A stretch of DNA of 43,954 bases, the filler included, from Jimgerdemannia flammicorona (taxonomy: Eukaryota), in the NCBI GenBank assembly GCA_003990765.1. It is 2 parts of 2 records of this genome, joined end to end, with 100 filler letters (N's around TTAATTAATTAA, not from the genome) between each part and the next. Parts side by side here need not be neighbours in the genome. Positions count along the whole stretch, not along the records: positions 1 to 21,929 come from RBNJ01001364.1; 1 more part is not named here. One strand, written 5' to 3'. A program made the position numbers and the translations under genes. Positions 1-43,954 of this stretch are shown here, piece by piece (positions within the stretch are counted from its first letter, which is position 1; each line of letters opens with the position of its first letter). The notes under the pieces are model-generated. The model ran no database searches. It was not told the DNA's origin and saw nothing but the letters and a program-made list of their open reading frames with translations.

Positions 1-284
1 CCACCCCTCAGCGTGTCCGCAAAGCTCCTCCCCTGCTTCCCTCCAGCCCCCCCACCAGTGCCACTTCCACTGCCTGAGCCACTCTGCCCACTCGAGCCAC
101 CGAAGGACCCCATCCCCAAACCATACCCTCTCCCGACAGTCTGCCAGTCGAAGGCCCCAGGTCCACCCAACCTAGTACATGTGTCAGCTTGCTTGCTGGT
201 TGACATTGCCTTAGTATCTTTTCTCCAATAAATGCTTCGAAAGTGTGTTGAAAAGTGTGTGTAACGTGAATTGTAGTGGAGAGA
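1..284 (-). mobile_element. 5' end (5'UTR and ORF1 start) of an L1/Tx1-like LINE, running off the window; inserted into the adjacent Gypsy pol
   Basis: Near-colinear with 20540-20823 and 29850-30124. Minus-strand ATG at 206 gives MSTSKQADTCTRLGGPGAFDWQ...GKQGRSFADTLRG. Confidence 0.9.
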
Positions 285-429
285 GGTTTGCTTGCTTATC
301 ATATTCTATTGATAATCATTTATATATATTCTTCCAGATGTTGGGACATCTTTTACTATCTTAGGTAGGTAATAATTTCATAGTAAAGTTCCTTATTCAC
401 AGTTGATTTGCTGATTGGTGGTCCTTCAA

Positions 430-1750
430 GATTTCTATGAGAGAACATCTGCATTGATATTGGTTCTTCTAGAGTAGTGCACAATGGTTATATCATAAGT
501 ATATAACTTTATAATCCATCTGACATAGATTCCTTTAGATTGTCTGGTGGTCAGCAGTTAGGTAGGAGCAGAGTGGTCTGTCTGAATGGTGAAGTGTCTC
601 TCTATAAGATAGTAGTGAAACTTCTCTATGGCCTAGATAAATGTGAGACATTCCAACTTATAGATTTTATATTCTTTTTCAGCTCCTTAAGTTCCTCAGC
701 TGATATTTGATAACATATTCTACTTTGTCTTTTTTCTATATCATAACTGCTCCTAGTCCTTATATACTTACATCTGTCTGCAAGATGAATTCTTAGGTCC
801 AATTTAGTCTTCTGAGGATAGGTGTTTGGATCAGCCTAATCTTGAGTTCATCAAATACTTTTTATTACCTGTCAGTCTATTGGAACTTGACATCCTGCTT
901 ATTGAGTTTGAAATTTAGGCCTGTGATATTAGAGAATTCTCTAATAAATCTGTAGTAGTATAAGGCAAGTCCCATAAAGGCTTGGGCTTCAGTGATAGTA
1001 GTGGGCCTTAGATATATTACTACTGCTTGAATCTTGAGGAGATCTGTGTATATTCCATATCAGTTGATAATGTAATCTAGATAAAAGAGCAAACTTACAC
1101 TTCTTGGGCTTGATGTAAAGATCATACTTCCTTAGCTTCTCCATTATTTGCTAGATATGCTGTAGATATTCTTCAGCTGTCTGGCTGTAGATAATAATAT
1201 CATTTATATAAACCATCATCTATCTTCCCATATCATAGTAGAAGATTTTGTTCAATATTCTCTGGAAGCTTAATAGTGTATTTTACATTCCAAATAGTAT
1301 TTGCAAATAGATATAGGTTCTGCCTGGGGTGATGAAGACTAATATTTCAGTTACTACTTCAGTGAGGCCAATCTGGTAGAATTCTGAGTATAAATCTAAG
1401 GTACTATAATACAATGCTTCATCTCCTAGAGTTATAAGGAAGTTACTGATGAGGGGCAGTGGTTAGTAATCCTTCTTTATAGCTAGGTTGAGTTTCTTGT
1501 AATCTGTACAGAGTCTTGGGACAAATTCTTCTAGTTTACTTCTTTTTTCAGAACCAATATAACTGGTGAAGTCCAAGGGCTGCTGGCTTCTTTAATGATA
1601 CCAGCTTCTTCCATCTGCTTGATTTCCTCTTTGAGTCATTTATGATAGCCTGGTAGAATTGGTCTTGCTTTTTGGTAAATGGGTTTAGTGTCTCCTATAT
1701 CTATATCATAATAGTAGTATAGAGTCTTTTCCTTGATATCCTTGAAGTCT
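430..1750 (-). pseudogene. pol: Gypsy reverse transcriptase and RNase H domains with many stops
   Basis: SPWTSPVILV, RLCTDYKKLN, LDLYSEFYQI, MVYINDIIIYS, AEKEY...LE, NADVLS on the minus strand. Confidence 0.9.
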
Positions 1751-1897
1751 ATGGCTAGGATATCCTCAAATTCATACAGTATCTTCTTGAGTTTCTTTCT
1801 GAGTGGAAATTCATCTCCAATAGTATAGCTATACTGTTTGTAGTTTCCTCCTTCTTGTAATATAGTTTGGTAATCTTGATACTAGTGAATACTTCAA

Positions 1898-2316
1898 TTC
1901 CAGTAGATCCAAATCCATTCCTTTCTCTTTCTATTTCCTCCAACTTCTTGACTTCTATGATCTTTTACTAAAGATCTAGAAAGATCAATATCTGTACTAA
2001 TTAGTTCTTTTTCTTAATTGGAAATGGAATTGTAGAGTTGTGATTTCTAGCAATGAGTAGTATTTCTCTAATATAGTCTGAATTGATGACTCCTCCTTTG
2101 ATGGTAATATCACTCTTGGCTAGGCTGCTTCTTGTCTTGAGGATTCCAGCATAGTCCTTTGGAATGGTTATTTCCAGACCAGTTATGAGCAGAGTGGTTG
2201 TCTGGGGCTCTAGTACAGTTTTCTCTACTGTAGTAATATCTATTCCAGCTGCATTTTCTGACTTATATTCTGGTAGAACTATATTAGGATGGATTTACTA
2301 AATCTTGAACTTGATT
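1898..2316 (-). pseudogene. dut: dUTPase domain inside Gypsy pol, between protease and RT
   Basis: All five dUTPase motifs are recognisable: AAGIDI, TRSSLA, GGVINSDYIRE, LVQ, ERERNGFGSTG. Confidence 0.9.
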
Positions 2317-2689
2317 TCTTCTTCATCATCACTCTCCTTTAGGAGAGCTAGTGGTTTGTCATCCTCTTTCTCCTTCTTTTCTTATCTTGCTTGTTTCTTG
2401 AGAGGTTTCTCTCTTCTTTCATAGTAGATTTTCATAATTCCACTGATATACATCATCAATATATTTCATGCAGTATATCTTGATTCTATGAGAGCAGACT
2501 CCTTATGATATATATTCTTTAATAATTCTTTTGCACTATTCTTCTTTACTAATCCATCTGACTTTCTTCTTCTTTTTCTGAGTAGTCACTATATAGTCTT
2601 CTTCTTGCTCACTTTCTTCTTCCTCTATTGCAGGCAGTACTTCTTTATTGATATTGATGGAAATTTGCATCTTCTGATCTCAGTAGATA

Positions 2690-4340
2690 ATCTGCATCTT
2701 CTGAACATTGAGGTCAATTATTGCTCTGGCTTTATAAAGCCACTGGTTACTGATGAGGTGTCATAGTTGGTAGTATTGGTTATGATCACATCTACTGAGA
2801 TGGTTGCTCTTTGAAACTTGATGTGAACATCTCAGATCTTTCCCAGAGATGTGTTTCTTATGTTATCTACTGTGATAAATAGCAAATTAATTACATCTTC
2901 AACCTCTCAACCTAGGTGGTCTGCTGCTTTCCAACTGAGAAGACATCCTCCTGCTTTAGTATCAATAATGGCCTCAAAGATTCTATCTCTAATTTGACAG
3001 ATTGCATAGGCAGATGTCTGATGATTATCTTTACTCTCTTCTTCAGAGTCTTTTTGAACATTATTGGCCTCAGTTATCTTCCAAACTTGCTCCTTAGTTG
3101 TCTTGGCAAGTCCATATCTCATTTACTGTCTAAATGTGGGTATTTTTGCCAACTGACCAAAGGTTGCATTGATCTTCTGTTAGCTAAGGTCCTTGAAGAT
3201 ATCATACTTAAAAGCCTTGGTCTTGCAAAGCTTCTTCTTCTTTTCTCCTTTACTAGCTGGAATAGTTTCTTGAATAGTATCTTAAACAGCCTGTTCCAGT
3301 TTCATATCTTGATCTACTTCTTCACCTTGGCTTTCTGTAGCAGTTTCCATCTGTTTTTCTATAGAGTTCTTCTTGAGTCTTCTTAGTAATCTCTTATAGA
3401 GTTATTTATAGATATTCTTCTTAGCAGTCTCTATAGAGTAGGCTTCCCATTCTTCTTCATCTGATTCCCCAATCTTCTCAAAGGTGATGATATTGACCTG
3501 TTTCTTGTTTTGAGTAGTATTACTTGACTGGGCCTTATATTTAGTTTCACTTATATATTCATATAAGTAGTGGCCTTCTTCTCTACAGATATAGCAGATA
3601 ACTCTCTTCTTGTCTGAGTGGGTGGCAAACTTTTGAACCAGGCAGCAGTCTCTTTTTCTAATTTCTTTTACCATATCTCCTAGATGGGCTGTCATTTTGG
3701 CAAACTTCTTAATAAGTTCCTCCATTGAATTACTATTTCTCTGCTACTCAGTAGCTCTTGGCTAAGATGTGTTTCAATTGATCACTAAAGTAGAGATTAT
3801 GCTTATTGCCTTGAGTACTTCAATTCTGACTCTAGTAACTCTTTTTATTGTATAGTCTTATAGATATCTGGCTATCTAGTATTGTTGAGCATAGTTGATC
3901 TTCTGTACTAGATTCAGTACTACTGATGATGAGCAGATAGTCATAGCTATCTCAGAGTGAACTCCTTTCATAAAGGTTACTTCTGCTACTTGATCTTGGA
4001 TAGTATTAGTATAATCAATAAGAATTATCTAATATCAGATTCTGATATAGAATGTGTTTGGATCTTTACTTATTCCTTGATATATTATATTAAGCTGATC
4101 CTTCAGGGCTTGCTTGATCTCATCTATATAATAGGTGGTTCAGAGCCATAGTTTGTAGCTGTAAATACTGCTATTGCTGGTCTTAGATACTGAAGTATAT
4201 GAGAGCTACTTACTGTAATACTGTCAGAGTCCTTACAGCAGCATAATGTTCAAAATTATCAATGAAAGTATTGATTGGTTCATCTGAGGTATATCCATAG
4301 AATACTGATGGTCCTATATCTATCTTGTCTAGATGTCTTA
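2690..4340 (-). pseudogene. gag: Gypsy gag and aspartic protease, degenerate
   Basis: N-terminal PSVFYGYTSDEPINTFIDNFE; CX2CX4HX4(C>Y) knuckle in ORF 3402-3725; protease D-T-(G>K) motif in ORF 2907-3122. Confidence 0.8.
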
Positions 4341-4432
4341 GTTAGATTTGTATATTGTTTATATAGTAGTGATTATTAGTTATTTAGCTTGAAAGTGAGA
4401 GATTTGTCTTAAATCACACTAGCCAATAGAGT

Positions 4433-4825
4433 TATAATATATTAGACTTACAATTGGATACATATATCAGATTTCTGTATCTTAAAAACTTGATCTTCTT
4501 TGACTTCACAGAGTCCTCAGAATGCAGAGATGGGTGAGTTTGAAGTATATCTATCTATAGGCTTACTAGTTCTTTTACTTTCTCTTTACTTAGAACTATT
4601 TTAATCTGAGGTTTATTCACTCTAGATACTGGAGATATATATATAAGTTTGCTAGCTACAAGGTGGCTAAGTTATGGCTATGTTTCCTATAAGTCACTTT
4701 TGACATCTATTAAATCTTTGAAGATTGTCAAAACTTTAATATATGCAAATTTTCAATATTTGCAAATACTTTAATATTTACTAAAACTTTAATGTTTATA
4801 AAATATGACTGCTATTTGGGCTACA
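4433..4825 (-). repeat. Putative 5' LTR of the dUTPase Gypsy element
   Basis: Ends T(G>A)TAAT...GCTACA. Contains a TATA-like tract and AGTGAATAAACCTCAG (4606-4621), shared with two other LTRs in the window. Boundaries are approximate. Confidence 0.55.
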
Positions 4826-4907
4826 CTATATTTGGTAATCAGATTCAGATACTGTGATCAAATGTCTATTCTTCTGATTTATATTCTTAATTTGGATCAA
4901 CCATCAT

Positions 4908-5550
4908 AATATCTAATTAAGACAACTAATTCTTAATGATAATTGATATATATATCTCAGAACTATATAGATTAAGTTCAAATATTTATATTTTAGAAGG
5001 AAAAAAGATTTAGAAAAGAAATGATATAAAACCAGCTCTTATATTAAAGTATATATATAGTAAAAGAGGAGTTGGGGAAAAATAAATATATATATAATAT
5101 GAATATATAATATATATATATAAAGTATATAAAAAGTATTTATATATAAAGAATATATAAAGTATATATATAAAACATATGAGTAAAAACCAAATATAAT
5201 TGAATATTAGTTATATAATGGGTTATTTTCTATTTAATATAAATTAAGAATAAACCAGTATCTAAGATATAGTGTATTCTAGACCTCAATGAGAAGTTTA
5301 TACCCCTTATACTGTATCTGAGATATCTATAATATTACTTATAATTGCTAACAAACTGTCTTATTTAATATATGTATATATAGCTATAATGATAAAAAAA
5401 AAGAATAGAACTTCTATATATTTATCCAATAAAGACAACTAATATTTGTTGATAATTACTATATATATATTCTAGAACTATAAGAATTAAGATTTAAATA
5501 TAAATATTTGGGAAAAAAAAAGATTGAGAAATGAAATATAGTAAAACTTA
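4908..5550. repeat. Two diverged ~130-bp direct repeats in AT-rich DNA (about 4908-5035 and 5421-5550)
   Basis: Both copies read AAGACAACTAAT...GATAATT...TATATATAT...AGAACTATA...ATTAAG...AAAAAAGATT. Confidence 0.6.
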
Positions 5551-6289
5551 TCTAAATGAGAAATTGTAGAGAGAGTATATTACATATGAAGATATTAGAG
5601 TATAGCCTAAGTAAAAAAAAAGATAAAAGGAAAAGTATAAGGAGATAAAAGGAAGAGAAAAAATAGCTAATGATGTAAAGTATATAAATAGAGAGTGAAA
5701 ATTGAGTTATTGATATGTATTATATAGAAAATAAATAGCTAATATTATAAGCCATATAGTAGTCTAGAATTGTAAACTATATAGAGATTGAGCTACTAAT
5801 GTGAGCTATATAAAGACTTAAGACTGGTGATATATACTGTATAGAGATAATTTAAATACTAAAAGAGAGTTAAAAAGAAGATAAGTTGAGTCTAACATTC
5901 ATAAAGTAAGAAAATAGATGAATAGTTAGTAACCTGAGCAGTATGAGAGTAAGTAAGAGTGATATAGAGATAAGAAATACCTATAATAGAACTGTAGATA
6001 TACCTCTTATATATAGTGCTTAATTATTAACTGAAGAGCTAGATTTCATATTTGAATAAGTCAGTGGTAGTAGTATCAGATATTGTATCAATACAGAAGC
6101 TATATTTAGTATAGAGATATGAGTGTAGTCTGATATTAGACAAAAGTAACTATAGATAGTTAATAAGATAGTAATAAGAGAACTAATAGCTAACTATAAG
6201 TATAGAAAAAAATATACTAGTTGCATAGTATAAGAAATATATAAAAGAGAAGATACAAGAGAGAGACTATATAGAGAATACTGAGGTGC

Positions 6290-7408
6290 ACCTTTCTCTA
6301 GTAACTTTCAGGTTACACAACCTTCTGACAACATTTATGATATAGTTTTTGGAGAAATATTTCTAGTAACATGGTAAGCAATGAGTATTTCAAGGTGCAT
6401 GCTAGGCAGAGAGGCCTAAGTGTATTCAATTGGCAGTATGTGAGGAGGGGCCTAAGCTTAGAGGGAAGCATGAGAGGCTTGCTGGTGGACAGATAAGAAA
6501 GGGGAGAGAGTAGTGTTGGAGGGCAGGGGATTTGGAGAGCGAGCTTTGCAGATAAGGTATAGGAGAGTAGCTGGCAACTGGACTGGAGGGCTGGCTGAGG
6601 AGGAGCAATGAGATGGTGAAGAATATGAGACAGTAGTAGCTGGGGGGAGCCTCACTGAGTGGCCAGAGTAGGGGGGCTGGTAGTGTAGTGGCTGAGGGAG
6701 TGACTGCTGATGAGAGTGTGACAGGTGATTTGGAAAAAAATCTAAATAGAACTGCTGATAGTGGACCAAGTTATGGGAAGAGCATGAGGCCCAGTTATCT
6801 GACTGATGGTGTAATAGGACTGGCAGTGGCCCCATTACTCAAGAAGTTGATTTCAGAGTTCATAGTCACTTTGTACTTCTAAGGCTTAGTAGTGAAGGCA
6901 AAAATAGTCCTGGGGCTGATCATAAAGCAGATGAGTGGCATAGCATCTGTTAAGTTCTTGAGGGGCCTAGAAGGAGTGAAGGTAGACTTTAAGGAAACTG
7001 GGCCATTGGGAGATGCATTTAAGGCTGAGTTGACAGTTGGAGAGATATATGTATCAATGATGTACTGTCTGAGGTAGGACCTCAGAGTGGTATAGCTCCT
7101 GGTAAAAGGTATTCCTATGGTGACTACAGTAGAGATAAAGAAGAGAGTAGAGGATATCATGGCTGAGTATAGAGAGGTGATTGATATAGGGTTCAGAGTG
7201 TGGGAAGTAACCTATTTCTGGGCAGGAGATGTTGACATCCAGATTTAGTTGGCAGGAAGGGAGGCTACTAGGAAGGCTCAGGACTGCCCTTCAGTGATAG
7301 TGTGGGGAGTCTTTATATGTAAGGTGATGAGAGTGAAGGGGAGTGAGAAGAAGGAAGAAAATTTGTTAAAGATACTGGAGGTATTGAGTAGTGTGGTAGA
7401 ATGGAGGG
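6290..7408 (+). mobile_element. Diverged L1/Tx1-like LINE 5' part (5'UTR and ORF1), interrupted by a Penelope-like element
   Basis: ORF pieces GLAVAPLLKKLISEF, LGLIIKQMSGIASVKFLRGLEGV and CPSVIVWGVFICKVMRVKGSE match ORF1 of the minus-strand copies. Confidence 0.85.
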
Positions 7409-7465
7409 TTAGGGTGAAGGTTGTGAGGTTTAAGAAAAGATTTGTGCAAGAAATTTGACAGAGTC

Positions 7466-7529
7466 AAGCAATAGCTGTGTTAGATCATGGAAATCTTTTG
7501 AACATCTCTCGTCAGACTTGCTATTGCTT
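7466..7529 (-). ncRNA. Type I hammerhead ribozyme with one core substitution (GAAA>AAAA)
   Basis: Minus strand: AAGCAATAGC-AA-GT-CTGACGA-GA-GATGT-TC-AAAA-GATT-TCCAT-GATC-TA-AC-ACA-GCTATTGCTT. Perfect 10-bp distal stem I, CUGANGA core, short stem II, stem III, CUA cleavage triplet. Confidence 0.8.
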
Positions 7530-7825
7530 AAATACCTTTCACTTGTCTGCTTCAGACTTAGTAATTGGTTTCTGTTTACACAATGTAACACGAAATTAAT
7601 TATGAATGAGAGTGAATTACTTCTTGGGTTTCACAATCGGGTAGCTTTGATCCACTGATCAAATCACATTAAAATAAAATTTTAATTAAGTTGTAATTGT
7701 ATTACTGAGCGATTTTTCTTTTAAGATTAGGGTCAGGTGCATGCTACTGATTAGAATAAAACACACATTGCACAGTGCAGGAAAAGGAAAGATGCAGTGT
7801 GACATTTCATAATCAGTCATGTTTA

Positions 7826-10033
7826 TTATAGGGGTGTTTTGCCCGCCATAGACAACACCTTCTTGTTCTGCTTCTCAACTAGCTTCTTTAAGTTGAGACC
7901 GCGATAAATAACTGGGCTGTACTTCACAGGACAGTGTTGAGACAGAGTATTCATCACTCTGGCAGCCAAAGATAGTGCATGACAATGGTAATAATTACCA
8001 GAATAATTGTGTATATATGGCATAATATTAATCTCACCAAGCTTAGGGTCAGATTCTTCATTATTCGCATGAGAATCCTCCGAAAGCATTCAGGAGCAGT
8101 CTTGATAAGATTCAAGACTCAAAAGATAAGCAATCCGATTCTGTTCAAAGGTACATCATACCAAAAACTGACGGAATTCGGCAATCGCTACTTCATAATT
8201 GTCATATTCTGATGAGTTCCGGATAAGGCAATTATTCTTGCCTCTAAGCCATCCATCGATGTATGCTTGGGGATAATACATATCTGGCATAGAATATATA
8301 TGAAGATTCATATCTTTATCATAATTTCGGAACTGAATTGACCGAGTCTTATCAGCGTTGATTTTTACATATGCTTTAAGATCGCAAAATGTAACTTCAT
8401 CAGCTACATGTTGTGTGAAATAAAAACTAGAGCTCATCGTTTCCAACGATGTTATAACATACTTTGCAGCTTCATCGCCCTTATCCATAATGATAATGAT
8501 GTCATTGATGAATCAGAAGTAAAGTTCCAGCAAAATCCCTCAGTCATCAAGCCTCAGTTCATGAAAGGCCATAAAGAGATTTGCTACATTGGGTGCCGAA
8601 GGCGTTCCCAATGCAATTTCTCAAATTTGTTGATAGGTATGTCCGGCATATTAAATAAATGCAAACTTAAGCACAAAGCACAATACCTTCATGTAATATC
8701 AGTGGGTATGTTCTTTGGAATGATCAAATTGCATAAGAACTACAAATATTTTCCATAGACACTTGTTGATGTTGATGTTAGTATACATTGACTCAATGTC
8801 TGCTCTAGTAACATCATGGATGTGGAAAAGAACTTTCCTTCAACATGATTAATTACATATTTGGAGTCAGGAGCTACCATTCGACACATAGAAATATATG
8901 GTTTCAGATAGGCATCTACAGCTCTCGAAGCATCGCTGGTAATCCAGCTGTGGTTCGGAGAGATAGGTCGTGATTAACAGGAATTTTGTGAAGTTTCAGT
9001 AGAATATAGAATTCCGGAATCTTACATTTCCAAGGGAAGCTTGCCATGACTTCACCTGTTTGAGGGCCAAATACGAGACGTTTCTGTCAAGCTTTTAGGC
9101 TTCGTCAATCAATAACATGAGAGACGTATTTGCCTCAGCGGAATTGAAAGGCTTCTCAATGAACGTCAACATATCAGTGAGGTGACTCAACACTTGTAAG
9201 TCATACAAATCATAATCCATAAGTATAAGACCGAGTCTTTTATCAGCTTCACGAACAATAAGGTAATTATTTCGCATAAAGTCATGTAGATGTTTGATGG
9301 CGTGCAAGTAGCAGTTATGAGGATTTATTTTATTTGCCTTGTCAAAATGGCATACAAAGTTACTCTCCACAACACGAAGACCGAAATCAGCTCGAGTAAT
9401 CAAGCCTTTGTCCCAGCCTTGTTCTTTTGCCCCTTCAAGGACTTCTTGACAGACAGATCGCCAGCTTTGGCGGGCCTGTTCAATGTCAAGATAAGTTTGA
9501 AAATTGAAGTTAAGACCTTTGTTTAACAAGTCAATGATGTCACTCGGAATTTCGGAGACGTGAGAAATATTATTAACAAAAACATTCTTATTTGGAATAT
9601 TTCGGAAACTTACTGTTTCCCATCTTTCGAACCAGACTTCTCTGGCCCTCCTTTGCCTTTGGTCACAGTGTTTTTCGCCTTCTTCAGCGAATCCTTTTTC
9701 GGGGTCAGCTTCTTGTATGGCATGGCTGTCGCCGACACTTTCGATTTGGCCTTCCCTTTCACAGGGCCCATTACCTTCAGCTTGTTTGTTGGCTTTGCAT
9801 TTTCCTTTATCTAAAGACAAGAGAATGTGAGTATCAAGCCAGATAAAAAGCAATTTGATCAGCCCGAAGGCTTCATCAATATGGACATGCAGCATAGTCA
9901 CTCTTACTTTTTTCTCTGGGGCCAGAATGGCCTTGACATACATATTGTGCAATTCGTTAGTGAATTCACTAATGGTATACTCTAGGTGTGCTTTGGTGAG
10001 CTGATAATGCCTGTCATCCTCATGGAATGCCAT
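7826..10033 (-). pseudogene. Penelope-like reverse transcriptase with frameshifts and stops
   Basis: LLNKGLNF; IVREADK; IPEFYILLKLHKIP..RPISPNHSWIT; ADIESMYTNI; EIALGTPSAPNVANLFM; FIND (YIDD site); FCDL; YDKDMNLHIY; ends GLNLKKLVEKQNKKVL with no nuclease domain. Confidence 0.85.
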
Positions 10034-10123
10034 CAGCTTAGGTTCTAATTCTCCCCGAAGAGAGGTGATCAGGCTGTTGAGTTCAGAGTTGCACTCCTTC
10101 CAAACTTATTGTTTGGACGTGAT

Positions 10124-10560
10124 TAGTGCTCCGAACGAGTCAATTCAAATCAAATCCAGATTCGATTTGTCACATGATAGTTTGATTCGAATCTCAAATC
10201 CAAAGCCATCCGGATCAACTCAGATTTAATCTGAATCACCCCATCCGAATCGCCCCATCCGAATCACCCATCTGAACCACCCCAATCCGAATCACTCAAT
10301 CCGAATCACTCAATCCGAATCGCCCCATCCGAATCACCCCATCCAAATCACCCATCCAAATCACCCATCTGAACCACTCCAATCTGAACCACTCAATCTG
10401 AATCACTCAATCCAAATCACTCAATCTGAATCACTCAATCCAAATCACTCAATTCGAATCCTCCAATTCGAATCCTCCAATTCGAATCCTCCAATTCGAA
10501 TCCTTCAATCCGAATCCTCATCTGAATCCTTCAACCGAATCCTCCAATCCAAATCCTCCA
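10124..10560. repeat. Left TIR and subterminal tandem array (units like CCGAATCACTCAAT / CCGAATCACCCCAT)
   Basis: More than 20 short GAATC/AATC-core units, many with CpG>TpG or CpG>CpA variants; typical of transposase-binding arrays. Confidence 0.85.
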
Positions 10561-10653
10561 CATGACTCATATGCCGGATGCATCCACAACACAACACATA
10601 CATACGCATACACACATACGCATACACATGCACACACAAACATGCAAATACAC

Positions 10654-13242
10654 ATGTCGACAGATCAGTCTTCAACAGTTCACAGTACCAATGATGCTTT
10701 AAGTCAAACATCTCTGATAGTTCCACACCTTACATGCAATCCTCGCTCCGAAATCTGGTAACATTGTACTAAGATAGGAGATGATGTTGTTTGTAATTAT
10801 TGCAGGTAAAAAATTAAGATGTACCTATTGCCACTTTGTTTTGACACACACATGATATTGTTTTGACACACACATGATATTGTTTCATCCACCCCCATGA
10901 ACTGCACCAGCCAGAAGTTCAAAATGCTTGGAGGTATGACTTCGAACATGAATCAACACATAAAAGACAAGTACTTTGACAAAATCAAAAAGAACACAGA
11001 GACAAATAAAATCGACATCCAGGCTGTGGTAGGTACATTAATCCAATTGCCTGACCATTTCTGTACCAACACATTTAATCAAAAATTTTAGCCATACTCT
11101 TTGGCAGAATTTCGAAATCGGCTCATTCGCTGGATTGTGTATACAGACCAGCCATTCACAACCATCAAGAGTGATCAATTGCATAGCATCTTTGGCCTCC
11201 TCAAGCATGATTTATATTTGCCAAGTACTGATACTATTTGCAAAGATGTCCTGGAGGCCTATAGGAAGGAGCATGACAATCTCCGCCAGACACTTCAGGT
11301 AAAATAAGGGCAGCACCATGACCTTTGTAAGCTGAATTATACAAAAGAGCTCACCAATTTAACCTCACATTCAATAAGCCGAATTCGGCAGGCAAAATTT
11401 CGTTTACGATTGATACATAGACATCCCCCAATGCAATTTCGTTTCTGGGCATTACCAGTCATTGGATTGACCTCGATTGGCAGCTTAAATCTCTCACCCT
11501 TGACTTCATCAAACTTGCTGGCCCTCATTCTGGAGACAACATTGCAGATGCTTTTATTAGTTGTATTGAGAGCTTGGGATCACCACCAAGGTAAAAAAGG
11601 GGGGCTTGCTATCAGGTTGGCGTTTTGAGAGAGGTCCTAAACCAAACCAGATTTTATTGGTTACTTATTTTCACATAAATTTGTCAACCAAATATTTCAA
11701 GTACAGATTTTGGCCATTATGACAGACAATGCTACAAACAACTCAACATTTTTCCAAGGTTTAGCGACCAGCCTCAAACAGGAAAACGTGGCCTTCAGTG
11801 CAGAAAGCTGCCATGTGCGATGCCAGGCCCACGTACTGAACCTCGCTGTTCAGAACTATCTTATACACATAGACAAAACATCTGAGAGAGGAGGGGCCCT
11901 GAGTATAATTTCCAAGCTGCATAAACTGGTTGTGTCGGTCTGATCATCCCCACAATGACAAGAAAAATTCGCTGCGCAGTGTAGGGCAATCAGTTTAGCC
12001 CCGAAAGAGCTTATATTGGATGTCTGTACATGTTGGAACTCAACATTTGCAATGATCCAGTGCATGCTGGAGTTTGCTGTGGTATGCATTCTTTTTTTCT
12101 TCAGTTGGCTGAAGCAACTATTTTGGATGATGGAAGATTTATTTAAAAAAAAAAGAAAAAAAGCCAATAGATTCAATGATGGCTGCCGACAAGGAAATAT
12201 GGGCCAAGGCTCTAGGTGAAAGTGAGTGGGATGTACATAGGAATGTTGTCAGAGTTTTGGAAGTAAGTGGTGGTTGCCCTGGCTCTACACTCGTTTTGTC
12301 TGCCTCCACACAGTGCAATACCTCACCACATATAACTGCCAGTGTTTCAACGATTGTTCAAAGGATATAGTCAAACAAATGACCCCGACAATAAGCTCTG
12401 CTATACCGGTATACAACCTTCTGATTGACTGGCTAGAGGACAAGCTCGAGGACAGGCTGGAGGGTTGTGGTGATTTATGGTTAAGCCCAGATCAGAGAGA
12501 TGCTATGGTGGTTGCTCTAAGTAAGCTTAGAAAATACTACACCCAAATAGATACTGCCATATACTCAATCAGTACAGGTATGTCAATGTCAGCATGTGGC
12601 CATTGCCCCTTCCAAAACAGAGGAAACCTGGCAAAAACTCACTCTCCTTTTCTTCAAACAGTGCTGGACCCACGCTTAAAGCTACAATACCATAAAGATC
12701 AGGGCTGGGAGCAGCACTTCATTGAGAGAACCAAGCAGGCTGTAATTGAAGTGTACTGGAAAAACTACACACTACTGCAAGATTCTAGCCGAAGTCCAGA
12801 TAAATATGCCAAGGGATCCCTCCTGTCCCACATTTACTTCGGCAGAAAGAGGAAGAGGGAGCCATCAGTGGAAGATCTGCCATCAATAAATGAACTTACC
12901 ATTTACCTCGCCAGCAACCACGTGGTCCTGCTGGAGGGCATGGAGGTGCTCAACTGGTGGAAGATGGGTTGTCAGGCGAGCATTGGGCCAATTTAACCCA
13001 CCAATCAAACCCACCAATCTAACCACCACTCTACCCACTGGAGCATGCAGCTGCATCAAACAGACTTCCCCAGCCTGTGTGGTATGGCTTGGGACTACCT
13101 GGCGATTCCTGCCTCCAGCACTCCCATCAAGTGGGTGTTCTCAGGTAGGGTGGACCTCGTTGCCCCAAAGAGGTGTGCGCTGAATACTGAGACAATCCAG
13201 GCATATATGTGTCTGAAGTCTTGGTGGGGCTCAGGCTGCTAA
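10654..13242 (+). pseudogene. Intron-containing hAT transposase (BED finger, DDE core, C-terminal dimerisation domain), inactivated
   Basis: RSEIW*H...VCNYC|...TSNMNQH; LIRWIVYTDQPF; ISFTIDT*TS; HSGDNIA; MTDNATNN; RCQAHVLNL; TCWNST; LDPRLK; WWK...FPSLCGMAWDYLAIPASSTPIKWVFS (catalytic E>K); MCLKSW. GT-AG introns at about 10806, 11029, 11299, 11591 and further downstream. Confidence 0.92.
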
Positions 13243-13344
13243 AATTTGGCAGGTCCGCGGATAAGTTGGTTGGCCTTGTGGAATATTTAATACCTTTCAA
13301 ATTAATAAAAAGGAAAAAAAACCTGAGGACTTGGCCCAGAGTTT

Positions 13345-13790
13345 GCCGCCAAAGTGGGGCAGGGTTGGCGGCAGCAGCGGCGGAGGGGGTATGCAAGGGG
13401 CAGCCCCAAGCTGCCAGTGCCTGGGTCAGTGGGTGGGTTGGTGGGCGGGTCGGCGGAGGGAGCATGCAAAATTTGTGGCCCTCTGCCAGCAGCAAGGGGC
13501 AGCCCCAAGCCGCAAGTGTCCGGGTTGGGGGGGGGAGACGGAGAGAGCACACAAAATTTGTGGCCCTCCACCAGCAGTGAGAGGCAGCCCCAAGATGTCA
13601 GTACCTGGGTCAGTGGGCAGGGTCGGTTGGCGGGCGGGGCAGGTGGAGGGAGCACACAAAATTTGCAGCCCTCCGCTAGCGGCATAGGGGCAGCCCCAAG
13701 CCGCCAAGGAGTCTGGGGCGGAGGGTGCTTCTGGTGGTCGGAGGGTGCTTCTGGCAGTCGGAGGGCGTTTCTGGCAGTCAAAGTCACTAG
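13345..13790. repeat. GC-rich degenerate tandem repeats between the 3' ends of the transposase and cargo genes
   Basis: GGCAGCCCCAAG recurs four times and GAGCA(C/T)(A/G)CAAAATTTG three times; units about 90-110 bp, plus short GGAGGGTGCTTCTGG repeats. Confidence 0.8.
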
Positions 13791-13989
13791 TTCGGGTCTC
13801 ATGGGCACCCCAGCCCTGTACCACAGCACTGCACCAGTGGCACTACAGAGCAGGGCTGAGGGGCCGGTAGGGCCCTGTATAACGGCTAAGCTAGTGCTAT
13901 ATAAGAGGCACCCGGCCCAACCCCCGCACATAAGACTGCCCAACCCGCACAAAATGGCTGCCTAACCCTCACAAAAGATTGCCTAACCC

Positions 13990-16035
13990 TTACAAAAACT
14001 GCTCCACTTGCTGGTCCCAGGCCTTGATGAGCCTGTCATCTGTTGTGAGTGCGACAACTGTTGTGTCCAAGCTCTCCTCGAAGGCGACGGTGCCATGGTG
14101 GTCATGTGGTTGGAATAGGATGACCATGTTGGCCGCAAACAGGACCCCGAAACCCTAGGTGAGGTCATACCAGACTCCGCCACTATCCTCCCAGGTTGGG
14201 CCCTTTCTTTCCGGGATGTAAAACATTACCGGGATGACATTGTTATCTGTGTGTGTGGGCAGAGAAAGGTTGCACCTAACATATCCTGATGTGATGCGAG
14301 TGTACAGTTGGTGAACCCTTGGCCCAGGACCTCATACTGCCAGGCTGTGCTGGTGGATGCCTGCCCTTAGTCCAGCCCCAGGAGCCCCGGCTTGGAAACC
14401 TGCCAAAACAGACGGCAACTGGTCAGTCCTTTTTGCGTTCGGGGGGCAGAAACCCCCCGGGCCGCAGAAACCCCCTGGGCTGCAGCACCCCAAAAAAGCA
14501 GAGGTCCTCACCTCATACGGCATGCTAAATTGCGCCAAGAACATATGTACAGCCGCGCCGAGATCACCACCAAGCTGGCCTGCCATATGCTCTACCAATC
14601 TGCTCAAAGAACCCCAGATCATAGCCACCATCACCGCACAGGCCGTGTCGTGCTCACGCACAGTTTGCTCTTCAATACCACTTCTAAAGTTCTGGTAGGA
14701 GTACAGAATCTTGTGTATCCCTGGAATTGTATCAAAAAGAGTATGTCGGTGAAGAGTGATTTATCTGGGGAGGGGTTAAAAAAAAAGGGAGATAAGTACA
14801 GGGGATTTCGGAACCCACCCTTCACCAGTGTTGCAGTATACTCAATTCTCATCCAAACCCCCCTTCCTTGCTTTTTTCGCCCCCTCTTCCCTACCACCCA
14901 GTATTTGATGCAATCTTCGCAAATCTCGTTGATGTGGTGGTGAAGCTTGTCACCATAGAGGTTCCTTACCACCATCGCAACCACCTCTTTGCATTCATTA
15001 ATAAAGATATGGTTCTCTTCATCGTTGGTCACTCCTACTGACCAATGGACCCCTTGGTCGAGTACGATTGGCTCTGATTCGAATATAGACCCCCAAGCCT
15101 TGATGATGATGCTGGTACTACTCATGCTGAACATCTTGCCCTCAAATTTCTCTATTTGATCAGATGCCGGATGTGGTTGAACTTGGGTAACTTTGAACTC
15201 TCCTTTCCAATGGAACTGAGCCCTGATCTGAGGGACTGAGATAAGTATGTGGACAGGTTGCGTGCAGGTGGGTTGCATGCAGGTTGGTTGTGGGCGGGTT
15301 GCATGTGGGCGGGTTGCGTGCGGGTGGACGGGTTGCATGCAGATGGGTTGTGTGTGGGTTGCATGCAGGTGTGGGTGTTTTTTAGGGGGAGACCATGTAA
15401 AAATGAAATTAAATAAAACACAGAGATGGGTATTTCAGAAAAAGAGCATGAGTGAGTGAGCTGCATGCCAATGAGTTGCATGCCGACGAGTTGCACACTG
15501 ACGAGTTGTACGAGTTACACAAGAATTGCTCACCAAGGCTTACTTCTGTTCCTTTTGAGACCTCCACCATGTGATGCATTGACTCAACAGCTCAGCCACC
15601 AAAGGCATGCCCCACAATATCTGCCAGCCTTTCTTCATCTTGACCAGATGTTGCGAATAAAGTCGGCAGATCTCGCCGTAGAGCTGTAGATCCTAAGAAA
15701 AGCATAAGGTGAATTGGGTCATCCTGGGGAAGTTTAAATAAATAAACACAAGTAAACAAGTGGTGGCCGAGTGAGCAACCTACATCTACTATCAGCTGCT
15801 CCAAAAAGGCTGCCACATACATAGCTGTGAGGTCTGTGAATTCCGAGGTCCGAAGGGCTGCTGTGAGTTGTTGCCAGAATTCTCCCTTATCCCCGCCATC
15901 GCCATCGCCACTGCCACTGCCATCACCCCTTTGGCTCTCGATGAGCAGCTTGTGTGCTGTCCATATGAGAAAGAATCTAACATTGTCAGCAGAGAGTGCG
16001 TTTCCATCTTGAATACTCCCTCTTTTGATGATCAT
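13990..16035 (-). pseudogene. Spliced cargo gene of the hAT element with a C-terminal Fe(II)/2OG dioxygenase-like (TET/JBP-like) domain; point stops present
   Basis: Exons ...14720-14512, 14399-14276 and 14246-13990 join at GT-AG sites in matching phase: ...FSMPYE|VSKPGLLGLD*GQASTSTAWQYEVLGQGFTNCTLASHQDML|DNNVIPVMFYIPERKGPTWEDSGGVWYDLT*GFGVLFAANMVILFQPHDHHGTVAFEESLDTTVVALTTDDRLIKAWDQQVEQFL. Upstream exons near 16035-15780, 15692-15534 and 15235-14900; one junction is unresolved. Confidence 0.65.
15247..15520. repeat. Short tandem repeats (GGGTTGCATG(C/T), GAGTTGCA) within an intron of the cargo gene
   Basis: About 15-bp units repeated many times; they produce low-complexity shadow ORFs. Confidence 0.75.
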
Positions 16036-16237
16036 TGCAGGGTGAAAAATGAGTAGACTGAACCAACATACAAATTAAGGGCTGCTGTTTTGTTTGCTCG
16101 TAATGCAGCAGGAAAGAACAAAGAAAAAGAACAAAGAAAAGAGAGGGAACAAAGGAAAGGGTGATGTCACCAAAGTGCGGCAGAAAAAAAAAACAAAAGC
16201 GAAATGAACAAAAGAAAGGGTGACATCACCAAAGATT

Positions 16238-16459
16238 TCAATCTGAATAGATCAATCCAGATGGTTCAATCCAGATGGATCATCTGGATGGATCATCTGG
16301 ATGGATCAATCCAGATGGATCAATCTGGATGGATCAATCTGGATCAATCTGGATCAATCTGGATCAGATCATGAGACCAATCCAAGTTGATTCAAATCCA
16401 TCACATGACGAATCTGAATTGAATCTCATCCAGATCAACTTCATTCATTCGGAGCACTA
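16238..16459. repeat. Right subterminal array (GGATCAATCT / CCAGATGG units) and right TIR of the hAT element
   Basis: Direct 10-14 bp units ending in TTCGGAGCACTA. Confidence 0.85.
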
Positions 16460-19400
16460 CTTATGCTAGTTGAGCTTTGCTCCAGAGTATACCTCATACC
16501 ATTCCACTGTTTCCTGAAGAGCCTCTACATCCACTACTGATCTAAGTCCAACTATCATATCATCTGCAAAGGTCCCCACCTTCCACTCCACATCATACAC
16601 AGAGAGCCCAGCCACCTTCCAACAGATCCTATCTATCAAAGGTTCTAGAGAGAGGGCATAAAGGATAGGGGACAGCAGGTCTCCTTGAGGGACTCCTCTC
16701 CCCAAGGGAAATGCCAAACCCCTGTAACCATTACACATCAGTGCCACTCTACTTCCCTCCAACAAACTCAACATAGAAGTCCAAAACTGTGGTGGAATAC
16801 CAATTCTGTCCAGTATCTTGCCCAGCCAAATCTGCCAAACATGGTCATAGGCCTTCTCTGGTTCAGAAAAACCAGTCTACCATTCAGTCCACAGGTCTGG
16901 ACTCCTTCAATAATGCCATGTACCCAGGCAGTCCCATCCCTGATAAGTCTACCTCCTACAAAGCCCCACTGCTCCTCTCCCAGCATCTGTTGAGCAACCT
17001 TCTGTAGCCTCACAACAATCACCTTAGTCACCAACTTCCGATCCATATCCAGAAGCATAATTGGCCTCCAGTTCTTCCAATCCTCATGCCTGCTCTTGTC
17101 TTTGTACAATAGGGCCACCAGCCCTAAGTCCTGCTCTCCAATCCACATGCCATTTAGAATAACATGGTCACAGAGGTCTGCCATCTCTCCCAGCACTCCA
17201 GGGACTTTTGCCATCTTCTTTCAGAAGTCCCACAGTAACCCATCCTCCACTGGCGCTGTTCCAAGCTTAGTTGCTGCCAGGACTTCTTGAATCTCCTCCT
17301 CCTAGACTGGTAAGATCAAGTCGCTCAGTCCCTCTATCTGTGGCAGCTCCCACTTCTCCAGCATGTCTCCAATTGCCTCTGCATCAGCCCCCCCTTCTTT
17401 TTCACTCTACAGCCCCTGCCATTTCTCCTTCAATACCCCCAGAATCTGCTGTATGCTATGCACCAACTCTCCCTCAGCATCAAAGACTCCATCCTATTGA
17501 TATCTCACCTGCCTGGCTTTGAAGAGTCTAGACAAGTATCTAGTAGGCCACTCTCCCTCCTCAAGCCCCTGCCACCTTCGCCTGGCAGCCATTCCTCACA
17601 TATGAGTCTCCTCCTCCTCTCTTAACACCTGTTGCAGTTCAACCACCTCCAATTTTGCCCTCTCTAACCTCCAATCCTCCACCTCATTGGATGTAAGCAA
17701 ATCAGCCCACTCCAACTGCAATCTCCTCAGCCTATTTGAAGCACACCATACTCGCCTCCTCCTCTGTCTCTCTGTCTCTCTACCTGCTCCTCCTCAAAAG
17801 ACCCTCGCAGCATCCTTCAATCTCATCCACTGGACACCCACAGACAAACCCTCTTGCCTTCAGAGAGGAACCTTTGCCTGGATATCCTCCATCTATAAGT
17901 TCTACAACTCCTTCTCAGCCAGCAGGGAGGAGTTAAGGTACTAATGTCCAGGTCCATCTCCACTCCCCCCAAACTGCCTCTGTCTAAACAGTTCCCAGTG
18001 ATCAGATGATGGGCACTACACCACCTCCAAAGTCTTTCAGACATCAGCACCCCAACATTCAGCTGTCAGAATCCAGTCAATCCTTATCCCTAAGCCATTC
18101 ACCCAGTGTATGTAGACCCTGGTGTTGCCCCATCATGTTTGGCCCATATCCTCTAAGGAGCTAAGGTTTTTCCCCTCCTTCTATACATCCAGACCACCAC
18201 TCCTCCTACCTGCATTCCTCTCTCTATCAGTTCTATCCAGTCACAGATCTCGAACCATGTTAAAATCACTACCAAGAACATCAACCCCTTCCTCCAAGAG
18301 AATGCCCTCCTCTAGCAGCTCTATAATCCATGCAATCCTCTCTCCCCTAACTGCCAGGCAGTAACAAGAGCCCACCCTCACTAATCCCCACCCTGGCCAG
18401 TACTATTTACTCCAGACTAAGCAATCCCCCCAGCTCCTGATTTCCCCCAAATCTCCTCTACCCTTCTTTACCAGAATTGCCACCTTTCCAAACCAAGTGG
18501 TAGCCCCACCCCATTCCTTAGTCCACTCCAACCTATCATCCTCATCCTCACACCATACATCCTATAGTAAAAAGAGATCAGCCTCTAATCACTTTAGCCA
18601 AGTAAAAATGTTCTTATGCTGCCCAGATCCCTGAAGGCCATTCACATTGAGAGAGAAAATATTAGTTATACTGTTCATAAGGAATATTATTAAAGATCAA
18701 ACTTCTCCTCTACAAATCCACACTCAAGTCCTCCTGTATCAAATCCAAGATGTATTCTGCAGCCAGTTCTCTCTTCTCAGCTTCCTGTGCCTCCAACCCC
18801 CCCAGAAGTTCGACCAATGCCCCATCCTCTTTCTCCTCAAAGTCCTCCCAATACTCCACACAGGTCTCCTGCCAGAACTGCAAACCATGGCATTCTGCCC
18901 AATAGTATTCAGTCTGCTCACCAGCAACAACCACCAGCTCTGCCTTCCTCACCTCATCCACCTCATATCTCTTCTCTTCTAGGAAGATTGCAAGAATCTC
19001 TACCTTCAGCACCTCCACTACTCCCTCTCCTTACAGAATCTGAGCTCAATGCTCCTCAGGCATGACACTAAGATCTACTTCTCCCAACACCTCAGCTGCA
19101 AGATTATCCATCACCTTGCTCATCTACAGCAGATTCCCCACCTCCTTCCCTCCAGGGGTCCCCAGCCACTCTGCATCCAGTATCATAGTATCAGCACCTA
19201 CACTAGCATCCTCATTCCACTCCTCCTCTGGGACATCCACCAGCTCATCCTCACCAACTACCACTATCTGGCCCCCTTTCACCACATCTGGGACTCCAAA
19301 GTGAACACACTGGGTCCTGTGCATCAGTACATCCTCCGCCACCCCTCTCTGCCCCACTGGACCCCTCCTGACAAGTGGGGGGGGGGTGCTATCCAACTCC

Positions 19401-20823
19401 TCCTCCCAAACTTCGAAAGTACTATCAGTATAGGGATTCTTACCCAGCACCTTCACAGCCCATTTCTTGGTCACCCCCACCTCCTCTCCTTCTTTGCTAG
19501 TCTATATACTGGCTTCGATGCCTCCAGACTTCTCAGCCCTGTCTACCTTCCTCTTCTCCCCTCCTGTCATATTTGCCAAAAGCTCCCTCTGCCTCTTGCG
19601 CCCCTGGGTCTGCTCCCACTGTCTCCTGTCAGTACAGATATACCTTCTATCTATTACCTCTAGATATGTCAACTCTTCAAACTGCTTCCAGGCTTTTGCC
19701 CTCCTCTCCATCGCACCACTCAGCTCCTCCAGAGCCTCCAACAAATCCTCCTCCTCCTCTTCACTCCCTTTCACCCTTGACACCTTATGGATAAAAGCCC
19801 CCCACATCAGCACTGGGGGCCAGTCACTCGTCTTTCCCGTTGCCTCCTTTCCTGCCAGCTGAATCCTAACATCGACATCACCTGTCCTGAATGTGGTCCC
19901 CTCTCACATTTGGAAGCTAATGTCCACCACATCCCCATACTCCACCATCACCTCCTTTACCCTCCTCCTGGTCTCCTCCTTAGTCACCATAGGCACCCCC
20001 CTCACCAGAAGCTGCACCACCCTGGGGTCCAACCTTAAGCACTACACTATGGGGACCACCACTTTTTCAACTACAACTCTAGTCTTCAGGGCCTCGTCCA
20101 GTGGGCCCGCCTCCTCAAAGCCCACCTCAACCCCTTCTAGGCCCTTCAGAAACTTCACCAAGGCTGCCCCAGCCACCTGCTTCGAAATAAGCCCCAGAAC
20201 CATCCTAGCTGTCACCACCAAGCCTTGGAAGCACAAGGTGGCTGCAAACTCCAAGATTGATTTCTTGAGTAATAGAGCTATCGCCAGCCCCATCACACTA
20301 TCAGCCAGGTCCTCCTTCCTCTTCAGGCCCATCTGCCCAGCCCCTGCATCAACAGTCACATCTGGATTTTTTTCCAGATTCCCCATCATGCCACCATCAG
20401 CAGTCCCACTACTACCACCAGCAGCTACTCCACTTCCTCCACCTCCCACTGGTGAAGGCCCAGCTCCCTCAGCCTTCTCAATCATCTGCTTTCTCTTCCT
20501 GCCTGCCTGTCTACTGCAAGCCCCCACCAGCCAATCCCCAGTCCTCAGCATGTCCACAAAGCTCCTTCTCTACTGCCCTCCAGCCCCCCCCCAAGTGCCT
20601 CCTCCACTGCCTGAGCTGCCCTGCCCATTTGAGCCACCAAATGACTCCATCCCCAGCCCATACCCTCTCCTGACATGTTGCCAGTCAAAGGCCCCAGGTC
20701 TGCCTGACCTAGTATGCTCATCAGCTTACTTGCTGGTTGATATTGCCTTAATAACTTTCTCCAATAAATGATTTGAAAGTATGTTGTAAAAGTGTGTGGA
20801 ATGTGAATTGTAGTTGAGGGAGA
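16460..20823 (-). mobile_element. L1/Tx1-like LINE (5'UTR, ORF1, APE endonuclease, RT), 3' part removed at the hAT end
   Basis: ORF2 starts at 18678 with MNSITNIFSLNVNGL; GDFN; RIDWIL; NWRPIMLLDMDRK; GVPQGDLLSPILY; FADD; SGAKLN. ORF1 start codon reads ATA. Confidence 0.92.
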
Positions 20824-20829
20824 TAAATA

Positions 20830-21890
20830 TATCTTTAATAGAGTATAATAAGATCAAGTTGGTATTTGAAAGTATATCTCTTAGCAAACTGTAATTTTAC
20901 AAGATATATTCAGCTATTTACTAGAAAGAAGACATCAAGTAGAATGGAGCTTCTGATAATTATAACACTGAGTACTCTGAATATCAGTATATTATAGATG
21001 TTAAGATTTCTTATAGATACTCTAATAAGAGAGATGAGATGATTTAAATGATTTAATATATTTTCTACCATACAAGCATATAAATAAAGTATGATTTTCT
21101 ATCAATACCATAGGATCATTAGAGTACTCAAAGTAGACTTTTTTGAATACTTGGATCAAAATTATCAGAAAAGTTCAATGTTATAAATATAGACAAAAAA
21201 TATAGTATATCATAATTTTACAATACAATCAGTTTTCTTTGATGATTTAGAATGTCCTTCTGGATATATCAAAGCATATTGATCAAGTGATGTAAATTTA
21301 TCTATTCTGGATAATCTAAAGATATATATTTATTTCAAATAAATAATAATTGAAGAAATATAAGTATATAATTTTGCCTTTTATTTACATTATATCAGAT
21401 CATTATTTTTTAATTATTAACTTTAGAGTAAGTAAATCTATATAGAGAGTATCATCAAGATATAATCAAAACCATCATTAGGTACAATTCTGTATTTTTC
21501 AGACAACTATATTATAACTGAATTGTGGTTTATGATTGAGAGGATCTTGTTAAGTAATAAGAAGATATCTATAGTTTGGATGAATTTAAGATTGAGCAGT
21601 TTTGGCTTCTCTTTTCAAATGAGCAGAATAACATTAAGTACAATCTTGCTTATGTCTAATGGTTTAAGATTGGAGCTCAGGATTCTGACACCAAGATGAT
21701 TATTGCTATTCAATCAGAGAAGTATAATTATCAATATAAATGGCATCAAATGGAATATATGTCTGATCCTCTTTTTCAAGAGTCAAATTCAGCAACAATA
21801 GCCAAATAAGATCAAGTTGACATTTATTTCTTTAAAAAATATTTAGTGAATCAGTATAGTGATAGGGAAGCATGGGAGCAATTTTATTAA
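20830..21890 (+). pseudogene. Heavily mutated Plavaka-type transposase C-terminal relic
   Basis: NGASDNYNTEYSEYQYIIDVKISYRYSNKRDEMI*M at 20943-21050 fits the Plavaka pattern G..D.YNTE..E..H...K..YR..N; LAYV*WF at ~21650; YLVNQYSD at ~21845. Confidence 0.7.
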
Positions 21891-21896
21891 ATACTA

Positions 21897-21929
<33 letters not shown>

Positions 21930-22029
21930 NNNNNNNNNNNNNNNNNNNNNNNNNNNNNNNNNNNNNNNNNNNNTTAATTAATTAANNNNNNNNNNNNNNN
22001 NNNNNNNNNNNNNNNNNNNNNNNNNNNNN
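21930..22029. other. Artificial contig linker or gap: N44-TTAATTAATTAA-N44
   Basis: Exactly 100 nt, symmetric, with a six-frame stop palindrome in the centre. Confidence 0.97.
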
Positions 22030-22070
22030 AAAGCAGGATGTTCAATATGTTCTAATACAACATTCCTTAC

Positions 22071-22357
22071 CTTAACAGGTCATCATAGCGCTCCTCTTCC
22101 TGTGCTCCATCCCATGGAAATGAGAAAGCATGCTGATAGCCAGGGACTTGTCAAAACGGCATGGCCGTTTGAAAAGTAGAAATCTGTAAGATTCCAACAC
22201 CGAATGTACTATGTACAGTCGAAGGACGCCAACCCCGGATCAGCGCGGAGAATAGTGGCGTGCGCTTCTTCTGGGGACGAAGGTCGTCAACATTGTCGTT
22301 AGCCGGGCCATCGTCGCGTTTGGATATGGCGCAATATAAAGTATGAAGATAGAGCAT
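22071..22357 (-). pseudogene. Fragment of a spliced gene of unknown product, running into the gap
   Basis: CpG-rich unique sequence; acceptor TTACAG near 22184; exon ISTFQTAMPF*QVPGYQHAFSFPWDGAQEEERYDDLL; donor GTAAGG at 22070. Confidence 0.35.
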
Positions 22358-22457
22358 ACTGCTTACAAGTAAATGAGACGATTTTTGCAGCTATGCTCAT
22401 AGTCAGTTTCATCAGAATTGTCTCCTGCCTCCTTATGGCTATCAAGTTTTCCGAAAA

Positions 22458-23100
22458 CGTTCGATGATCCCTACTTGTTGTTAGCAACGAAGTAAAGGCG
22501 GCGGAAAAGATGCCCAAGGTGTTTAGTTGTTGCGGCTGGTTTGAACGTTCGATGATCCTTGCTTGTTCGTTGTGGGAACACGGATATTGTAAAGGTGGCA
22601 AAGGAGATGCCCGAGTGGTGCCGTTGTTGTGTTGCCAAAATCCGAAGGCATTGGAGGATGATTTTTTTTTTTTGCCGCAAAAGCCGGCTTTCCATAATCC
22701 CTCCTTGTTCGTTGTTGGAAAATGAAAACAAATGTTGTAAAGGCAGCGTCGGAAATGCCAGAGTTGTTTCGCCGAAACCCGTGCGCACTGGTGGATGTTG
22801 ATTTTCTGCAAAGCCGCCACTTTCGTTCGATAATCTCTTCTTTCTTCTTGAAAATGAAAACGAATGTTGTAAAGGCGTCGTCAGAGTTGCCCGAATTGTG
22901 CTGTTGTTGCATCACCGAAATCCGTGCGCACTGGCAGATGTTTTCCAACGAATGCCGCCACCTTTTTTTGCAAATGAAGTTTCACATTATCGATGAGAAA
23001 TCAATATAGAGCCCTTTCCATAAAGTTGAGAAATTCTTCGCTTTTTCTGCCTTGTTCGTGGATAGAAAACAAATACAAAGTGGAGGAGATGTCCGAGTCA
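22458..23100. repeat. Array of about five diverged 90-140 bp direct repeats with CpG retained
   Basis: Recurring GATAATCCC/GATGATCC..CTTGTTCGTTG..TGTAAAGG..GATGCCCGAG..CCGTGCGCACTGG..GCCGCCAC. Confidence 0.7.
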
Positions 23101-24385
23101 CTTTGCTGCAGTCTAACACACTTAGGCGCGATTTGTCAATATCGTGATTGTGATCGATCTACTTAAACAAGATAAGGTGGGCTGGGTTACCTTGAAGGGA
23201 CAGAAGGCCTATCGTTGTCAGCTTGATTATTATTCTGGACGTTCTGGTGAACGACACCCGGAATTGTGGAGTCAATGTAATGTCAGGTGTAGTGTAAGGA
23301 GTGAAGGTAGTGTCGGACATAGTTTTGGAAGCGGAGTGAACGTAGTGTTGGAGGATTGGGAGTGGAGAGTAGGGTTGGAGGGAATTGGAAAAAAAAAAAA
23401 AGGATAATTCGGCGGCCAGTGAGTGACTACGAATCTTTTGAAGTTGTGGCTATAAAGCGTTAGTTGTTTGAGCTTTCACAATAACCTCCCGCAGTCCTTT
23501 AATAATCATATCATTGCCAACGTAATACTAAAAAATATAATATAATAAATACAATTTATGATATATAATTATTTAATTAGAATTTGAATTCAGAGGAAGA
23601 CATTTTTTTTTTTATTTGTTAACAAAAAATAAATTATTAAAAAATAATATTTAATATTAACTTTATTATATCTAATACTTCCAATAAATTCAATGGAGTC
23701 AACCTCTATTTTATTTGAATCTTTTAAATTATATCAAAAAATAAATATAGTAATTTGAACTTATTTCGCCTCAGGGTACGCACGGTCCCGAGTCATAATG
23801 TTGGTAGCCCGGGTGGGGTGCCAAGTACGAAAGAAAACCGATCCAAGAGCTCTAAGCCCTCGAGCGAAGCGCAGAATAAAAAAAGTACCCTGATCATACC
23901 CTGCAGCGTGATAATCGATTAGTTTTACCCTAGGGTACCAGTTTGCAGGCTTAAAGGTCAGGTGCATATGGTACCCTGGCACCTGACTAAACCTGCTTTA
24001 ATTGATGCAGAGTATTGTGCTCATTCAATCAGTGGAAAATTCTGCTCATCATCTCTCTATATATCTATATATATCACACTATACTATATATTTCCTTAGA
24101 TATTTTATCTATTATATTAGCATTATTATGGATAAGTTTTTATAATATTATATATATATAAGTTTATACAATTATTAGAAGAGTTTTAATAAAAATTTTA
24201 TATCAACCCTAATTTGATACTTATGTCCTCCAATCTGATCTCATAGTGAAAAAAAAAATTACAGACAAGATTGAATTGGAGTTAATGTAAATATTAGGAA
24301 GAATAAAAGATAGCTTGAAATAGTCAAAGTAGATATAAATACCAAGGAGAATTATAGACAGATATCAAGCTAATGAAGTATCTAT

Positions 24386-27300
24386 TAGTACTTAGAACAA
24401 ATCAAATCAAATTGAATTTGGACTAAATTCAATTTAATTCAAATAGTTCTTTTTTTTTTTTTTTTTTATAGTCACTTGGACTCCTTTCCTTTATTAATAC
24501 CCATCTATCCCATATAAATACAGTGATCCCACTCCCTATTCAATCCCCCTAGGGGGCCCCCCCCCTCCCTACCTCTTTCTGATGAAAGACTACTTTGTCT
24601 AACACCATCGCCACCCTCCCACTACTCTGCTCACAGATCCTTACCACCAAACTGCAATGTCGACCCCTCTGAGGACCCCAACCCACCCACCATCCAGTCA
24701 GCAGATCCCACAACAGCCCCTCCTATCTTAACACCTTCTCCTGCAGCCCCAACCACTGCCCCTCCTCAAATACAAAAAGCCAATGTCCTGCCAGTCCCAC
24801 CCATACTGCTAATACCCACCCTACAGTGAGTCAACTATCATCCACCCCATCTACAAGCCGAGATCTCAAGTCCTCCCAGCAACCCCCCTCCCCCACCAGC
24901 CTATGCCCCACACTCAATCTATCTCCTATTTTAGCCCAAAATTCCCCCAAAACCTCACACTCTTCCAGCCAATGTTCTGGTATCTGTACATGACCCTCAG
25001 CTCGCCCAACATCATAACACTCCTCACATTTGAATTGTCCACCCTCTACCAAATGCTCTATGTGGAAATTAGCATAACATTCCTCTGCAATATTCTCCAC
25101 CATACCACCCAGAACTTGGGAGGAAGCCACCTCCATACCTCTGCACTCCAAGACCAGATACCTGCCCAGTCCCACTCCTCACTAATCTCTGCTGCCTGCC
25201 AGCCACTCAGCCAAAGATCCTGGCCAAGCCCCTGCTAATACTCTACTCCCTCCCCAATATTGAATATAGCCAGTGGAGTACCCCCCAGGAGCAGTCTATC
25301 CCAACACCACATATTAGGCCCCCACACCACCCCCTCATTGCCTTGCCAGTGCAGGCCAATTCGGTGTGCTCTATCAGCCACTCCCCACCAAAAGCCCTTG
25401 AACTGCAGCCTCCGAATTCCATTCAGCCCTACCAAAGAGAGCAGATCTCCAGAGGACCCTCGAGGGGATGTTTGCATCTCCCACACCTTCTGCAGCAGAG
25501 GTACCCAACCTCCTCCCTGCAGTTCCACCACTCTCTTCAATCACCAGGCTTGTAAGCAGTGCAGCCTCTTAGGGAAATCCACTAGGCCAAGACCTCCTCT
25601 GACTACTGGTCTTACAAGAGTATCCCAACTAACCTGGGACCTCCTCCCTGCCCAAATCCAATCCCTAGCCACCTTCATCAGCTTCTTCACCACCTATGCT
25701 GGGAAGTCAAGGTGATATGCCATATACCACAGCTTGGAGAACCAATATATATTCAGGATTGATACCTGCTCTACTAGAGAGATATGGCAGCCTCCCCAAC
25801 CTCAAAGGGCCTCCCCCCAAATATTCACCCTGCTCTCTCACCACACTCATGGCAAGACAGAACCATATACAGAGAGGAAGATGCCCAGATACCGCACTAC
25901 CTCACCAGTAGGGACAATTGTTCCAATAATGTCCCCACCCACTAGCCCATTCCCTAGCACTATCATCTAACACTTATACCAGTTGAGCTTCACTCCCGAG
26001 TGAGCCTCATACCATTCCACAGTCTCCTGAAGTATCTCTACATCTGCCACAGACCCAAGTCCAACCACTATATCATCAGCAAAGGCCCCCACCTTCCACA
26101 CTATACCATATATAGAGAGCCCTGCCACCTTCCAGTGAATCCTATCCATCAATGGCTCCAGCAAAAGGGCATAGAGAATAGGGAACAGAGAGTCCCCCTG
26201 AGGAACTTCTCTTCTCAAGAAAAATACCCTCCCACAGTGACCATTATATGTCAGAGCTGCCCGACTACTTTCTAGCAAACTCAATATAGAGGCCCTAAAT
26301 CTTGGGGGCATACCAATTCAGTCCAATACCTTGCCCAGCCACACCTGCCATACATGGTCATAGGCCTTCTCCTGGTCCAAAAAGACCAACCTTCTATCTA
26401 GTCCACAGGCCTGGGCCCCTTTAATAACATCATGAACCCATGCAGTCCCATCTCTTATAAGTCTGCCCCCAACAAAGCCCTGCTGCTCCTCCCCCAGCAC
26501 CTGTTGGGCAACTTTTTGCAGCCTTGTGACAATCACCTTAGTCACTATCTTCCTGTCCATATCTAGAAGCATGATCAGCCTCCAGTTCTTCCAGTCTTCC
26601 CTCCTCCCCTTGTCTTTGTACAATAAGGCCACCAGTCTGAGATCCTGCTCTCCAACCCACTTACCACTCTGAAGGACATGGTCACAGAGAGCAGCCATCT
26701 CACCCAAAACTCCAGGGACATTTACCATCTTCTTCCAGAAGTCCCATGGTAATCCATCCTCCCCTGGTACTGTCCCAAGTTTAGTTGCTATCAGGATACT
26801 CTGGATCTCCTCTCCCTGCACTGGTAAGATCAAGTCACCCAGTCCAGCTACTTGCAGTGGCCCTCACTCTTCTAGTATATCCACAATCTCTGCCTCATCA
26901 GCACCCCCTTCTCCCTCACTCTACAAGCCCTGCTATCTCTTCTTCAAAACCCCTAAGATTTGTTGTGTGCTATGTACTATGTCCCCATCATCATCCAGGA
27001 CCCCATCCCACAGATGTCACACTCTCCTAGCTTTGAGAAGTCTTGATAAGTACCTAGTAGGCCACTCACCCTCCTCAAGCCCCTGCCACTATAGCCTAGC
27101 AATTATACCCTATATATGAGTCTCCTCCTCTTCCCTCAACACCTGTTGTAGTTCCACTATCTCCAATTTTGTCCTCTCTATCCTCCAATCCTCCACCTCA
27201 ACAACAGTGAGCAAATCCACCCACTCCATTTGTAGTCTCCTCAGCCTGCTGGAAGCACACCTTGTACACCTCCTCCTCTGCCTCCTGGCCTCTCTACCAG

Positions 27301-30300
27301 CTCCTCCCCAATAAACCCTTACAGCCTCTTTCAATCTCATCCAGCAGACAGCCACAGGCAAACCCTCATACCTCCAGATAAAAACTTTTGCCTGAATATC
27401 CTCCACCCACAATTCCCACAACCTCTTCTCAGCTAGCAGAGAGGAGTTAAGGCACCAATGTCTGGGTCCATCTCCACTCCCTCCAAACTGCCCCTGCCCC
27501 AACAGTCTCCAGTGATCAGACCATGGGCACCACTCTACTTCCAATGCCTTCCAAACATCCAAACCCCAGTACTCTGCCATCAGAATCCAGTCAATTCTTG
27601 TGCCCAAGCCATTCATCCAATGTATGTAGACCCTGGCATCACCCCACCTTGTTCTGCCCATATCCCCTAAAGAGCTCAACGTCTCCATCTCCTCCCATGC
27701 ATCCAGACCTCCACTTCTACCCCCAGCACTCCTCCCTCCATCAGTTCTGTCCAGATGCTGATCCCGAACCATATTAAAGTCCCCACTGAGAACATCAACC
27801 CCTTCCTCCAAGAGAATACTCTCCTCCAGCAGCCCCCTAATCCATGCAGTCCTCTCACCCCTAGCTACAGGGCAGTAGCAAGAGCCCACCTTTACTGAAT
27901 CTCACCCTGGCTGATGCCAATCTCCCCAGACCAAGCGATTGCCCCAGCTCCTGATTCCCCCCAAGTCTCCTCTGCCCTTCCTCACCAGAATCACTACCTT
28001 TCCAAACCAAGCAGTAGCCCCACCCCATTCTCTCCTCCTGCACCAAGTCCAAGTCATGTTCAGCAGCTAGTTCCCTCTCCCCAGCTTTCCATGCTGCCAA
28101 CTCTCCCAGAAGTTCTACCATTGCCCCATCTTCATGCTCCTCAAAGTCCTCCCAATACTCCAGACAGACCTCCTGCCAGAGCTACAGACCATGATGCTCT
28201 GCTCAACAGTATGTCGCCTGCTCACCAGCAACCACTCCCAGCTCTGCCTTCCTCACCTCATCAACCTCATATCCCTCCTTCTCCAGGAAAATTGCCAGAA
28301 TCTCCACCTTCAGTGCCTCCACTATTCCATTACCATGCAGAATCCATGTCCAATACTCCTCAGGCATCGCCCACAGGTCTACTTCCCCCAAAGCCTCTGC
28401 TGCAAAATTATCCATCACCTTGTGCATCTACAACAAGTTCCCCACCTCCTTCCCTCCTGGAGTCCCCAGCCACCCTGTATCCAATATTGTGGTGTTAGCT
28501 CCTACACTGGCAGCCTCATCCCACTTCTCCTCAGGGACATCCACCAGCTCATCCTCACTAACCACCACCACCTAACGCCCTTGTGCCACATCAGGGACCC
28601 CAAAGCACACCTGCTGGGCCCCCTGCATCCATATATCCTCCATCATCCCTCTCTTCCCAACTGGGCCCCTCCTGATAAGTGGGGGGGAGTGGCATCCAAC
28701 TCTGGCTCCCACACTTCAAAGGTACCATCAGCAAATGGGTTCTTGTCCAGCATCTTCCCAGCCTCTGCCTCCTTTGCCTCCACCTTCTCTTCTCCTTTAC
28801 CAGTCCAGATACTGGCCTTAATGTCTCCAGACTCCTTAGCTCCAATCAACTTCTTCTCCACCCCTCCTGTCATACTTACCAACAGCTCTCTCTGCCTCTT
28901 GTGTCCCTGGGCCTGCTCCTACTACTTCTTATCCATATGGATATGCTTCTCGCCCACAACCTCCAGATATATTGACTTCTCATACAGTTTCCAGGCCTTT
29001 GCCCTCCTCTCCACAGCACCACCCAACTCCTCCAGTGCCTCTAACAAGTCCTCCTCCTCCTCTTCACTCCCTTTCACCCTTGACACCTTGCAGACGATGA
29101 CCCCCTACATCAGCACTGAGGGCCAGTCACTTGTCTTCCCTGTGGCCTCCTTCTCTGCCAACTGAATCCTGACATCAATGTCACCTGTCCTGAAAGTTGT
29201 CCCCTCCTACAACTGAAAGTCAATGTCCATCATGTCACCATACTCTACCATAACCTCCTCTACCCTCCTCCTAGTCTCCTTCTTTGTCACCATGGGCACC
29301 CCCCTCACCAGAAGCTGCACCACCCTGGGATCCCACCTTAAGCACCTCACCATGGGGACCACTACCTCCCCAACCACCACTCCAGTCTTCATGGTCTCGT
29401 CCAGTAGGCCTGCCTCCTCAAAGCCCACCTCAACCCCCTCTAGGCCCTTCAAGAACTTCACCAAGGCTGTACCAGCCACCTACCTTGAAATAAGCCCCAG
29501 GACCATCCTCACCGTCACTACTAAGCCCCTGAAGCACAAGATAGCCACAAACTCTGAGATCGATTTCTTGAGCAACAGGGCTACCGCCAGTCCTGTTACA
29601 CCATCTGCCAGGTCCCCCTTCTGCATCGGGAACTCCTGTCCCCCCTGGCCATCAGCCATCACATCTCTTTTTTTTTCCTGATTTATCATCACACCACCAT
29701 CAGCAGTCACACCACTACCCCAGCCACTACTCCACTCCCTCCACCTCCCACCAGTGAAGACTTATCTCCCCTGGCATCTCCAACCTTCTGCTTCCCCTAC
29801 CCTCCTGCCTGTCCACTGCAGGCACCTACCAGCCAACCCCCAGCCCTTAGTGTATCTACAAAGCTCCCACCCTACTGCCCTCCAGCCCCCCCACCAGTGC
29901 TGCCTCTGCCACCTGAGCTGCCCAGTCCACTCGAGCCCCTGAAAGACCCCATCCCTAGTCCATACTCTCTCCCAACATGCTGTCAGTCGAAGGCCCCAGG
30001 TCCACCTGACCTAGGACATGCATCAGCTCGCTTGCTGGTTGATATCTCCTTAATATCTTTCTCCAATAAACGATTTGAAAGAGTGTTGTAAAGTGTGTGT
30101 AACATGAATTGTAGTGGAGAGAGATGTCAATCAGAGCAAGCAACTCATTAATTCAAATAGTTCAAATCAAATTGAGTGCCAATTCAATTTGAACTAATTC
30201 AAATTTGTATCTAATTCAATTCAAATTGAATTAAGTCATAATTTAAATTAAATTGAATTTGAAACTAAATATAATAAATACAAATATATGCAATATAACT

Positions 30301-31000
30301 CACAATATATATATATATATACTCTTCTAAAGTAATTATATCAGATATATCTTTTATCTTCTCTATAGAGAATACTATAATAATAGCCTCAATGTCAGAT
30401 ACAGCTTCAATATTCTAACTTCAACAAGTCTAGCTTCAATAAGTATAATCTTATCTAAGAAAGAAAAAGAAAAAGTATAAGAGCAATCTGGTATTTAGAA
30501 GGAGTTTATAAAAAAGTATAAGAAAAATAGAGATATTTTAATTAAATTTAATTAATATAAGATATCATATAAGGTTGTTGATGACTCAATAATATATTTA
30601 TGAGTATATTTTGATAAATTTCATAAGAGTTATCGAACAGAAGTAATAGAGTTATTATTTTTTTTTAAAAGTATAGTTTTTATTTAACTTGTTTGCTTTT
30701 TTTCATTTCTTATTATTAATTCATTACTATCTGATAATTCTCTAAATAGCCAAGATTCTCTATAAAGTTATTTTAAGACAAACTTATTTACTAAATTAGC
30801 TATAATAGCCAGTCTTTTACAGTTGTTGAGAATTTGGAGCTAAAAGATTTTTTTTTTCTTCTAAAACTAAACATTACTATTGCTTCTACTAAAACTGTAT
30901 GAAATAAAATTAGACTGACCTTTTAATGAAAATATAATACTATCAAAATTATACTATAGATAAGATTTAATATTTTAATATTGAATATAAATTCAAATAT
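24386..31000 (+). mobile_element. Old hAT relic (24386-24449 plus 30148-~31000) split by a LINE insertion
   Basis: TAGTACTTAGAAC at 24386 resembles TIR TAGTGCTCCGAAC; AATTCAAATT-type subterminal repeats continue on both sides of the LINE; decayed BED start QSGI*KEF (~30484) and DKLIY*ISYNSQSFTVVEN (~30777-30833). Confidence 0.6.
24450..30124 (-). mobile_element. Near full-length L1/Tx1-like LINE with poly(A) tail and 16-bp TSD; about 210 bp deleted at the ORF1/ORF2 junction
   Basis: Poly(T) 24450-24467; TTAATTCAAATAGTTC at 24434-24449 and 30148-30163; EN motifs GDFN, TRIDWIL, SDH; RT motifs PGEDG, FLDQEKAYDHV, VPQGD, FADD; deletion relative to 18515-18727 at ~28030. Confidence 0.95.
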
Positions 31001-32096
31001 TTCAAAGTTAAATAGTTTTGAATTAACCTTATTTTGATTTATTTATTTGAAAATAAAATATATCTGGTCAAATATTCTTTACTATTAATATATAGATATA
31101 TATCACTCAATATATATTATGACGTGCAGTTTGTATCTCTAGTTGCTTCAATACATGGCTCAATGTACCACTTGGTGGAGCATGTGGTATATGACTGAGT
31201 GCATTTGTGACAGTTGCGGGTCGATGGTCACATGATCAGTTCGTCCGATTCATATGGTGGAGGTTCTTGAATGTACATGGTTCATAGTGCAGTAGGGAAT
31301 CATTCGGGTCAACAGTTCAGTTGAACATTCATTCTTAACTTAAGTGTGGGTTCTGGTAGTTGTTCATTTACTGGCAGTCTTGTTCTAGTATCCTTGGGTT
31401 CCTTGGCTGGGTTTCTGGGCCTTGAATCTCGAATGGTGGTCCAAATGGCAGTTGGTTCCAAATGCATGACAGTTGGATCGAATGCACAATAGTTGGGTCG
31501 AATGTGTGATAGTTGGGCTGAATGCACAATGGTTGGGCTGGCAGGATCTCAGTGGCAGTTGGCGGTTTTTTGTGTGGCTTTCCTTTAGCAGTGGGTCTTT
31601 AAACTGAACTGAACAGTTTTTTGTATGGCTTTCCTTTAGCGGCGGGTCTTTAAACTGAACTGAATGGCTTTTCATGTAGCTTTCCTTAGTAGCGAATCTT
31701 GAATGTTTTCCATGGCAAGAGAAAATTCTTTAACTCAAACCTCGAGTGATTATTGCTCTAGTTATCTTGTTCTCAGAATTTATCCGGTCTCTTGGAGGCA
31801 GTGAGGTTTCTCTGTAATCCTTTTTACTTTTAAATACAAACTGACTGACTGAGGTTTATTCACTCTAAGATATAGGGTTATTTATACAAATTTGCTAGCT
31901 ATGGGGGGGGGGGCTAAGGTAGACTACGTTGTAGTGGTTTAATTGCTGAATATGGGTGCAACAATTGTTTGCGCCGAATTGGGATAAGATGAGTGCTAGT
32001 GCTGGATATGGATGTTGTGGGTGGTATTGCTGAAAACAGATGTTACTGACTTGCTGACAAATGTTAGCTGACTGGACTGAGGAAATGGACATTGGA

Positions 32097-33022
32097 TCAC
32101 TGAATGGTAAAGTACCCTTCATCAGTGAACCAATCATCTTGCTGGGTTGTAACTTCTTCATCCCATTCTTCAAAGAGTAGGAGTGCCAGCCAGGAGGTGA
32201 GGGGGTAGAATTGTGGCCAATCATCTTTGATGACATTCTCCAACCCTTGGACTACTTGAAGGCGGACAGAGGATTGGTAGATTCTTTGTTCCTCCTCTTC
32301 TTCTTCCTCAGATCCTTCAGTTTCTGTATTGGTAGGGACTTCTGGGACTTCTTGATTTGGTTCCCAAATGATGAGGTGCGAATTATAGCTAACAGGGTGA
32401 TGAGTAGTTGGGGTTGCTCCAACAGGTGTTGTAATGGTAATGGGTGGTCCTTCGAAGATTTCCATGAGACTCATTAGGTGACCTTGATGGTTGTCTCGGA
32501 GTGGAGTAGTGTGAAAGCCTAGTTGAGTGGGCTTGGTTTGTTGGCTTCCTATGGCGACCCAGTTACTACCAATAAAGTCGGCTACTTCTGATTCTATCCA
32601 GTCTGCATCTTCAGTTGAGAGGCAGGCAAGACTTCCAGCAGTCACTTCTTGTAAGTGTGTTATAGCCCAGGGTATATAGCAGAAGATTTGGTGGATATGG
32701 AGGGCTCTCTTAATTAGCTGGCTGGTGGTTAACATTTTGGCAATGAGGTCTTCCTGGTCGCCTTCTTGGGTTTCATTACAAAGGCAGTGTCCAATTTCAT
32801 AATCATGCCAGAGGGTCATTTGTCAGTGGTATCTTTGAGCTATTGGGTCATTATGTACTGGTAATTGATGAAGTATCCAAGATCCTCGGTGTAGAAGTTC
32901 AGATGTTCAGAGGTGTCTGGGTGCCAAATAGCCTTCTTGATAGCTTCAAGGATTAGAGTCTTTGGGCCAGGCAAGGGGGAAGAGTGGTGGGAGGTCTGGT
33001 TGGGGTAGTGGATAGAAGACAT
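32097..33022 (-). pseudogene. Accessory ORF of about 300 codons, unknown function, embedded in the LTR U3
   Basis: ORFs 32840-33022 and 32097-32819 are one reading frame in the 5' LTR copy (YIMTQ*LKDTTERMTLWHDYEIG), apart from point stops. Confidence 0.55.
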
Positions 33023-33539
33023 TGTGTGGTGGGTACTTGTTCTTTGGTGCTGATTCCTGAGGCAGAGTATGGTTCTTTAAATAACATAGTCTTCCTTTTG
33101 GCTTGGATTATCATTGCTCCTTTTGGGGTGATCACCTAATGGATCAGGTGTCTATTCGATTGTCATGCCATTATGTCATCTGATCTTAGCAGTCACCAGT
33201 ACTCCATTGGCAATTGTATACATTACATCTGCCCCTTGCAAAATTAGAGCTGTCCTCGGTGGTGAGGGTTATACAGAGTTGGGTGGTCTTAACTCCAGAG
33301 ACAAGCAGAATGTTGGTGCATTTGTGAGGACTGGCCATCCTTGTCTAGGGCAAGGGCTTCCATAGTCATGGCTGGGGGTTTGAACCTATCAGAAATAGTA
33401 TTTCTTGTAATCTGAGGCAATTTCTTAGTAACAATGTCTGTCATGTGGATGGGCTTGAGTCTGGTTCCAACATTGTTGGCTTTCTTGAGTTCCAAGTAAA
33501 ATGTCCATTATATCTCTGGTGGAGATGACACAGACAGAG

Positions 33540-34290
33540 TAAACAGGATTGTTCAAATGCATTTTGCTTCTCTTAAGTAATAGAGTCTTATGCAGTTGTG
33601 GTGTATCTTGATCTTGAGTATAACTCTGTTCCAGGTCTTGAGTTGATAAGTGTGGTTCAAGAATACTTAGTGTATGAGATAGGGGCCTTCCTATTTTGGT
33701 TCAAGCTTGGCACTCCAATTTCCTTCTATGATGGTACGGTACACCAGAACCTTTTGTCCAATGAGCAGGGGTTCGAGGTCAGCTTTGCGGTCATAGTATC
33801 TCTTTTGTCATTCTTGTGCCTTGGCGATAAATCCTCATGCTTGCTGGCATATGTCATATAACTGGGTGATCTCTTCTGTAACTCATTTTGACAGATCTAG
33901 CTGGACTGGTTTAGTAGGATCTTGTGCTTCTCGGCCATATACCAAATAGAAGGGGGTCTGTTGGGTAGTGGTTGCCTGTAGGTAGTAGGCCATTGTTGGT
34001 TATAGCTTGATCTTGAAGTTGCTCGCAAAGGTCTTCATGGCTTGGTTGATGAATTCTCGGCCTTGGTCTGTAATGATTTCCTTGGGCACACCATGGCGGC
34101 TGAAAATTTCATCATACAGGATCCCAATAATTGTCTGGGCATCAGTAGTCTCAATGGCAAAGACTTTAGGCCATTTTGTCAGATGGTCTTCAATAGTGAG
34201 GATGTAGCATCTTCCTTGGCGGGTTACTGATAGGGTCCAATAATGTCTATTCCCAGTCTTTGAAAGGCTCCAGCTGGTGCTGCGATTGGT
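33540..34290 (-). pseudogene. Gypsy integrase core and GPY/F region, with deletions
   Basis: FQRLGIDIIGP; IEDHLTKWP; IFSRHGVPKEIITDQGREF; TPFYLVYGREA; KRYYD; KLEPK*EGPY. Confidence 0.9.
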
Positions 34291-36211
34291 ATTAATGATG
34301 CTCTATCGGTAGGCTTTCCATGAGACTCATTAGGTGACCTTGATGGTTGTCTTGGAGTAGAGTGGTGTGAAAGCCTGGTTGAGTGGGCTTGGTTTGTTGG
34401 CTTCCTACAGTGACCTGGTTACTACCAATAGAGTTGGCTACTTCTGATTCTATCCAGTCTGCATCTTCAGTTGAGAGGCAGGCAAGACTTCCAGCAGTCA
34501 CTCCTTGTAAGTATGCTATAGCCCAGGGAATATAGTAGAAGATTTAGTGGACATGGAGGGCTCTCTTGATTAGCCGGCTGGTGGTTAACATTTCGGCAAT
34601 GAGGTCTTCCTGGTTACCTTCTTGGGTTTCATTATGAAGGTGGTGTCCAATTTCGTAATCATGCCAGAGGGTCATTCGTTCAGTGGTATCTTTGAGCTAT
34701 TGGGTCATTATGTACTGGTAATTGATGAAGTGTCCAAGATCCTCAGTGTAGAAGTTCAGGTGTTCAGAGGTGTCTGGGCACTAAATAGCCTTCTTGATAG
34801 CTTCAAGGATTAGAGTCTTTGGGCCAGGTAAGGGGAAAGAGCAGTGGGAGATCTGGTTGGGGCGGTGGATAGGAGGCATTGTGTGGTGGGTACTTGTTCT
34901 TTGGTGCTGATTCCTGAGGCGGAGTATGGTTCTTTAAATAACATGGTCTTCCTTTTGACTCAGATTATCATTGCTCCTTTTGGGGTAATCACCTAATGGG
35001 TCAGGCTATCTATTTGATTGTTATGCCATTATGTCATCTGATCTTGGCAGTCACTGGTACTCTATTGTCAATTGCATATGTCACACTATATAATACAGAG
35101 ATCATTATGCAGAAATTGGATAATTTTAAAAACAAGATTATTATACAGAAATTATATAAGGCAACTACTATATAGAGATAATTATACAGAAATTTCATAT
35201 ATAAGGAAGTAATTTATACTATATAAATCAAAAAAATCACTTGAACTATATGAAATTATCTGTATTATATAGAAAATCCCTAATTTGAAAATCTGTTAAA
35301 ACTATTTATATTTTACAAAACAGAACTTATATCTATTTTTGAATGAAAAACAATTGAATATTTTATTGCTTTTTGAGAAATATCTAAGAGATCAAGTCAA
35401 TATATATAGTAACTTTAATTTTATAATTTATCTTCATTGAGTCAGTATGTTATAATATATAATTATATATAAGTAGATTTTTAAAATAAGTTTTATTTTA
35501 TTTTTTTATTTATTTTATAATTAAATTTGTTAATATTTTTAAATAATTATTATACTAAGTATTAATTATATATTATAATATTAAACTCTTTATAAACTCT
35601 AATTTATTTATATTTTATATCAATAATATTTTAAACTTAAGAATTATTTATTTATTTTATTATTTAATATATTATATTTTAATATACTGATTTTTTATAT
35701 AGTTCCAAAATTTTAAAATTTCTCCATTTATCTATTAAGAAAATAATATTTTTCATTTTAATAAAACCAATTTTTTTTTTTTTTAAGTTTATAGGTAGAT
35801 ATAGTATAAGTAATTATTTTTATGTCAATAGCTCTACAATATTTCTACTGATACTGTTGTTTACCTACAATGGAGATGGCTTCACATAGAATGATTCTAT
35901 CACTCTATGATTTATCGGACCCAACCTTGCGCATTATTTGAACTATCTATTAAACTTTGAGCCTAATCGAGACGATCTGTTGCGATATTGAAAAGGTCGC
36001 CCTAATTGAAGAGCCAACCTATTAAAGACCCCAACCATAAGAGAAATAATCGAGTACTTTGAGCCCATCACAAATATTATTATCAATAGAATTTTGAATA
36101 GCAAACGATGATTTTTGTTACAAGAAGATTGAAGCAAACTTATTTAAATGCACAAAAGAGCCAAGGGAACTTAAGTTGATAGTATCGAATCTTGCCGAGG
36201 AATATGTACTC

Positions 36212-37908
36212 CTATTCGTTGCAGCGGCGACGTTGTTTCTGGCTCTCAGATTGGCCTTCCTCAGACTCCGTGACCCCCACGGATTTCACATGTTTGATTG
36301 CTGCCAAAAGAACTCGTATGATATGACGAAGGATTAATTTCGATCCCTCCATTTCTCCATCAAAATCTCCGGTACTGTAATCCTTGGAAATCTCAATGAG
36401 TGGCTCCTCCAACGAACCAGTCCAGCGAAGAAAACGCCAATTTTTAGCGGTAGTGACAATTCCATGCATGACGAAGGAGACACCGGTCTGATTGAGCCTG
36501 CGTTTTTTGGTTAGTTTCTGAGAGGAAATACGAGTTATGAGTAGGCCATCCATAGACGAATAATGGACGAATTAAATATGTTCCACGTTTCCGCACCTCA
36601 AGTGCACTATGCATCTGAACAATATTTTGGGCTGCTCCCTGTTCGAAATCTCTGTGCTTAGCTTCATTAACGATGACCACGGGTTGTAGATACTTGACGA
36701 GGTAGTCAACGAGGCCAAAGCCGCGAGTGCCGCTGAGGATTTCTTCGACTAGCAGCTGCAAATCGTCGATCGTGAAATTCTGGTCAGTTTCCTTCATATG
36801 ACACTGGATTATAAAAATAGCGGTTGTCATGAAGATAGAGATGAATTCGCGGGCTGTGGCCCCGTTCGGGATATCTCCGCAGAAGACTTGATTCTTCTGC
36901 TTGAGCTGGTCGACGAATGTTTTGAACTCTTCCTCTGAAGGTTGGAATGGCGGTTCGGAAAGACTGCCTGAAGATTCAGATCAATGTAGGTTATTAATCG
37001 TGATAACGAATAACAAGAAACCCAGGCATAGTTAAATATCATGGTGGTACCAATGTTGAATTTAGGCGCATTCGCGACATTATTCCACACTTCCTTCGCG
37101 AAAATCATGGACACTTCTTTTAGCGTATATTCCCCATAAGCCTTCTTTCCTGTCAAATAAGAAGTCAAGGTAAGTAAGTATTCATGCCGCTAAATCTGCA
37201 TCCAATTCAGGATCTTAAACTGACCTTTTATCCTAATCCCTAAGCTAATCTCGCGTTTTCCGTCATTCACAGGAGCCTCTGAAACTATCGAATTCAACAT
37301 AAACGCATCCTCGATGTCGATTCCGTCCTTTCCGTCACCCAAATGCAGGACAAAGTAAAATTCCGGGTCACCGTCTTGTAACACCTCGAAATATTTGTAA
37401 ACCTTTTGCCGAAGATAATACCACATGCCAGTGTTGTGTTTGAGCATGGTCGAACCCTTGGAATTCGAGAGATTGTAACGGACAAGCACTACAGAGAAGC
37501 AGGTCAGAGGCGTAAAAGGTATTGAATACTAACTCTAGAAGGGAACTGGAGAAATCCTAACGAAATAGAGAAATCCTAACGAAATCGAGATATCCGAACG
37601 AAATGGAGAAATTCTAACTAACCACGGTCTCCAGAGAACGGATATCGGAGGAAGAGAGGCGAGATGTCGGTTGTCGTCAGGTCAGTAACGAGAATGCCAC
37701 CGGGAAGGGACTCGCTGTGGTTATCATCGTGGAAGAACTCAATGTCTAAGGCGTCGAGATTGAGGGTTTTGAAGCGCCCTCTTTCACTCAAGATGGCAGC
37801 AAGAGCATCCACGTCGGGTGGGGTTTGCTTGTATTGAACGGGAAACTTGAAAGATTTTGGCTTCATTTCGAAACAGAGCCATAACGTCAAATTCTGCGTA
37901 ACTGACAT
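36212..37908 (-). CDS. Crinkler-type protein with N-terminal header domain and PD-(D/E)xK restriction-endonuclease-like domain; 5 exons, 441 aa
   Basis: Exons 37908-37623, 37488-37225, 37149-37051, 36967-36597 and 36517-36212 are all GT-AG and in phase (1326 nt, no stop seen). Motifs ATAREFIS, VEEILSGTRGFGLVDY, VNEAK, QGAAQNIVQ, HGIVTTAKNWRFL. CpG intact. Confidence 0.85.
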
Positions 37909-38998
37909 ATTGAGGATGTTAGTCTTAAGAAAAATGGATAGGAGCGGGTTTTTGTTAGGTCGAAAATACCAGTCTTAATTTTCAACCGATGACATCTTCG
38001 AGACCGCCCAAGCCCCTAGACCAATGTTCACTTTGTCTGGCTTTGTGGCCGAGCTCCTATATATCATCTAACCATAAGGCTAATACTTTTCATTTATTAT
38101 TTTTAGCCTCTGGCATTATGTTTAAAGATTTATAATACATTATTTAATAAGCTATCATTATTAAAGTTAATAAATTGAATGTTATATATTATTTATTTAT
38201 AATTTGTCTCTTAGTTGGTATATATATAATATATAGTTAATAGTTACAAAGGTAGAAAATATCTAAGGTAATATGGAAGAAAGTATAGGAGACAGAATAA
38301 CTAATAATATAGTTACTCTATAGCTAATAAACTTTTATTAATAACAACTTACTTATTAATTAGTAATTTAATACTTTTAAGCTAAATAACTTTCACTTTC
38401 TAAATTAACTTAAAATTTCTAAATAGGATATATAAGATTTTAAGTATTTTAGAAATATACTATAGTAAGAATTCTAAGTATAGAACAACTAATAGTATAA
38501 AGGTCTAAAAATATACTATTATTATATAGATAAAATTAAATAAGTTCTGAATAATTAACTTGATATAATCTATAAAGAAATAAGTTAAAATCAAAATATC
38601 TTCTATACTTGAATCTATAATATAATAATTTAGACAAAATATATAAATATTTTGAGATTTAACAGTTAAAGTAATTTTACATAATAATAATTTATTTAGA
38701 ATATGTCTTTATTATTTAGTCTCTATTTATAGTATAGTAATAAAGAGAAGAAGTAATTTATTTAAAATGCTTAAGTAATATATTATATACATTACTGATA
38801 AATAATATACATAAAACTGATAGAATAGTGTAAGCTTAAATATTGATATATATATTAAGTTACTATCTTAATACTTCTACTTAATAAGATATATAATCTA
38901 AAAAATTACATTTATAAAATTTGACATATAGGGAATTTTTACAGATCAAAAAGTGATTTGAAATTCTATAATACATATCTATAAAAAATAATATATAT

Positions 38999-41121
38999 TG
39001 TAACATGCCTGGCTCAATGGAGGCAAATTATAAGGTTGGGGATTGGTGTAGTTTGGCTTGAGCCCACAGTTACTTTATTAAAAGTAATAAAATGTTCTTG
39101 GTATTTGGTGGTATAATAGTTAAAGCTGGATATATCTGCAAGTGATTTATGTGTTGATTTCCTAATTGGGATAGTTCTCTAGATGTAGTGATGATTTGAG
39201 TGTGGTGCAGTCTGACAATTTAGCAGATCCCTTATGCAATTTTGGCATGATGATCTCTATATAGCACAATGATCTCTATATAGTATAATGTTCTCCAAAA
39301 GTATGTGATTTCTGGGTAATGATCTTGATTTCAAAAGTATATGATTTCTGCATAACATCTTGCAAATAGTTTTCCTTATATAATTTGGTGGACAACTCAA
39401 TTTGATGCAGATTCTCTGGAATTGGGCTTACTGAGAATAGAGGATGGCATGGGTTCTTCCTGAGATGGCTTACTGGGAATTGTACTAGCAGCAGGTTCTT
39501 CTTACTGGGAACAGATGAATAACTCAAATGATGCAGATAATTAGCAAGTTACATCAAAGACTGGCTTTGTTTGTATAAACAGATCACTGCAAAGTTACAT
39601 CAAGAGACTGGCTTGTGACAAGGTTCCTTAAGACTCTCTAGGAAAGCAGCAAATAACTCAAAGGGCAGTGAAGTTCTTTCTCAAACTTAGCAGATTTCTC
39701 AGATTCTTCAGACTTATCTGGCAAGTAAATTAAAATATAGTGGCTTATTCTATAAGTAGCAGATTTTTCTTCAAAAGACACTGAACTTCTTCCTTGAACT
39801 TGACAGCAAACTCAGATTCTTCAGACTTAGTCTAGCAAGTATACCAATCAATATTTATATTCGAAAGTAAACTGGAGTAGAAAGGGGACTAATGCTCAAT
39901 CTTTAGAGGCTTCTTTGGTATTTGTATTTCAGACTGAGGTTTATTCACTCTTATCTCTGGGGTATTTTATATAGTTATGGTTGCTACTGGTTACTATATT
40001 ACTAACTATAGATTGCTAACTATGGCAAGTATTTCTTAAGAGTATAGTATATCTGGAGGATATAGGTTAACATACTGTTTCTAGTATCTCTGGCTAAATA
40101 TATAAGTTGGTACAGCAAAGCAGTCTTGGTTGCTTAGTGTACTAGATATAGTATATGGCTAATTTATGAATTTGGTGATATAATTCTGTTGCTCATCACA
40201 TCAGCCCCCACTAAAAAATAGTCTGTCCTCAGATAATCCTTTAGTTATCATTCCAATGTACATAAGCATCTTTGGCATCAATACCTAAACTGATATCTTC
40301 ATTTGGATCAGAGTCACTCTATTTGATAGATTCTTCTTCTTCCTCTGAAAATAGGATCTCAATATAGTTGATAATACTCCAGTAGATAGTAGGGTTCATG
40401 TTTTGAATATTATTCAGAAGAAATTGTACCTGTGTCAATACTGGGACATTTCATTTGTAGATTGTATATAATCTGTCTGCAGTAGTGGCATTTTTCTGAG
40501 TGAGGCCAGTTGAGTTTCTGATATAGATCAGGTCTGCTACTGGGAGGTTCTGCAACTGTTCTCCAATTGCATAGTAGGCCTGCAGCTAGTGGACTTGCAG
40601 TAAATATCTGGCCAAGGTGAGGTTCTCTTGATGGGTCTGAATTTGCTGAAGGGAGTTTCCATTGGCTTGTTGGAATTGTGGAAGGGAAACTAGGAGTGAT
40701 TGGAATAAACTCAGAACAAGGGTCTGGAGGTACTGGTCAATTGTCTGATTCATGATAGATATCTTGAGGCAGTTGATGTGTACTAGTATCCTGAGGGTCT
40801 ATCCATTTATGCTTCTTAAATAGATGCTGGTTTCTCTGATATTATATACAAGATAAGATCCTTTCTATTTTGACTCCAATTTGGTGGCAAAATTCATCTC
40901 AATCATGCTTCTCCAAACTAGTACTCAATCTCCAATCTTGATCTTCTGATCTTTCTGCTTCTGGTCATAGTATTTCTTTTGTCTTTCTTGAGCTTTGATA
41001 ATCTGAACTTGGGCCTGATTACATAACTCTTCTGCCTTCTTGAGGAGGTTTTCAAGATTCTTATGGTCAGCAGTTCTGGTTTTCTTAGTAAACATCATTT
41101 TGAATGGCTTTTGTTTAGTAG
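38999..41121 (-). mobile_element. 3' part of a Ty3/Gypsy element: integrase C-terminus, accessory ORF, PPT and 1.2-kb 3' LTR (40200-38999)
   Basis: LTR TGTAACA...CATCACA; PPT-like TTTTTTAGTGGGGGCTGA abutting 40200; QERQKKYYD, KIGD*VL, KLESK*KGSY, VHINCLK. Confidence 0.85.
40240..40753 (-). pseudogene. Accessory ORF between integrase and PPT
   Basis: ATG at 40753: MNQTIDQYLQTLV...LQVH*LQAYYAIGEQLQN...ATTADRLYTIYK*NVPVLTQVQFLLNNIQNMNPT, followed by an acidic EEEEES tract. Confidence 0.5.
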
Positions 41122-42040
41122 TTAATACTACTTATATCACCAATATCCACTCAATGGTAAGTTACTCATTACTAATACAATCTACTAACTATTCTCTCAA
41201 GATGTTCCATCTCTCTCTCTTCTTATCATCTTACTGCTCTACCCCTATATAATTCTCAACCACTATTCAGAAGTCTCTAAGTATCTTATACTCTCTCAAT
41301 TAATATTCAGATATCTGGATAGTTCTCTCTATCTATCCAATATTATAACAATTCTCATATTCAAAAACTTCATCTTCTGCTAAGTATTACAATCTTAATT
41401 TCAGTATAATATATATTTCTCCTCAAGTAATACTACCATATCACTCAGAACTTTAAAAAAAGTCACTGCTACATCTTAGCACTATAGGATCAGACTCTAT
41501 TCTAGTCTCACATCTCTCTAATATCTTCAACTATTAGTCCACTAATTGAAAATTCTATTCTATCTTCTATTGACACTCAATACCAGTGCTAATATTAAAG
41601 TCTTATACTAGAAAACTACTCAATAGAAGCTTATTCTATCTTTATATCTCAGATCTCTATTGTACCTTTCTCTTATCACCTTATTAGTATAGTCCAATAT
41701 AGTAAGTCCCCTCTACCACCTCTTACCAGAAATCTTTATACTATAAGTACTTACTATCTCTCAGTCTAACTATAGTCAATAGATCCCTACAAGATTCTCT
41801 AGAGAAGAACTGAATCTCTCAGATCTTCTATATCAGAGATACTTACTTACTATCTCATAACTTAATAGCTTACTTCATTCACCAGATCCAAAGAAAATAC
41901 AACTTCTTTGGAAAGCCTACTAGAGCCAAATCTCTCTTATTTACTAGAGTTACCAAGATCTTCCAATAATCTCACAGTCCAAATTCAGTCTTTAGCTATC
42001 TTTAATAATCTCTTTATCACCTAAACTGAGAAGTCTCAGT
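41122..42040 (-). mobile_element. Highly mutated relic of the L1/Tx1 ORF2 3' region
   Basis: Patchy colinearity with 24800-25700 (for example ~41341 versus ~25011), with most C and G converted. Confidence 0.55.
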
Positions 42041-43284
42041 AATATACCAAATATTATAACTTTGGCAATCATTAGATATTGAAAATCAATATCTATCTGT
42101 CAAGAGAAATATAATATCTCTCTCAACTCTGAGTAATAACTATAAATTGACTCTGAATGAGCTAAAAAAATTATTATAACTTTGTAGAGTAGAAACTAGA
42201 GAAGAGAGAGCAGAGTATTGTTTATTATTCCAGATATCACATATTTATATATCAAGTGACATAACTTAAAGATGATATAGTTATATATATAAATAAGCTA
42301 TATTATTGAGATGTCAAATAATAGAAATTTCAATATATCACTTAATGAGATAATATATAATATAATATAAGAATGTAGTATAACCAAGTAATAATTATAA
42401 AATAACTGTAAATATACTAAAATAATACTATCTACCTATGTTTAAAATATAGGAAACTATAGTAAAAATGAAGAATATAAATAATTCTGATGGTAGAAAA
42501 TTTTAATATAGAAGAAGAAGAAAGAAAGAATAGAATAGTACAATATGTATAATACTAGAAGAGAGATATATATTATATTATTTTTCTGCTTCTTTTTCAT
42601 TATAAAATATTCAGTGATTATTCATTATTATTTATTAATAATATATAGTTTGCTATAAAACTCATTTCTTTGGTATATTACTAAAATTTATATCTCAGAA
42701 GGGCTTTAATGAGTAAATCTGCAATTATATACTCAATAGAGATATATTATAAATATATAGTCACATTCTCCATATATATACTCTCTTATATAATAGTATT
42801 ATATGTTAATATACTTTGTTCTAAAGTAATATATGGGATTCTTTGCTATAGCAATTATAGATTAGTTATCCTGATAGATAAGTATAGAGTTATATTTCTA
42901 ATCAAAGCCTATATCCTTTTGTAATTAGTATAGCCAAATGGCTTTCTTTATTATAGTAGAAAGAACTTGATATTTAGTCAGAATAGAAAAAGTTACTATA
43001 GAAGACTACTTATATATTTACTATAAATAACTTTTTTATTATTTAACTAAAAGAAGTACCTAGTCACAGATCAGTAATCATCTAAGTCTCTAGTCTAATC
43101 AGCATTATACATACCAGGTAGTTGTATACTATTCTTATCATTATTGTTGTTATGAGTACTCCTACTCAATCTACCAAGAGTAAGTATATAGTATACTATT
43201 TCTTTAATAAATCTGAAAATTCTCTTAACAGTATTTTAAAAAAATTAAGTAATCCTCTAAGTATCTATCATAACTTCTATAAGT

Positions 43285-43777
43285 AAGGAGAGTGAGACAG
43301 CAGTAGAACAGAGTATTAGATATAGAATATATACTAGTATATATATAGTACTTAATAGATTATAGGCTCTCTGAAGAAGAGATAGGAAGATTTGTAAAGT
43401 GAGGAGAAAGAGAGTATAGATACTGAGGATATAGAGCTCTCTCTGTTATATTGGTAACCCCTATAGGTAGAGGGCCTTGGTAATTTAATTCTATTAGTTA
43501 AGAAGACAGTTCTGCAGATTCTAGCTACTACAAAATTAGATATAGTTTTAGGTGAAGATGGTTTGCTCTGAGACTTCTGGAAGAAGATAGTAAAGATCTC
43601 TGAGATATTGGGAGAGAGAAAGTACTTTGTGATTATGTTTTTAGATCTAGAGAGTAGGTGGAGAAACAGAATCTTGGTCTAGTGGTACTGCTGTTCAAGA
43701 ATAAGGGTAGAAGAGAATTGGAAAAATTGGAGGCTGATTATACTTCTAGATATAGACAGGAAGCTAGTTACAAAAGA
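43285..43777 (+). mobile_element. L1/Tx1 ORF2 fragment (start of RT)
   Basis: ILATTKLDIVLGEDGLL*DFWKKIV; LVVLLFKNKG; NWRLIILLDIDRKLVTK. Confidence 0.85.
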
Positions 43778-43914
43778 ATTTTTTTTTTTTTATAGTTACT
43801 TAGACTTCATCATTTATTACCTATTTAGTCTATCAAGATATAATTACAGTATATCAACCCACTACCCAATCACTCAAGAGAGACCCTCTCCCACACCTTT
43901 ACAATTGAAGGCCA

Positions 43915-43916
<2 letters not shown>
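43778..43916 (-). mobile_element. Poly(A) tail and 3' end of another L1/Tx1 copy
   Basis: Poly(T) then ATAGTTACTTAGACT..., homologous to 24450-24600. Confidence 0.75.

Positions 43917-43954
<38 letters not shown>

Follow-up and report, generated by a model that had tools for sequence, protein, structure and literature searches.

A decayed hAT transposon in Jimgerdemannia flammicorona with a convergent passenger gene, a candidate TET/JBP-like dioxygenase

The closest described systems are the TET-carrying hAT7 transposons of rust fungi. Kojima (2025; PMC12730594) reports 20 TET+ hAT7 families from six Puccinia species and, in the sections consulted, other TET+ transposons in fungi. In the Puccinia elements, a TET/JBP-type dioxygenase gene lies beside the transposase gene, the host methylates and mutates its repeats, and the proposed role of the enzyme is evasion of methylation-based silencing. 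TET genes are often passively transferred between transposon superfamilies (PMC12730594). The AG-type TET of Kyakuja/Zisupton elements and CcTET of Coprinopsis are likewise fungal and transposon-associated, and CcTET has been shown to oxidise 5mC and 6mA (summarised in PMC12730594). According to the same sections, no transposon-borne TET has an experimentally shown function.

The window, a stretch of 43,954 nucleotides joined from parts of two records of the J. flammicorona assembly GCA_003990765.1, contains a hAT element at positions 10124–16459. This element is probably (probability about 0.6) a single decayed hAT-superfamily copy in which a passenger gene with its own introns stands tail-to-tail with the transposase gene and would encode a very divergent Fe(II)-dependent double-stranded beta-helix dioxygenase of the TET/JBP branch. 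Like the Puccinia elements, it combines a hAT transposon with a gene putatively of this type, and the same anti-silencing hypothesis applies. The initial annotation of this DNA knew of no established hAT association, a statement that is out of date; because Kojima (2025) already describes the pairing, it cannot be claimed as new. The element is a variant of the rust-fungus pairing, not a new kind of system, and differs from the published TET+ hATs, as given in the sections consulted, in termini, gene arrangement and enzyme type.

Table 1. Positions of the features of the element, counted along the window
Feature	Position	Strand	Details
Left terminal inverted repeat (TIR)	10124–10135	+	TAGTGCTCCGAA; arm extends to 10143 at 85%
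Left subterminal array	10228–10560		14-bp unit, about 24 copies; repeat analysis
hAT transposase pseudogene	10654–13242	+	Several introns; in-frame stops; finger and core motifs by eye
hAT C-terminal dimerisation domain PF05699 (Dimer_Tnp_hAT)	12997–13242	+	E 1.5e-11; 44.3 bits against a cut-off of 21.4
Repetitive, GC-rich spacer separating the convergent genes	13250–13989		Tandem arrays of 20- and 21-bp units at 13719–13779 and 13923–14002
Passenger last exon, catalytic core	13990–14399	-	Natural stop 13992–13990
Passenger exon 4	14512–14720	-	Aligns with P0005 residues 167–240
Passenger exon 3	14819–15227	-	Aligns with P0005 residues 93–167; phase-1 intron at its end, positioned as in L001
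Passenger exon 2 (tentative)	15544–15723	-	Aligned by no relative; TGA 15594–15592
Passenger exon 1 (tentative)	15784–16035	-	ATG 16035–16033
Right subterminal array	16238–16366		Units of 14 and 10 bp that approximate the left unit in inverted form; repeat analysis
Right TIR	16448–16459	-	Inverted copy of TAGTGCTCCGAA

The boundaries of the element are directly demonstrated by its TIRs, which form the pair originally proposed (Table 1). They match perfectly over 12 nt and at 85% over 20 nt, with 6296 nt between them, as is characteristic of hAT elements. The target-site duplication of hAT elements is usually 8 bp, and 5–7 bp in some lineages. No target-site duplication is found at the flanks of this element (GACGTGAT versus CTTATGCT). 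The two flanks resemble pieces of different retroelements, and the insertion site may therefore be rearranged. The passenger gene is located inside the pair of subterminal arrays, and within the element it is not bracketed by inverted repeats or duplications. The window contains no second copy of the element.

The ends and the gene order are not congruent with hAT7. The hAT7 families in the part of Table S1 consulted begin with CAACGGTGGGC or CAGCGATGGGC rather than TAGTGCTCCGAA, and the latter 12-mer is not found in the covered text of the PMC12730594 supplement, in which long cells are shortened. The hAT7 elements have 7-bp duplications (PMC12730594), whereas this element shows no visible duplication. 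Three hAT7 families place the TET gene upstream of the transposase and in the same orientation (PMC12730594); here the corresponding gene is downstream and convergent.

The plus-strand gene is a hAT transposase, in agreement with the initial annotation, and its dimerisation domain is detected directly (Table 1). The hAT superfamily is also marked by a BED-type finger and an RNase-H-like catalytic core. A CxxC...H finger and the motifs D.WTS and RC.AH.LNL are visible by eye only, in read-through translations, and the finger and core pieces have no Pfam or PDB matches. The gene contains at least four stops (TAA 10758–10760, TAG 11418–11420, TGA 11941–11943 and TGA 11956–11958).

The minus-strand passenger, already described as a second multi-exon gene within the TIRs (16035–13990), is an intron-bearing gene whose exons 3 and 4 and last exon align with relatives from elsewhere. 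The 374-aa protein P0005 is collinear in alignment with exons 3 and 4 (E 3e-10 and 1e-5). The motifs VIPVMFY, GGVWYDL, GVLF..NMVILF and HHGT are present in the translation as described. The proposed splice yielding HQDMLD is rejected, since the supposed intron is just 29 nt long and the 77% identical relative P0003 reads straight through it. P0003 follows window frame 0 to GQGFT and then window frame 2. This switch indicates that the window copy has a 1-nt deletion near 14311 and that the last exon is one piece (14399–13990); the 29-nt intron and the HQD motif are artefacts of the deletion. The metal-binding His is therefore not in HQD (14291–14283), as first placed, but in PTHTD, with H-T-D at 14253–14245. 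The distal His (14097–14095) follows 50 residues after H-T-D.

This copy is dead, as originally stated, and the element in this copy has no remaining activity in either gene. The passenger carries one frameshift and three stops, each where it was annotated: the TGA in exon 2, and TAA 14369–14367 and TAG 14157–14155 in the last exon. The accompanying statement that a single transition separates each stop from a sense codon fails for two of them. TAG aligns with Tyr in 7/7 sequences of alignment A3 and TAA aligns with Glu in P0003, so both changes would be transversions.

A phmmer search with the last exon against 1.84 billion representatives gives 7 matches at E <= 1e-3, two of which are repeat proteins. 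The other five are relatives: P0003 (77% identity, E 2.9e-48), P0004 (7.4e-29), P0005 (2.5e-8), P0007 and P0009. The family is small and unnamed and is found on metagenome contigs. Two metagenome loci, L001 and L002, hold the same gene, and wherever the genes can be compared, the two intron positions are shared. The HxD motif and distal His, on whose conservation elsewhere the initial reading depended, are kept outside this copy. In alignment A3, both His are invariant (7/7) and the Asp is present in 6/7 sequences (Asn in P0007). Across the relatives, the metal motif is HTD or HVD, and HVN in two decayed members.

The right end of L001 matches the left terminus of the element at 29/34 bases (score 24; the best of 100 shuffles scores 16). 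The passenger relative in L001 is distant and lies about 1.7 kb from this terminus. No transposase is seen in L001, another gene lies between the passenger relative and the terminus, and the gene arrangement differs from that of the window. The putative linkage of the gene family to hAT elements is based on this one copy and the 34-nt match in L001.

The originally proposed identity of the passenger is sustained in its core idea by remote homology (hhalign and ESM Atlas) and is not reflected in any Pfam, PHROGs or PDB match. The only family with a computed match is the phage Tet_JBP group (Mycobacterium phage Cooper gp2 and relatives). In hhalign, the family profile aligns with seven of these proteins over 68 columns at 25% identity (Prob 50.8, E 1.6e-4, score 38.6), from the strand before HxD through the distal His, with the HxD motifs of the two families aligned to each other and the distal His likewise. 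When the window rows are left out, Prob is 42.9 and E is 2.5e-4; these probabilities of 43–51% come from shallow profiles (Neff 1.8). The match outscores 42/42 controls, with reversed alignments at 15.2 and 40 column shuffles at 24.2 or below. Cooper gp2 itself scores 26.6 bits against Pfam Tet_JBP, below the cut-off of 34.9.

The top-scoring clusters in the ESM Atlas search with P0025 come from fungi and are unnamed (0.97–0.94). Among the 30 matches listed, the named neighbours belong to 2OG-oxygenase and Tet_JBP families only: 7 are in the PF20515 2OG-FeII_Oxy_6 set (domain in 15% of listed cluster members) and 9 in the PF12851 Tet_JBP set (16%). Neither the window fragments nor the relatives scanned, all 12 rows of alignment A4 among them, match any Pfam profile even with E allowed up to 10, and PF12851 is among the profiles that stay silent. 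PHROGs gives none for the five relatives scanned, and PDB, solved TET structures included, gives none by sequence or profile. The AG-type TET and CcTET belong to another transposon superfamily, and no sequence match to them is detectable here, the PDB profile searches being silent. The AlphaFold2 models (mean pLDDT 38.5 and 37.2) are too low in confidence for a fold to be read. Taken together, the sequence comparisons point consistently, though only remotely, to a TET/JBP identity.

By eye, the layout of the family matches that of the PE- and PU-type enzymes in the part of Table S1 consulted (PMC12730594): a G-x-aromatic...G hairpin, helices, HxD, GG-x-aromatic and a distal HG(T/S). The PU-type motifs (GG-x-M-W-x-x-G-W-R-K, and Arg in R-L-G-x-S) are absent here by eye, and six peptide motifs of the family are not found in Table S1. 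The PE type, from Agaricus bisporus and Pezizomycetes transposons, is likewise too divergent for ordinary profile searches; its best HHpred match is CMD1 (E 1.4). Its core is very similar by eye (GG-x-F-aromatic, G-V-x-F/V...N-S/T-hydrophobic run, H-G-T/S), and in neither family does an Arg precede the next small-L/M-S motif. The PE type is distinguished by HxE (PMC12730594), whereas this family has HxD and so falls outside it.

In TET2 (R1261 and R1896) and NgTET1 (R224 and R289), two arginines hold 2-oxoglutarate, and its C5 carboxylate is held by an arginine (PMC7854593, sections consulted). In the phage Tet_JBP proteins, an Arg located 15 residues past the distal His is invariant; this family does not have it. 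No conserved basic residue is apparent by eye 10–15 residues past the distal His in the aligned relatives. In most relatives, an Arg that precedes the first His by 7 residues could serve the C1 carboxylate. The residues that bind 2-oxoglutarate differ among subfamilies (PMC7854593). The algal enzyme CMD1 works with vitamin C and cannot use 2-oxoglutarate, because it has no functional basic residue at the C5-carboxylate position (PMC7854593).

These observations bear on three other readings. The lack of matches at E up to 10 in Pfam, PHROGs and PDB, the hhalign probability of about 50%, the low pLDDT and the arginine not visible by eye would all fit a conserved transposon- or repeat-borne gene of another fold and function, in which H-x-D...H and the weak Tet_JBP match are coincidental. 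We consider this unlikely: both metal ligands are in register in a match that no control equals, the independent language-model search names only 2OG-oxygenase and Tet_JBP neighbours, and the layout resembles the PE and PU types by eye. A TET-like fold with different chemistry would involve another co-substrate or product, as in CMD1, or an iron-binding, non-catalytic DNA-binding factor. The C5-carboxylate arginine not seen by eye, the precedent of CMD1 and the fact that HHpred ranks CMD1 first for the similar PE type point that way. This reading is nevertheless improbable, since 2-oxoglutarate-binding residues vary among subfamilies, the upstream Arg could take part, and the arginine absence is an alignment reading only.

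The gene could also be a TET/JBP-like dioxygenase that is not regular hAT cargo, having been captured once or left by another element that landed inside this copy. The single hAT copy, the L001 locus with its different arrangement and no visible transposase, and the frequent passive transfer of TET genes (PMC12730594) agree with such an origin. It is nonetheless quite unlikely, given the position of the gene between the subterminal arrays, the absence of bracketing repeats or duplications, and the distant relative near a matching terminus in L001. Within the preferred reading of a hAT-borne TET/JBP-like enzyme, a further and rather doubtful suggestion is that the gene represents a fourth, undescribed transposon-borne type. 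Such a type would keep HxD, lack the canonical C5-carboxylate Arg and be invisible to Pfam, and would be carried by a non-hAT7 hAT lineage of soil fungi outside the three catalogued lineages. Its co-substrate might differ from 2-oxoglutarate, or its DNA mark from 5hmC, as is the case for CMD1.

Transposons with their own DNA demethylase represent a counter-defence against genome silencing; their cataloguing, in three fungal lineages, is recent. The present locus contributes a hAT lineage whose ends and arrangement differ, together with an enzyme family that escapes standard domain searches; profile-based counts of TET-carrying transposons are therefore probably too low. Since the family apparently lacks the usual 2-oxoglutarate-binding arginine, its chemistry is worth testing. 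The gain is incremental, since the copy is dead and the general idea of a hAT–TET pairing is already published.

In intact copies, the predicted enzyme would bind iron with two residues of PTHxD, His and Asp, and with the HG(T/S) His 50 residues on, and would oxidise 5-methylcytosine in DNA. Host CpG methylation on the element would thereby be erased or altered, and the transposase would remain expressed. The premise that the host methylates its repeats fits a general CpG depletion. The observed/expected ratio stands at 0.29 for the window and 0.43 for the element, TpG/CpA are in excess, and the depletion spans all four NCG contexts.

The element is bounded by a single pair of terminal inverted repeats (TAGTGCTCCGAA and its complement), the arms of which reach 20 nt at 85% identity. 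No further copies of TAGTGCTCCGAA are present in the window at two or fewer mismatches. The subterminal arrays consist of 14-bp units, and the left and right units are roughly the inverse of one another. The last ORF of the transposase contains PF05699, the hAT dimerisation domain (Pfam, E 1.5e-11, 44.3 bits, cut-off 21.4). The perfect repeats and this domain confirm the initial annotation of one repeat pair with a plus-strand hAT transposase between. Read-through translations of the transposase contain hAT-like motifs, as judged by eye; the read-through pieces have no additional Pfam or PDB match. The transposase is dead, with at least four in-frame stops.

Positions of features within the hAT element
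Feature	Position	Strand	Remark
Left terminal inverted repeat	10124-10135		TAGTGCTCCGAA, perfect 12 nt
Left subterminal array	10228-10560		14-bp unit, ~24 copies
Transposase gene	about 10654-13242	+	intron-bearing
Transposase in-frame stops	10758-10760, 11418-11420, 11941-11943, 11956-11958	+	
Spacer between the two genes	13250-13989		GC-rich repeat field
Cargo gene	16035-13990	-	five-exon model
Cargo exon 1	16035-15784	-	tentative
Cargo exon 2	15723-15544	-	tentative
Cargo exon 3	15227-14819	-	
Cargo exon 4	14720-14512	-	
Cargo exon 5 (last)	14399-13990	-	
Right subterminal array	16238-16344		14-bp unit, ~8 copies
Right terminal inverted repeat	16448-16459		complement of TAGTGCTCCGAA, perfect 12 nt

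The cargo is a second multi-exon gene on the minus strand, as had been proposed, and its relatives align to the later exons. Exons 1 and 2, to which nothing aligns, are tentative. Intron 2 (15228-15543) is long and is packed with 15-34-bp tandem units (GGTTGCATGCAGG-like). A phmmer search of 1.84 billion representative proteins with the last exon, its TAG rendered as X, finds seven matches at E <= 1e-3. Five of these are true relatives: P0003 (77% identity, E 2.9e-48), P0004 (E 7.4e-29), P0005 (374 aa, E 2.5e-8), P0007 and P0009. Composition accounts for the remaining two matches, the long repeat proteins P0006 and P0008. Exon 3 corresponds to residues 93-167 of P0005 (E 3e-10) and exon 4 to residues 167-240 (E 1e-5), in the same order. 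A word search with P0005 has one match, the further relative P0025, and the 267-aa ORF has none in word-index searches of either length class ("longer" or "near"). Two metagenome contigs, L001 and L002, bear the same gene in AT-rich DNA, with introns equal in position and phase to window introns 3 and 4. All relatives are from short metagenome or read-assembly contigs and are annotated as "hypothetical protein" at most; there are none in the viral contigs searched. Cargo-gene 31-mers are found in nine sequencing runs (shares 0.05-0.18), eight of them soil metagenomes and one a coded organism; none of the nine runs listed is an RNA run.

The alignment with P0003 changes the model of the last exon. 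P0003 follows window frame 0 to GQGFT and window frame 2 thereafter, so a single base must be missing near 14311 in the window copy. The last exon has no internal intron: P0003 reads through it, and the 29-nt intron previously invoked to mend the frame is not real. The metal motif, first given as HQD, is replaced by H-T-D in PTHTD (14253-14245). Of the two His in HHGT, the second (14097-14095) is the conserved distal one, 50 residues past the Asp. The three cargo stops lie at the positions first assigned to them (TGA 15594-15592, TAA 14369-14367, TAG 14157-14155), but a single transition from a sense codon is unlikely for two, because the TAG stands opposite a Tyr conserved in all seven sequences of the cargo-family alignment and the TAA aligns with a Glu of P0003. 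With these stops and the frameshift near 14311, the earlier description of this copy as dead stands: this copy of the element is inactive.

The relatives P0007 and P0009 have HVN where P0010 and P0016, near-identical members of the same clusters, have HVD. P0009 ends before the distal His. Judged from these sequences, P0007 and P0009 are probably decayed copies, which suggests a multi-copy cargo family that is undergoing decay in further genomes as well.

The cargo is probably a TET/JBP-like iron dioxygenase, with a probability of roughly 0.7. Both His residues are invariant in the seven-sequence alignment. The Asp is present in six of the seven sequences; it is replaced by Asn in P0007 and also in the fragment P0009. 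The family was compared by hhalign with seven aligned phage Tet_JBP proteins, a set seeded from Mycobacterium phage Cooper gp2, which itself matches Tet_JBP at E 4e-6 (26.6 bits, under the cut-off of 34.9). This comparison gives Prob 50.8, E 1.6e-4 and a score of 38.6 over 68 columns, and it places cargo PTHxD on phage PYHRD and cargo HG(T/S) on phage HGVT. Without the window-derived rows, the values are Prob 42.9 and E 2.5e-4. In the controls, the score is 15.2 for reversed alignments and at most 24.2 for 40 templates with shuffled columns, as against 38.6. Against the TET/JBP-like identity first proposed stand the direct database searches: Pfam has no match for any cargo fragment or relative at E up to 10, PHROGs has none for five cargo relatives, and sequence and profile searches of PDB have no genuine match (best by profile, a TFIID fragment at E 0.8). 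A PDB phmmer match of the last exon to the beta-propeller design Tako8 (E 0.0016) covers only 26 residues and is spurious. AlphaFold2 on cargo alignments of 9 and 12 rows gives mean pLDDT values of 38.5 and 37.2.

In the ESM Atlas, P0025 is closest to unnamed fungal clusters from Basidiomycota and Mucoromycota (0.97-0.94). Among the named neighbours, seven of the 30 matches are in the PF20515 2OG-FeII_Oxy_6 set, a domain found in 15% of the members of the listed cluster, and nine are in the PF12851 Tet_JBP set (16%). PF20515 is presumably a fungal Tet-like oxygenase domain; a literature search on PF20515 / 2OG-FeII_Oxy_6 found nothing. All ten of the best family-assigned matches are in one family or clan, a degree of agreement also seen for a third of shuffled proteins. 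The exon 3 query has a best score of 0.77 and is uninformative.

In TET2 and NgTET1, 2-oxoglutarate is held by two arginines (PMC7854593). Most cargo relatives have an Arg seven residues ahead of the first His. Unlike phage Tet_JBP proteins, which keep an invariant Arg 15 residues past the distal His, the alignments of the cargo relatives have no visible conserved basic residue 10-15 residues past it.

The cargo gene sits between the left and right subterminal arrays, and no repeats of its own were found bracketing it inside the element. In L001, a stretch approximately 1.7 kb downstream of the cargo gene matches the left terminus of the window element at 29 of 34 bases (score 24; 100 shuffles reach 16 at most), with similar short repeats beyond it. 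This match suggests that the association of cargo and hAT is older than the window copy. No transposase is seen in L001, and the linkage has the support of one and a half observations. L001 also contains a second intron-bearing gene (2320-3370, +), of at least four ORF pieces, located between its dioxygenase-like gene and its hAT-like terminus. Three pieces were scanned without a Pfam match, and the gene has no counterpart in the window.

The initial annotation knew of no established hAT association. Kojima 2025 (Biology 14:1741, PMC12730594) describes TET/JBP genes in seven rust-fungus transposon lineages, including 20 TET+ hAT7 families in six Puccinia species, and the hAT-TET pairing is therefore already published. 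The window element is not among the hAT7 families as that paper presents them. Its termini differ, and its 12-mer TAGTGCTCCGAA is absent from the supplement text searched, in which long cells are shortened; the 7-bp duplication of hAT7 is not seen here. In three hAT7 families, the TET gene is upstream of and co-oriented with the transposase, whereas the window cargo is downstream and convergent. By eye, the motif order of the cargo is like that of the fungal PU and especially PE enzyme types in Table S1 of PMC12730594. The PU motifs, again judged by eye, are absent from the cargo, and the cargo has HxD where the hallmark of PE is HxE. Six plus two further cargo-family peptide motifs are absent from the searched text of Table S1.

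CpG is strongly depleted, with an observed/expected ratio of 0.29 across the window and 0.43 within the element. The depletion extends to each of the four NCG contexts of the window (0.17-0.37), and there is an excess of TpG/CpA. The Pucciniomycotina pattern of TCG-specific hypermutation is not seen in the window. Such a base composition is the mark left by CpG methylation and subsequent deamination. An enzyme that is carried by a transposon and oxidises 5mC would counter that process. Such a role for the cargo is a tentative prediction, at slightly under even odds. Methylation counter-defence is the hypothesis proposed for all TET+ fungal transposons (PMC12730594).

No target-site duplication is present at the element ends (flanks GACGTGAT vs CTTATGCT). 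On the right, the element is flanked by a reverse-transcriptase ORF (RVT_1, Pfam, E 6.5e-11), whose repeat (16460-17100) has a second copy at 25973-26614 with 78% identity. The left flank does not match this second copy, and the insertion site may therefore be rearranged. A 336-aa open frame without a Pfam match (9095-10105, -) adjoins the element on the left. As this frame does not continue the right-flank ORF, the element seems to lie between two different repeats. The alignment of the repeat copies ends at the exact base abutting the right end of the hAT (16460 = 25973). Immediately before 25973, the second copy has ...CCCTAGCACTA plus 10 bp, a sequence resembling the hAT end ...TTCGGAGCACTA. 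The likeness is either coincidental or a relic of an insertion that was duplicated and later deleted. A Pfam scan of 20 other long window ORFs has only two matches, both RVT_1, and thus reveals no host gene. GC skew is -0.41 to -0.50 in blocks 18001-20000 and 24001-30000, and the adjoining blocks are AT-rich (25-35% GC).
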